NCBI GenBank assembly: GCA_039933555.1 | Contig: JBDTNV010000004.1 | Location: 1-54,861 of the forward strand | Direction: 5' to 3' | Origin: Ignavibacteria bacterium | GTDB taxonomy: Bacteria; Bacteroidota; Ignavibacteria; Tepidaquicellales; OLB5 | Length of the DNA stretch: 54,861 nt | Part shown: positions 1 through 54,861 of the stretch, piece after piece | Layout: every line of letters starts with the position of its first letter | Numbering within the stretch: position 1 is the stretch's first letter | Translations under genes and position numbers: made by a program | Notes under the pieces: generated by a model | What the model saw: only the letters and a program-made list of their open reading frames with translations | What the model was told of the DNA's origin: nothing | Databases searched by the model: none

Positions 1-237
1 TTTAACCCTGTTACTAAAATCAAGTTTTCAATTCCCAATAATTTTCGTTCAGTGCCTGTTAATATCTATATATATGATATAACCGGAAGGGAAGTAAATA
101 GTTTTTCATATGATAACTTAATGCCGGGTATATATAGTATTGATTTTGAAGGTACAGATCTTGCCTCAGGTGTATATTTTTATCAATTAGTATGGGGTGA
201 TTTTATAGAAACCCGAAAAATGGTATTATTAAAATAA
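1..237 (+). CDS. 3' end of a T9SS type A sorting domain-containing secreted protein (partial)
   Basis: Frame open from base 1: FNPVTKIKFSIP...IYDITGREV...LASGVYFYQL...ETRKMVLLK*, a typical T9SS C-terminal domain. Confidence 0.9.
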   Translation, partial: FNPVTKIKFSIPNNFRSVPVNIYIYDITGREVNSFSYDNLMPGIYSIDFEGTDLASGVYFYQLVWGDFIETRKMVLLK

Positions 238-245
238 CTCAGCTA

Positions 246-272
246 AAAATCTTTAAAATCTTTAAAATCTGC
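246..272. repeat. 9-nt tandem repeat AAAATCTTT x2 + AAAATCTGC
   Basis: Read directly, just 3' of the stop codon at 237. Confidence 0.55.
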
Positions 273-483
273 AAAATTTAAGTTATTTTTTCATCAATAT
301 AATCTACCCGTTCTATATCTATACCGAACTTATCCCTTTTTTAAAACCTATTTAATCTTTATAATTGTGATTAACCAGCCACCGATATTGGCTTTTTTAG
401 CCTTTTTTACTAAATTAGCCTGCTAATATATAAATAATAATATTTGATTTTTTAAGTGAATTAAAGTTCAAAAATCTATCATT

Positions 484-1419
484 ATGTCAATAAAAGTAAC
501 TAATTTAACGAAATACTACGGCGACTATCTTGCAGTAGATAACATTTCGTTCGAAGCAAAAAAAGGAGAGATCCTTGGATTTCTTGGACCCAACGGTGCA
601 GGAAAATCCACAACGATGAAGATAATTACAACCTATCTTCCGCCAACATCAGGCACAGTTGAAGTTGACGGCTTTGATGTTGAAGAAAAATCACTCGACG
701 TAAGGAAAAAGCTGGGATATCTTCCTGAGCTTAACCCTCTTTACTACGATATGACACCGGTTGAGTATCTTGATTTTGTCGCTAAGCTTGATGGTATTCC
801 TTCAAACGAGATCAAAAAGAAGCGCGAAGAGATGATAAAGGTTTGCGGACTCGATAGCGTACGCACAAAAGATATCGGAACACTTTCAAAAGGATTTAAA
901 CAACGCGTTGGGCTTGCCCAGGCAATGATAAATAATCCTGATGTACTGATACTTGATGAACCTACATCCGGCCTTGATCCGAACCAGATCATCGAAATCA
1001 GGAATCTTATCAAAAAGCTTGGAAAAGAAAAGACAGTAGTTCTTTCTACTCACATTCTTTCAGAAGTAACAGCAACCTGTAACAGGGTAATTATTATCAA
1101 TAAAGGCAAAATAGTTGCAGATGGTACTCCGGAAGAACTTCAGGCTAAATCCAAAGGCCAAAGCCTTGTCACACTTGAAGTAAAAAATAACTGCGATAAA
1201 AATGCGCTCTCTGGTGCAATTAAGGAAATTCGCAGTGTTAATAAAGTTGAATTTGTAAAAGATAACGGAGATTCATTCCTTTTCAATATATACGGAGAGC
1301 ATGGAACTGATCTGAGGGAAGTGATCTCAAACAAGGTAATGCAGCAGAAGGCAATGGTGCTTTCAATGCAGACTAAACAAACATCATTAGAAGATATTTT
1401 CAGGGAGTTAACAAAGTAA
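484..1419 (+). CDS. gldA: ABC transporter ATP-binding protein, GldA-like
   Basis: Walker A GPNGAGKST, signature LSKGFKQRVGLAQA, Walker B ILDEPT; first gene of a gldA-F-G-type operon. Confidence 0.85.
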   Translation: MSIKVTNLTKYYGDYLAVDNISFEAKKGEILGFLGPNGAGKSTTMKIITTYLPPTSGTVEVDGFDVEEKSLDVRKKLGYLPELNPLYYDMTPVEYLDFVAKLDGIPSNEIKKKREEMIKVCGLDSVRTKDIGTLSKGFKQRVGLAQAMINNPDVLILDEPTSGLDPNQIIEIRNLIKKLGKEKTVVLSTHILSEVTATCNRVIIINKGKIVADGTPEELQAKSKGQSLVTLEVKNNCDKNALSGAIKEIRSVNKVEFVKDNGDSFLFNIYGEHGTDLREVISNKVMQQKAMVLSMQTKQTSLEDIFRELTK

Positions 1420-1423
1420 TAAT

Positions 1424-2146
1424 ATGAATACAACGAATATAAAAACCATTTTTTCAAAAGAGCTTAAATCCTATTTTAATTCCCCGGTAGCGTATATTGT
1501 TATGATAGTATTCATGGTTATATCCGGGTTTCTTTTCACAATGAGCTTTTTCCAGATAAATGTGGCTTCAATGCGTGAGTTTTTCGGCAGCTTTTTTATA
1601 CAGCTTGTACTGTTTGTTGTTTTTATACCAGCAATTACAATGCGCAGCTTTTCAGAAGAAAAGAAACAGGGGACACTGGAGCTCTTGCTGACCAAGCCTA
1701 TTACAGATATTGAGCTTATCTTAGGCAAGTATCTCTCAGCGCTTACATTAATAGTAATAACACTTGCGCCTACAATATTTTATTTCATAGTAATAAAAAT
1801 GATCGGACCTATTCCTTTCTGGCCTTTCTTGACAAGTCTGCTTGGTTATATATTGATGAGCGCTTTTTTCATCGGTATTGGTATCTTTGTATCGTCAATC
1901 ACAGAAAACCAGATAATCGCTTTCATCGTAGCCGTGCTAATTTGCCTATTCTTTTTCCTCTTAGGCAAGCTGCTTGTGGTATTCCCGCCATCGATGGTTT
2001 CAGTATTCGAGTATTTAACCACCGATTATCACCTGAGCAATATTTCGCGTGGTGTAATAGATTCAAGGGTGTTGGTTTATTATTTTTCAATGATATTCTT
2101 CACACTCTTTTTAACAAAAGTATCGCTTGAAAGCAGAAAGTGGTAA
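1424..2146 (+). CDS. gldF: ABC-2 type permease, GldF-like
   Basis: KELKSYFNSPVAY start, PAITMRSFSEEKKQGTLELLLTKP motif, about 6 TM segments, RGVIDSR near C-terminus. Confidence 0.85.
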   Translation: MNTTNIKTIFSKELKSYFNSPVAYIVMIVFMVISGFLFTMSFFQINVASMREFFGSFFIQLVLFVVFIPAITMRSFSEEKKQGTLELLLTKPITDIELILGKYLSALTLIVITLAPTIFYFIVIKMIGPIPFWPFLTSLLGYILMSAFFIGIGIFVSSITENQIIAFIVAVLICLFFFLLGKLLVVFPPSMVSVFEYLTTDYHLSNISRGVIDSRVLVYYFSMIFFTLFLTKVSLESRKW

Positions 2147-2209
2147 TCTTAAGCAGGTAAAACAGTTTTAATTTAAAAAGTAATTATAAAAGTATTATAA
2201 TATACATAT

Positions 2210-3943
2210 ATGGCTGAAGAATTAGAAAATAAAGACGAATTACAGGAAGAAGAAGATTCAATTGAAGAATCATCCGAGGAAATTGCCGAAGATGAAAGAC
2301 TTTCAAAAAGAAAAAAGAAGACTGAGTCAAGAAGGCGCCAGGCTATAATAAGCGTTTTGCTTTTGGCCGGTGTTTTGGTTGTGCTCAACATTATTGCTTT
2401 GAAAGTATTTTTCAGGTGGGATCTTACCCCAAACAAGATATACACGCTTTCTGATGCGAGCAAATCAATTGTTTCGAAGCTGGATGATAAACTTGTAGTG
2501 AAGGCATACTTCACCGATAATCTTCCTGCTCCATACAATAATAACAGGAGGTATCTCCAGGAGCTGCTTGATGATTACAGAAGCGCATCGAACAACAAAA
2601 TATCATATGAGATAATAAGCCCAAGTGACCAGGAAGAGCTTGAAAAAGAAGCGCAGAAATACGGTATTCAGCCCGTCCAGGTCCAGTCTGTAAAGAATGA
2701 CAGGGCAGAAGCATTGAAAGCTTACATGGGTGTTGTACTGCTTTATGGCGGTAAACAGGAAGTTCTTCCTTTTGTAGGAAGTACTGAAAATCTTGAATAT
2801 GATCTAACCGGTGTAATAAACAGATTAACCCAGCCTGAATTAAAAAAGGTTGGTGTACTCTCAGGAAACGGAATGCCGGGTGTTGATAAAATTGGTAAGG
2901 TTAATCAATATTTGACAAAGTTCTATAATGTAACAAATATAGATGCTTCAAAAAATAATCCAATACCGGCAGATGTAAAAACATTGATCGTATTTTCACC
3001 AAAAGCTCCGCAGCAGCAGCAGCAGATGGGCCAGCAGCAGCAGGCGCCGCCCCCGGTTGTTCCTGAGAATATTAAATTTGCAATTGACCAGTATATTATG
3101 AACGGCGGAAAAGTAATTTTCCTTATGAGCCGTGTTAACGTTGCGTCACAGCAGCAATTCCAGATAGCACAGGTTACACAGACGGGGCTTGAAGATATGC
3201 TTGAAAGCTATGGCGCAAAGCTGAATAATACCATACTAACCGATAAAGAATGCGCATTTGTGCAGGTTCCGGTTCAACAGGGTCCGTTACAGATGTACAC
3301 ACAGATTCCTTTCCCGTATTATCCTAAAATTGTGAATATTAACCATGATATCCCGTCATTCGCGACAATTGGACAGGTATTCTTAGGGTTCTCAAGCGAT
3401 ATTGATTTGAATGCAGCCGGTCCAAAAGGCGTAAAAGTAACACCGCTGTTAACAACCTCTCCAAAAACCGGTGTAGCTAATGAGTTTGCCATAGTGCAGG
3501 CATCGGGTACAATGCTTCCTGATACAATGTTCAAATCTAAAGATCTCAGCGTTGGCGCGATCTTTGAAGGCAAGTTCAAAAGTTTTTATAACGGAAAACC
3601 AATACCATCAGATACTGTACAGGGTTCATCACCTGTATTAACAAGTGTAAAGCCTGAGAGCCCGGATTCAAAAATAATTGTATGCTCCAACGGTGACTTT
3701 CCCCAGGATGATTTCCGCGGACCCGATGAGAACCTACTTTTCTTTGCCAACATGATAGATTATATGAGTGATGATGCTGGGCTTTCAATGATAAGATCAA
3801 AAGACGCTAATCCAAAACCGCTGAATTCAATTGAAGACAGCACCCGGTCAATTGTGAAATACGGAATGCTTGTCGGTCCGCCGTTACTTGTACTTCTTTA
3901 CGGCATGATGAGATGGAGAAAGAAAAAAGCATCAAAAAAATAA
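2210..3943 (+). CDS. gldG: GldG family ABC transporter auxiliary component
   Basis: N-terminal TM, RWDLTPNKIYTLS motif, LEYDL, AIDQYIMNGGKVI, C-terminal TM plus basic tail. Confidence 0.85.
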   Translation: MAEELENKDELQEEEDSIEESSEEIAEDERLSKRKKKTESRRRQAIISVLLLAGVLVVLNIIALKVFFRWDLTPNKIYTLSDASKSIVSKLDDKLVVKAYFTDNLPAPYNNNRRYLQELLDDYRSASNNKISYEIISPSDQEELEKEAQKYGIQPVQVQSVKNDRAEALKAYMGVVLLYGGKQEVLPFVGSTENLEYDLTGVINRLTQPELKKVGVLSGNGMPGVDKIGKVNQYLTKFYNVTNIDASKNNPIPADVKTLIVFSPKAPQQQQQMGQQQQAPPPVVPENIKFAIDQYIMNGGKVIFLMSRVNVASQQQFQIAQVTQTGLEDMLESYGAKLNNTILTDKECAFVQVPVQQGPLQMYTQIPFPYYPKIVNINHDIPSFATIGQVFLGFSSDIDLNAAGPKGVKVTPLLTTSPKTGVANEFAIVQASGTMLPDTMFKSKDLSVGAIFEGKFKSFYNGKPIPSDTVQGSSPVLTSVKPESPDSKIIVCSNGDFPQDDFRGPDENLLFFANMIDYMSDDAGLSMIRSKDANPKPLNSIEDSTRSIVKYGMLVGPPLLVLLYGMMRWRKKKASKK

Positions 3944-4010
3944 AGAAATATTAGAGTAAATAATTTTTTTCAGTAACAAAAAAAAAGAAAAGATATAATC
4001 AAGATAGTTT

Positions 4011-4946
4011 ATGAATAAATCAATAAAAATATTACTGGCAGTATTTGCAATTCTGATTGCTGTTTATTTTCTGTTTTTCAGAGGCGGCGAAAAAGTATCG
4101 ACAGATAAGATAGATGCAAAGCTGTTCGTAGCTGATTCATCTAAAATTGATAAGATAGAAATTGTAAAGACAGGTGAAACGGTTGTGCTTGAAAAAGTGA
4201 ATAATCAATGGAAACTTACCAAGCCGCTGGATTACCCTGCCGATACAACAAATATATACCTGATGCTGAAGGATCTAAAGAACTTTGTTATAGAAAGTGT
4301 AGCATCCGAAAATCCTGCAAAATTTAACAGCTACCTCGACTCGGTAAATAATTCCAGTATATCAACTTACCAGGAAGGAAAGCTATTAGGAACTTTCATA
4401 TTAGGCAAAACACAGTCTGAGGGTAATTCATTTATCAAAAAACCTGAAGAGAACAGAATACTGCTTGCTTCAAACTTAACAGCCTCTCTATTTACAAGGC
4501 CATCAAAAGACTACCGTAATAAATTCATTACCTCAATTCAGCCTTATGTTGTCAGCAGGGTTTCATTCAAGTCAACGGATTCCAGCAAGGTTGATTTTTC
4601 AGTAATGAAAGATTCAACAGGTAAATGGAAAATTAACAATGATTCCGTTTCAACTTCTGTGATGGAAGGCTTTCTTAATTTACTTTCAAATTTGAGTACT
4701 GATGATTTTAAAGATACAGTTATGACAACTTTCCCGTCGCCGATATATACACTGAATGTCACAACTACAACCGGGCAGACCACTGTTATCAATTTATACA
4801 AGGATGCTGTAACTGATCCAAATGCTGCTCCTTCTTACATTACACAGGTCAGCGGTGTTAACCAGTTATTCAAGCTTTTTGGCGCTATTGCGGGGCAGTT
4901 AATGAAAAAACAATCTGATTTTATTCCGCCTAAACCCCCTAAATAA
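4011..4946 (+). CDS. DUF4340 domain-containing protein
   Basis: N-terminal anchor, two similar halves (WKLTKPLDYPAD; WKIN), usual position after gldG-like genes. Confidence 0.75.
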   Translation: MNKSIKILLAVFAILIAVYFLFFRGGEKVSTDKIDAKLFVADSSKIDKIEIVKTGETVVLEKVNNQWKLTKPLDYPADTTNIYLMLKDLKNFVIESVASENPAKFNSYLDSVNNSSISTYQEGKLLGTFILGKTQSEGNSFIKKPEENRILLASNLTASLFTRPSKDYRNKFITSIQPYVVSRVSFKSTDSSKVDFSVMKDSTGKWKINNDSVSTSVMEGFLNLLSNLSTDDFKDTVMTTFPSPIYTLNVTTTTGQTTVINLYKDAVTDPNAAPSYITQVSGVNQLFKLFGAIAGQLMKKQSDFIPPKPPK

Positions 4947-4963
4947 AATGATTTTATAGCAAT

Positions 4964-4997
4964 AAAAAAAGACCTGTTAAATAACAGGTCTTTTTTT
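4964..4997. terminator. Bidirectional intrinsic terminator
   Basis: AAAAAAA-GACCTGTT-aaat-AACAGGTC-TTTTTTT between convergent genes. Confidence 0.9.
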
Positions 4998-5014
4998 GTT
5001 TACAGAAATCGATA

Positions 5015-7447
5015 TTATTCAGGCTTTGCTTTGAATGTGAGCAGTGCTGCGAATGCAGCTATATAACATACAGCCCCCGACCAATAAGACGCGGATATAC
5101 CATAATTCATTGCGATAATTATTGATAAAACTGTTGCTAATACTGACATAACCCCATTAATTCCCCAAAGCCAGGGCGTAATTGCAGGATTTTTAATGTT
5201 TGCCAGTTTCATTCCGGCAGGGAAAGCCATTCCTAAGAATAAACCCATGGGGAAAAGAATTAATATTGAAACAAGTACCCTTATTTCTGTTGAATACTCT
5301 CTGAAGTAATGAATTATAAACGGAGTTACAATTCCAAATACTATTAAGATTGCTATGAGAATAATAAACCTTTTTCTGCTGTTATTAATAACATCTTTTT
5401 TGTTTACTCCGCTTATCAAGCTGCCAATACCGCTTGAAAGAAGCATAGTGAATAATGCAGCGGCAAGTGAGTAGGTAGGGTGGCCCAAGAATATATTAAG
5501 CCTTTGTATCTGCGAAATTTCTATCAGCATAAATCCAAGCCCAATAGCCATAAAGAACATGAAATATCCTGAAGTACCTTTCAGGGAAATTTTCCGGGAT
5601 GTTATCTTAAGCGGTATGACAATACACAATACCGATAGCCCCGTCATAGTTGCGGCAAGTGTCAGGAGAATGAATATAGCTTTTGCGTTAAAACCCATAT
5701 CCCACTCTTTCCAAAGGGTCGGGTTTGCAATGTCCATAAATTTCATGTAATGAAAAAAGAAAGGTTTATCATCTGATGGCGAGGTAATATTGATAGGGAA
5801 ATTATTATTAAATTCCTGCCGTGAACTTTCGTTTGTTAATTGCACAAAAACTGAATCACTTGCCGAATCGGGTGAAATAACATTTTCAAACTCAAACACC
5901 CTGTTCAAACTGTCTACCATTCTGATATCATTTTTCGAAAATGGCGATTTGCTGATAAGCAGTGTTCCTGTTCCGCTTCTATCCTGGATACGCTCCTGCT
6001 GCTGGCATTTAATAAGCATAATATGCTCACGGATATCCTTAACACCTGATTCCTTTAGCGCATCAGCAGTAATATTCATTAGCCTGTAATGCTCAATGGG
6101 CTTTGCGCGGTAAAACCTTGTTACTGTCAATATGCCATCGGGTTTAAGCCTGCTGAATAACAACTTCCATGTTTCAACAGTATAAAGGGCGTTTTCTGTG
6201 AGTACAAAGGCGCCGGATGCGGCCGCTGACCAGTTATCGATAACTGAGACCTGGATAATATCAAACTTCCTGGCTGAATCCATGCGCTGAATATAGCTTC
6301 TGGCCTCATCTCCGACAAACTCAACATTCGGATATTTATCAAGATGGCCGGTGAATCCACCGAAATCACCATTTATGGCCTTTATCATATCCTTATTAAT
6401 CTCAATGCCCAGCACGGATCTTTGTCCGAAAGCGAGCGAAGAAAGCACGTCACGCCCGGCCCCGCTGCCGATAATCAATACATCACCATTTGGCCTTAGA
6501 TACTGCGCAAGGTTAGATACATCATATTTTAAATGAAACAATTCAGATACATCGCCGTTAAAATGAGAGAGCACCGTTGTGGAATGAGCATCAATATTAA
6601 GCATAAGCTGCCTGATCTTGCGCGAGCGGTCATACTTATTGCTTAGGCCCCATCCAAAGGGCGTTTCGTATTTTGTTGAATCACCATCAATACTTACGCG
6701 TGAAAATGAATTCCATTTTTCATAAAGAGGCTTATCTTCCCACTCGCCTCGCACCCAGAATAACCGGAGCAATGGGTCATGCTGCTGCACAAGTACAGTA
6801 TGAAACACTGAAAAAGCTGCGACTATGAAAGAATAAATAATTATTACTTTACCAAAAGATGTCTTTTTTACAGTGTCTCTGTAAAAGAAATATGCAGCCA
6901 GCGCAGAAAAAAGGGCTGTTATAAAAACACCTGTCGGCCCGCCTGAAGTATTGAGTACCAAAACAACAAGTATACATCCAAGTGATGCACCAATCAGATC
7001 TGAGGCATAAAGCTTATTTACTGATGAAGGGTATCTGGTTAAGAGCAGCGAAACACAAATACCGCTGAAAATAAAAGGGACAGATATTTCAGTATACGTA
7101 AACGCCGTTACTGCTATTCCAACCAGTGACATTCCATGAATAAAAGGGATAAGAATGTGGAATAAGAAGCTGAGTAAAGTGAAAAAGCTGAAATAAAACG
7201 CCTGGCGGGTTAGTATGGAATCTATTTTTTCCTGCGGAAATTTCTTAGGGAAGATATAAACTATAATAGCGCCAACAGTCATACCGAACATTGCAAGTGA
7301 TACCGCCATAAACGCAAAATGGTAGCCCATTGTAACACTGAATATCCTTGTAAGCAGGATTTCGTACATTAATGTAGAAAGCGCTACAAGGAATATACCA
7401 ATATATTTATTACGTGAAACCTGTGGAGAAATTTCGGGTAAATTCAT
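5015..7447 (-). CDS. Membrane-embedded spermidine-synthase-like SAM-dependent transferase
   Basis: N- and C-terminal multi-TM blocks flank a class I SAM fold (VLIIGSGAGRDV, GIEIN, GDEARSYI, FDIIQ, LKPDG). Confidence 0.8.
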   Translation of the reverse strand: MNLPEISPQVSRNKYIGIFLVALSTLMYEILLTRIFSVTMGYHFAFMAVSLAMFGMTVGAIIVYIFPKKFPQEKIDSILTRQAFYFSFFTLLSFLFHILIPFIHGMSLVGIAVTAFTYTEISVPFIFSGICVSLLLTRYPSSVNKLYASDLIGASLGCILVVLVLNTSGGPTGVFITALFSALAAYFFYRDTVKKTSFGKVIIIYSFIVAAFSVFHTVLVQQHDPLLRLFWVRGEWEDKPLYEKWNSFSRVSIDGDSTKYETPFGWGLSNKYDRSRKIRQLMLNIDAHSTTVLSHFNGDVSELFHLKYDVSNLAQYLRPNGDVLIIGSGAGRDVLSSLAFGQRSVLGIEINKDMIKAINGDFGGFTGHLDKYPNVEFVGDEARSYIQRMDSARKFDIIQVSVIDNWSAAASGAFVLTENALYTVETWKLLFSRLKPDGILTVTRFYRAKPIEHYRLMNITADALKESGVKDIREHIMLIKCQQQERIQDRSGTGTLLISKSPFSKNDIRMVDSLNRVFEFENVISPDSASDSVFVQLTNESSRQEFNNNFPINITSPSDDKPFFFHYMKFMDIANPTLWKEWDMGFNAKAIFILLTLAATMTGLSVLCIVIPLKITSRKISLKGTSGYFMFFMAIGLGFMLIEISQIQRLNIFLGHPTYSLAAALFTMLLSSGIGSLISGVNKKDVINNSRKRFIILIAILIVFGIVTPFIIHYFREYSTEIRVLVSILILFPMGLFLGMAFPAGMKLANIKNPAITPWLWGINGVMSVLATVLSIIIAMNYGISASYWSGAVCYIAAFAALLTFKAKPE

Positions 7448-7522
7448 TATTTATATGCCATTATACGGGTAAGATATAAGGCATATAAATAAAATTAAAT
7501 GTAAAAATTTATGTAAGAAAAG

Positions 7523-9250
7523 CTACTTTAATACCACCATTTTTCTTGTTTGGGTAAAATTACTTGTAATGAGTGAATAAAAATACACTCCGCTTGGGAA
7601 GTTTTCAGCGGACCATTCAATTTCGTATGTGCCGGGTTTCAGTTCTTCGTTTACTAATACTGCAATTTCTCTGCCAAGCGCATCGTAAACAATTAATTTG
7701 GAGTCAAAGGCATGCCTTTGACCTACTGAGGGAATATTGAACTTTATTTTTGTTGCAGGATTAAACGGATTCGGGTAATTCTGAAATAACTCAAATTTGG
7801 TCGGAATTTCTGTGATAATTGGCTGAATGCCTATGGGAATACAAGTTCTGAAATCGTTGTAATAATATTTCAGGGCTGAGTCTGATATAGATTGCAGCGC
7901 ACAAACATTCAGATTATTATTTCCGCCATCACGGGTAATCATATAACTCATTACAATAATTTGTGTATCACCAGGGTTCATTGTTACAGGCCCCATGTTG
8001 AACATTCCTCTTTTATCACTTTGTACACTGTCATACCAGCCGGTTTTATTACATGCATCACCGGAATACTTAAATGTCGTGGGATTTCCTGTTACAAAAT
8101 TGAAAAAAGTATTTCCGCACCCGTCTTTTCCCCGCATAAAATTATAAGCTGTAAAAGCATAGTCAGGATCACTGATACATTGGTTTACGCTTCCTGCAAA
8201 ATAAGTAAACCCGGTCATACCGGTTAATTTGAATCCGGTTAGAGTATCATAAGGCAAAAATACGGTATCACTATTTAAACCTGTATTTCTAATCGGACTT
8301 TGAACAATTCGTACCCCAAGTGCAGGAGGGTTAGTTCCATATTGTAAATCAATATTACTAAAATTGTAGACAAATGATAAATTTCGTAAAGAATCACATC
8401 CTAAAGCATCATTTGAAGCATCTCCTAAATCAAAGTCGATGGGTGACGAAATAAAAGTGCTATCCCAGTATTGTGAGCTTTTATTTATTATCCTGTACTT
8501 TACAAAATACATATCCCGTAATGGGATACAATTGAACATAAATGAAAGTTGCTGAATCTCAACTCCTAAAGGAAGTGTTCCGCCAGGCAGACTTAATTCA
8601 CTTGTATGAATATTATTAGTACAATTGGTATAGTCCATAAACACCATGAACAATAATTCTTCGGGTCTTGCTGTCATACCGTTGCCAATGCCTGGTCTAT
8701 CTCCATTCCATGCAGGCTGATAACCGGGAATGCCGTTTACTTCTACATACGGAGCGCCTTTCTGTACGGGCCATGCAGCCCATGAATCATAATTGAAGGT
8801 ATACTGCCTTCCGCCCGCAGTTTTAGTCCTTGTTCCCCCATTGGTAAGTGTGGGGTCTGTAAGCTGAACTAAATATCCGCGCCATGAGGGGTCGCTGCAG
8901 ACTGATGTTGGAGGAATCCCTCCGATTACGGGAATATTTCCGGGAGAGTAATGTGTGTTATAGAATGAAGCAGCAAGTCTAAGCTCGCGCTGTGCTCCAA
9001 CTTTTGCTCCGATGTATAAGCCGGAAGTAAATACTGCAGTTAATCTTTGCGGCGAGGTTACAGGCCATATAAACCCTGCATCGCCATTCATAAATGTTAC
9101 TTTATCATAATTATAATAACCATCAGTCCTGAAAACACTGTTGATATTGTTGCCCTGCATGAAAATTGATTGAGCCGGCGCAAGGCTTTGAGAGATAGTA
9201 ATAGATATTGCTATCATTGAGAGAAAAAGATAATATACGAGGGTTTTCAT
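7523..9250 (-). CDS. Secreted T9SS sorting domain-containing protein, function unknown
   Basis: Signal peptide; C-terminal FELFQNYPNPFNP...SGVYFYSL...TRKMVVLK. Confidence 0.85.
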   Translation of the reverse strand: MKTLVYYLFLSMIAISITISQSLAPAQSIFMQGNNINSVFRTDGYYNYDKVTFMNGDAGFIWPVTSPQRLTAVFTSGLYIGAKVGAQRELRLAASFYNTHYSPGNIPVIGGIPPTSVCSDPSWRGYLVQLTDPTLTNGGTRTKTAGGRQYTFNYDSWAAWPVQKGAPYVEVNGIPGYQPAWNGDRPGIGNGMTARPEELLFMVFMDYTNCTNNIHTSELSLPGGTLPLGVEIQQLSFMFNCIPLRDMYFVKYRIINKSSQYWDSTFISSPIDFDLGDASNDALGCDSLRNLSFVYNFSNIDLQYGTNPPALGVRIVQSPIRNTGLNSDTVFLPYDTLTGFKLTGMTGFTYFAGSVNQCISDPDYAFTAYNFMRGKDGCGNTFFNFVTGNPTTFKYSGDACNKTGWYDSVQSDKRGMFNMGPVTMNPGDTQIIVMSYMITRDGGNNNLNVCALQSISDSALKYYYNDFRTCIPIGIQPIITEIPTKFELFQNYPNPFNPATKIKFNIPSVGQRHAFDSKLIVYDALGREIAVLVNEELKPGTYEIEWSAENFPSGVYFYSLITSNFTQTRKMVVLK

Positions 9251-9315
9251 ATCTTTTTTTTAAAACATAACTAAAAAAAACAAAATTATCAATAAACTAA
9301 TGAGAAATTATTAAT

Positions 9316-9441
9316 TTAAGGGTTTTTGGGTAAATAATCAGAAAATATTCGTGCCACGAACCGAAAATCCCTTAAGTTATATGATTTTTTGCAGATTTTA
9401 GTAACGACAGATTAAATTTATTGATATATTCGGGGCACGAA
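9316..9441. repeat. Overlapping imperfect inverted repeats in intergenic region
   Basis: 9316-9330 TTAAGGGTTTTTGGG pairs with 9361-9375 CCGAAAATCCCTTAA (13/15); TTCGTGCCACGAA (9348-9360) is inverted with TTCGGGGCACGAA (9429-9441). Confidence 0.7.
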
Positions 9442-9455
9442 ATTATTAACCTGTA

Positions 9456-11051
9456 TTATTTTTTCCTCACAAAGCCAAAGTAATTTATCCAGAATGTAAC
9501 AGATATTATTGCAAGCAGAGCAATTAGGGTTGTGAGCATACTTCTATACACGAACAACTGAACCATTACAATTACTATCCCAAAGAGAAACGGATATATA
9601 ATAGATGTCATTCTTTGAAATGAGTTGATCAGAGTATTTTCTTTCGTAAAAGGTAATCCGCGGCTAAAAAGATTGTAAATTGAATTATATAAGTTTGCTG
9701 AAGTAAATATAAATACAATATGCAGCAGTGCCTGATGCATTGGAATTTTAATCATAAAAATTATTCCGAGTCCAATTGAAACCGGAATAAGCAGGTAAAC
9801 AACAAAAAACTTCCTGAAGCCATTCTTGAAATTCCTTCTTGAGGTTATAGGGTATGAGTCATATATCCACGCAACCCCGGGAAAGTTTGTAACCTTTGTA
9901 CCGATAATTGCTGTATTCAATACTACAAGTACGCAAAGCATTAACGATATATGGAATACCGGTTTTATTTCAAAGTAACTTCTATCAAACGGGGCAGGGA
10001 GCTGGTTTGTGACAAGAGCAAATACTGCAAGCCCGATTGGAATAATTATCATAGGAAGTATCGCAAGCCTTACGGTTTTATCTTTGTAGAAAAGGGAGCG
10101 TATTAGTCCGAATGAAGAGCGCTCGGTATTATTCCTCAAATAAACGTTCTGAATAAGATCGCTTATCATTGTGAATATGAAGAACCTTTTTTTGCCTTTT
10201 TCACCCCTTGAGATTATTTTTGAGTTAACAAATTTATCCCTTATGAATTCATAATTTGCATCAAGGTACATCTTCAGGCTGTAATAGCTGAGTATCGTGA
10301 TAAATAGGGGAAGTATAAGCTTCGCAATAAGTCCAAACTCGAGTAAATACTGATTTCGTGTTGTTAGGAATGCAAACCAAGCCTGCGGGAAGAAGTTTAT
10401 CAGCCCTTTTGACTGGAGCGATGTAATATAGCCGTTTACGCTGCTGCCGGGCCTGCCTGTGATGCCAAATGATACGAATTGATAAGCCATTATCAGTACC
10501 AATATCATTGCCATCTGGAAGAACATAGTATATGAGCCAATACTCTTTGCTTTGAAAATTCTTAAAGCGGCGCTGTATAATAGTATCAGCAGATTGATTA
10601 CGAAAAAGCATATCATGAATGCTGAGATGAAAAACAAAAAAGCCCTGGGCAGTGATTTCATCATGAAGTAATAATAGACGCTTCCGGGTACTAGCAGAGG
10701 CAGGGATAAGAGCATTAAATAGCGGGTTATCATATACATCTTTGCATTTATAAGAACCCTGCTCTCGATAGGCAATGCAGAAAGTATCTCAGCTTCTGTC
10801 TTTGAAATTATTATATTGTCAAGCTCTGTAATTACTGTGAACGAAAGTATAAGTGTATAGAAAAGGAATAACAGGAATGAGAACTGAAATCCGGTCGGGT
10901 CAGCGTTTTGTTTTAAAAGCAGCCAAGGTAAAAATACACCCGGAATAAAATATGAAATATTGAGATAGAGCATTTTTCTTCCGGAGCCCGTTTTACTGCG
11001 GGTTTCCAGCTTCAGAAGCATATCACCTAATATTTTTGTTTTGCTTGTCAA
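9456..11051 (-). CDS. Polytopic membrane protein, putative ABC-type exporter permease
   Basis: 531 aa, many hydrophobic segments in two blocks, EILSALPI loop typical of such permeases; start codon uncertain. Confidence 0.6.
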   Translation of the reverse strand: MTSKTKILGDMLLKLETRSKTGSGRKMLYLNISYFIPGVFLPWLLLKQNADPTGFQFSFLLFLFYTLILSFTVITELDNIIISKTEAEILSALPIESRVLINAKMYMITRYLMLLSLPLLVPGSVYYYFMMKSLPRAFLFFISAFMICFFVINLLILLYSAALRIFKAKSIGSYTMFFQMAMILVLIMAYQFVSFGITGRPGSSVNGYITSLQSKGLINFFPQAWFAFLTTRNQYLLEFGLIAKLILPLFITILSYYSLKMYLDANYEFIRDKFVNSKIISRGEKGKKRFFIFTMISDLIQNVYLRNNTERSSFGLIRSLFYKDKTVRLAILPMIIIPIGLAVFALVTNQLPAPFDRSYFEIKPVFHISLMLCVLVVLNTAIIGTKVTNFPGVAWIYDSYPITSRRNFKNGFRKFFVVYLLIPVSIGLGIIFMIKIPMHQALLHIVFIFTSANLYNSIYNLFSRGLPFTKENTLINSFQRMTSIIYPFLFGIVIVMVQLFVYRSMLTTLIALLAIISVTFWINYFGFVRKK

Positions 11052-11058
11052 TTATATG

Positions 11059-12108
11059 TTAATTGGTACCATCATTTTTTTTCTGTTTCTTTTCCTCAAG
11101 CTCTTTTAAGAATTGCTGATATAGCAGAATGTTCTTCTTATGTTCTTCATATCCTTCTGCGTAACGGTGTGAACCATCACCTTTTGCCACGAAGTAAAGA
11201 TACCTGTTTTCTTCGGGATATAAGGCTGCAATAATTGAGCTTAGCCCCGGGTTATTTATGGGTCCGGGAGGCAGCCCTTTATGCAAATATGTATTGTATG
11301 GCGATTCTATTTTCAGATCACTGAATAGCAGCCTGTTCTTGTAGCCGCCGGGCAGTATATATTGAACAGTCGGATCAGCCTGAAGTTTCATCCCTTTTTT
11401 GATCCTGTTATAATATACGCCTGCAATTGTCTTTTTCTCAGGCTCAAACCTTGTTTCACCTTCAACAATTGAAGCCATAGTGATAAGTTCAGTTAAAGTA
11501 ATGTTTTTCACTTTCATTTCTTCACGCATCTCAGGCGTTATTTTCTTTCTGAAAGCAGATGAAAGAACGGAGATTATTTCTTTTTCGCGGTTAACTGAGC
11601 TGAACTGGAACTGGTAAGTATCCGGAAATAAAAAACCTTCAAGGTTACCTGCTTCAACTCCAAGGAGTTTAATGAGGCTGTCATTTTTAGCTTCTTCAAC
11701 AAAACGGGCTGAATCAACTCCTATTTGCCTCTGGAGCAGCCTTCCCATTTGCCTGATGTTCAAGCCTTCAGGTATGGTTACGGTGACTGTCCTTATAATT
11801 GTCGGGTCGGTAATTGTATTAAGTACATTCAGGTACGTCAACCCGGTACCAAACTTGTACTCACCGGGAATCAGGTTATCCTGGTAACCCATCAGCCTGC
11901 CTAATGCAATGAACGCAAGCTTATTAAATATTACCTGGCTTTCTTCAAGCTTAATGGCAACACTCCGAAGATTATCGCCTTTGGTAATTTTTACAATTGC
12001 ATCTGTCTGAGAGGGTTTGTAATTCCTGTTCAGAAAACCCATATGCAGAGTAAAAAAAACTGCAAATGAGAATATAAATATGCCAGGAAATACAAATCTG
12101 TTTGTCAT
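11059..12108 (-). CDS. mltG: Endolytic transglycosylase MltG (YceG family)
   Basis: VTIPEG, LEGFLFPDTY, MASIVEGET, LQADPTV, SPYNTY..GLPPGPINNPG, YLYFVA motifs. Confidence 0.95.
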   Translation of the reverse strand: MTNRFVFPGIFIFSFAVFFTLHMGFLNRNYKPSQTDAIVKITKGDNLRSVAIKLEESQVIFNKLAFIALGRLMGYQDNLIPGEYKFGTGLTYLNVLNTITDPTIIRTVTVTIPEGLNIRQMGRLLQRQIGVDSARFVEEAKNDSLIKLLGVEAGNLEGFLFPDTYQFQFSSVNREKEIISVLSSAFRKKITPEMREEMKVKNITLTELITMASIVEGETRFEPEKKTIAGVYYNRIKKGMKLQADPTVQYILPGGYKNRLLFSDLKIESPYNTYLHKGLPPGPINNPGLSSIIAALYPEENRYLYFVAKGDGSHRYAEGYEEHKKNILLYQQFLKELEEKKQKKNDGTN

Positions 12109-12121
12109 TAATCGGGTTTTA

Positions 12122-14119
12122 TTATTTGGTCTTTACTGAATCCTGTTTTATGCTGCTATCGTTGTTTATTCCTTTAAGCATATTGGCTGCTGTGGAATCA
12201 GTTGCATTAGTTGTTAAGTATTTGCTCAATACATTTTTTGCGTCGGGCAGCCTTTTTTGAACTTTATAAAGATTGCTTAATGATAAAACTGCATCCCTGT
12301 AATCAGGGTATATCTCTATTGCCCTAAGAAGGTTTTTTTCAGCTGAGACCTGGTCATTTAGAGATGAGTAGACATAAGCGAGCATAAAATAGGTCAATGA
12401 ACTGTTTGGATCCATGACTGCGACTTGTTTAAGTACATTCAGTGCCTGTTGGTACTGTTTTTGGGCCAGCAGTTGGTTTACATACTGATAACCTGTGTTG
12501 GCTTCAGCAGAAACAATGTGAGTTTTATCCGGTAAATATTTATATACCTGCATGATTTCAAAATTATCTTCACCTGCAGAAAATAACGAGGGCTGATTTA
12601 CAACCTGGAACCATTCCTTTAGAAAAGCCATGTATGTTACATTCTGTTTCTTTAGCTGTTCTTCAACAAAACCGTTAAATTCCTTAGTATTTAGCTTGGA
12701 AATAAATTCAGGATTTATCAGGCCAACAACATCTACAACTTTCCTCTCAGAATAATATGCGATCGCGCCCACATCATGTGTTGCTATGATAGAGCCGGCA
12801 GGAGTATTATTCTTAAGCCATTTTGCTGTTTCCACCTGTCTGATATAAATATGCCGTGACTGGTCCTGGAAAACTTCTTTATTCTTATTATAGCCGGCTG
12901 CAACATATAAAACAGTTCCTGCCAATAACAGAATGTTCAGCGCATTAACAAGTTTTTTATCACCAAGAAAATTAGCAAACCACTTAAAGAACTCCCTGGA
13001 ACCATAGACAGACAGCAGTATGAAGAACGGTATAAGCGGCATCATGTACCTGCCAAAGCGGTGTGCATAGGGGAGCTTATACCAGTAGATAAAAATATGT
13101 ATGAGAATGAATAATAATGCGGGAACCAGAATATTATATTTTAACTTAACGGAATCTTTAAAAAGGGCTATCACTCCAAAAACAAATGGAATGAAGATCA
13201 ATAAATAAGCTGATTCAGTAAAGTAATCCCACACTTCAATTTTCAAAAAATCAGCCCTGCTTCGGAACTCCGCTGAGTAATACTTAACTTTAGCGCCGTA
13301 AGTATTGGGTAATAGTGAACCTGAGATCATTAAATTCATAATAAAGTATGCCCCTATTATTAATCCAAATACACCGGCTATTTTGTAAAGATCTTTTCTA
13401 TCAAATAACGCGATATCAGAATTTTCCTTTGGATTTTTTTGCCGCAGATAAACGCGGAATAAATAATCAATAACAATGGCGGCAATAAAAGCCAAAGCAT
13501 CGGGCCTTGTCCAGAATGTCAATCCCAATGTTACTGCAAAACCTATTGCATTCAATTTGCGGTAATAATAATAACATGCAGCCAGCAGTGATATATACAA
13601 CGTTGTTTCCATTCCTGTTACAGATATCAGGTTAAGCCATTTATCAAATACTAACAGCAGCGCTGCAGCAATTGCCAGCCAGTTTTCTTTTAGAAATATA
13701 TTTCCTGCCAGCCGGTAGAAATAAAACACGGAAAGTGAAAAGAATAATATACCGAGTACATAGCTAAGCCACATTTCGTTTTTTGTAATCAGGAATCCAG
13801 CTGCGAGGATCAATGTGTAAATTGGTGATGTCGATCCCGCTGTAACAAGCTCATTCTTGAAATATGAAAAGCTTCCATACTCCGCGATGTTCCTTGCAAA
13901 TTGCAAATGTATCCAGGGGTCATCAAGCGGAAAACTGTAATAATGGTTTACAGAAAAAGCGTATGTAATATAATAATATGGCAGTATGACTGAAAGAATC
14001 AGCAAGACTGCCAGAATTATGTAATTTGAAGTTGGATTTAAGTTAAGCCCAAAGTTAATATCTAGAGCTTTTTTAACGTTTTTTTGCTGTTTTTCCTGTT
14101 TTTTGGTCGATTTTGCCAT
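12122..14119 (-). CDS. GT-C superfamily membrane glycosyltransferase with C-terminal TPR
   Basis: DD motif after first TM (LDDPWIHLQFARN), TGMET, RPD, DVGAIAYYS..DVVGL; TPR-like helices in last ~120 aa. Confidence 0.75.
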   Translation of the reverse strand: MAKSTKKQEKQQKNVKKALDINFGLNLNPTSNYIILAVLLILSVILPYYYITYAFSVNHYYSFPLDDPWIHLQFARNIAEYGSFSYFKNELVTAGSTSPIYTLILAAGFLITKNEMWLSYVLGILFFSLSVFYFYRLAGNIFLKENWLAIAAALLLVFDKWLNLISVTGMETTLYISLLAACYYYYRKLNAIGFAVTLGLTFWTRPDALAFIAAIVIDYLFRVYLRQKNPKENSDIALFDRKDLYKIAGVFGLIIGAYFIMNLMISGSLLPNTYGAKVKYYSAEFRSRADFLKIEVWDYFTESAYLLIFIPFVFGVIALFKDSVKLKYNILVPALLFILIHIFIYWYKLPYAHRFGRYMMPLIPFFILLSVYGSREFFKWFANFLGDKKLVNALNILLLAGTVLYVAAGYNKNKEVFQDQSRHIYIRQVETAKWLKNNTPAGSIIATHDVGAIAYYSERKVVDVVGLINPEFISKLNTKEFNGFVEEQLKKQNVTYMAFLKEWFQVVNQPSLFSAGEDNFEIMQVYKYLPDKTHIVSAEANTGYQYVNQLLAQKQYQQALNVLKQVAVMDPNSSLTYFMLAYVYSSLNDQVSAEKNLLRAIEIYPDYRDAVLSLSNLYKVQKRLPDAKNVLSKYLTTNATDSTAANMLKGINNDSSIKQDSVKTK

Positions 14120-14164
14120 TCAATAATAACCTACTATATTATCCGTTTTTTTGCATAATAAGTT

Positions 14165-14172
14165 CAAAAATA
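14165..14172 (-). promoter_or_regulatory. Bacteroidota-type -7 promoter box (TAnnTTTG)
   Basis: TATTTTTG on minus strand upstream of the 14119 start. Confidence 0.45.
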
Positions 14173-14271
14173 GCAATATTATGGGTGGTATTCAATTTAA
14201 TATAGAAATTATTTTAAGCATTTATCGATTACAGTAGAAGGAAATCATCCCCGAAGAATCAATTAATTATA

Positions 14272-14290
14272 TATATTTGTAATAAAGGAG
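14272..14290 (+). promoter_or_regulatory. -7 promoter box TATATTTG plus Shine-Dalgarno AAGGAG
   Basis: TATATTTG at 14272-14279, AAGGAG at 14285-14290, ATG at 14300. Confidence 0.6.
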
Positions 14291-14299
14291 AATGTAACT

Positions 14300-14647
14300 A
14301 TGATAAAGAATCATGTTGTAATGATAATAAACGCAGTAATATTAATTGTTGTTGGTATCTGGGGCTATTTTACTTCAGGGAGCCCTACAGCATTAATAGC
14401 TCCCGCAATCGGGTTGGTATTATTTGCACTTGCCTTTCCTACAAGGAAGGAAAATCACACTGCTGCGCATATAGCTGTTGGGTTAACCCTGGTTGCAGCG
14501 GTAGTTTTTTTGATAATAGGTATAAGAAGGGGCAATGCAATGGTAATTGGCATGGGAGTTGTTACTTTTATTTGTCTTGACCTTTATATTCTGAATTTTA
14601 TTCTGAGGAAGAAACAAAGAGAGGCTGAAAAATTACCGGGTAAATAA
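14300..14647 (+). CDS. Small membrane protein, TMEM14-like
   Basis: Four hydrophobic helices; GIWGYFTSGSPTALI motif; SD upstream. Confidence 0.65.
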   Translation: MIKNHVVMIINAVILIVVGIWGYFTSGSPTALIAPAIGLVLFALAFPTRKENHTAAHIAVGLTLVAAVVFLIIGIRRGNAMVIGMGVVTFICLDLYILNFILRKKQREAEKLPGK

Positions 14648-14673
14648 AAATCCAAGATGTCCGTATTTGTGGG

Positions 14674-14717
14674 AGTAAAAAGCAATCTTATTAACTTACA
14701 ATAAGATTGCTTCTACT
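14674..14717. repeat. Inverted repeat (13-bp perfect stem); probable degenerate REP doublet or terminator
   Basis: AAGCAATCTTATT (14680-14692) / AATAAGATTGCTT (14700-14712) between convergent genes. Confidence 0.7.
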
Positions 14718-14787
14718 GACGGTCTAATAATATCCTTTGCAATCAATACAATTGATACCGGAGTTAACTGGTTATTCGGAAATCAAC

Positions 14788-15207
14788 TCATCTCTTTTTT
14801 TCAATTTTATCTTCATAACAGGGGTTATGAGGGGTATAATTAGAATAGTTTAATGTTAAAGTTAATTCAGAAGGTTGGTTTTTGTTAACAAATGGATTAT
14901 TGGGATGTGTTTGAGCCCAATATTGATCAGTATTCCATGGATCTGGATCGTAGTGAGCTACAATCTGATAATAATAACCTGGTTGAACATTCGCAGTATA
15001 AATATTACTACCAGGCTGATGTGATAATGTATAGGAGTAATTACATCCAGGTGATTCAATCGCGTATACTTGAGCATCTGAATTATAAGGGCCGTATAAC
15101 TGTACAACCAAATTATCGTTACCTTTTAAAATATCAAATCCAGAAAAATTTAGATAAACAAAAAAAAGAAGACATAAAAGGCTCAAAGTTGAATTAATTT
15201 TTTTCAT
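14788..15207 (-). CDS. Hypothetical exported protein
   Basis: 139 aa, MKK plus hydrophobic signal-like N-terminus, beta-rich Tyr/Asn/Pro mature part. Confidence 0.6.
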   Translation of the reverse strand: MKKINSTLSLLCLLFFVYLNFSGFDILKGNDNLVVQLYGPYNSDAQVYAIESPGCNYSYTLSHQPGSNIYTANVQPGYYYQIVAHYDPDPWNTDQYWAQTHPNNPFVNKNQPSELTLTLNYSNYTPHNPCYEDKIEKKR

Positions 15208-15355
15208 TTTCTATATCACATTCTAATTGAAAAATTAATATTAGATACGAATAAATTGTTTTTTAAAATATTATAATAAAATAATTGTATTTACAGTAAA
15301 ATTATTTTACCATTTTTTTAACGTAATTTCAATTTATTATCACTTGCTCTATAAT

Positions 15356-15381
15356 AAAAAAGGGGCCATTGCCCCTTTTTT
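15356..15381 (-). terminator. Intrinsic terminator
   Basis: AAAAAA-GGGGC-catt-GCCCC-TTTTTT, 3' of the 15404 stop. Confidence 0.85.
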
Positions 15382-15403
15382 AAAATCTATTATAAATAGC
15401 AGT

Positions 15404-16450
15404 TTATTTGACCAATGTAAGTTTTTTGGTATCTTTAAAGATATTACCGGTTTCAGATCTTGCTTCGATACTGTAAAGATACATGCCTGAGCTTAATCCT
15501 TTAGCGTTCATATCAACTGAATATGTGCCTGCAGAATAATCACCGGAAACCAGCTGTATAACTTCTTTACCAAGCATATCATAAACTTTCATTGTAACAA
15601 AGCTTCTTTCCGGTACTGAGAAATCTATCTTTGTTGAAGGATTGAACGGGTTTGGATAGTTCTGTGATAATGAGAAATTCTGCGCTACAGTAGTTAGTGG
15701 TGTAACACCCGTTACAAGATTACTCCATGATTTTGCTACTCTGAAACCATCTATTTCCATGGTTGGTGCTATAGCAGCAGAACCCTGTCTTATAGCAACT
15801 CTGCTGTAGTTATTAAGATCACCTGCAGGTCCTGTAACTGGACCCAGTGTCGGTGAACCAGGTTCGGTTCCGGGTAAACTTGCATTAAATATATAAACTC
15901 TTATTTCATCGTCAGTGCTGGTTCCTGTTAAGAATGTATATTTAATAATAATAAGGTAAGTCGTGTTTAAGGCGTATGTAGTTGGGGTCCATGAAATGGT
16001 GTTGCTTGCGCTGGTACCTTTGCTACATCCGAACGATACACCGTTCAATGAATCTTTTACATAAAACCTGGCTGTATAATTTGTGGTCGATGTTGATGAA
16101 AGCATTGCAAGAAAGTAATCTCCACCTGCTTTTACTGAATCAAGATTAACCATAAATGATGTATAGAAACTTCCTGTACTATCTGCAGTGAACTGCTTGT
16201 AAGCATCGTTACCGTTATTTGCCAAATGACATTGATTACCAATTCCGGATAAGCTGTAACCGGTAAAAGTTAAACCCGGTGTTGCAACTAAAATTGTATT
16301 TGTAGTACCGGTATTATAAACCCAACCGTGCGCTCCAATTGAATCACCTGCGGTATAGTTAAAATTTTCGTCAAATAAAATCTGACTTGAAGCTCTTTCC
16401 ACGATAGCCAGTGAAAGTATTGCCATAACAAGAAGTAATAGTCTTCTCAT
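15404..16450 (-). CDS. Secreted T9SS sorting domain-containing protein (Thr/Ser/Gly-rich beta domain)
   Basis: Signal peptide, FSLSQNYPNPFNP...KKLTLVK, SD AAGGAG (16460-16465), TATATTTG box (16497-16504) on minus strand. Confidence 0.9.
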   Translation of the reverse strand: MRRLLLLVMAILSLAIVERASSQILFDENFNYTAGDSIGAHGWVYNTGTTNTILVATPGLTFTGYSLSGIGNQCHLANNGNDAYKQFTADSTGSFYTSFMVNLDSVKAGGDYFLAMLSSTSTTNYTARFYVKDSLNGVSFGCSKGTSASNTISWTPTTYALNTTYLIIIKYTFLTGTSTDDEIRVYIFNASLPGTEPGSPTLGPVTGPAGDLNNYSRVAIRQGSAAIAPTMEIDGFRVAKSWSNLVTGVTPLTTVAQNFSLSQNYPNPFNPSTKIDFSVPERSFVTMKVYDMLGKEVIQLVSGDYSAGTYSVDMNAKGLSSGMYLYSIEARSETGNIFKDTKKLTLVK

Positions 16451-16638
16451 GTTTATAGTCTCCTTTAAATTATAAGATAATGTTTAGTTGAATATACAAA
16501 TATAAGGATTTTGGGATTAATTAACTGTGAGGAAATTGTTAAGAATGGGTTCGCAAAACATCAAAAATAGCTCAAAAACAGGACTTTTAAGGATTTTATA
16601 TACTGTAAATTAGGGATAAGAAAGTAATTGTTAGTAAC

Positions 16639-19600
16639 TTAACGGTTTACTGATTTAATTTTCTCAAGATACTTCTGGATCAAAACTTCATAATCTTCTG
16701 TGTAATTTTCTTTTTGAAGTTCAAGTGCATCCTGGTTAATTCCGTTAATAATGCTAGGACGAGAAATAACAATTTCCGAAGGCGAAGTTCTGTCAAAATT
16801 CTTTCCCGGGCGTGATTCACGCTTCTGCTCAAAATCTTTTTCACGGGTTGAAAGCTGGAAGTCGAGCATTCTGGAAAGTATCTTTTCCTGTCTCTTCTTG
16901 GTTTCAGGCGTCACGTTATTTTCCTGCAGGTCTTTGATAATTTCCTGCATGTCTTTTTGCACCTGGTCAAGATTTCCAAGCAGTTTTTTTCCTTCTGACT
17001 CCTGTTGTTTCTTGAATTCTTCATTAAGCTGGTTAACACCGTCTTTAATCTGCTGCTGCTCTGTAGCAAGTTTCTGCATCTGTGCCATCTGTTCCTGGGT
17101 AAGCTTTCCTTCGTTGCCGTTTGGGTTCATTCCCTGCATCTGCTGGTTTAATTGCTGCTGTTTGCCGATCATATCCTGTAATTGCTGCAATAACTGCTGT
17201 AAACCCATGCCCGGTTTTTTACCATTTCCGGGTTTTCCGCTGTTGCACATCTGCTGCATTTTCTCGGCAGCTTTATCCAGACTCTCTTTTGCATTCCCCT
17301 GTGATTTATTAGCGTTCTTCCCGTCTTTCTTGCTTAATTGATCCGAGGCTTTCTGCATTTCATTGAACGCATCACCGAGATTTTTACTCATCATCGGGCT
17401 CATTCCCATTTGCTGCGCCATGCTCATCATTTCTTCCGTCAGGTTAGATAGATCGTTTTGCAGCTGATCCTGTTTCGCTTTATTATCCTGGAAATCTTTT
17501 GCATCACTGTTCTTATCCAGTTCTTCTGATTCCTTCATCAGCTCGCCCTGGCGTTTTGACATTTCTTTAAGCTTATCAAGATACTCCTGCATTTTCTTCT
17601 TTAACTGCTGATTCTCCTGGTCCATCATGTTCTGCAGCATTTCCTGCATCTGCTGGTTCATCTGGTTCATATCCTGGGATAATTCTTCTTCTTTCTTCTG
17701 TGACTGATCTTTGTTCCCCTGCTGTAAGTTCTCCTGGTTTTGCTGCATTTTCTGCTCCAGCATTTTCTTCATCATATCTTCAATCATCTTCTGCATTTCC
17801 TTAGACATCTTCTGTTCGCCGTTCTTCTTCATACTTTCGGAAAGCTCTTTCATCTGCTTCTGGAAATCCTGCATGTTACTCTTAATATCTTCCTGCTTCT
17901 TTGACTGATCATTCATACTGTTCTTATCATTCTTCTCGGTGTTCTTTGTCTCTTCTTTTAAGGCATCCTGTTTTTTGGTCATATCATCAAGCTTCTGGGT
18001 AAGCTCGCCAAGCTTTTGCTCATTCATTATTTTGTTCAAAAGCTCCATGGTCTTTTCAAGTGATTTCTTGAAGTTCTCTTCATCAAACTTGAAATTTTTC
18101 ATGGCTTCTTTAAGCTGGTCCTTGTTCATGTTCTTCATTGCTTCCTGAAGCTTCTTCAGGGCATCGCGCAGTTCCTTTGAATCTATCTTCTGGAACATAT
18201 TCTGAAGCTCCATATATTTATCTAGCGTTTCTTTTGAGAGCTGGCTGTTCTGCTGGAGCTCCTTCATCAGGTCTTCCATCTTCTGCTGGGTATTATTCAG
18301 GTTGTTCTGAATGTTTTCCATCTTCTGCTGCATTTCCTGGTTCTTCTTCGGGTCGTTTAATCCCATTTCCTCGGGATTCTTCTCCATCTTTTCCTTAAGC
18401 TCATCAAGCTCCTGCTTCAGATCCATCGCGTCATCAAACGCGGATTTCAGCGAATTCTCTATTTCATCCTTAGATTTCTCGGTCTTTTTCATTAATGATT
18501 CAAGAGAAGGATATATCAATCTTTTAGTCTCTGAACGGGATACCTTTGGACCGCTGTAACCGTCATTATCATAAATCTCAACAAAATATTCTACCACGTC
18601 TTCAGAACCGAGATTAAGTGATGAGAGATTCCATAAATATGGAACTTCAAGTCCGGTAGCGTCTGTATTCTTTATCGGAATTTCTGCATAGCGGTAATCT
18701 TTGTCAGTTGGCCCGAACTTTGAGCTTACAGTTTTATAGCCAAGCCTCATTTTTGTGAAGCCAAAATCATCTGTTACACGGGCGCGAATAAGTAATTCAC
18801 GCTTACCCTGAACATTCATTTCGTTGTTATCAGGCTCTATAATAGATATGTTCGGGAACTGATCAGGGAATACACGGACTGTATATTGTTTTGGATTTGT
18901 ACCGGATAGCTCTTTGCCGTTAAAATCTTTTACAACATTTACCGTAAATGTGCCGTTTGAAGAAGCTATGAATGAGCCGCGTGCTGTTTTACCGGTGACA
19001 TCCATTGTAACAGGGACTGTTGCGCCTGCAAACTGCACCAGAGCACGGCTTAAGTCATCTGAAGCATCAAGCTCTACATATATAGTACTGCCTGCAATGG
19101 TTGTAATTTCGGTGCTTTCAACTGTCCGTGAAGGAAGCTTTGTATAAGCCGGCGGGTAGACAGTTATCTTTACGCTCTTAATAACCGGCCTGTTGGTGAT
19201 AGTTACGATGTATGAACTGCTCTTTACGCCTTTGTATTCAAACCAGTATATTGTTTGAGAATTGATATTCTTAATTGTAGTCTTAAATTCATTTGTTCCT
19301 GATGCCTGAACTTTCTCGTCATTTTCCGAAATTTCTATTCCGTCAGCAGTTACTTCCTTTGTATGAAAAGTTATTTCATCGGTCTTGTAATTTGGGTCAT
19401 AGAACTTAATGAGTGCAGTTACATCAAGGTTCTCACCTTTTGAGAGCTCTACATTGCCCGGGGTAACATCAAAGGCAATGCCAAGCGTATTATCAACAAA
19501 CGTGAAATCGTAGTTAACTATCCGGTTAGCTGCCGCTAAGAACGTATTAGGGAAGGCGAACATTAAAATTGTAAAGATAGAAAATGCTGAAACGAAAAAT

Positions 19601-20091
19601 ATGAGAAGTGATGTATTTTTTTTGAATGTAATTATTCTTTTGAAATCCAGCGGCCTGGCTTTTTCGTTTACCTGGCTGATTGTTTCTGCGGCAAGATCAT
19701 TTGAAAATATATGGTCATTCCTTTTGGTATAATCGTAAAGCTGGATTGCATTTAGCAGGTTATCTTTTATTTCAGGGTAGGAGCCGCCGATCTTTCTTGC
19801 GTAACGCTTAACACTTGCAGTGTTTGAAAGCTTTGAAAATGAATTAATGGCTGAAAGAATTACCATTACAGCAGTTGCAGCAAATGATGAAATGAATCCG
19901 AAGTAAATTATTTTGCGAAGGGTTGTAGAAAGCTCAAAAATTGCTTCAAGACTTATGAATAAAAATGCCAATACCGCAAATGCAAAGAGCATTAATATTG
20001 TATAGCGTAATGCCAAGAAGAGGATATCTTTTTTACCTACTTCAGATATCCTTGTTAGAAAACTGCGATATGTAAGCTCTAAACTGCTCAT
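16639..20091 (-). CDS. DUF4175 family membrane-anchored coiled-coil protein
   Basis: Three N-terminal TMs, Ig-like middle (YPPAYT, DDFGF, YFVEIYDNDGYSGPK), very long Q/E/K/M coiled coil. Confidence 0.8.
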   Translation of the reverse strand: MSSLELTYRSFLTRISEVGKKDILFLALRYTILMLFAFAVLAFLFISLEAIFELSTTLRKIIYFGFISSFAATAVMVILSAINSFSKLSNTASVKRYARKIGGSYPEIKDNLLNAIQLYDYTKRNDHIFSNDLAAETISQVNEKARPLDFKRIITFKKNTSLLIFFVSAFSIFTILMFAFPNTFLAAANRIVNYDFTFVDNTLGIAFDVTPGNVELSKGENLDVTALIKFYDPNYKTDEITFHTKEVTADGIEISENDEKVQASGTNEFKTTIKNINSQTIYWFEYKGVKSSSYIVTITNRPVIKSVKITVYPPAYTKLPSRTVESTEITTIAGSTIYVELDASDDLSRALVQFAGATVPVTMDVTGKTARGSFIASSNGTFTVNVVKDFNGKELSGTNPKQYTVRVFPDQFPNISIIEPDNNEMNVQGKRELLIRARVTDDFGFTKMRLGYKTVSSKFGPTDKDYRYAEIPIKNTDATGLEVPYLWNLSSLNLGSEDVVEYFVEIYDNDGYSGPKVSRSETKRLIYPSLESLMKKTEKSKDEIENSLKSAFDDAMDLKQELDELKEKMEKNPEEMGLNDPKKNQEMQQKMENIQNNLNNTQQKMEDLMKELQQNSQLSKETLDKYMELQNMFQKIDSKELRDALKKLQEAMKNMNKDQLKEAMKNFKFDEENFKKSLEKTMELLNKIMNEQKLGELTQKLDDMTKKQDALKEETKNTEKNDKNSMNDQSKKQEDIKSNMQDFQKQMKELSESMKKNGEQKMSKEMQKMIEDMMKKMLEQKMQQNQENLQQGNKDQSQKKEEELSQDMNQMNQQMQEMLQNMMDQENQQLKKKMQEYLDKLKEMSKRQGELMKESEELDKNSDAKDFQDNKAKQDQLQNDLSNLTEEMMSMAQQMGMSPMMSKNLGDAFNEMQKASDQLSKKDGKNANKSQGNAKESLDKAAEKMQQMCNSGKPGNGKKPGMGLQQLLQQLQDMIGKQQQLNQQMQGMNPNGNEGKLTQEQMAQMQKLATEQQQIKDGVNQLNEEFKKQQESEGKKLLGNLDQVQKDMQEIIKDLQENNVTPETKKRQEKILSRMLDFQLSTREKDFEQKRESRPGKNFDRTSPSEIVISRPSIINGINQDALELQKENYTEDYEVLIQKYLEKIKSVNR

Positions 20092-20209
20092 AATATTATG
20101 TTTAGAGGGCTTGTAATTAGCGGTTTATGGATGGTTTCTTTACCTATTTAAGCCTAATTATGCTAATATTGTTCCCAAATTGCAAGATAAATTATACAGG
20201 CTGAAAAAC

Positions 20210-20338
20210 TTTGGATTGCAACAACTGCGCCTGTCCGGCATTGACGTTGTTGATGCTTGTATTGACAACATAAATTCGGGCATACAAACTCCAAGAAAAT
20301 CCCATTTACCCGTTGATTGTTTCAAGAACAGCAACGGG
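20210..20338 (+). other. Candidate structured non-coding element (two imperfect hairpins)
   Basis: Rod 20210-20295 with three nested stems; second hairpin CCCGTTG...CAACGGG at 20309-20338. Confidence 0.45.
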
Positions 20339-20416
20339 AAAGCGAGAATAATAATTTAATAATTATTATATTCGCATTACTAAATAAATAAGATTAATAA
20401 GAGCAGGTGAATTAAT

Positions 20417-21013
20417 ATGAGAAAAATAATCGTCTTATCTATGATCACATTAGATGGAGTTATGCAGGCGCCGGGTGGACCTGAAGAAGATGAATCAGGC
20501 TTATTCAAATATGGCGGCTGGGTTGCGCCTTATGGTGACAAAGTTTATGGCAGAGTAGTTAAAAGTGAACTGAAGCCTGCAGAATATCTTTTGGGAAGAA
20601 AAACTTTTGAGATTTGGGAGTCATACTGGCCTAAACATGCTGACTTTTGGCTCGGAATCAATAACGGCACAAAATATGTCTTATCCAAAACCAGAAAAAA
20701 ATCAGATTGGAAAAACTCGGTTTTCCTTGGTAGCATGGCGGCTCTTAAAAAGTTAAAGAGATCAAAAGGTTCTGATATCCATGTTTGGGGAAGTAGTAAG
20801 CTTGTTCATTTGCTCCTTAAGAATGATCTGGTGGATGAGTTAAGGCTTAAAATTCATCCGCTTGTTCTAGGCAAAGGGAAAAAGCTATTTGATAGCGCCA
20901 TCATTCCCGCTGCATTTAAATTAACAATGAGTACTGTTACAACAACCGGAGTTATTATTGCTTATTACAGGCGGGCAGGAAAAGTTAAGTCAGGTACGGT
21001 TGGAGTTAAATAG
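20417..21013 (+). CDS. Dihydrofolate reductase-like (RibD C-terminal) family protein
   Basis: MRKII..ITLDGVMQAPGGPEED, LLGRKTF, WGSSKL, LVDELRL.IHP.VLGKGK. Confidence 0.9.
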   Translation: MRKIIVLSMITLDGVMQAPGGPEEDESGLFKYGGWVAPYGDKVYGRVVKSELKPAEYLLGRKTFEIWESYWPKHADFWLGINNGTKYVLSKTRKKSDWKNSVFLGSMAALKKLKRSKGSDIHVWGSSKLVHLLLKNDLVDELRLKIHPLVLGKGKKLFDSAIIPAAFKLTMSTVTTTGVIIAYYRRAGKVKSGTVGVK

Positions 21014-21094
21014 AAATAAAAGAGAAGACAAACGGCAAGAAAAAAAATAATAAAATTAAATAAGTTTATTTTTGAAAATTTAATCTGATATACC

Positions 21095-21571
21095 ATGAAA
21101 CGGACAACATTAACCATAACAATAATAGCTGTTTCTTTTTTGTTTGGTTTTGCTTTCAATAATATAATATCAAATAATACTAAAAATACAAAAATGAAAA
21201 AAGTAACAGGCATTGGCGGAATTTTCTTCAAAAGCAAAGATCCAAAAGCAATTAACGAATGGTATAAAACGCGCCTTGGGTTTGAGACAAGTCCATATGG
21301 AACAACTTTTGAATGGCGTGAATTGGATGACAGTACAAAAAAGGGAACTACAGTGTGGAATCCGTTTAAAGAAGATACTAAATATTTTGAACCTTCAACA
21401 AAAGATTTTATGATAAACTACAGGGTAGAGAATTTAGAAGCATTGGTTGAAGAATTAAAAAAAGAAAATGTGACTATCGTAGATACAATTGAGACATATG
21501 ATTACGGGAAATTTGTTCATATTTTAGATATTGAAGGTAATAAAATTGAATTGTGGGAGCCTATTGGTTAG
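21095..21571 (+). CDS. VOC (glyoxalase) family protein
   Basis: KVTGIGGIFFK, FMINYRV, YGKF...D.EGNKIELWEP; possible leader or alternative start at MKKVTG. Confidence 0.9.
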   Translation: MKRTTLTITIIAVSFLFGFAFNNIISNNTKNTKMKKVTGIGGIFFKSKDPKAINEWYKTRLGFETSPYGTTFEWRELDDSTKKGTTVWNPFKEDTKYFEPSTKDFMINYRVENLEALVEELKKENVTIVDTIETYDYGKFVHILDIEGNKIELWEPIG

Positions 21572-21648
21572 ATTATTATAATTTTCCGAATTGCATAGCA
21601 CATTTTTAATAGATATCCATATCATGAATTGAAAACCACGTTTCAAAC

Positions 21649-21676
21649 TTGTCGTATTCAGCCACTTAGATTGTCG
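21649..21676 (+). promoter_or_regulatory. Direct repeat TTGTCG spaced 22 bp; putative activator site
   Basis: TTGTCG at 21649 and 21671, upstream of the 21761 gene. Confidence 0.35.
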
Positions 21677-21760
21677 CTTTTACACCTCGATAGAACGATC
21701 TTTTTTAGCGAGATTTGTACTGTAACTAAACTTAATTTAACAAATTAAAAAGTAAGATTT

Positions 21761-22195
21761 ATGGCAACAATCAATCCGCATATTCACTTCAACGGTAATG
21801 CCGAAGAAGTATTCACATTTTACAGATCTGTATTTGGCGGGGAGTTCGCAAAGGTCATGCGTTATAAGGATATATCAAGCACCGAATATCCGGTAGCAGA
21901 AAATGATGCCAATAGGATCATGCACATTACCTTGCCCATCGGCAAAGGCAGTGTGTTAATGGGCAGTGACTGCTTAGGAATTATGGGACAGGTAACAGAA
22001 AACGACAACAGAAATACTATATCAATTAGTGCAGAAAGCCGGGAAGAAGCCGATAGATTATTCAATGGTCTATCAGCAGGAGGTAAAGTTGAAATGCCAA
22101 TTGCAGACGGCCCTTTGGGTGCTTACTTTGGAATGTTTGCTGATAAATATGGCATTGAATGGATGGTAGACTTTGACCCAAAAAATAATGGGTAA
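21761..22195 (+). CDS. VOC family protein, PhnB-like
   Basis: INPHIHFNGNAEE..FY.SVFGG, IMHI.L, LMGSD, FADKYGIEWMV. Confidence 0.9.
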   Translation: MATINPHIHFNGNAEEVFTFYRSVFGGEFAKVMRYKDISSTEYPVAENDANRIMHITLPIGKGSVLMGSDCLGIMGQVTENDNRNTISISAESREEADRLFNGLSAGGKVEMPIADGPLGAYFGMFADKYGIEWMVDFDPKNNG

Positions 22196-22261
22196 AAGTA
22201 ACCGAAGAAAAACTATGGACATCTAAACGTGCGGTAAACTTGAAAGGACCTATATAAACAA

Positions 22262-22285
22262 GATATCTGCCTGCGCAGGTATGAC
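22262..22285. repeat. REP-like palindrome
   Basis: Minus strand GTCATACCTGCGCAGGCAGATATC; plus-strand hairpin ATATCTGC-ctgc-GCAGGTAT with a GTCA foot. Confidence 0.6.
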
Positions 22286-22298
22286 AAATTAAAAAAAT

Positions 22299-22327
22299 CT
22301 TCGTGCTCTTAGTGTCTTAGTTGTTAA
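22299..22327. repeat. Solo 8/9-nt periodic repeat
   Basis: CTTCGTGCT CTTAGTGT CTTAGTTG, close to the DUF4159 stop codon. Confidence 0.6.
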
Positions 22328-22334
22328 AGAGTTT

Positions 22335-23015
22335 CTAGTTATTCAGTACATATACAATAATATTAGTACCCATCTTAAACGATTCTTCGCGTTTTTCGGG
22401 GGGATCTTCATGTTCACGCGGTTCTGCCCATCCATCGGAAATGTTTGTCTCATATGTATAATAAACGCAGAGCCTTCCGTTTAGAAAATAGCCGAAGCCC
22501 TGCGGAGGTTTGCCGTCATGCTCATGTATCTTAGGCAGCCCGTTTGGAAAGCTGAATTGTGAATTGTAAATTTTGTGATCAAAGGGCAGTTCCTGCATTT
22601 TCTGGTCAGGGAAAACTTTATCCATTTCACGCCTGAAAGCTTTATCCATACCATAATCGTCATCAGCATATAAAAATCCGCCCTTATCAAGATACTCCCT
22701 AAGGCGCTTTACCTCTGTATCGCTGAAAGAAATATTACCGTGTCCTGTAATTAATATAAAAGGGAAGTTGAAAATATCATCTGAGGAAATATCGACCGAA
22801 TAGAATTTTGATTCGTCAACATCAACTGTAGTATTTTTCTTCAGGTAATCCATCATGTTTACTTCTGCCGAAGGGTCGTTGTACCAATCACCCCCGCCGG
22901 AGTATTTGAGGCGCACTATTTTGAATGATGAAGAGAGCTTATTAATACCATCATTCTGTCCGTATGATATGGAAACTAAAAAGAGGGCGATCAGTATATT
23001 TAAAAGTAATTTCAT
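22335..23015 (-). CDS. DUF4159 domain-containing protein
   Basis: Signal peptide, GGGDWY, TGHGN, GGFLYADDDYG, GLPKIHEHDGK, SDGW. Confidence 0.9.
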   Translation of the reverse strand: MKLLLNILIALFLVSISYGQNDGINKLSSSFKIVRLKYSGGGDWYNDPSAEVNMMDYLKKNTTVDVDESKFYSVDISSDDIFNFPFILITGHGNISFSDTEVKRLREYLDKGGFLYADDDYGMDKAFRREMDKVFPDQKMQELPFDHKIYNSQFSFPNGLPKIHEHDGKPPQGFGYFLNGRLCVYYTYETNISDGWAEPREHEDPPEKREESFKMGTNIIVYVLNN

Positions 23016-23064
23016 TTACTCAGGTATTAACAAATTGATGTTATAAATAAATCCATATTAACAC

Positions 23065-23586
23065 TTAAATTATCTTTTTCATTCTTATAGTTGAGCGCGA
23101 AAGGAAATGTCCGCCTGCTTCGCCCCATGAATAGTTGTAGCCTAAATCGCCGTCATCCCAAAGTTCAATAGTAATTTCTTCCCTGAAAACATTGTTATCC
23201 TTAGGTTCGCCAAACCCGAAAATAAAAAGGCAATGTTTTGCTGAAACCTGACGGAATCTTCTCAGTTCAAATCTTGCCATGGTGCCGATATTGTTGTTGA
23301 GCGTCCACAGGGTGAGCTTGTTTTCGCTATCATTGCATATTAAGGTATACTCTTCGTTATATAATATAGTTTCATGGTTATAAAGAGTAGTATCTTTATT
23401 GAATTCATTTCCTTCAATACCAACCGCTTTATATTTCAATGAAACACCCTTTTTATTTACTACAGAACGTAATTCAAGTGTCCCCTGGAAATGTTTATTT
23501 TCATGGTTAACACCCTGCCCCATATAATTGCCATCCCTTTTTGTAAGGATATCAAGCAGGTTTATTTTTTTACTCTTAGCCGGCAT
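23065..23586 (-). CDS. Hypothetical protein (probable beta-barrel)
   Basis: 173 aa ORF in operon context; alternating beta-strand pattern. Confidence 0.65.
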   Translation of the reverse strand: MPAKSKKINLLDILTKRDGNYMGQGVNHENKHFQGTLELRSVVNKKGVSLKYKAVGIEGNEFNKDTTLYNHETILYNEEYTLICNDSENKLTLWTLNNNIGTMARFELRRFRQVSAKHCLFIFGFGEPKDNNVFREEITIELWDDGDLGYNYSWGEAGGHFLSRSTIRMKKII

Positions 23587-23606
23587 CCAGTTTCACTTAT
23601 CCTCTA

Positions 23607-24188
23607 TTACTTATCTTTTATTTTTTCCCATTCATCAAACAGAATGCTGTACAGTTTCAGGTCATGGTATTCGCCTTTTGCAAATAGTTTTTTTCTCATA
23701 ATGCCCTCATAAGTTAGTCCGCATTTTGACATAACACGCTCAGAAGCTGTGTTTGCCAGTTTGCATGTCGCTTCAATGCGATTGAGCCTCATTCTTTCAA
23801 ATCCAAACCTGATTACTTCCTTAAATGCCTCTGTTACATACCCTTTATTCCAGAAATCTTTAGAAAGGGCGTAACCAACTTCACCAAACTTGTTGGGCAA
23901 AGACCATACATGATACCCTATGGTACCAATTAACTTCCCGAGATCTTTATGAATTATCCCCCACGGACTTGGCAGGCCTTCTTCATACTGCTGGGTAATG
24001 AATCTGAGATAATGCATTGAGTCTGAAATGTTTCGATGGTAGTCCCATGTAACGTGCTCTGCAACTTCAGGCACCGATGCATATTCATACACATCGCCTG
24101 CATCACGCATTGAAAGCTTTCTAAGCCTCAGGCGGTCTGTTTCAAGTACAGGCATACTCTTAAATATTTCGAAAGATCTATCTGTCAT
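23607..24188 (-). CDS. GNAT N-acetyltransferase, RimJ/RimL family
   Basis: LETDRLRLR, EVGYAL..FWNKGY.TEA, N.AS.RV..KCG..YEG. Confidence 0.9.
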   Translation of the reverse strand: MTDRSFEIFKSMPVLETDRLRLRKLSMRDAGDVYEYASVPEVAEHVTWDYHRNISDSMHYLRFITQQYEEGLPSPWGIIHKDLGKLIGTIGYHVWSLPNKFGEVGYALSKDFWNKGYVTEAFKEVIRFGFERMRLNRIEATCKLANTASERVMSKCGLTYEGIMRKKLFAKGEYHDLKLYSILFDEWEKIKDK

Positions 24189-24356
24189 TTTATCATTGTA
24201 AGATTACAAATTTATCTTAAAAAGCTTTTATATGATAGGAAAATACTATTACTCAAAATAGACATATTATTTAACTTTATACTAATAAATCCTGTTATTT
24301 GATGGGATTGTAATTTGAAACAGATATGAGTAATTTTGATTTTATATCAAAATAAT

Positions 24357-25082
24357 ATGCCTGAAAAATACATAGAATTAAAGAAAGTCTACGAAGGTAA
24401 AGCAAAAAAGCTTTACTCGTTAAAGGGGCATCAGGACCTGTTATTGCAGGAATTTAAAGATGATGCAACTGCTTTTAATGCTCAGAAAAAGGGCAAGATC
24501 TTAAACAAAGGTATTATAAATTGCGAGCTTACAACTTTCATTTTTACTTACCTGCGCAAAAAAGGGGTAAAGAATCATTTTGTTAAGCAGATATCGTCCA
24601 ATGAAATGATAATCAAACGTTTGAAAATTGTTCCGATAGAAGTTGTTATCAGGAATATCGCCGCAGGCAGCTTGCTTAAGAAAACAAAGTTTAAAGAAGG
24701 GCACCAGCTTGCAAAACCGATTGTTGAGTTCTATTACAAGGATGACGCATTGGGTGACCCGATGATTAGTGATTCACACGCGCTGGCTATGAAAATTGCT
24801 ACGGAAAAAGATTTGAAAACCCTGAAACAAATGGCAGAGAAAATTAATTCAATACTTAAGCCATTCTTTTTGAAGAGGGGATTAAAGCTTGTTGATTTTA
24901 AGCTGGAGTTCGGCAAGGATAGGACCGGGAAGATCATGCTTGGTGATGAAATTACTCCGGATACATGCAGGCTTTGGGATAAGAAAACAAATAAGAAGCT
25001 TGATAAAGACCGCTTCAGGTTCGATCTTGGCGGCGTGAACGAAGCGTATGCAGAAGTAAGAAAACGCATCTTAGGAAAGTAA
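24357..25082 (+). CDS. purC: SAICAR synthase
   Basis: YEGKAK, FKDDATAFN, PIEVVIRNIAAGS, LVDFKLEFG, DEITPDTCRLWD, LDKDRFR; ATG 24357 preferred over TTG 24336. Confidence 0.97.
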   Translation: MPEKYIELKKVYEGKAKKLYSLKGHQDLLLQEFKDDATAFNAQKKGKILNKGIINCELTTFIFTYLRKKGVKNHFVKQISSNEMIIKRLKIVPIEVVIRNIAAGSLLKKTKFKEGHQLAKPIVEFYYKDDALGDPMISDSHALAMKIATEKDLKTLKQMAEKINSILKPFFLKRGLKLVDFKLEFGKDRTGKIMLGDEITPDTCRLWDKKTNKKLDKDRFRFDLGGVNEAYAEVRKRILGK

Positions 25083-25098
25083 TTTAGGCAGAGAAAAC

Positions 25099-25758
25099 TT
25101 GAGACTTACAATATACGGGAGAAGTACGGTTATTAAAGCGCTTATATTAACCCTGGCACTGGATGTAACCGCTCTTTTGATACCCAATGAGATTGCTAAA
25201 TTGGTACTGCTGGTTTTATCGGTAATTCTCATATCATTTACTTTATATTTTTTCCGTGACCCTGCCCGAGATATCCCGGCTGAGCTCAATAGCGGAGATG
25301 TCCTTTCACCAGCCGATGGCAGAGTAATGATGATAGAAGAGGTTGAAGAAAATGAATTCCTAAAAGCTCCTGCAAAGGTCATAGGTATTTTCCTTTCCCC
25401 TTTGAATGTTCACGTTAACAGGGTGCCAATATCAGGCACAGTAAAGTTTTACCAGTACATTAAGGGTGAGTTCATTGCTGCATATGACCACAACTCTGCT
25501 GATAAGAATGAAAGAACAGTAATAGGCATTGAAGGTGAGAGATTCAAAGTACTCTTCAAACAGATAACGGGCTTTGTTGCAAGAAGGATAGTTTGTGAAT
25601 TGAGAGTAGGAGATAAAGTAAAAATTGGCGAAAAATTCGGAATGATAAAGTTCGGCTCAAGGACTGATGTTATTCTACCAAGGAACGCGAATATTAAAGT
25701 GAGTGTAAACCAGAAAGTAACGGGCGGAATAACCCTTCTAGCGGAGGTACCGGAATAA
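25099..25758 (+). CDS. psd: Phosphatidylserine decarboxylase proenzyme
   Basis: FFRDP, SPADG, IFLSPLNVHVNR, NER, KFGSRTD self-cleavage site; TTG start. Confidence 0.93.
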   Translation: MRLTIYGRSTVIKALILTLALDVTALLIPNEIAKLVLLVLSVILISFTLYFFRDPARDIPAELNSGDVLSPADGRVMMIEEVEENEFLKAPAKVIGIFLSPLNVHVNRVPISGTVKFYQYIKGEFIAAYDHNSADKNERTVIGIEGERFKVLFKQITGFVARRIVCELRVGDKVKIGEKFGMIKFGSRTDVILPRNANIKVSVNQKVTGGITLLAEVPE

Positions 25759-25759
25759 T

Positions 25760-26527
25760 TTGAAGAACCGCATGGGATTTATACCTAGCTTATTTACAGT
25801 ACTGAACCTGTTCTGCGGTTTTATGTCCATTATTAATGCTGATTCAAAGAATTTTGAACAGGCAAGCTTGTTCATACTATATGCCGGTTTGTTCGATATG
25901 TTCGATGGTGTGGTTGCGAGATTTACAGGTACTTCATCAAAATTTGGCGTAGAGCTTGATTCACTGGCTGATCTTGTTTCATTTGGGGTAGCCCCTTCAT
26001 TTATACTATATAAAGTGTTCTTCTATACTCTCGATGGATTCGGTATCGCCATGGCATCGCTCATTATGATATTCGGCGCGATAAGGCTCGCAAGGTTTAA
26101 CGCTCAGCTTGTCGGGTTCGATAAGAGCTATTTCAGCGGAGTTCCCGTGCCAATTCCTGGCGTAACAGTTTCTTCTTTTATACTCTATTACTATAATAAG
26201 AATTTTAATTCCGGCGTAAGTGAAGTGCTGATCTATTGTATAGCCATCATACTTCCGTTCCTTATGGTTAGTAAATTCAAGTATGATACAACTCCTAAGT
26301 TTAACAAAAGGGAAGTAAAAGAGCATCCGGTTAAAACAGTTATTGTCATACTTTCTGTTCTGCTAATAGCCGTTACCAAAGGTGAGGGGCTGTTTGCTTT
26401 CTGTATGTTCTATATAAGCACGGGGATCTTCCGCAGTACCAAAAACCAGATCAAACGACTTGCTTCAGGCAAGAAAATATCCAGCCATGAAACGGATGAG
26501 AATCTAAAGCTAAAAGAATCGAATTAA
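25760..26527 (+). CDS. pssA: CDP-diacylglycerol--serine O-phosphatidyltransferase
   Basis: D..DG.VAR...S.FG.ELDSLADLVSFGVAP, RLARFN; adjacent to psd. Confidence 0.93.
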   Translation: MKNRMGFIPSLFTVLNLFCGFMSIINADSKNFEQASLFILYAGLFDMFDGVVARFTGTSSKFGVELDSLADLVSFGVAPSFILYKVFFYTLDGFGIAMASLIMIFGAIRLARFNAQLVGFDKSYFSGVPVPIPGVTVSSFILYYYNKNFNSGVSEVLIYCIAIILPFLMVSKFKYDTTPKFNKREVKEHPVKTVIVILSVLLIAVTKGEGLFAFCMFYISTGIFRSTKNQIKRLASGKKISSHETDENLKLKESN

Positions 26528-26531
26528 TTAT

Positions 26532-27716
26532 TTAACCCAAGATTTCTTTTAAACCTTTAACAAACCCATCAATATCACTTTCTTTGTTAAACCTGCCAAA
26601 TGATATTCTTAACGAGGATTTTGCCGCCTTATCGTCGCAGCCAATAGCTTTTAAGACATGTGATGGCTGTATGGAGCCTGATGTGCATGCTGAACCTGAG
26701 GAAACTGCGATATTTTTCATATCAAGTTTTATGAGTATGGTGTCCGCATCAATATTTGTTGTTTCTGGATTGAAAGAAATATTAACAATATTTGGAAGTA
26801 ATACATCGCCCTGCTTCGCATTACCCATCTCAAGAGGGGAATCACTATCGGGTGAATTTAGGATTATTTTTTCCATCAAATTATACTTCAATTCCTTTAA
26901 TAGTCTTTCTCTTAATCTACAATAGCGCTTAATATCATTTTCCATCCCGTTCTTCAATATCTCAATGGCTTTCTTAAATCCTGCAATTGCCGGAATATTT
27001 TCTGTACCTCCGCGCCTGTCCCGCTCCTGCTTGCCCCCGTGCATAAATTTATCAATATGTGTATCTTTCTTTACATAAAGTACTCCTAATCCTTTAGGCG
27101 CATATATTTTGTGCGCTGAAAATGAAGCGAGGTCAGGATTGAAATCGTTTATTCTGAATGGTGTTTTACCCAGGCTCTGAACGGCATCTGTATGAAAATA
27201 AATATCCCGGCTATGAGCCATTCCTGCAATCCGGGAAATATCATTGATCACACCCAGCTCATTATTTGAGTGCATGACTGAGATCAAACAGGTGTTTTCC
27301 GTGATGGAGTCTTTCAGTTCATCAACGCTGATCTCTCCATACCGGTTAACTTTCAGGTAAGTGATCTTAAAGCCAAAGCGTGCATGTAAATATTCAACGG
27401 TATCCAATACGGCGGAGTGTTCAATTGCCGTGGTGATAATATGATCCTTCTTTCGGAGATTATTAAATGCGACACCTTTTATTGCGGAGTTGTTTGATTC
27501 AGTGCCTCCTGATGTAAAATATATCTCAGAAGATTTTGCGCCTATGAAATCAGCAAACAGGTCCCTGGTATCTTCAAGCATTACCTTTGCATCACGCCCG
27601 GTTTTGTGTATTGAAGAAGGGTTGCCAAAATTATCACCAAGCCATGGTAACATTGCTTCGGTTACTCTTGGGTCAATTGGAGTTGTAGCCGCATTATCTA
27701 AATATATTATGCTCAT
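26532..27716 (-). CDS. iscS: Cysteine desulfurase (IscS/NifS family)
   Basis: YLDNAATT, GNPSS, FTSGGTES, SAHK (PLP lysine), RGGTEN, SSGSACTS; start set at ATG 27716, just downstream of TAACTTTG box (27723-27730). Confidence 0.9.
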   Translation of the reverse strand: MSIIYLDNAATTPIDPRVTEAMLPWLGDNFGNPSSIHKTGRDAKVMLEDTRDLFADFIGAKSSEIYFTSGGTESNNSAIKGVAFNNLRKKDHIITTAIEHSAVLDTVEYLHARFGFKITYLKVNRYGEISVDELKDSITENTCLISVMHSNNELGVINDISRIAGMAHSRDIYFHTDAVQSLGKTPFRINDFNPDLASFSAHKIYAPKGLGVLYVKKDTHIDKFMHGGKQERDRRGGTENIPAIAGFKKAIEILKNGMENDIKRYCRLRERLLKELKYNLMEKIILNSPDSDSPLEMGNAKQGDVLLPNIVNISFNPETTNIDADTILIKLDMKNIAVSSGSACTSGSIQPSHVLKAIGCDDKAAKSSLRISFGRFNKESDIDGFVKGLKEILG

Positions 27717-27722
27717 AAGATG

Positions 27723-27819
27723 CAAAGTTACCTGAAAATTTCCCGCCCTTCAATTCAATTTGCAGAACGATAGCCATGCGAAACTTCGTGGCACTAAAAA
27801 ATATTTTAAACTATCTTTG
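27723..27819. promoter_or_regulatory. Divergent promoter pair (iscS / pyrD) with a near-palindrome between them
   Basis: TAACTTTG (minus, 27723-27730), TATCTTTG (plus, 27812-27819), TTCGTGGCACTAA (27785-27797). Confidence 0.6.
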
Positions 27820-27826
27820 TAGTATA

Positions 27827-28861
27827 ATGTACAAAAAGATCATCAAACCGCTGTTATTTGATTACGACCCTGAAAAAGTTCATAATTTTACAATAAACAG
27901 GCTCTCAGGAAGTTTATTTCCAGCAATTCTGAAGCTCTTTTTAAGCTTTGAGGATAAAAAGCTTGAAACCAAGGCTGGCAGGCTGACTTTCCGGAACCCT
28001 ATCGGGCTTGCTGCGGGGATGGATAAAAATGCAACTGCGCTGGGGGGTTGGGACGCAATGGGCTTTGGTTTCGCTGAAGCAGGAACCGTTACACCACTGC
28101 CGCAGGAGGGCAACGAAAAGCCGAGGATGTTCCGCCTGCCGGAATACGGCGCAGTCATTAACAGGCTGGGATTCAATAACGATGGTGCTGACCGTTTTGA
28201 AAAGAACCTTGAAGCCATAAGAGATAAATTAAGCAAAGATTTTATTGTTGGTGTTAATATTGGTAAGAACAAACACACAGAGCTTGATGACGCTTACCAG
28301 GATTATAAATTCTCGTTTGAAAAATGTTTTGAATCAGCGGATTATTTTACAATAAATGTAAGCTCTCCAAATACTGAAGGACTGAGGCAGCTTCAGCAGA
28401 AAAAATTTCTGGATGAAATACTGAGGCATTTGCAGAAACTAAATAGTGAGCTTGATACAACATATTCAGATACTGCAAAAGATATTTATCTGAAGATAGC
28501 CCCTGACCTGAGCGAAACTGAGCTTGATGATATACTGCAGGTATCAATTGATAACGGAATTACAGGGATCATTGCTACGAACACTACAATTTCCAGGGAA
28601 ACCCTTCCCGAAGGAAAATATGAAAGCGGGGGACTGAGCGGAAAACCGCTTGAGCCTATAGCAAATTCTGTTATAAAATATATAATTAATAAAGCAGAAG
28701 GAAAGCTTGTTGTAATTGCCTGCGGAGGGATATCATCATATGATGATGTAAAGGAAAAACTTGATCTTGGCGCTTCACTTGTGCAAATATATACAGGGTT
28801 GATATATGAGGGACCCGGATTAATAAAAAACCTCAAGAAAGCCCTGGCAGGAAGAAAATAA
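27827..28861 (+). CDS. pyrD: Quinone-dependent dihydroorotate dehydrogenase
   Basis: NPIGLAAGMDK, GTVTP..Q.GN.KPR, NRLGFNN, NIGKNK, NVSSPNT, KIAPDL, GGLSG; start at MYKK (27827). Confidence 0.96.
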   Translation: MYKKIIKPLLFDYDPEKVHNFTINRLSGSLFPAILKLFLSFEDKKLETKAGRLTFRNPIGLAAGMDKNATALGGWDAMGFGFAEAGTVTPLPQEGNEKPRMFRLPEYGAVINRLGFNNDGADRFEKNLEAIRDKLSKDFIVGVNIGKNKHTELDDAYQDYKFSFEKCFESADYFTINVSSPNTEGLRQLQQKKFLDEILRHLQKLNSELDTTYSDTAKDIYLKIAPDLSETELDDILQVSIDNGITGIIATNTTISRETLPEGKYESGGLSGKPLEPIANSVIKYIINKAEGKLVVIACGGISSYDDVKEKLDLGASLVQIYTGLIYEGPGLIKNLKKALAGRK

Positions 28862-29406
28862 ATGGAAATTAATATTTCAGAATTTAAGGCCGATGAAAAA
28901 GATAAGCTTTTGGATTTCCTGACAGGTGACCGCTGGGAATTTCATTCCTCCCCGGTTATGAGTAAAGAAACAATATTAAAGTTTCTTGAAAATGGCCATT
29001 TTATCGGGGCCGGAAAAAGAACCTTCTGGATCTCTGCTGATTGCAGGAATATTGGTATGATACGGCTTTTGACTTAGGTGATGATAAGCTTGATGATGAA
29101 ACACCTTTGTTCGATATTAAGATCACACATTCATACCGGGGCAAAGGCGTTGGAGTCCGGGCTTTGAACTGGCTGATGAATTTTGTTTTTACAAACTATC
29201 CCTGCAAAAACCGTTTTGAAGCAACTACACATATTGATAACATACCTATGCCAAAAGTATTTGAAAAATGAGGCTTCGTGAAAGAGGCTCATTACAGGTT
29301 GGCGTGGCCGGATAAAGACGGCAACAGGTTTGATTGCACAGGTTATGCAATTTTACGGCAGGATTGGATAAATAAAACAAAAACTAAAGTAGATTGGGAA
29401 AAATAA
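28862..29406 (+). pseudogene. GNAT N-acetyltransferase pseudogene (frameshift and nonsense)
   Basis: One T missing in run 29067-29070 (IRL|FDLG) and TGA at 29269-29271 in KVFEK*GFVKEAHYR; frame continues to TAA at 29404-29406. Confidence 0.85.
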
Positions 29407-29429
29407 CTAACGAAAATAGGGCGTTTATG

Positions 29430-29789
29430 TTAGATCTTTTCTAAAGTTGTTTTTGTTAATTTACCTTTTGTATTACCTGTATTTAAAGTACCAGCCGGCT
29501 CAAATAACATCACATGCACTTCTTCTTCGGCATAAGGACAATGTTCAACACCTTTGGGAATAATAATAAACTCATTCTCATTAATTTCAATATCACCATC
29601 TCTCAGCTGCATTGTGAATGTTCCATTTAGCACATAGAACATCTCATCTTCATTATCATGTTTATGCCAAACAAATTCACCTTTAAATTTTACAAGCTTT
29701 ACGTGCTGAGAATTTAATTCACCGATAATTTTTGGGTCCCAGTATTCTTTAATAAGTGAAAGCTTTTGGTCTGTGCTGACTTTTTCCAT
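29430..29789 (-). CDS. Cupin domain protein
   Basis: GEFVWHKHDNEDEMFYV, PKGVEHCP, LNTGN. Confidence 0.9.
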   Translation of the reverse strand: MEKVSTDQKLSLIKEYWDPKIIGELNSQHVKLVKFKGEFVWHKHDNEDEMFYVLNGTFTMQLRDGDIEINENEFIIIPKGVEHCPYAEEEVHVMLFEPAGTLNTGNTKGKLTKTTLEKI

Positions 29790-29799
29790 GCAGATATAT

Positions 29800-30321
29800 T
29801 TAATTGCTTAACTCTTTGTAATATAACATTAATGATTCAGTGTCACCGGGCAGATGAATGGTTTTTTCAAACTTCATCCCCAGTTTTTCAAGTAATTTAA
29901 TTGAAGAATTATTATAAGTGGCTGTAATTGCTGCGACCCTGAATAATTTTAATTTGTCCTTTGCATATTTCAAAACACCCTCGGCAGCTTCAAATGCGTA
30001 ACCGTTGTTTTCAAACCGGGGAAGGAGGGCAAAGCCGATATCTATATCATCCAGGCTATCTCGTTTAACAAGTCCGCACATTCCCGCCTTAGCATTACTT
30101 GATTTTATTACTATTAAATAAAAACCGAACCCGGTTTCTGAATAACTTTTCCGGATTCGGCTTTCGATATAATTTACTGCGTCTTCAGTTGTCTCAATTT
30201 TACGGCTTCCGATGTATTTAAGCCAGCCAGGAGTGTTCAATAACTCATGAATAAAATCTCCGTCATCTGAGCTGAACTCCCGCAATATGAGCCTTGGGGT
30301 TTCAATAACTGCCGTGGCCAT
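29800..30321 (-). CDS. GNAT N-acetyltransferase
   Basis: ETPRLILR, GMCGLVKR, DIGFA, GYAFEA, N..SIKLLEKLGM. Confidence 0.9.
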   Translation of the reverse strand: MATAVIETPRLILREFSSDDGDFIHELLNTPGWLKYIGSRKIETTEDAVNYIESRIRKSYSETGFGFYLIVIKSSNAKAGMCGLVKRDSLDDIDIGFALLPRFENNGYAFEAAEGVLKYAKDKLKLFRVAAITATYNNSSIKLLEKLGMKFEKTIHLPGDTESLMLYYKELSN

Positions 30322-30335
30322 TAATTGTAATAGAT

Positions 30336-30677
30336 TTACTGAAACTTGTAAACTTTTGAATTACCCTGGAGAAGCTCTTTTGCTTCCTTCCACCCGGGAA
30401 AGCTTTCTGAATTGTAAGTAAAAGTCATTACCTCAGTTGCGATTTTTCCCGTTTGCCTCATTGCTTCTAAATGAGCCCCTCTTTTAGCAAATCTCTTCTG
30501 GTCTTCGGGGGTTTTCCATGCCGAAAGTGTGTAGTGGTCATATCCAAAACCGGTATTTTTCATTTTAATGAAACCGTTTTCGGATTTCATTTGCTTAACA
30601 ATTTTGTAACCAAACACTGTTAGCCTAAAATAATACCAGAGACTCCTTAGTTTAATTGAAGTTACTGTTATTATCAT
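30336..30677 (-). CDS. DUF3291-like dimeric alpha-beta barrel protein
   Basis: YTLSAW...KRFA..GAHLEAM, FP.WKEA. Confidence 0.65.
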   Translation of the reverse strand: MIITVTSIKLRSLWYYFRLTVFGYKIVKQMKSENGFIKMKNTGFGYDHYTLSAWKTPEDQKRFAKRGAHLEAMRQTGKIATEVMTFTYNSESFPGWKEAKELLQGNSKVYKFQ

Positions 30678-30692
30678 AAAAAAGAGAAGGTG

Positions 30693-31265
30693 CTATTTTA
30701 CATTTATAATGTAATACCTATACTCGTCACCCTTTGCATCGTGTATTACTTCCCACTTTGCACTATAAGTACCGCTTAATTCAATCGGACCGCCATGTAT
30801 CAAAAATGGCTGTATTTCATCTTTTGTAACCGATCCGATATTTACAGTTTCACCGGCGAATTTTTTATAAATTCCGCCGTTGGTTGATTCCCAGATATTC
30901 TTTCGTTTGGTTAAGAATACAGAAGTGCATGTATCGTAACCGTGCTCTTTTAACTGTTCGAGGAACTTAATATCAAGTACATGCCTGTAAAGATCTATAT
31001 GGCTCGCATTTTCATCCTTGGGCATCTTAAGCTCAACAACGTGCTTTTGAACGCCGCTTTCAATTATATAAAGATCAGCATCTTTGTTTGCAAGTTTAGG
31101 TATGGGGTTAAACATTCTGGATACAGGGTAATTGAGCTTAACATTCAGATCAGGATAATATTTTTTAAGGAAAAGTCCGAGTTCATGATGCAGCCCGGCT
31201 TCATTGTACAGTTCTATTGGGAATTGTGAAAAATTTTTAAAGAAGTGTTGTATAATTTCATGCAT
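30693..31265 (-). CDS. Hypothetical protein, probable PD-(D/E)XK nuclease fold
   Basis: N-terminal helix NEAGLHHEL, ADLYII, VVELK, DIKFLEQL; own TATATTTG box at 31333-31340. Confidence 0.6.
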   Translation of the reverse strand: MHEIIQHFFKNFSQFPIELYNEAGLHHELGLFLKKYYPDLNVKLNYPVSRMFNPIPKLANKDADLYIIESGVQKHVVELKMPKDENASHIDLYRHVLDIKFLEQLKEHGYDTCTSVFLTKRKNIWESTNGGIYKKFAGETVNIGSVTKDEIQPFLIHGGPIELSGTYSAKWEVIHDAKGDEYRYYIINVK

Positions 31266-31517
31266 GGTAATAAACGTTTAGATATAGTTTCATAATAAAT
31301 TTTCTTTTTTTCATTCTATCGGTAAGTGGCTTCAAATATACCAAATACTGAAATAAAATTTTCTGTATAAATTAATACACTATAAAATGAAGATTTTATC
31401 ATAATTTCAATTATTTATGTAGTATTTCTGATGTACTACCTGTAATAAAGTTGAGTTTTTTAAAGTTTTATGCGAATTTACTTATCCTAAATATTGCCAT
31501 TTGATTATATGCAAACT

Positions 31518-32030
31518 TTACAAATATCTTTTCCTGATAACCTCCATATGATGTAACGGGTGACCTATCAATACAAAACCTACTGCGCGCGCTGTTATAG
31601 GGTGAGTTTCTGTTTTTGCACGCGATGAAGAAGCTTCATCGCTAAGATTTTCGAAAAACAATTCAGTTGCTGCCCGCAATGATCGGAATTCTGAAATAAT
31701 ACTCTCAAGTGTTCTTCCTGTTACATCCACATTCCGAGCGTAAAGGTCTTCTTCCATATTACATAACAGGGTATTGTTATCGCCCCTTGCAGCCACCAAA
31801 GCCCTGTAGCACATTACGCGTTCAGTATCGGTAATATGCATCAAGATATCTTTAATGCTCCATTTACCATCTGCATATCTGTAAATATGTTTTTCTTCAG
31901 GTATATTTCCGAAAAAGTGTAATATTTCCCTGGAATTTTCTTTAAGCAGTTTTATAAAGTCACCCTCAGGTACAAGTGAAATGTACCTGTTGAAATACGG
32001 GTTATATTCTTCCTTTTCCGGTTTTCTCAT
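31518..32030 (-). CDS. DinB family protein
   Basis: Y..GKWSIK...H..D.ER...YRAL, GH..HH. Confidence 0.9.
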   Translation of the reverse strand: MRKPEKEEYNPYFNRYISLVPEGDFIKLLKENSREILHFFGNIPEEKHIYRYADGKWSIKDILMHITDTERVMCYRALVAARGDNNTLLCNMEEDLYARNVDVTGRTLESIISEFRSLRAATELFFENLSDEASSSRAKTETHPITARAVGFVLIGHPLHHMEVIRKRYL

Positions 32031-32038
32031 AAATATAA

Positions 32039-32350
32039 TTACTTTAAATTGACATCACTATCAAGAATCCTTTTCCATTCAGGATGCCTTTTAATATAAG
32101 ATGCTGCGAACGGACAAAGCGGTATAAGCTTAAGGCCGCGGGCTTCAATTTCTACCAGTGCCAGCTTAATAATTTCGGAGCCTATTCCTTTCCCTTCCAG
32201 TTCAAGCGGAACTTCTGTATGGGTTAAGAATATTTTATTTCCCGCTATCATATATTCTACTCTTGACGTAAACCCATCAGTAACAAGCTCAAACTGTTTC
32301 CGTTCTTTGTTATCTTTCAGCTTTGAATGATTATTCTCTTTACTATCCAT
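32039..32350 (-). CDS. Small GNAT acetyltransferase (YjdJ-like)
   Basis: LTHTEVP..LEGKGIG, IPLCPFAASYIKRHPE. Confidence 0.9.
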   Translation of the reverse strand: MDSKENNHSKLKDNKERKQFELVTDGFTSRVEYMIAGNKIFLTHTEVPLELEGKGIGSEIIKLALVEIEARGLKLIPLCPFAASYIKRHPEWKRILDSDVNLK

Positions 32351-32411
32351 TTTTCTGCAAAATCAAACTATATCTGTAAATTATCAAGTTATAATACTGT
32401 ATACACTCATT

Positions 32412-32448
32412 AAAAAAACTGCCGCAGTTCATGTGAGCCCGGCAGTTT
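32412..32448 (-). terminator. Intrinsic terminator of the ArsR-SRPBCC operon
   Basis: AAACTGCCG (32416-32424) / CGGCAGTTT (32440-32448), U-tract on minus strand. Confidence 0.75.
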
Positions 32449-32474
32449 CTAAAATAAATATAAAATGTTAATTA

Positions 32475-32945
32475 TCAGGACTGCATTTTTGCAAGATACT
32501 TCTCAAGGTTTCCGATATGCTGTTTTGCGCCTTCAAACACATGGTATTCTTTATTGAGCTCCTCAAGTATTTCTTCTGTTTCGAAAACTGAGTGCATTGT
32601 TATAACTGTTTTACCGTCTTCATCTGCGAAAAGCACTTCGACATTAAAACTAACAATATCATTATCACCGGAATGTATATAAACAAGTCTTTCAGGCTTT
32701 ACTACTTCTATAAATTTTATTCTATTTGGGTAATCCCTGCCATCGGGTCCGTGCATAGTATAAATCCACTCGCCTCCGGCTTTCACTTCCATTTTTTCTG
32801 TTGTGGTCGTGAAGCCATCGGGTCCCCACCACTGGCCTGCATGTTCGGGATTTGTCCATACTTTATAAACAAGCTCTCTTGGTGCGTCAAGGGTCCTTCT
32901 AAGAATCACTTCTTTCCCCCGTTTGATATGCTGATCTTCTGCCAT
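32475..32945 (-). CDS. SRPBCC (AHSA1) domain protein
   Basis: R.LDAPRELVYK.WT, WWGPDGF, MHGPDG.DYPN, PERLVY. Confidence 0.92.
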   Translation of the reverse strand: MAEDQHIKRGKEVILRRTLDAPRELVYKVWTNPEHAGQWWGPDGFTTTTEKMEVKAGGEWIYTMHGPDGRDYPNRIKFIEVVKPERLVYIHSGDNDIVSFNVEVLFADEDGKTVITMHSVFETEEILEELNKEYHVFEGAKQHIGNLEKYLAKMQS

Positions 32946-32977
32946 TTATTTATATTATTTAATTTACTGGATAATAT

Positions 32978-33412
32978 TTAATTTTTATTGTTTTTTCTGC
33001 CGAAAAACAGGTTATCAAGACTGTATTTGCCTGCACCGATAAATATCAATCCCATAAGAACAGAAAAAAGCTCCATAGGGTGAATTGCAATATACCACGG
33101 GTCAAGCGCGGAGAGATGCGTCATGAATGCCATTAACATTGTGAATGCCATAAAAGCTGCAGCTATTCGTGTGAATAATCCAAGAAGAATAAGTATGCCG
33201 CCGAAGAACTCGCTTGCCGCCGCCATGAATCCCCAGAATAGAGGTGCAAAGTTGATTCCGACTTTTGACATAGTTGCCCCGATCATAACCCACATTTCTG
33301 GACCGGCCTCGATCTTCATCAGACCATAAATAAAAACATATGCCATACCAATACCAATTCTCATAAACAGGATCCCGGCATCACTATACTTGATAAGAAA
33401 ATTTTTGACCAT
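32978..33412 (-). CDS. DoxX family membrane protein
   Basis: L.MRIGIG, EFFGG.LI.LGLFTR.AA, GAGKYSLD. Confidence 0.9.
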   Translation of the reverse strand: MVKNFLIKYSDAGILFMRIGIGMAYVFIYGLMKIEAGPEMWVMIGATMSKVGINFAPLFWGFMAAASEFFGGILILLGLFTRIAAAFMAFTMLMAFMTHLSALDPWYIAIHPMELFSVLMGLIFIGAGKYSLDNLFFGRKNNKN

Positions 33413-33450
33413 TTTATAGTAATAAATTGATTATTGAATATGCAATTAAA

Positions 33451-33950
33451 TTATTCAAAACTTACTGCCATTTTATTGAATGCTTCATTCCACACTCTTT
33501 CAGCCATCTGTTTCATTTCATCTTCCTCAATTCCTTCGTGAATTAAAGTCATAATTGTTTTCTTATTTTTTTCAACAAGCAGAACAGTTACCTTTACATA
33601 TTGAGGCAGTTCCGGTGAAAATTCATTTTCGGGCGGTGTTAAAACATTGCCATCTTTATCGGAAAATGCATCAGTGTAAACAAGCTTTTCGGGAGCCGAT
33701 ATTTCAAGGAATTCGCCCGTTGTCCAGTATTCCTTTCCTTTAGGTGAGCGCATACAGAATAAATACCTGCCTCCTACTTTCAGATCAATTTTGCAAAACG
33801 GGCTGGTATAGCTTTCGGGTCCCCACCATTTTTGATGATGTTCCTCATCTGTCCAGGCTTTCCAAACCATTTCTCTTGGCGCATCAAACTCCCTGACTAT
33901 TACAAGCTTTTTCTCTGTATTTCCTGTACTTCTTTTTCTTCTACCTGCAT
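33451..33950 (-). pseudogene. SRPBCC domain protein with 5' frameshift
   Basis: Natural ATG at 33950 reads MQVEEKEVQEIQRKSL*, one base out of frame with EKKLVIVREFDAPRE...; span is 500 nt. May be a sequencing error. Confidence 0.65.
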
Positions 33951-33988
33951 GACCAAATAATTTTAATTTTTGAATGAAGTTCTTAAAT

Positions 33989-34459
33989 TTAATTAAAGCT
34001 TGCTTCCATTTTATCAATTGATGTGTTCCAGCCGATATTGGCACCTGTAATATGTTCACCTTCAGGCAGGCCTTCATGGATCAGTGTCATTTCTGTTTTC
34101 CCGTTTATTTCCTTTAATATTACAGTCACTAACATTTCCAGCGGAACATCTTTCATCCCGTACGCTTCAGATGATACTACGTTCCCATTCTCATCTGCAA
34201 AACAATCCGTGAAAACTATTTTTTCAAATGGGATTATTTCTTTGTAAACGCCGGTTGCCCATATCTTTTGCCCCTTATCATCCATCATACTTGCGAGAAA
34301 TTTCCCGCCTACCTTGAAATCGATACTGCAGTCAGGGCATGAAAATTCTTTGGGACCCCACCATTTTTTAAAATGTTCAGGGTCACTCCATGCATGCCAA
34401 ACCTGTTCCCTTGAGGCATTGAAATTTCTTACTATTTTTAATTCATTCTGTTTTTTCAT
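33989..34459 (-). CDS. SRPBCC (AHSA1) domain protein
   Basis: R.FNA.RE.VW.AW, WWGPK.F, DFKVGG, GWN.S.DK. Confidence 0.92.
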   Translation of the reverse strand: MKKQNELKIVRNFNASREQVWHAWSDPEHFKKWWGPKEFSCPDCSIDFKVGGKFLASMMDDKGQKIWATGVYKEIIPFEKIVFTDCFADENGNVVSSEAYGMKDVPLEMLVTVILKEINGKTEMTLIHEGLPEGEHITGANIGWNTSIDKMEASFN

Positions 34460-34487
34460 GATAATAAAATATAATTATTGGATTTAT

Positions 34488-34835
34488 TTATTTAATGTCT
34501 GTTAGGTATGAGCGCATTTCCTTAATTTTGCCATCTTGCAGCCTGTAAATATCAAAGAACCTGCATGAAAACGGACTGCCATTTTTTTTTGTGCTCTTAA
34601 CGGAACCTTCAACTGCAGCCAGGTCTCCATCTTCAAGCTCATTTATTATGGTAATTGCGGGTTTGCCTGTAAATGCGTCATTATTTATTTCCCTGCGGAA
34701 GGCTTCTTTGCCTTTGTGATCAAAGAATCCCGGACATTCCCATGTGACATCATCAGTTACATAGCTTAATATTGCCTCAGTATCACCGGAATTAAAACCT
34801 TCATTTACTTTTCCTACAATTTCTTTGTTAGTCAT
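34488..34835 (-). CDS. NTF2/SnoaL-like protein
   Basis: DDVTW, GKEA, D.YRLQDGKIKEMRSY. Confidence 0.85.
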   Translation of the reverse strand: MTNKEIVGKVNEGFNSGDTEAILSYVTDDVTWECPGFFDHKGKEAFRREINNDAFTGKPAITIINELEDGDLAAVEGSVKSTKKNGSPFSCRFFDIYRLQDGKIKEMRSYLTDIK

Positions 34836-34837
34836 TT

Positions 34838-35176
34838 TTAATTTTCCTTTTTAGCTGCAGTATTTTTATTCTGTAATTTATCCAGGTATGCTTCCAGGGA
34901 GTCAAGCTTCTGGTTCCATAGTTTCCTGTATTGCTCAATCCAGTCTGATACGGTTAAAAGCTTTTCCATTTTCGCATGGCAGTAACGCTCACGTCCGGCC
35001 TGTTTTATTTCTACCAAACCTGCCTCACGAAGTATTTTAATATGCTTATATACCGCCGCGCGGCTAATTTTAAAATTACCGGATACAGTGTTAACGTTCA
35101 ATGATTGGTATGCGATCATTCCCAAAATTTCTCTTCTGGTAGGATCAGCAATTGCCTGAAATACGTCTCTTGTCAT
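34838..35176 (-). CDS. ArsR/SmtB family transcriptional repressor
   Basis: DVFQAIADPTRREIL, SR.AV.KH.KIL.EAGLV, GRER. Confidence 0.95.
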   Translation of the reverse strand: MTRDVFQAIADPTRREILGMIAYQSLNVNTVSGNFKISRAAVYKHIKILREAGLVEIKQAGRERYCHAKMEKLLTVSDWIEQYRKLWNQKLDSLEAYLDKLQNKNTAAKKEN

Positions 35177-35194
35177 TTTAATATGTTAAATTTA

Positions 35195-35242
35195 ATATGA
35201 AACCTTATGGTTGCGAATATATATGAAACCTTTTGGTTTCGC
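35195..35242. promoter_or_regulatory. Tandem palindromic ArsR operators
   Basis: ATATGAAACCTTATGGTTGC (35195) and ATATGAAACCTTTTGGTTTC (35221), 26 bp apart, each GAAACC-N4-GGTTKC; -7-like TATATTCG between them on minus strand. Confidence 0.8.
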
Positions 35243-35390
35243 AAGTGATTTGGAAAATATATTTTGATAAAGATATGTTATTATTTAGTATAAAGGTAAG
35301 ATTTTTTGGTGCAAATTACTTTTCTGATATAACGATCCTTAATGTGCCGTGGAGCTTGGGCTCATTTTTCAGATTCATTATCGACGATCA

Positions 35391-35420
35391 ATCTCACGCT
35401 AAAACGCAAAGGCGCCAAAA
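35391..35420 (+). repeat. 8-nt periodic repeat, copy A
   Basis: ATCT-CACGCTAA-AACGCAAA-GGCGCCAA, 12 nt from the GxxExxY stop. Confidence 0.8.
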
Positions 35421-35432
35421 AAAGAATAACTT

Positions 35433-35819
35433 TCATAAATTATTTACTACTCGTTTTATTCCGTCTTTTATAAGGTTTGTATTAAAATTTATCAGCAGAC
35501 CCAACTTAATATTGGTTAATTTTAAATAAGTTAACAATTGCTTATGATGTACCGCCTTAAGAGATTCTGCTGATTTAATTTCAATAATAACTTTTTCTTC
35601 TACAATAATATCTGCAATAAATCCAATATTTAATTGCACATTTTCATACATGATGCCAATGGGCTTTTGTCTTTCAAAGTTTAAATTGTTTCTTATTAGT
35701 TCAAAACATAAGACCTCTTCGTAAACTGATTCTAATAGACCTGGACCTAAATTTTTATGAACTTTAAAACAACAATCAACAATAATTTTTGATAATTCAT
35801 TTTCCGTCATCTTTATCAA
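35433..35819 (-). CDS. GxxExxY protein (PD-(D/E)XK nuclease-like)
   Basis: VH..LGPGLLESVYE, ADIIVE.KVIIEIKS, QLLTYLK, GLLINFN. Confidence 0.95.
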   Translation of the reverse strand: MIKMTENELSKIIVDCCFKVHKNLGPGLLESVYEEVLCFELIRNNLNFERQKPIGIMYENVQLNIGFIADIIVEEKVIIEIKSAESLKAVHHKQLLTYLKLTNIKLGLLINFNTNLIKDGIKRVVNNL

Positions 35820-35843
35820 TACTAAATATTGTTATTCGTTTAA

Positions 35844-35868
35844 CTTTGCTTTGTTTTGCGTCTTTGCT
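35844..35868 (-). repeat. 8-nt periodic repeat, copy B (inverted, degenerate)
   Basis: CTTTGCTT-TG-TTTTGCGT-CTTTGCT on plus strand. Confidence 0.6.
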
Positions 35869-35882
35869 ATAAACAAACATAT

Positions 35883-35912
35883 ATCTCACGCAAAGCCGCT
35901 AAGTCGCAAAGA
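35883..35912 (+). repeat. 8-nt periodic repeat, copy C
   Basis: ATCT-CACGCAAA-GCCGCTAA-GTCGCAAA-GA. Confidence 0.8.
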
Positions 35913-36010
35913 ATTAATTGGATCATTTTAATTATCTCGCAATATATATTTATTCTTTATAAAATTTACAATTAATTTAAACTATACAATATAATATCGG
36001 TGAAAAAAGC

Positions 36011-36038
36011 CTTGGCGTCTTTGCGTCTCTGCGAGAAA
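36011..36038 (-). repeat. 8-nt periodic repeat, copy D (inverted)
   Basis: CTTGGCGT-CTTTGCGT-CTCTGCGA-GAAA on plus strand, abutting the HIT gene stop codon. Confidence 0.8.
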
Positions 36039-36485
36039 TTAAGAACTTAAATCAAACTTTAATTTCCTGCTAAGGTCAATTATCTCATCTTTTGAAATTG
36101 ATTCTTCTTCGGTAGGTTTTAAATAATTAAAAGCTTTTGAACCCGTGTACTCAGGATTAAAATCTTTGTTCTTTGGTATTACATGAAAGTGTACATGCCT
36201 GAATCCCTCCATTTCCGCAAAACAGCAGGAGTATTCTTTTTCTGTATGGAATAATTTATGCAGAATATTTATAAGCCTGAAATTTATTTCACCAAGCTCA
36301 TGCCATTCTTCAATGGTAAGCTCATGAAGCTTATCGGTATGGCGCTTAAGCACAATAACTACCCATCCTAATAGACCCGTTGGATAGACATGCTCCGCCT
36401 GCCAATAGATGCCGTCATAAATTACTTCACCCGGACTTATTCTTTTTTCACCGCTGTTAGAAAGACACGATAAACATTCCTGCAT
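36039..36485 (-). CDS. HIT family protein
   Basis: N-terminal CxxC, histidine triad HVHFH.IP. Confidence 0.85.
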   Translation of the reverse strand: MQECLSCLSNSGEKRISPGEVIYDGIYWQAEHVYPTGLLGWVVIVLKRHTDKLHELTIEEWHELGEINFRLINILHKLFHTEKEYSCCFAEMEGFRHVHFHVIPKNKDFNPEYTGSKAFNYLKPTEEESISKDEIIDLSRKLKFDLSS

Positions 36486-36563
36486 ACTAATAAAAATATA
36501 CTATTGATTTATATTCTTTTTGTAAAGGTTTAGGCAATCCGTTTAATTTCTCTTAACCAATTC

Positions 36564-36815
36564 TCAGATCTTACCGGCATAAAGATCAGCCATTGGGAAA
36601 GTCATTTCTATGCTCTTCCATATAAGGTTGCCGTCAACAATAAAAAAATTCCTGAATTTTCCTTTATCAAGATACTTATTGATATTGGCAACAGGTGATT
36701 TTATCAGATAAGGCTCAAAATTTATTGTCTTTGAGCTCGAGTCATTAAATGTCATCTCAATTGAGTAACCGGTGGTATAATGTGCTTCTGTTATTTTGAT
36801 GGATTCGGGTTCCAT
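36564..36815 (-). CDS. DUF2442 domain-containing protein
   Basis: Y.I...FND.....I.F....F.....GNLIW...F....LY pattern, 83 aa. Confidence 0.7.
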   Translation of the reverse strand: MEPESIKITEAHYTTGYSIEMTFNDSSSKTINFEPYLIKSPVANINKYLDKGKFRNFFIVDGNLIWKSIEMTFPMADLYAGKI

Positions 36816-36914
36816 GTTCTTTGTTCCTGTTCATTTAATTTCAATAATATAGCCAACAATAAAATATTTAACTATATAAATCCTTGTAATTGCTGCATTA
36901 TAAGCTTAAATCAA

Positions 36915-37295
36915 TCATTCTCTTTCAATTACAGAGAGAATATTCCCAGCCGGGTCACAGAACCACGCAATTGTTGGCCCGTTACCACGCATTATTCCTT
37001 TACTATCTGTTTTGAGCTCTTTCTCATCATACTTAATAAATTCAACTCCGCGTTTTGTAAGCTCATCAACCGCTTCATCAACATTTGCTACGGGGAAATT
37101 TAGAATTGTATAATCTGCAGGAGTATGGTTGGGCTTGGGATAAATGATTATATCCGTTTTACCGCCTATTTTTAGACTTAATATTCCCATTACACCATCT
37201 ATGACATCCATACCTAAGGTTGTCCCGTAGAATTCCTTTGCTTTTTCAATATCGTTAACAGAAAATCCGCTGAATGCATTATTCGGGTCAAACAT
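36915..37295 (-). CDS. VOC family protein
   Basis: [40 protein letters not shown]. Confidence 0.92.
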
Positions 37296-37367
37296 AACAT
37301 GCTCCTTGTTTGTTTATATAATTAACATTTCAAAGTTGCAAAAGGGTTCTTTGTGAAATAATCATGT

Positions 37368-38276
37368 TTAGCTTGCTGCATTTATTTTCCCGAGAATTAT
37401 CTCAGCAAGCATATCTGCAGCAGGGGGGTATTTGCGGAGCCAAAGCGCAGGCTCAAAAACTTCCAGCTCACCAAGAGAGAGTTCATTGTTGTTATCCCAC
37501 ATCACATCAACTCTAGCGTAAATGATCCCCGGCCTTGCTTTTTTTACGACCAGTTGTGCAAATGCAATTTCTTCTGCGGTAGGGGAGTAATCTTCAACCG
37601 TACCACCAAAATTTTCCTGAACCCTGAAATCTTTGCCTTTGCCTTTTTTTAATACCGCATGCGTAAACCTGCCGCCAATGACCATATAAGAAACTTCACC
37701 TTTGCCAGAAATACTTTCCTGATATTCCTGCACAAGCATTGATCTGTCTTTTATCAGCTCTTTGAATATCTCTTCGTGTTCCGGAATACTTTCCTTATTC
37801 ATTCTGTAAGTATGCCACGCACCGCCGGATATTGCGGGCTTTAGAATGAATTCACTCCAATTTAGCTCATTTGTAATTTCTTCGAGTGTTCGGGTATCAC
37901 CGGGCTCAATGAAAACTGTTGGAGGAATATTAATCCCCGCTTTTTCAAGCTCAAGCATATAATGCTTATCAATATTCCAGTTAATTATATCAATTGGATT
38001 TATGAATTTTGTGACTTTACCTGCCGATTCAAGCCACGGCGCAAATTCACTGTAACGGTTAAAGTAATCCCAGGGGGTCCTGAAGAGTACATAATTGGTA
38101 TCAGCCCAGTTGAATTCGGGGTTATCCCAGATAGTGCGTGTGACTTTCAATCCATGTTTTTCGAGTGCTTGAGTAAGTATCCTGTCCTCTTCAAGAATAT
38201 TTTCAAGGAACTCATCACCCGGCTCGGCTTTTAAGAATTTTGATGCTGTAAGCAGCGTTATATCAAATTTTGGCAT
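37368..38276 (-). CDS. ATP-grasp protein (RimK/glutathione synthetase-like)
   Basis: RTPWDY, WN.DKHY..EL, KPAISGG, DFRVQ..FGG, YARVD, ELEV.EP. Confidence 0.85.
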   Translation of the reverse strand: MPKFDITLLTASKFLKAEPGDEFLENILEEDRILTQALEKHGLKVTRTIWDNPEFNWADTNYVLFRTPWDYFNRYSEFAPWLESAGKVTKFINPIDIINWNIDKHYMLELEKAGINIPPTVFIEPGDTRTLEEITNELNWSEFILKPAISGGAWHTYRMNKESIPEHEEIFKELIKDRSMLVQEYQESISGKGEVSYMVIGGRFTHAVLKKGKGKDFRVQENFGGTVEDYSPTAEEIAFAQLVVKKARPGIIYARVDVMWDNNNELSLGELEVFEPALWLRKYPPAADMLAEIILGKINAAS

Positions 38277-38961
38277 TTAGAGTTTTTTTATATTTATATA
38301 GTCCAATAATTAACCCCATTATACCAATTGCGAAGCAAACAATCACCCATAAAAAAATATTGTAACCTGTAACACCCGCTCTGTAAATAGCTGTAAAAAG
38401 AAATAAGGAAAGTCCCGTAATTTTCCATATACGCATGTTCTCAAATCTGTTTTGCTGTGGCATTACTGGAGTTTTGTTAATAAGAATTTTCAGCTCATCC
38501 CAATTCCACAGAACTAACAATATATTTGCAATGAGCATTAAGCCGGTAATTAAGGGAGTGCCCTTGAAATCATACGATAAAGTTATAACAAATACGTTTG
38601 CAATGACCGGCAGGAACATTAGGGCACCAAGCTTTGCGTAACGCTGAGTCATAAGCAGGAATCCCGCTAATATTTGCCCAAGTCCGAGGAATTTCCACCA
38701 CAACCCTGACTGATACAGCGTTTCAAACATGTGCCATGGGGAATTTATCGGTTCATTAATTCCATCAATAGTTGTAAACCGCTTACCCTGCAGTTTTACA
38801 ACACTTGCAAACACAAACGCAGCGCCAATAAGATAGCGCGTGTATATCACCAGCAGCTGCAGCCATATTTTTGATTTGAGTTTTTGCAGATAGCTTATTT
38901 TTTTAATTCTTGAGCAATAAATATACCAATCTCCAAAATTTTTATCTATATAAAAGCCCAT
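38263..38961 (-). CDS. DoxX-like membrane protein (start uncertain)
   Basis: TRYLIG.AF..ASVVK, FE.LYQSG.WW.FLG..Q..AG.LL, GAL.FLP...N. Confidence 0.7.
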   Translation of the reverse strand: MGFYIDKNFGDWYIYCSRIKKISYLQKLKSKIWLQLLVIYTRYLIGAAFVFASVVKLQGKRFTTIDGINEPINSPWHMFETLYQSGLWWKFLGLGQILAGFLLMTQRYAKLGALMFLPVIANVFVITLSYDFKGTPLITGLMLIANILLVLWNWDELKILINKTPVMPQQNRFENMRIWKITGLSLFLFTAIYRAGVTGYNIFLWVIVCFAIGIMGLIIGLYKYKKTLNAKI

Positions 38962-38998
38962 ATAAAAACTATATTTGCAATTCTAACTAATCAAATTA

Positions 38999-41110
38999 AT
39001 GTCTAAACCAAACAAATTAATTAACGAAAAATCGCCTTACCTTATTCAGCATGCGTATAATCCGGTGGACTGGCATCCGTGGGGTGAAGAAGCTTTCCAG
39101 AAAGCCAAAGATGAGGATAAACCGATATTTCTTTCCATAGGATACTCCACCTGCTACTGGTGCCACGTTATGGAGCGAGAAGTGTTTGAGAACGAACATA
39201 TTGCAAAGGAAATGAATAAAATATTTGTGAACATAAAAGTCGATAGGGAAGAGCGCCCTGATGTTGACCGTGTATACATGTCTGCACTTCAGGCTATGAC
39301 AGGTTCCGGCGGCTGGCCAATGTCAATGTTCCTTACCACTGAGCTTAAGCCGTTCTACGGCGCAACATATGTACCCCCTACCTCAAAATACGGTTTGCCC
39401 GGGTTTGAGGACTTAATTCATCAGCTGGGTGAATCATGGCTCACCCGCCGTGATGAAATAAATGAGTCAGGTGAGAAGATACTCGAGCATATCCGCGAAG
39501 CATCACAGAATCTAGCTGCTGCAAGTGAGCTGAACAAGGAAATGTTACTCAAAGGCACTCAGCAGTTCAAGAATGGCTTTGATGAAGAGTACGGGGGATT
39601 CGGTGAATCGCCAAAATTCCCGCGGCCGCCGGGCTTGAATTTTCTGCTCCGCGCGTATTACAGATTTGATGATTCTGAATCACTACAAATGATAATCCGC
39701 ACATTGCTGCAAATGTCACGCGGGGGAATGTATGATCACCTGGGCGGGGGATACCACCGCTATTCAGTTGACCGATACTGGCGTGTGCCGCATTTTGAAA
39801 AAATGCTGTATGATCAGGCGCAATTGGCTGTAAATTACCTTGAGGCATACCAAGTGACGGGTGATAATTATTTTGGGGATGTTACAAAAGATATTCTCGC
39901 ATACGTGAGCAGGGTAATGAGAGATAAGAATGGCGGGTTTTATTCCGCTGAAGATGCAGAATCAGCATTAACTGCAGCCGACCCGCACGAAAAAGAAGAA
40001 GGTGCATGTTATGTATGGACTAAGAAAGAAATTGATGAACTGCTGGGCGAAGATGCGGAGATTTTCAATTATTACTACGGCGTAAATGCTCATGGTAATG
40101 CTCCGCAGGGAAGTGATCCGCACAGTGTATTTGTGGAAAAGAATATCCTGTATAAGAAGCATACAATTTCAGAGACCTCGAATAAATTTGAAAGATCAAC
40201 AGACCAGATTAATGATTTACTCGATGAGGCAAAGAAAATATTATTTAAAGTACGCGAAAAACGGCCTAAACCTCATCTTGATGATAAAATTTTAACATCA
40301 TGGAATGGACTCATGATATCGGCATTTGCAAAGTCATATCAGGTATTTAATACCTCAGTATATCTTGAAAAGGCAAAAGGCGCGGCAGATTTTATCATAA
40401 ATACACTATATGATTCTGAAGGCAAAAAACTGCTTCACAGGTACAGGGATGGGGAAGCTAAAATTGATGCTACGCTCGATGATTATTCATTCTTCGTACA
40501 GGGATTAATTGACCTTTACGAAGCATGCTTTGATGAAAAATATTTAAAGATTGCGGTTGAACTTACCGAAAACATGCTATTGGATTTCTATGATGAATCA
40601 GGAGGTGGGTTTTTTGATACTTCAGGCAAAGATAAAAGTATTCTGGTCAGGACGAAGGAGGATTATGATTCAGCAGAGCCGACGGGAAATTCAATTGCCG
40701 TAAATAACCTGCTTAGACTCTCAGCATTTACAGGTAATACCAAGTGGTATGATATGGCATATTCATCAGTACTTGCATTCAGCGGAAAGCTTGAAAGAAT
40801 GCCCTATGCCATGCCGCAAATGCTGGTGGCACTTGATTCACTGCTCTATAAGCCCAAACAAATAATTATTGCAGGTAAAGATAATGATGAAACCGCTTAC
40901 AGAATGCTTCGTGAAGTTTTGTTAAGATATATGCCGGATAAAGTTGTTGTGAAAATTGATCCTGCAATTGCTTCTGCAAGCATTACATTTGCATCAAAAG
41001 TCATTCAGGAAAGTAATGAAACAATGGCTTACGTATGCGAAAATTTTGCATGCAGGCTTCCTGTTAAAACTCCCGGTGAACTGGTAAAAATACTTGATCA
41101 ATCAGCTTGA
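38999..41110 (+). CDS. Thioredoxin-domain / alpha-alpha barrel protein (YyaL, DUF255)
   Basis: [52 protein letters not shown]; TATATTTG box at 38970-38977. Confidence 0.95.
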
Positions 41111-41616
41111 AAAATTTTGAACTGAAAGTTAAATGTAAGGATCACAGAAATGCATTAAATACTGTAAAAAAACTTAATGCAAAGTACGAAGGTATCTTAA
41201 AGCAAAAGGACGTTTACTTCAATCTCACACCGGGCAGGCTAAAGCTCAGAACAATAAATAATACAAATCATCAGTTAATATTTTACAAAAGATCAAACCG
41301 CGCATCTGCTAAATTCAGTAATTATTATATTTCTGAAATTACTCATCCAAAGAGGGTGAGGAAATTACTTAAGGAGATCTTCGGAATAAAAGTAATTGTA
41401 AGTAAAACCCGTAAATTATATATTTGGCAAAATGTGAGAATACATATTGATTCAGTGAATTTGCTGGGAAAATTTATAGAGTTTGAAGTTGTATGCAAGT
41501 CTATCAAAGATGAAAGAGAATCACGGGAAAAAATGAAACATCTGAGAAAAGTATTTAAGATACCCGAGAGTAATATTTTGAAGTCATCTTATTCAGATAT
41601 GTTAATTAAAAAATAA
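41107..41616 (+). CDS. CYTH domain protein (class IV adenylate cyclase-like)
   Basis: N-terminal ExK (NFELK), Q.DVYF, GRLKLR, K.R, RIH.D.V..LG.F.E.E, SYSD. Confidence 0.85.
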
Positions 41617-41632
41617 GAGAAGGGAGTATAAT

Positions 41633-41947
41633 ATGTTTTTATGTCAATGGTCACTTGATATTGTTTTTGGAAAGCAGGGTGAGGCTCTTAAAATCATTAA
41701 AGCATGGGGCGCTGAAAAGATGAAAAGCTCCGGGTTTGCTAAATCATCCAATAACAGGGTCTTCACAGGGTACATAGGAGAAACTGCAGCACATATTGTT
41801 GATGAATATGTGTTTAACTCACTTGACGATTTTGAAAAGGCAATCTCGGATATGGGGCAGCCGCAGTTTAAGCCCTTTGCTGATGAGATTTCAAAGATAA
41901 TAATCCCGGGCTCACAAAAATGGCAAATCTACAAGATTGTGGAATAA
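41633..41947 (+). CDS. Hypothetical protein (NIPSNAP-like alpha-beta barrel)
   Basis: SD AAGGGAG upstream; F.SL.DFE...IIPGSQKWQIYKIV pattern. Confidence 0.7.
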   Translation: MFLCQWSLDIVFGKQGEALKIIKAWGAEKMKSSGFAKSSNNRVFTGYIGETAAHIVDEYVFNSLDDFEKAISDMGQPQFKPFADEISKIIIPGSQKWQIYKIVE

Positions 41948-42036
41948 TGTAGTAGCCTAAAAGTATTACCAGAAAATAGCTAGTTTAGTTATGGTATAAG
42001 CGGGAATTGTGTTGCATATTGATGCGGGGTGATAAA

Positions 42037-42510
42037 ATGAGAAACATAACAACAATTCTAATTTTAGTTTTATTTTTAGCTTTGATAGCTGCATGCGATG
42101 GTCCGGTTGATCCCGGCAGGTCCGGCGGCAAAATGACCGGGTACATTACTCATACAGATTCCATACTTTATATGTCCGGAGGATACTACTCTGTTTCAAT
42201 TTATGATGCCGATAGTTCAAATCCATTCAACAGGGTGCCGGTGAGAACTGATTCGCTGAATCTGCATAGAATGGACTGGAGATATCAGACAACATATTCA
42301 ATGGATGATATTCCTGCGGGGAGATACTGCATTGCATCTACGTGGTCAAGTTACCCAAGAGTTGCCAATGAAATACCTATAGTGCTTGGTACTTATGGAT
42401 GTGATACAACCAGGAACTGCACAGATTACGGAATAGTAATATATCCAAATTATGAGGGGCATTTCAGAAATATAATTTCCTGGACGGATCCTACTAAAAG
42501 GCTGAATTGA
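42037..42510 (+). CDS. Putative lipoprotein
   Basis: MRNITTILILVLFLALIAA-C lipobox; start at ATG 42037. Confidence 0.75.
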   Translation: MRNITTILILVLFLALIAACDGPVDPGRSGGKMTGYITHTDSILYMSGGYYSVSIYDADSSNPFNRVPVRTDSLNLHRMDWRYQTTYSMDDIPAGRYCIASTWSSYPRVANEIPIVLGTYGCDTTRNCTDYGIVIYPNYEGHFRNIISWTDPTKRLN

Positions 42511-42525
42511 AAAAATTATTAATGC

Positions 42526-42556
42526 AAAAAGGCGGAATACAAATTCCGCCTTTTTT
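42526..42556. terminator. Bidirectional intrinsic terminator
   Basis: AAAAA-GGCGGAAT-acaa-ATTCCGCC-TTTTTT between convergent genes. Confidence 0.9.
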
Positions 42557-42606
42557 ATTTTGTGACGTCATTTTTGAAAATATAATACTCTTTACATTGT
42601 AATATT

Positions 42607-42801
42607 TTAATTTTCAGCTATGATACACTTGAAAATATTTTTTAGTATGTATGCTCCCGAAGGCTGCCTGAGGTGTGATATCGCTTTACTTACCGTTTCC
42701 CTCACCTTTTCTTCACCCGCTTTATTTACGGCAATGGCAACCCAGTTTTCCGCGTAAGTACCCCATAGCTTTCCCTGTAACTCAGATGTTACCATGTTCA
42801 T
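42607..42801 (-). pseudogene. Internally deleted class I SAM-dependent methyltransferase remnant
   Basis: N-terminus (SELQGKLWG..A.NW) fused in frame to C-terminus (AGEEKVRE.V..A....RQP.G.Y.L.N.F..IIA); no SAM-binding core. Confidence 0.6.
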
Positions 42802-42806
42802 TTGCT

Positions 42807-43184
42807 TTATTTATTTTCAGCAGAAGTGTACGGATGTTCCTTAAGCTCAACGAGCAGAAATTTTATTGTTTTATCACCAATGTTTTCTGTCTGATGCGGC
42901 CTTTCGGGGTCACCGTAACCTGAATCGCCTGCTTTTAGCTCCATTTCTTCTGTTTTACCGTCTTTGTAATATACTTTAATCTTGCCATCGGTAATTGCGT
43001 AGAAGAAACTTGCCGGGTGAGTGTGAAATTCACTTTTCTTACCGGGCTCTATCGTTGCGATCGTACTACGAAGTAACGTAGTATCAGAAATAATGAGATT
43101 CATTTCAGGGTTAACTTTAGCCCAATCCTGTGAGTATAAACTTACTGAAAGCAGGATGAGTATAAATGCCAGTGTTGTTTTCAT
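42807..43184 (-). CDS. Exported cupin domain protein
   Basis: Signal peptide, PG....FHTHP, G.....PH..EN.G, LVELK. Confidence 0.85.
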   Translation of the reverse strand: MKTTLAFILILLSVSLYSQDWAKVNPEMNLIISDTTLLRSTIATIEPGKKSEFHTHPASFFYAITDGKIKVYYKDGKTEEMELKAGDSGYGDPERPHQTENIGDKTIKFLLVELKEHPYTSAENK

Positions 43185-43208
43185 ATCTTTATTTAATTTA
43201 AGTTATTG

Positions 43209-44582
43209 TTATACCGGTTTTATATTCTGGTTCACTCTGAATAGGTTGTCCGGGTCATATTTTTTCTTAATTTTTACCAGTCTTTCATAATTCTTTCCAT
43301 AAGTAGCTTTAATCCTTTCCTCGCCTTCATCCATCATAAAGTTTACATAAGCCCCGCCTGCAGAATACGGATGCAGGGCATCATAATATTCCTTTGTCCA
43401 TTTTGTAATTTTATCTTTATTGGCAGCATCAGGATCTACCCCAACAATTACCTCCGCCCACTTTGCTTTCCTGTATGCCCATGGGGTATCACTTTCACCA
43501 ACTCTTCCTGCTGCTCCATCAATCGGATACAGGTGCATGGATGAATGCATTGTAGGTATTTTTAAACCCTGCTTATAGTGCTCTTCGATAGCTTCATCTG
43601 TCAGCTCATTTACAAAATCAGCTCTCCAGTACCATTGGTAACCTGCAGGGTACAATCCGTCAAAAGCGCTTTGAAGTGAGGGATGAGGCATTGCACCCAG
43701 ACCATACAAAGCAGGAGGGCCGAAAGCTTTTACAGGCGCAAGCAATTTATCTGCATTTTCCTGTGAGCCGTTGTAACACCAAACAATTCCGCACATTTTC
43801 TTCAGGTGCAATTCCTCGGGAAAATCGGGAACCGGAGGAACAATAATGAACGCAAAAAATCCGTTAAGCTCATCTGGAGCTTTGGTAATAAAATCCCTGT
43901 AAAATTTCATTACCTCAACAGTTTTTTCAATCGGCCATAATGTAGGTCCTCCAACAATCATTTTAACCTGGTGAAGCCTGAAAAGAAATGAAGTCACTAT
44001 CCCAAAGTTACCACCACCACCCCTGATAGCCCAAAAGAGATCCGGATTTTCATCAGCGCTTGCTTTAAGAAAGCTGCCGTCAGCCAAAACCATATCTGCT
44101 TCAAGCAGGTTATCGATCGATAGACCGCATTTGCGTGTGATATGACCAATCCCGCCGCCCAGGGTTAAACCGCCTACACCGGTGGTTGAAATAATCCCGC
44201 TCGGGGCTGCAAGGCCGTGTACATGAGTTGCATGATCAACATCACCCCATGTGCTTCCTCCTCCTACTCTAACAGTTTTTTCCTTAACATCAACCCGTGT
44301 ATATTTTATTCCGGATAGATCAATGACAAGCCCGTCATCACATATACCAAGTCCTCCTCCGTTATGTCCTCCGCCTCTTACTGCAATGAGTATTTTATTG
44401 TTCCGGCCAAAGTTAACTGCTGTTATTACATCAGCAGCATCTGCGCAATAGGCTATCATTGCCGGTTTTTTATCTATCATGCCGTTATACACTTTTCGTG
44501 ATTCGTCATACCCGGGGTCTCCTTTTGCAACAAGCCTCCCGCGAAGGCCCGATCTTAATTCCTCGATCTTTTTGATATCCAT
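43209..44582 (-). CDS. FAD-binding oxidoreductase (VAO/BBE family)
   Basis: RGGGHN covalent-FAD His motif, GVGGLTLGGG, DLFWAIRGGGGNFGIVT, BBE tail YVNF...YDPDNLF. Confidence 0.95.
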   Translation of the reverse strand: MDIKKIEELRSGLRGRLVAKGDPGYDESRKVYNGMIDKKPAMIAYCADAADVITAVNFGRNNKILIAVRGGGHNGGGLGICDDGLVIDLSGIKYTRVDVKEKTVRVGGGSTWGDVDHATHVHGLAAPSGIISTTGVGGLTLGGGIGHITRKCGLSIDNLLEADMVLADGSFLKASADENPDLFWAIRGGGGNFGIVTSFLFRLHQVKMIVGGPTLWPIEKTVEVMKFYRDFITKAPDELNGFFAFIIVPPVPDFPEELHLKKMCGIVWCYNGSQENADKLLAPVKAFGPPALYGLGAMPHPSLQSAFDGLYPAGYQWYWRADFVNELTDEAIEEHYKQGLKIPTMHSSMHLYPIDGAAGRVGESDTPWAYRKAKWAEVIVGVDPDAANKDKITKWTKEYYDALHPYSAGGAYVNFMMDEGEERIKATYGKNYERLVKIKKKYDPDNLFRVNQNIKPV

Positions 44583-44615
44583 TTTGAATATTCTCCTTAA
44601 TTCTTTCTGTTTTCG

Positions 44616-44879
44616 TTATTCCGTTTCTTCGTGAAATTCCTGTATTTTCTCAGGTGTGAATTTTGAAAGCTTAACAACTTTTGCCTTTGGCCTTAAGAAG
44701 GATGGGACAGCATAAAGCGCCTGCTCTTCACTTTCGGCATCAACAATTGCCCAGCCGGTACAAACTCCGCTCTCACAGCCCCAGTCAAAGTGCGTAATGT
44801 GTCCGTGTACTACAAATTCATCCAGCACCCTCAGGCATTCTTCCCTGTTATGTGATGTTTCAACCATGTACCTGTTCAT
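44616..44879 (-). CDS. Conserved hypothetical protein (small ferredoxin-like fold)
   Basis: 87 aa, H..EEC, WGC..G, W..V.AES.E.A...VP. Confidence 0.75.
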   Translation of the reverse strand: MNRYMVETSHNREECLRVLDEFVVHGHITHFDWGCESGVCTGWAIVDAESEEQALYAVPSFLRPKAKVVKLSKFTPEKIQEFHEETE

Positions 44880-44902
44880 ATAAGAAGTTTCCTTTCTATT
44901 TA

Positions 44903-45298
44903 TTATAATGATTTTGCATAATCGGCCATTCCCTGGAAATCTATAACAACAGCCGGTTCATTTCCAACTACCCATGCATCATGCCCGGGAGGAATACAGG
45001 AAATATCCCCAGCTTTACAGTCAAATTCAGTACCGTCATCCATTTTAATCCTCAGTACTCCTGAAACATGATATTGAAAGTGCGGCGCTTCGCAGCTTTT
45101 TGTTTTCGCCACAGGCTGAACTGAATCAGACCATTTCCATCCGGGACTGCATGTTGCCTTACCTATTATTTTATCTCCGATCTTGATTAGCTCAAGTTTT
45201 CCCAGCGGAAATTCCCGGACTTCCTCCGGTTTTCTAAAATCCTTTACTTCAGCATTCTTAGTTAAGACGAGTGTATTGCCGTTTACTGTGTTTTTCAT
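44903..45298 (-). CDS. Cupin domain protein
   Basis: PGWKWS, SCEAPH, IPPGHDAWVVG.E. Confidence 0.9.
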   Translation of the reverse strand: MKNTVNGNTLVLTKNAEVKDFRKPEEVREFPLGKLELIKIGDKIIGKATCSPGWKWSDSVQPVAKTKSCEAPHFQYHVSGVLRIKMDDGTEFDCKAGDISCIPPGHDAWVVGNEPAVVIDFQGMADYAKSL

Positions 45299-45348
45299 TT
45301 TCTCTTTATTTGTTTTAGTTTGATTAATAAATTTGCTTTGTTAAAGAA

Positions 45349-45648
45349 TTATTCCACAATGTTTAATATTTCCCTGCTGGCTGATTCAACCAGCGGAATA
45401 AATTTCTGGTACCATTTCTGCCAATCTTCAGCACCCAGACCCTGCTTCATACTGTTTTCCCAGTCGGCTAGTGAATTCCATTCACTTTCAAGTACGAGGG
45501 TGTATGAATGTCCCGTTACAAGATCCGTTAATGCCCGGGTTTTATCAAATCCATATTTCCTGTTCAGCTCTCGTGCGTCATTTAAAAGAACTTTTGCGTC
45601 TTTTGCTTTACCGAATTTGAGGTGAAAAATATCTCTTACTAATATCAT
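45349..45648 (-). CDS. NIPSNAP-like protein
   Basis: MI.VRD.F..KFGKAK.A, R.LTD..G..YTLVLE, WYQKF.PLV. Confidence 0.75.
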   Translation of the reverse strand: MILVRDIFHLKFGKAKDAKVLLNDARELNRKYGFDKTRALTDLVTGHSYTLVLESEWNSLADWENSMKQGLGAEDWQKWYQKFIPLVESASREILNIVE

Positions 45649-45908
45649 GTTTTAATTCCTTTCTGAATTATTTTGTTATTTTTTATGGTTTCTCTTTTTA
45701 ATATTGCTCTTAATTGTTTTCTCAATTCATGTGTATCCTTGTGCCCGTGTTCTTCAATTGCATGTGTTAAAGCGGTTTTAAAAACTTCCTTCTTACTGCC
45801 GGAAATATATAATGAGCAGTCGTTTTCGCTTGGCATATCTCTGCAGTCCACAAATACCCTGGCTTTAGATTTCCGTTTAAATTTCTTTCTAACTTTTTGC
45901 TGATCCAA
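45645..45908 (-). CDS. DUF1059 domain-containing protein
   Basis: DCRD.PSE.DC...ISG...EV......HA...HGH; start uncertain (TTG). Confidence 0.8.
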   Translation of the reverse strand: MDQQKVRKKFKRKSKARVFVDCRDMPSENDCSLYISGSKKEVFKTALTHAIEEHGHKDTHELRKQLRAILKRETIKNNKIIQKGIKT

Positions 45909-45991
45909 ATTGTATCAGATTTGATCTGCCTTAAATTTTAGATGCAAAATAGAATCTGCCGGCAAGAAAGACAAAGAATTCTTTTCTCTTT

Positions 45992-46242
45992 TGTTATAAA
46001 AATATATTGATGTTATAGAGCTAAGAAATTCCATGAAGGTCTCAAAAGCAATTGTATTTCAAAATAATAGCAAAAGATCGCCGGACATTTTTCCCGATTG
46101 TTATAACTGAAAGCATGACGGAATTTATATCAAAAATGTTATAATTAAATTGTGCGATTTTTCAATCAAATTAATCAATAATGTTGATTTTCAGGTAAAA
46201 AACCGCTTTATTGGTTTTTATAATTGCAGAAATTGTTATAAT
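45992..46242 (+). promoter_or_regulatory. Five dispersed TGTTATA motifs in divergent intergenic region
   Basis: TGTTATA at 45992, 46011, 46099, 46137 and 46234. Confidence 0.5.
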
Positions 46243-46252
46243 TTAACTGACA

Positions 46253-47719
46253 ATGTTAAAGAGTAAATTCATAGACCTGGTAAAGTCGTTTTCCAAGGAA
46301 GAGCTGAAGCAGTTCAGGGATTTTGTAAACTCACCATTTCACAATTCAAATAAAAATGTAATAAAGCTTTATGATATCATCAGGAAATATCAGCCTGATT
46401 TCAGCTCTCCATTGATCGAAAAGGAAAAACTTTTTTCCAGGATATATCCCGGGAAAAAGTATAATGATACTGTTATAAGGATATTACTTTCAGACCTGAT
46501 CAAACTGGGTGAGGATTTTTTGATACTTAAGAAAACAATGATTGACACTTTTGGTGATAAGCTGACATTACTGGAAGAATTAAAAGATAGGGGGCTTGAC
46601 AGCCTGTACCTGACAAACCACAAAGATACACTTAAGAAACTAAGCGCAATGGAAGATAAGAGAACAAGATATTTTTCTCTTTTCGAGCTTGAAGTGGTAA
46701 ATGTTGATTTTTATTTAAGAAGAGATAAACAGCAGCAGATCGTACAGAATATTAATGAAAGGTCTGAAAATCTTATTTATTTTATGCTGATTGAAATAGT
46801 AAGGAATATTCATGACCTGATAATAAACGAAAAAACTTTCAATGCGAAATATGATTTCAGCCTGGCATATGAATTCATGAAGAACTTTGATTTTAAAGCT
46901 ATACTTGAAAAACTTAAGACCAAGAGAGCTGAGCATTACGATATTATCAATATATACTATAATCTGTTAAATGCACTGGTTGAGGAAAATGATGATAAGT
47001 ATTTCGATATTTTCAAGGAGTCAGTTGAAAATGTTATGAAATTGTTGACTAAAGATGATAAGCATCACTTTCTGCAGTATCTTGAAACTTGCTGTTTAAT
47101 GAGAATGAAAAATAACCCGGATAAATACAGGAAAGAAATATTTCACGTATATGAGCTTATGATGGAATTCGGTATATACTCGTATGGGACAGCAGAAATG
47201 ACCGCGCAGAAATTCAAAAATATTTTTATTGCGGCAGTAAACATAAAAGAACTTAAATGGGCAGAAAATTTCTGTTCAAAGTATATTCCAAATGTGCAGT
47301 CTGAATACAGGGATAGTATGCAGTATTACAGCTCAGCTATACTGAATTTTCTCAAAAAAGATTTCCTGAAGGCTCTGGCTGATCTGAATAAAGTAAAAAA
47401 TGATTATTTCATTCTTAAGCTTGATATCAAAAGCTGGACACTTAAAATTTATTACGAACTTGAATATATTGAACAGGCCCAATCTCATATTGATTCATAC
47501 AGACATTTTCTCTCAAAGAATTTATCAATTGCACCACAGCTTAAACAAAGACATCTAAGTTATCTTAAGTTTACAACAGACCTGATGAGACTTAGCGCAA
47601 ATCCTGATAAATTTGCAGCAGAACTGGTTCTGATGGAACTTTCAAACAACAATAATGTGGTGCACAAAGACTGGATAAATGAAAAGTTAACAGATTTGAA
47701 AACAAAGTGGCAAGGTTAA
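46253..47719 (+). CDS. Uncharacterised helical protein; putative wHTH-TPR transcriptional regulator
   Basis: 488 aa, soluble; N-terminal FSKEELKQFRDFVNSPFHN, wHTH-like KEKLFSRIYPGKKYNDTVIRILLSDL, TPR-like C-terminal helices. Confidence 0.6.
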   Translation: MLKSKFIDLVKSFSKEELKQFRDFVNSPFHNSNKNVIKLYDIIRKYQPDFSSPLIEKEKLFSRIYPGKKYNDTVIRILLSDLIKLGEDFLILKKTMIDTFGDKLTLLEELKDRGLDSLYLTNHKDTLKKLSAMEDKRTRYFSLFELEVVNVDFYLRRDKQQQIVQNINERSENLIYFMLIEIVRNIHDLIINEKTFNAKYDFSLAYEFMKNFDFKAILEKLKTKRAEHYDIINIYYNLLNALVEENDDKYFDIFKESVENVMKLLTKDDKHHFLQYLETCCLMRMKNNPDKYRKEIFHVYELMMEFGIYSYGTAEMTAQKFKNIFIAAVNIKELKWAENFCSKYIPNVQSEYRDSMQYYSSAILNFLKKDFLKALADLNKVKNDYFILKLDIKSWTLKIYYELEYIEQAQSHIDSYRHFLSKNLSIAPQLKQRHLSYLKFTTDLMRLSANPDKFAAELVLMELSNNNNVVHKDWINEKLTDLKTKWQG

Positions 47720-47843
47720 GAGCGGGTATGAAGCTGTTTTTCCAGGTGAGCTTTATCACTTGAAAATTCAGGGATGCAAATCAAATAATTCAGAGAGCTG
47801 GTACAGTAAAAGGCGAATCCTCAATAAGATATCCTTTGGGCAA

Positions 47844-49622
47844 TTATTCTTTTTTCAATGTAATAATGAATTTAGCGCCTTTATTCACTCCGGAATCCAG
47901 CCTAATATCCGCATTGAGTAATTCACATAGTTTTTTTACAATTGAAAGCCCAAGTCCGGTTGAATGTTCATTTGCAGTTGGCTGTGCGCTTAATTTTGAA
48001 AAATTTGAATACAGTTTTTTCTTGTCATTCTCAGTAAATCCCGGTCCTTCATCTTCTATTTCGAATATTATATCCTTATCAGCGCTTTTGCATCTTAAAT
48101 AAACGTTAGAGCCCGGCGGCGAGAATTTTACTGCATTTGTTAGCAGGTTTTCAAGTATCTGGTAAAGTAAACCCATATCGGATTTGATGACAAGCTCTTT
48201 GCTTGAACATTCATCAATAATATTTATTCCCTTCTTAACAGCCGAAATCCTTATATCCCTTATCAGCTTTTCTGAAATGTCATGTGAATTGAACTCAGTG
48301 AATTTAATGCAGATACTCCCGCTTTCAATTGCTCTGTAGTCAAGTAATCTCTTAATTAGAGTAAACATTCTTTTTGACTGTTCTTTAATGTTTCCGGATA
48401 ATTCATGCCTGAATGTTTTATCTTCATCATGGGAATTCATAAGCTTAACAGATGAGAGGATACTCTGCAGTGGATTCTTCAGGTCATGAGCAAGAATTTC
48501 CATAAGATTATTTTTTTCTTCATGAAGCTGTTTCAGTTCAAAGTTCAGCGTATTTACTCTTTCCAGAGTCTTAACCATATTGAGGTTATTTTCTTTTTCT
48601 TTCTCAACTTCCTGCCATATGAGTTCTGTTTCGTTATCGAGATCGATCTGCTCAATCTTAACGTGGATATCATTCTGAAGATGTTTGACGTGATCTTTGT
48701 AAAGCTCTGAGTAAAGGCTGATCATCATGTTTTCATTATTGCCCATTTTTTCATATGTGTCAATAATATACTTACATATTGAAAATTTTATTGTTCTGTC
48801 ACCGGCTTCACCAATTACTTTGATTGCCTTTTCGTAGTACCTTAACGCATCTTCGTATTTCTCATTTTTAAAACTGATATTTCCTAATAATCTTAAACCC
48901 AGAGCCTCAAAATCAAAATAGTTGTTTTTAGCACAGATTTCTATCTGCCTTAGGGCCATTTTCTCAGCTTCTTCAAAATTTTCATCATCAAATTTCATCA
49001 TTGAAATAAAATGCAGAGCATTTGACTCCGCAAAAGGGTTGCTGCATATTCCTAATGATTCTTCGAAATATTTTTTCGCATCTGAAAAATTACCAAGCTT
49101 ATAATAGCATGCGCCAATTGACATCAGAGATGTCTGCAGAGGCTCTTCATTTCCGCTTTGTATCGCAATATCCAGTGATTTCAATGAATAAGTAAGAGCT
49201 TTTTCATACAAGTGCAGTTTTGAATACAGAGACGCCAATCCCTGGTATACATTATGCAAATTTGGCATGTTCCATGACTGTATGCTCAGGTTTTCAGAAA
49301 GATAAAAAAACTTCAACGCATCTTTATAATGATATTTTCGCGCGTTGTTGAAGGCAATACCCCTTAGGATCTCAGCCTGCAGTTCAATGTTCTTCTGTGC
49401 ATAATCTGTCTCTAATGCATTCTGGAAATGTGAAATTGATTTGGTGTAATCACCGAGGATAAGATATGTAATAGCAATATTAAATAGGGATTTTGTTCTG
49501 AATTCTTCGTCAGAATTGTTCTCTGATTCATTCAGTACTTTTCTGAAGATCTCAAGCGCTTCAGCCGGTAAAGTTTGTCTTATTCGGGTTCCTTCATCAA
49601 TAAGAGTTGATAAGTCAGGCAT
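47844..49622 (-). CDS. Soluble TPR-repeat sensor histidine kinase
   Basis: TPRs, H-box AHDLKNPL, N-box ENLLTNAVKFS, DEGPG, STGLGLSIVK; no TM. Confidence 0.92.
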   Translation of the reverse strand: MPDLSTLIDEGTRIRQTLPAEALEIFRKVLNESENNSDEEFRTKSLFNIAITYLILGDYTKSISHFQNALETDYAQKNIELQAEILRGIAFNNARKYHYKDALKFFYLSENLSIQSWNMPNLHNVYQGLASLYSKLHLYEKALTYSLKSLDIAIQSGNEEPLQTSLMSIGACYYKLGNFSDAKKYFEESLGICSNPFAESNALHFISMMKFDDENFEEAEKMALRQIEICAKNNYFDFEALGLRLLGNISFKNEKYEDALRYYEKAIKVIGEAGDRTIKFSICKYIIDTYEKMGNNENMMISLYSELYKDHVKHLQNDIHVKIEQIDLDNETELIWQEVEKEKENNLNMVKTLERVNTLNFELKQLHEEKNNLMEILAHDLKNPLQSILSSVKLMNSHDEDKTFRHELSGNIKEQSKRMFTLIKRLLDYRAIESGSICIKFTEFNSHDISEKLIRDIRISAVKKGINIIDECSSKELVIKSDMGLLYQILENLLTNAVKFSPPGSNVYLRCKSADKDIIFEIEDEGPGFTENDKKKLYSNFSKLSAQPTANEHSTGLGLSIVKKLCELLNADIRLDSGVNKGAKFIITLKKE

Positions 49623-49718
49623 TTAGTTCAATTTATTTTATAATATATACTGTCATTAATTTCACAAATCATCTTTACAAATGTAATAACGTAAACAAGT
49701 TATTTAAAACATATAAAT

Positions 49719-51542
49719 TTATGATGTTTTGGTATCTTTCTTGATATTAATAGTAAATTTCGCGCCTTCATTTTCACGGCTTTCCAGTTTTAAATTGGCA
49801 TCAATTAACTCACAAAGCTTTTTCACGATTGAAAGCCCCAGGCCGGTGGAGTGTTCGTTTCCCGTTGGTTTGGCGCTGAGTCTAGCAAACTTATTGAACA
49901 TTTTTTTCTTATCCTGTTCACTGAACCCCGGACCCTGGTCTATTACATCAATACGAACAAATTTTTCATCATCACCGGTTATTTTCAAAATAATATCCTT
50001 GTCTTCCCCAGAGAACTTTATGGAATTTGATATCAAGTTCTGTAAAACTTCATAAAGTATTTCTTTATCAGTTCTTAATATCAGCTCACCGGAAGTGCTT
50101 TGCAGGCTTAGGTTTATCTTTTTCCTTTCGGCTTCTTCCCTGAAATTTGAAACAAGCTCCCTTCCAAGGGAATTTACATCAAAATCAGAAAACTTAATTT
50201 TCAATTCACCCTGGTCTATTGCATTATGATCAAGAAGCTTCTTGATAATATTGAACATCCTGTCCGTTTGGCTTATTATGTTGAGTGTATATTCATTCGC
50301 TTCGCTCTTCTGCATTTGGGGATCTCTTTTCAATATTCTTGCTGTTGAAAGTATATTCTGCAGCGGGTTTTTGAGGTCATGTACGGCTATTGCCATAAAT
50401 TCATTTTTTTCATCATTTAGCTCTTTTAATTTTACATTAAGCTTCTTAACATCTTCGAGCGCCTGCGCAAGCTCTATATTCTTGAGTTTTTGAATTTCAG
50501 CTTCCTTTTGTGCCTGTTCAATTTCAAGCTGAGTAGATATGTTCTTGGCCCTTAATTCTGCTTCCTCTTTCAGTAGCTCGATTTCCTTTTGGTAAGCCAG
50601 CTTTAAGTGGAATAAAGCGTGTTCAGCATCATTCATTTTTTCGTATGCTGATGAAAGCGACCTGTGCAGTTCATGTATGGATTTTTTCATCCCAAGATCT
50701 GTTGCAATATCCAGAGCTTTTTCAAGGTTAACTTTTGCTTCATCTATGTTGTTTTCAAGAAGCTTTAACTGGCCAATTGTTCCGTATATTTTTACTAAAC
50801 CCCTTTTATCTGCAAGCACATCCTTAATTTTTCTGCTTTCTTCAAATATGCGGTAAGCTTCTGTTATATTGTTTAACTGGATATTTGTTTCGGCAATATG
50901 ATCCAGCGCTATAGAGGTCCTTCTGTTATCATTTCTTTGTATGGCAAGCTCAAGCGCATCGTAAAGGAAATTGAGCGATTCATCATAATTACCCAGGAGA
51001 GAGTGGGTAAGCCCGATATTAATATTGGTCACCAGCAGAGATTCGTTATCGTTCTCTTCTTCAGCTATATCAAGCGCCTGTGAATAAAACTTCAGAGCGT
51101 TCCTGTAATCTTTAATATTAGTATATATTAACCCGATATTAGACAGAACAATTGCTACTTTCTTGTTTTCTTTAATTTCCTCATATATTTTTAGAGCTTT
51201 AAAATAAGCTTTAAGGGCATTGGAATAGTTATTCAGGTTATCATTTATGATCCCAACACAATTAAGGGAATCCCCGGTAATCCTGCGTTCGCCAATATGC
51301 TGGGCAAGCTTTATCGCTTCTGAAAGGAATTTCATCGCCTGTGGATAGTTTGATACCAGTTCATTGCATACGCCAAGCGCATAAAGGCTGTAAGCCTCCA
51401 GCAACTCGTCAGCTGATTTTAATGCCTGAACGTAAACAAGATTAGCAAGTTCAAGCGCTTTTTGGGGCTCATTAAGCTTCAGTCTATGTACTTCTTCAAG
51501 CAGCTGGTAAAGCTTTTCGTTATATCCTGCAGGTAAATTCAT
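49719..51542 (-). CDS. Soluble TPR-repeat sensor histidine kinase
   Basis: TPRs, H-box VHDLKNPL, QNLISNSIKFS, DQGPG, STGLGLSIVK; no TM. Confidence 0.92.
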   Translation of the reverse strand: MNLPAGYNEKLYQLLEEVHRLKLNEPQKALELANLVYVQALKSADELLEAYSLYALGVCNELVSNYPQAMKFLSEAIKLAQHIGERRITGDSLNCVGIINDNLNNYSNALKAYFKALKIYEEIKENKKVAIVLSNIGLIYTNIKDYRNALKFYSQALDIAEEENDNESLLVTNINIGLTHSLLGNYDESLNFLYDALELAIQRNDNRRTSIALDHIAETNIQLNNITEAYRIFEESRKIKDVLADKRGLVKIYGTIGQLKLLENNIDEAKVNLEKALDIATDLGMKKSIHELHRSLSSAYEKMNDAEHALFHLKLAYQKEIELLKEEAELRAKNISTQLEIEQAQKEAEIQKLKNIELAQALEDVKKLNVKLKELNDEKNEFMAIAVHDLKNPLQNILSTARILKRDPQMQKSEANEYTLNIISQTDRMFNIIKKLLDHNAIDQGELKIKFSDFDVNSLGRELVSNFREEAERKKINLSLQSTSGELILRTDKEILYEVLQNLISNSIKFSGEDKDIILKITGDDEKFVRIDVIDQGPGFSEQDKKKMFNKFARLSAKPTGNEHSTGLGLSIVKKLCELIDANLKLESRENEGAKFTINIKKDTKTS

Positions 51543-51730
51543 TCTCTTTCATTAATTCCACAAATATTGCAAAGAATATGGTAAATTAAAACACTTTTTA
51601 AATGTATTTTATTACACTAAGAATAACTGAATGGAAAGATTATTATATACCGAAACCCCGTCTTACAGGTTATATTTGTATGGTGTAAATATGTTCTTTA
51701 AAATAATTCTTACACCAGGAGCTAAAAACT

Positions 51731-54700
51731 ATGATACGCTATACTGCGGCCGTCATCGCGATAATATTGCTATGTCTGGCGGTAGATTTTGTTTCATATT
51801 CCCAGAATATTAACGGTATTAAGTTAATTAAGGCAAATAACGGATATGAAATAGAGTATAATCTTCCTTCATACAGTACAGAAACTGTAACCCGAGAAGG
51901 AGAACCCTACGATATCATTAACGTTAATAATTATGGTATTACCCCTGAAGAAGGCTTACCATTATTACCTCAGCTCACTTTCATCCTCATCTTAAATAAA
52001 GCAGAAACATCACCGGCATTTTATGTACAGAACCAATCCGTAGAAGAGAAATATCTTCAGCGGAAAATATTCCCAACACAGGCGCCATGGGAGAAATCCA
52101 GGGAGCTGAAGGATAGACCTTTTACGATCAATAAAGAATACTACAGAACCACAGGCAGCATTTTAAACCCGTTTGTCAGGATATCGGAGCCCTTTATTAC
52201 TGCGGGAGTCAAAGCTGTAATGGTCACTATTTTTCCGTTCAGGTATGATCCCTCAACCGGAAAACTGGTTATTACAAAGAACGCCAGGGTAAAAATTGAT
52301 CTGCCAAACGGATATCCGCATTATTCATCGGTTGCAGGTTCCTTCAGAGAGATCTTCAATGCTCTGGCAGTGAATTCTGAAACTGTAGATTATACAGGTA
52401 CTAATAATTATCTCATTATTACGCCTCCTGAATATGAATCAGTTATGGGACCCTTTGCTTCTTATAAAGCAAGTATGGGTTACAATGTGCTTATGGTAAA
52501 TACCAGTACAACCGGAACCACCACAACAGCGATTCAGAGTTATATCCAGAACAGGTATAATAATGTATCCACCAGGCCTGAATTTATTCTGCTTGCGGGT
52601 GATATTGATAAAATACCGGAATGGACGGGGGTTGGTTCGGATAATCCGCATACAGACCTGAATTATACTTTACTCGAAGGCGGTGATGCATTTGCCGATG
52701 CCTTCATAGGCAGGTTCTCTGTATCAAATACTACGGAGCTTACCAATATTATTACAAAAACAATTTATATGGAAAGCAACATAGGCTCCTTACCCAATAA
52801 GAATGTATTTATGGCATCCACTGATAATTATGCTATTACAGAAGGAACTCATAATTTTGTGATCGATAGTTTTTTTACTGCTTCCACTTACACAAATATC
52901 AAATTATATACTCATACATATAGTGCAACTACCCAGCAGTTAATAGATGCATTAAACAATAACCAGGTATTTGCAATTTATTCAGGCCACGGCAGTACTA
53001 CCAGCTGGGCTGACGGGCCGCCTTTGAACCAGTCACAGGTGAATGCTTTGAATAATTCCTACTTCCCGTTTGTTTATTCATTTGCATGCCTCACTGGGCA
53101 GTATCAAAACTCAGAGTGTTTTGGTGAAACATGGATACGCAGACCTAAGGCAGGCTCAGTCTACTGGGGCTCATCTGTGAATTCATTCTGGGATGAGGAT
53201 GATATCCTGGAGCGCAGGCTTTACAGGGCAATGTTCACAGACGGATTGAAAAAAACTGCCCCAATGTTCGCACTTGCAAAATATTACCTTGTGCAGTACT
53301 ATGGCAGTGTTACAACTGATATGAGAAGGTATCTTGAAATGTATAATTGCTTCGGCGACCCTTCTATTTATGAAGCTGCATACGGCCCGGTAATAGCGCA
53401 CGCATGTCTGCCTAACACCGAAAATCTTAACGGACCTTATACGGTAAATTGTGTAATTACTCCCTCAGGGTCTAACATCGATCCCGCAAAAACCAGGTTA
53501 TACTGGACACGGGGAAGCAATTTTACCGATAGTGTTACTATGACAAATTCAGGCGGCAATAACTGGAGTGCCGTTATACCCGGAAATGGCTCAACTGCGG
53601 TTTATAAATATTACTTAAAAACCTGTGATATGATGAACCGCATAACAGTTCTTCCTCCGGATGCCCCGACGGGCAGTTTTAGCTTTACAGCTTCAGTTGA
53701 TGTAACTCCGCCGGTTATTACTCATACACAGATCCAAAATACCGGTCAGCCTATGTGGCCTGTAACATTAAACAGCAGTGTAACTGATAATATTGGATTG
53801 GATAGTGTATGGATTGAGTGGTATAAAAATACACCATCTCCTGTTAAAGCATTCAGGCTGAATAATTCCAGCGGCAGCAATTTTAGCGGGGTATTCAATT
53901 CATCTAATCCTGATGTAATTCCGGGCGATTCGATATTTTATGTAATTAAAGCTATAGATAATTCTTCAAATCATAATATTGGCAGGCTGCCTTCAGCGGG
54001 ATACTTTGGATTTGTGATAACTGACCAGGCTGCAGCAAGCTTCTGCAAACAGACATATTTACCTATCAGGGATAATCAAACATCTTATGATACATTATAT
54101 ATTGAGCAATCCGGTACTATTGTAGATCTCAATTTTAAAATGGAGTCATTGATACATACTTATGACGGTGATATATCATTTAGTATTACTTCCCCAACCG
54201 GTATAGAAGTATCCCTATCCAACCAGCGCGGCTCAGGCGGCGATAATTATACCAATACACTGTTTGATGATTCCGCAAGTGTATCAATTTCATCGGGGAC
54301 AGCGCCCTTTACCGGTTCCTTTAAACCGGAAAGTCCGTTAAATGTTTTCAACGGACTGGATGTTCATGGTAACTGGATACTGAAGGTAAGTGACCAGGCA
54401 TCAAGTGATACCGGGCATGTTGAAAGGTACTGCCTTAATATTATTTATAATGCCATACTTGCTGTAAATAATAATCAGGTACCGGTTAAATTTGATCTTT
54501 CACAGAATTATCCTAACCCGTTCAATCCGGTTACAACAATTAAGTACTCTGTACCTAAACAGGCATTTGTTGTAATTAAGATATATGATATTCTTGGAAG
54601 GGAAGTAAAAACACTTGTAGATGAAATGAGAATAGCGGGAAACTATGAAATTGATTTTAACGCATCACAACTTGCAAGTGGAATTTATTTCTATAGGATG

Positions 54701-54748
54701 GAAGCCGGTGATTTTACTGCAGTGAAAAAACTTGTGTTATTGAAATAA
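51731..54748 (+). CDS. Gingipain-like C25 cysteine peptidase with propeptide, P-proprotein domain and T9SS CTD
   Basis: Signal peptide, YLIITP, ILLAGD, FIGRFS, catalytic SGHG and FACLTG, GDPS; P-domain HTYDGD...GNWILKV.D; NYPNPFNP CTD; TATATTTG box at 51671-51678. Confidence 0.9.
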   Translation: MIRYTAAVIAIILLCLAVDFVSYSQNINGIKLIKANNGYEIEYNLPSYSTETVTREGEPYDIINVNNYGITPEEGLPLLPQLTFILILNKAETSPAFYVQNQSVEEKYLQRKIFPTQAPWEKSRELKDRPFTINKEYYRTTGSILNPFVRISEPFITAGVKAVMVTIFPFRYDPSTGKLVITKNARVKIDLPNGYPHYSSVAGSFREIFNALAVNSETVDYTGTNNYLIITPPEYESVMGPFASYKASMGYNVLMVNTSTTGTTTTAIQSYIQNRYNNVSTRPEFILLAGDIDKIPEWTGVGSDNPHTDLNYTLLEGGDAFADAFIGRFSVSNTTELTNIITKTIYMESNIGSLPNKNVFMASTDNYAITEGTHNFVIDSFFTASTYTNIKLYTHTYSATTQQLIDALNNNQVFAIYSGHGSTTSWADGPPLNQSQVNALNNSYFPFVYSFACLTGQYQNSECFGETWIRRPKAGSVYWGSSVNSFWDEDDILERRLYRAMFTDGLKKTAPMFALAKYYLVQYYGSVTTDMRRYLEMYNCFGDPSIYEAAYGPVIAHACLPNTENLNGPYTVNCVITPSGSNIDPAKTRLYWTRGSNFTDSVTMTNSGGNNWSAVIPGNGSTAVYKYYLKTCDMMNRITVLPPDAPTGSFSFTASVDVTPPVITHTQIQNTGQPMWPVTLNSSVTDNIGLDSVWIEWYKNTPSPVKAFRLNNSSGSNFSGVFNSSNPDVIPGDSIFYVIKAIDNSSNHNIGRLPSAGYFGFVITDQAAASFCKQTYLPIRDNQTSYDTLYIEQSGTIVDLNFKMESLIHTYDGDISFSITSPTGIEVSLSNQRGSGGDNYTNTLFDDSASVSISSGTAPFTGSFKPESPLNVFNGLDVHGNWILKVSDQASSDTGHVERYCLNIIYNAILAVNNNQVPVKFDLSQNYPNPFNPVTTIKYSVPKQAFVVIKIYDILGREVKTLVDEMRIAGNYEIDFNASQLASGIYFYRMEAGDFTAVKKLVLLK

Positions 54749-54764
54749 CGGTATAACATGCATG

Positions 54765-54793
54765 AAAAAGCCCGGCTACTGCCGGGCTTTTTT
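54765..54793. terminator. Bidirectional intrinsic terminator
   Basis: AAAAA-GCCCGGC-tact-GCCGGGC-TTTTTT between the protease gene and the convergent tRNA. Confidence 0.9.
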
Positions 54794-54807
54794 GGTTGAA
54801 TTTTTTG

Positions 54808-54861
54808 CGGAGAAGGTGGGATTCGAACCCACGATACCCTTGCAGGTATACTACCTTTCCA
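54808..54861 (-). tRNA. tRNA-Ser(GGA), 3' part (truncated by window end)
   Basis: Minus strand: T-GGA-AA anticodon loop, long variable arm, GTGGG-TTCGAAT-CCCAC T-arm, CTTCTCC-G acceptor; CCA not encoded. Confidence 0.9.

What the first reader, a model, noticed from the sequence alone, without database searches (positions are those of the whole stretch)
35391..36038. GxxExxY nuclease gene embedded in alternating inverted octamer-periodic repeats: a candidate RAYT/REP-like system
Seen: four arrays of three 8-nt units (consensus NNCGCHAA) arranged A> [GxxExxY] <B C> [~98-bp AT-rich spacer] <D. A and C share the ATCTCACGC start. A and the reverse complement of D share ACGCAAAGRCGCCAA. A lies 12 nt from the gene's stop, B about 25 nt from its start, and D abuts the neighbour's stop codon, so the repeats delimit a ~650-bp cassette in which A/B, B/C, C/D and A/D can all pair. 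Established: GxxExxY proteins are small PD-(D/E)XK-like proteins of unknown function, and RAYT transposases are flanked by inverted REP pairs that they process. Inference: GxxExxY may recognise or nick these repeats to spread the cassette and seed solo repeats, forming a non-HUH analogue of the RAYT/REP system. I know of no mechanistic description but cannot check the literature here.
Basis: partly seen in the sequence, partly recalled or inferred. Interest (0 to 1): 0.85.

Follow-up and report, generated by a model that had tools for sequence, protein, structure and literature searches.

The report
Repeat-bounded nuclease gene cassette, IVS-like
A small nuclease gene sits in a discrete inserted cassette whose two ends are mirror-image runs of short tandem repeats, the same build as the gene-bearing intervening sequences of ribosomal RNA, so this old puzzle may apply well beyond rRNA.

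Summary
A GxxExxY gene (PF13366/TIGR04256) lies at 35433-35810(-). They make two units: an intact cassette (B-gene-A) and a 156-bp gene-less array-spacer-array element (C-D).

The pattern is family-wide. Flanking inverted arrays scored 26 or more at 76 of 115 GxxExxY loci from at least 8 phyla, against 9 of 1473 control windows. Periods run 8-10 nt, and unit type follows protein clade.

At three junctions, relatives carry empty sites, and there the arrays are the exact ends of the inserted DNA. Internally deleted and gene-less derivatives occur at the same sites.

The same build flanks an unrelated family, the four-helix-bundle "23S rRNA IVS protein" (26 of 34 loci). It matches the published Coxiella IVS: inverted ends, tandem heptamers, RNase III cleavage.

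My reading: an IVS-like selfish cassette at an operon junction, with a RecB/Cas4-like nuclease as cargo. The RAYT/REP analogy is only partly supported. Cassette, derivatives and empty sites are real. That GxxExxY itself acts on the repeats is untested, and the nuclease-free sister cassettes weaken it.

I found no paper linking these genes to such repeats. I rate it a new variant of a known kind.

The parts
35433..35810 (-). GxxExxY gene: a minimal PD-(D/E)XK, RecB/Cas4-like nuclease of 125 aa from the ATG. An alternative TTG start lies at 35817-35819.
   Evidence: PF13366 E 5.5e-42 and TIGR04256 E 1.5e-43. G24xxE27xxY30, D67, E77, K79, Q91 and Y95 are conserved across 76 sequences. AlphaFold model has pLDDT 95.9. 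Best PDB folds are Cas4, lambda exonuclease, AddAB nuclease and Hjc.
35844..35869 (-). Array B: 5' arm of the intact cassette in gene sense. Degenerate CGCAAAG-type units.
   Evidence: 19 nt, 84% complementary to A. It pairs with A in the RNA MFE and centroid folds.
35391..35419 (-). Array A: 3' arm of the intact cassette. Three 8-nt units plus a TCTCA head.
36010..36038 (-). Array D: 5' arm of the gene-less element. It abuts the stop codon of the upstream HIT-like gene.
35912..36009 (.). 98-bp AT-rich spacer of the gene-less element, probably what is left of a second cassette.
   Evidence: In G011 the same position holds arrays around a GxxExxY gene cut down to residues 1-27 and 102-125.
35883..35911 (-). 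Array C: 3' arm of the gene-less element. Three 8-nt units plus a TCTCA head.
36039..36485 (-). Upstream host gene, HIT-like. The HVHFHV triad is visible in the translation.
   Evidence: The Pfam DcpS_C match is below its cut-off (21.4 against 24 bits). It is syntenic in the genus.
34838..35176 (-). Downstream host gene: an ArsR/SmtB-family regulator.

Best explanation
The locus holds a small selfish gene cassette of the intervening-sequence (IVS) type, inserted at an operon junction. It carries no obvious promoter.

Shown:
- The cassette is a discrete piece of DNA. Its two ends are inverted arrays of 2-4 tandem 8-10-nt units.
- It sits directly after the stop codon of a co-directional host gene.
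- Its cargo is a complete minimal RecB/Cas4-like nuclease.
- Such cassettes are gained and lost at gene junctions. They decay into internally deleted and gene-less array-spacer-array elements, such as C-D in this window.

Inferred, about 0.5: the cassette is transcribed by read-through. Its arms pair in the transcript into an imperfect duplex of about 25 bp. RNase III cuts that duplex, as it does in ORF-bearing 23S rRNA IVSs, which separates the cassette RNA from the host messages.

Inferred, about 0.35-0.45: the terminal sequence is clade-specific and conserved across phyla, which points to a sequence-specific reader. The cassette's own nuclease is the likeliest candidate, with a role in rare movement or maintenance.
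For: - Enrichment: arm score of 26 or more at 76 of 115 GxxExxY loci against 9 of 1473 displaced windows; 89 of 115 beat every control of their own locus.
- All 7 paralogs in this genome carry their own arm type.
- Periodicity: the best lag was 9 nt in 42 of 67 arms, 8 nt in 7 and 10 nt in 9.
- Insert ends equal the arrays at empty/filled junctions. At hutU|ispH, 7 genomes were empty, 8 filled and 4 held another insert. At mutS|tadA, two different cassette clades and a gene-less remnant occupy one site. At the C248 site, the flanks abut in 10 genomes.
- Decay series in G011, G013 and G005.
- Co-orientation with neighbours: 101 of 108 upstream and 95 of 104 downstream.
- The four-helix-bundle (IVS protein) genes share the build: 26 of 34 against 2 of 561 controls.
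- The published Coxiella IVS has a 28-bp terminal stem, 2-3 tandem GACAGAT heptamers and RNase III cleavage at the first repeat (PMC4990558, passages read).
- The arms pair in both MFE and centroid folds.
- A terminal consensus of about 22 nt (ATRGAAC-RC-NGAT-NAC-RC-NGAT) is shared by both ends across phyla.
- Unit type splits with the deepest protein branch, support 99.
Against: - The window's own B/A pair is weak: score 23, against a local control maximum of 26.
- Arm mismatches give no sign of selection on a sense-strand RNA duplex: 88 sense-wobble, 90 antisense-wobble and 273 transversions.
- About 16% of aligned arm positions mismatch. Orthologous arms change without compensation.
- The whole-cassette fold is no more stable than shuffles, z 0.03.
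- None of 152 loci touches 23S rRNA, and the 23S genes of 5 relatives are uninterrupted. The IVS link therefore rests on architecture only.
- There is no sign of recent movement, since the paralogs are 32-44% identical.
- No target duplication was seen at 2 of 3 sites. The third site has an odd imperfect 41-nt duplication.
- No cleavage, binding or expression data exist.
Confidence: 0.6

Rival explanations
1. RAYT/REP-like system. GxxExxY is the dedicated enzyme. It binds or nicks its own tandem units on DNA, moves the cassette, and mobilises gene-less doublets, solo arrays and cargo variants in trans. That would make it a minimal PD-(D/E)XK transposase with non-autonomous derivatives.
For: - Terminal sequences are conserved across phyla at both ends.
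- Unit type follows protein clade.
- Arrays are the exact ends of the inserted DNA.
- A gene-less pair of the same unit type sits beside the window's gene.
- A 194-aa ORF with no Pfam hit lies between arms of the same CACTAATT type, next to a GxxExxY cassette on C112.
- The count of 3-unit arrays rises with GxxExxY copy number: rho 0.61 for n=31, and 0.54 within the genus for n=19. The genomes are not independent.
- The catalytic motifs are intact.
Against: - Four-helix-bundle cassettes have the same build with no nuclease.
- G007 has 4 arrays but no GxxExxY match at E<=1e-10.
- Seven genomes have the gene but no 3-unit array.
- Copy numbers are low. The strict period-8 pattern found 12 three-unit arrays in this genome; a looser scan with 1-3-nt gaps found 18 three-unit hits against 0 in a Markov control and 87 two-unit hits against about 21 expected.
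- Paralogs are old, at 32-44% identity.
- No regular target-site duplication was seen.
- The units are not palindromes, and the protein is not an HUH enzyme.
Confidence: 0.3
2. The arrays are binding sites for a host post-transcriptional or translational regulator, as proposed for intergenic TAACTGA heptamer repeats. On this view they merely accumulate around small accessory genes, and the inverted arrangement is secondary.
For: - Published heptamer direct repeats lie a few nt upstream of start codons in Beggiatoaceae, Cyanobacteria and Bacteroidetes (PMC4679880; abstract and passages read).
- The 5' arms here lie 20-60 nt upstream of the start codon.
- Many solo arrays are intergenic.
Against: - One host factor does not explain six or more unit types in one genome, each tied to one paralog.
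- It does not explain the matching inverted copy after the stop codon at 76 of 115 loci.
- It does not explain why the arrays mark the exact ends of inserted DNA.
Confidence: 0.07
3. The repeats are functionless by-products of replication slippage in AT-rich spacers. Their pairing around the gene is chance or a relic of an old inverted duplication.
For: - Unit number varies between orthologues.
- Strain-level variation in heptamer number is reported for the Coxiella IVS (PMC4990558).
- Array B in the window is decayed.
Against: - Strong enrichment over local controls and over shuffles.
- The reversed-pattern control gave about 0 hits in 31 genomes.
- The primary sequence is conserved across phyla.
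Confidence: 0.03

Closest known systems
ORF-bearing 23S rRNA intervening sequences (IVS), e.g. the Coxiella burnetii IVS with its S23p four-helix-bundle ORF (PMC4990558; passages read)
   Same: - A unit of about 0.43-0.5 kb holding one small ORF.
- Terminal inverted repeats predicted to form a stem of about 25-28 bp.
- Tandem 7-9-nt direct repeats inside the 5' arm, just upstream of the start codon, with variable copy number.
- Gene-less forms of 100-200 nt exist.
- It lies inside a co-directional transcription unit.
- The IVS ORF family (TIGR02436) shows the same arm architecture at 26 of 34 non-rRNA loci here.
   Different: - The element is not in rRNA: 0 of 152 loci touch 23S.
- The cargo is a PD-(D/E)XK nuclease, not S23p.
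- The period is 8 nt here.
- RNase III cleavage is not shown for these cassettes.
REP/REPIN elements with RAYT transposases (PMC3337134, PMC5581495, PMC3733652; search listing and abstract starts only)
   Same: - The gene is flanked by inverted copies of a repeat.
- Gene-less doublets with a spacer, like REPINs, and solo copies are dispersed in intergenic DNA.
- Repeat type is tied to protein clade.
   Different: - The protein is PD-(D/E)XK, not an HUH tyrosine transposase.
- The units are tandem direct octamers, not 20-40-bp palindromes.
- There are tens of copies, not hundreds.
- There are 7 diverged paralogs per genome, each with its own unit type, rather than one RAYT.
- An unrelated gene family shares the architecture.
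Intergenic tandem heptamer repeats: TAACTGA in Beggiatoaceae, Cyanobacteria and Bacteroidetes (PMC4679880; abstract and passages) and GGGAATC in Xanthomonas, 70-75 of them as convergent pairs (PMC4692102; passages)
   Same: - Short tandem units of 7-9 nt in intergenic spacers.
- They lie often next to start codons and sometimes as close inverted pairs.
- Their patchy distribution across phyla suggests horizontal transfer.
   Different: In the passages I read, those papers link the repeats to no gene family or cassette. 'Intervening sequence' and 'nuclease' each occur 0 times in both papers. Here the arrays are the two ends of gene cassettes.
Free-standing homing endonuclease genes and MITE/TIR transposons
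   Same: - A small nuclease gene inserted between conserved genes.
- Presence/absence polymorphism at orthologous junctions.
- Terminal inverted repeats and gene-less derivatives.
   Different: - No regular target-site duplication: none at 2 of 3 sites.
- No known transposase fold.
- The ends are built of tandem sub-repeats.
- Activity is untested.

Membership tests
GxxExxY protein (TIGR04256 / Pfam PDDEXK_3 PF13366) | Match to the family models above the curated cut-offs | tested here: met
   143.3 bits against a cut-off of 22; 147.8 bits against 35.
GxxExxY protein (TIGR04256 / Pfam PDDEXK_3 PF13366) | GxxExxY motif plus the PD-(D/E)XK catalytic residues | tested here: met
   G24, E27, Y30 and D67 are invariant or nearly so. 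E77, K79, Q91 and Y95 are at least 90% conserved in 76 sequences. The model shows the fold, with best PDB hits Cas4, lambda exonuclease and Hjc.
RAYT/REP(IN) system | HUH/Y1 (IS200/IS605-like) transposase | tested here: not met
   The only Pfam hit is PD-(D/E)XK.
RAYT/REP(IN) system | Repeat unit is a 20-40-bp palindrome, present in high copy number | tested here: not met
   The units are direct 8-nt repeats. The strict period-8 pattern found 12 three-unit arrays in the genome. A looser scan (1-3-nt gaps) found 18 three-unit hits and 87 two-unit hits, against about 21 two-unit hits expected.
RAYT/REP(IN) system | Gene flanked by inverted repeats, with gene-less inverted doublets elsewhere | tested here: met
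   C200; G005.
RAYT/REP(IN) system | Typically one gene copy per genome | tested here: not met
   This genome has 7 paralogs; 31 relatives have 0-12.
23S rRNA intervening sequence (IVS) | Located in a 23S rRNA helix | tested here: not met
   0 of 152 loci hit 23S. The 23S genes of 5 relatives are about 2.9 kb and uninterrupted. No 23S gene is assembled in this genome.
23S rRNA intervening sequence (IVS) | Terminal inverted repeats forming a stem, with tandem short repeats upstream of the ORF | tested here: met
   compared with PMC4990558.
23S rRNA intervening sequence (IVS) | Excision from the transcript by RNase III | not testable with these tools
   No RNA run was listed.
23S rRNA intervening sequence (IVS) | ORF, if present, of the S23p / four-helix-bundle family | tested here: not met
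   The cargo here is GxxExxY. Sister cassettes in the same genome do carry TIGR02436 genes, 6 of 6 of them flanked by arrays on inspection.
TIR transposon / MITE | Terminal inverted repeats at the exact insert ends | tested here: met
   Empty and filled junctions compared.
TIR transposon / MITE | Short, regular target-site duplication | tested here: not met
   None at hutU|ispH or mutS|tadA. An imperfect 41-nt duplication at the C248 site.

The most novel reading that the evidence does not exclude
GxxExxY cassettes and four-helix-bundle cassettes together form one large, so far unrecognised class of mobile 'intervening sequences' found across many bacterial phyla. The class would be defined by ends built of tandem 7-10-nt units. 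Each encoded protein would read the units at its own ends. GxxExxY would then be the smallest known self-contained mobility or maintenance nuclease. Its decayed products would account for the unexplained intergenic heptamer and octamer repeat families (STRR-like, TAACTGA, GGGAATC). The rRNA IVSs would simply be the members that happened to land in rRNA.
Probability: 0.25. Interest if true: 0.85.

Novelty: new variant of a known kind. Interest (0 to 1): 0.62.

Why it matters
GxxExxY is a large family with no known function. It has 19,910 representatives (50%-identity clusters) at E<=1e-3 and 5,903 at E<=1e-10.

The origin and mobility of rRNA intervening sequences have been open since about 1990. 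The source for that statement is the discussion of PMC4990558.

Two unrelated small-gene families share one odd cassette build with those IVSs, and clean empty and filled sites exist for them. This gives the IVS question many new, non-essential and experimentally accessible loci.

It also offers a concrete origin for the intergenic tandem heptamer and octamer repeats described in several phyla.

In practical terms, these arrays break assemblies and get mis-translated into the ends of neighbouring ORFs. In several cases they supply the stop codon of the upstream gene.

Tried and rejected
- The search for related loci with the 7-paralog alignment found no conserved stretch. A 3-sequence alignment worked.
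- PDB sequence search: 0 hits at E<=1.
- Sigma-70 promoter and terminator scan: counts equal to shuffles, and this phylum's promoter type is not covered.
- RNA runs: none was listed (after three unanswered tries).
- IVS-in-rRNA link:
  - No 23S gene is assembled in this genome.
  - Five relatives have uninterrupted 23S genes.
  - No locus touches 23S.
- Strand-specific wobble test for an RNA duplex: no signal, 88 against 90.
- Arm co-variation:
  - Same-locus arms are more complementary than arms paired between loci, 0.746 against 0.641, in 0 of 500 permutations.
  - Variable unit positions agree 0.50 against 0.32 expected.
  - Both tests are confounded by shared descent and by alignment choice, so I do not count them as evidence for pairing selection.
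- Clean empty allele of the window's own HIT/ArsR site: not found in 31 relatives. G002, G016 and G017 carry a 188-aa gene with no Pfam hit there.
- Integron-like or toxin-antitoxin readings: I considered them from the neighbourhood, ran no test aimed at them, and did not pursue them. No integrase or partner gene showed up in the loci I inspected.
- Literature: the following searches found no paper linking these genes to flanking repeats.
  - 'GxxExxY'.
  - PDDEXK_3 / PF13366.
  - IVS / four-helix-bundle terms.
  - TIGR02436 / TIGR04256 / PF05635.
  - STRR / heptanucleotide.
- Supplementary files and family-database comment texts could not be seen.
Full report
**Observation**

ORF 35433-35810(-) is a GxxExxY protein. 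It matches PF13366 at E 5.5e-42 and TIGR04256 at E 1.5e-43.

All three genes here lie on the minus strand. The order is a HIT-like gene (36039-36485), then GxxExxY, then an ArsR-family regulator (34838-35176).

The four arrays are A 35391-35419, B 35844-35869, C 35883-35911 and D 36010-36038. The repeat finder pairs them as follows:
- A with C, direct, 31 nt, 77%.
- A with D, inverted, 29 nt, 79%.
- A with B, inverted, 19 nt, 84%.
- C with D, inverted, 16 nt, 88%.

The motif CGCAAAGNCGCNAA (up to 1 mismatch) hits 6 times in 54.9 kb, all at this locus. Shuffles expect 0.13 hits.

Array B is degenerate. Taken alone, the B/A pair scores 23, below the best displaced control window of the same locus at 26.

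Read in gene sense, the region is two adjacent units. The first is D-98 bp-C, which has no gene. The second is B-gene-A.

**Generality**

The genome is 3.3 Mb in 266 contigs, 37.6% G+C and 82% complete. It has 7 GxxExxY paralogs that are 32-44% identical. Each paralog is flanked by its own inverted arrays of a different unit: CGCAAAG, CACAAAG, CACTAAT, CACAAAT, CGCAGAT, CACTGAT or CGCTGAT.

I then scored 120 nt upstream against the reverse complement of 120 nt downstream for 116 loci:
- 6 own paralogs.
- 30 best hits in 31 relatives, which include the window itself.
- 80 loci from named genomes of Bacteroidota, Ignavibacteriota, Cloacimonadota, Planctomycetota, Verrucomicrobiota, Acidobacteriota, Thermodesulfobacteriota, Pseudomonadota and others.

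One locus was dropped for a short flank. Of the 115 analysed, 76 score 26 or more, against 9 of 1473 displaced control windows. 89 of 115 beat every control of their own locus.

The arms are periodic. The best lag was 9 nt in 42 of 67 arms, 8 nt in 7 and 10 nt in 9.

In a quick maximum-likelihood tree of 76 proteins, the deepest branch (support 99) separates two groups:
- A clade whose arms use AAG or GAG units: 16 of 22 rows, the rest unclassified.
- A clade using GAT units: 33 of 54 rows. This clade contains one well-supported AAT subclade.

The careful tree did not finish, and related sequences share labels by descent. Both points limit this result.

For the GAT clade, both ends share a terminal consensus of about 22 nt across phyla, ATRGAAC-RC-NGAT-NAC-RC-NGAT. 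Conservation stops outside it.

**The arrays are the ends of inserted DNA**

Site 1, hutU|ispH junction. Of 20 other genus genomes:
- 7 have the two genes within about 10 nt of each other or overlapping.
- 7 carry the orthologous cassette.
- 4 carry an unrelated two-gene insert of about 645 nt without arrays.
- 2 are split over contigs.

In filled sites, the insert starts 0-2 nt after the stop codon with the first unit and ends with the last unit 9-20 nt before the next start. In four genomes the upstream gene's TGA stop lies inside the first unit.

Site 2, mutS|tadA junction.
- G007 is empty, with stop and start overlapping.
- The own genome and 7 others carry a GAT-type cassette.
- G014 and G004 carry a different, GAG-type GxxExxY cassette at the same point.
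- G005 keeps only those GAG-type arms, 16 nt apart.

Site 3, C248 junction.
- The flanking genes abut in 10 genomes. I inspected 7 of these; stop and start are 3 nt apart.
- G006 shares the cassette.
- G011 and G013 keep internally deleted remnants.
- Here the insert is followed by an imperfect 41-nt duplicate of the upstream gene's end, with 4 differences.

No regular target duplication was seen at the other two sites.

For the window's own site, no clean empty allele was found. G002 has a 188-aa gene without Pfam hits and no arrays between HIT and ArsR. In G011, the position of the window's C-D element holds arrays around a GxxExxY gene reduced to residues 1-27 and 102-125. The C-D element is therefore best read as a decayed second cassette.

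**Context**

The upstream neighbour is co-directional at 101 of 108 determinable loci, and the downstream neighbour at 95 of 104. These loci are not independent.

No promoter or terminator signal stands out.

In RNA folds of the sense strand, the two arms of the intact cassette pair in both the MFE and the centroid structures. The whole 501-nt fold is no better than shuffles, z 0.03. The gene-less element folds to -33.1 kcal/mol, z -1.84, with single mismatches at regular intervals.

**Not specific to GxxExxY**

All 6 four-helix-bundle genes of this genome (TIGR02436, the '23S rRNA IVS protein' family) are also flanked by inverted periodic arrays of other unit types. Across own and related genomes, 26 of 34 such loci score 26 or more, against 2 of 561 controls.

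I also ran a genome-wide scan for inverted pairs 250-1000 nt apart. It found 47 pairs:
- Pairs with periodic arms enclose only GxxExxY genes (5), four-helix-bundle genes (5) and one 194-aa ORF with no Pfam hit. That ORF sits next to a GxxExxY cassette and shares its arm type.
- The remaining pairs are palindromic REP-like hairpins.

Arrays also occur alone. In this genome a scan allowing 1-3-nt gaps found 87 two-unit hits against about 21 in Markov controls, and 18 three-unit hits against 0. About 40 intergenic arrays have no partner within 1.6 kb.

The strict period-8 three-unit pattern occurs in 20 of 31 related genomes. A reversed-pattern control gave about 0 hits. Its count rises with GxxExxY copy number (rho 0.61, n=31). 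However, G007 has 4 arrays and no gene, and 7 genomes have the gene but no such array.

**The protein**

The model is confident, with pLDDT 95.9. Its best PDB folds are Cas4 (4ic1, 4r5q), lambda exonuclease, the AddAB nuclease domain and Hjc, with TM about 0.5 and E from 1e-3 to 1e-1.

E27, D67, E77-x-K79 and Q91xxxY95 are conserved. The protein therefore looks like an active minimal RecB-type nuclease.

The family is large: 19,910 cluster representatives at E<=1e-3.

**Comparison with what is known**

The closest described system is the ORF-bearing 23S rRNA IVS. For Coxiella, the passages I read in PMC4990558 describe:
- A 428-nt element with an S23p four-helix-bundle ORF.
- A 28-bp terminal stem.
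- 2-3 tandem GACAGAT heptamers just upstream of the start codon.
- RNase III cleavage at the first repeat.
- An unresolved origin.

The cassettes here match that build but are not in rRNA.

Other relevant literature:
- Intergenic tandem heptamers are described without a gene link in PMC4679880 (abstract and passages) and PMC4692102 (passages). The latter reports 70-75 convergent pairs in Xanthomonas.
- RAYT/REP features were taken from a search listing and abstract starts.
- The PD-(D/E)XK survey lists PDDEXK_3 as of unknown function (PMC3424549, one table passage).
- My searches found no paper tying GxxExxY or four-helix-bundle genes outside rRNA to such arrays.

**Mechanism and its weak points**

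Shown: a discrete, array-bounded, promoter-poor cassette at operon junctions, with gain, loss and decay.

Inferred from the IVS precedent and the co-orientation: read-through transcription, arm pairing and RNase III processing.

Three results argue against a purely structural role for the arms:
- Arm mismatches show no sense-strand wobble bias: 88 sense, 90 antisense, 273 transversions.
- About 16% of aligned arm positions mismatch.
- Orthologous arms change at the R and N positions of the unit without compensation.

Meanwhile the primary sequence of the ends is conserved across phyla. That points to a sequence-specific reader. The nuclease-free sister family weakens that idea, and so do the low copy numbers and the old paralogs.

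I therefore rank the IVS-like cassette reading first (0.6) and the RAYT-like 'GxxExxY moves its repeats' reading second (0.3).

Noticed in passing
L167 (G000:C31, gene at C31:4257-4580) and G000 C22:3533-3853, C3:19997-20317, C2:23229-23546, C6:48144-48461, C8:37013-37342: All six four-helix-bundle (TIGR02436, '23S rRNA IVS protein') genes of this genome sit between inverted arrays of tandem 7-10-nt units. Their unit types differ from those of GxxExxY.
   Followed up: yes
L151:103-760 (G000:C112:2002-2659): A 194-aa AT-rich ORF with predicted membrane-like N-terminus and no Pfam hit lies between inverted arms of the same CACTAATT type as the GxxExxY cassette 0.9 kb upstream. An ordinary short-chain dehydrogenase gene lies between the two cassettes.
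   Followed up: partly
L150 (G016:C54, about 5015-5657) and the same junction in G006, G032 and G002: The hutU|ispH junction that holds a GxxExxY cassette in 8 genomes holds a two-gene insert of about 645 nt in 4 others. Its translations look like a nucleotidyltransferase/HEPN pair, and it has no arrays. Tight gene junctions appear to be shared landing sites for small selfish modules.
   Followed up: partly
L004:1128-1207 (G000:C248), with copies at G000:C3:13247-13326 and in G011, G017 and G012: A separate dispersed GC-rich hairpin element of about 80 nt (REP-like) sits beside the C248 cassette. Many other palindromic hairpin families fill the intergenic spacers of this genome.
   Followed up: no
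window 35195-35247: Two direct copies of a ~20-nt motif (ATGAAACCTTNTGGTT.CG) lie just upstream of the ArsR-family gene and are conserved in G002 (L045:1835-1885). It is probably the regulator's operator.
   Followed up: no
L045:1941-2507 (G002), also in G016 and G017: A 188-aa gene with no Pfam hit occupies the HIT/ArsR spacer in relatives that lack the cassette. Its stop overlaps the HIT gene region.
   Followed up: partly
G000 C13:9344, C38:10320 and C209:4145: Three CACAAAG-type arrays are each preceded by the same conserved stretch of about 100 nt. This suggests a longer repeated element or small RNA that ends in an array.
   Followed up: no
proteins P0001, P0003-P0005, P0008 and others: Some database proteins of 250-295 aa contain two GxxExxY domains in tandem. 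They may be true fusions, or tandem cassettes read through.
   Followed up: no
L002:1456-1881, L003:1517-1933 and L006:178-597: Array sequence is often translated into the called ends of the GxxExxY ORF or of its neighbours. In several orthologues the first unit supplies the upstream gene's stop codon. This will distort automatic annotation of these loci.
   Followed up: partly
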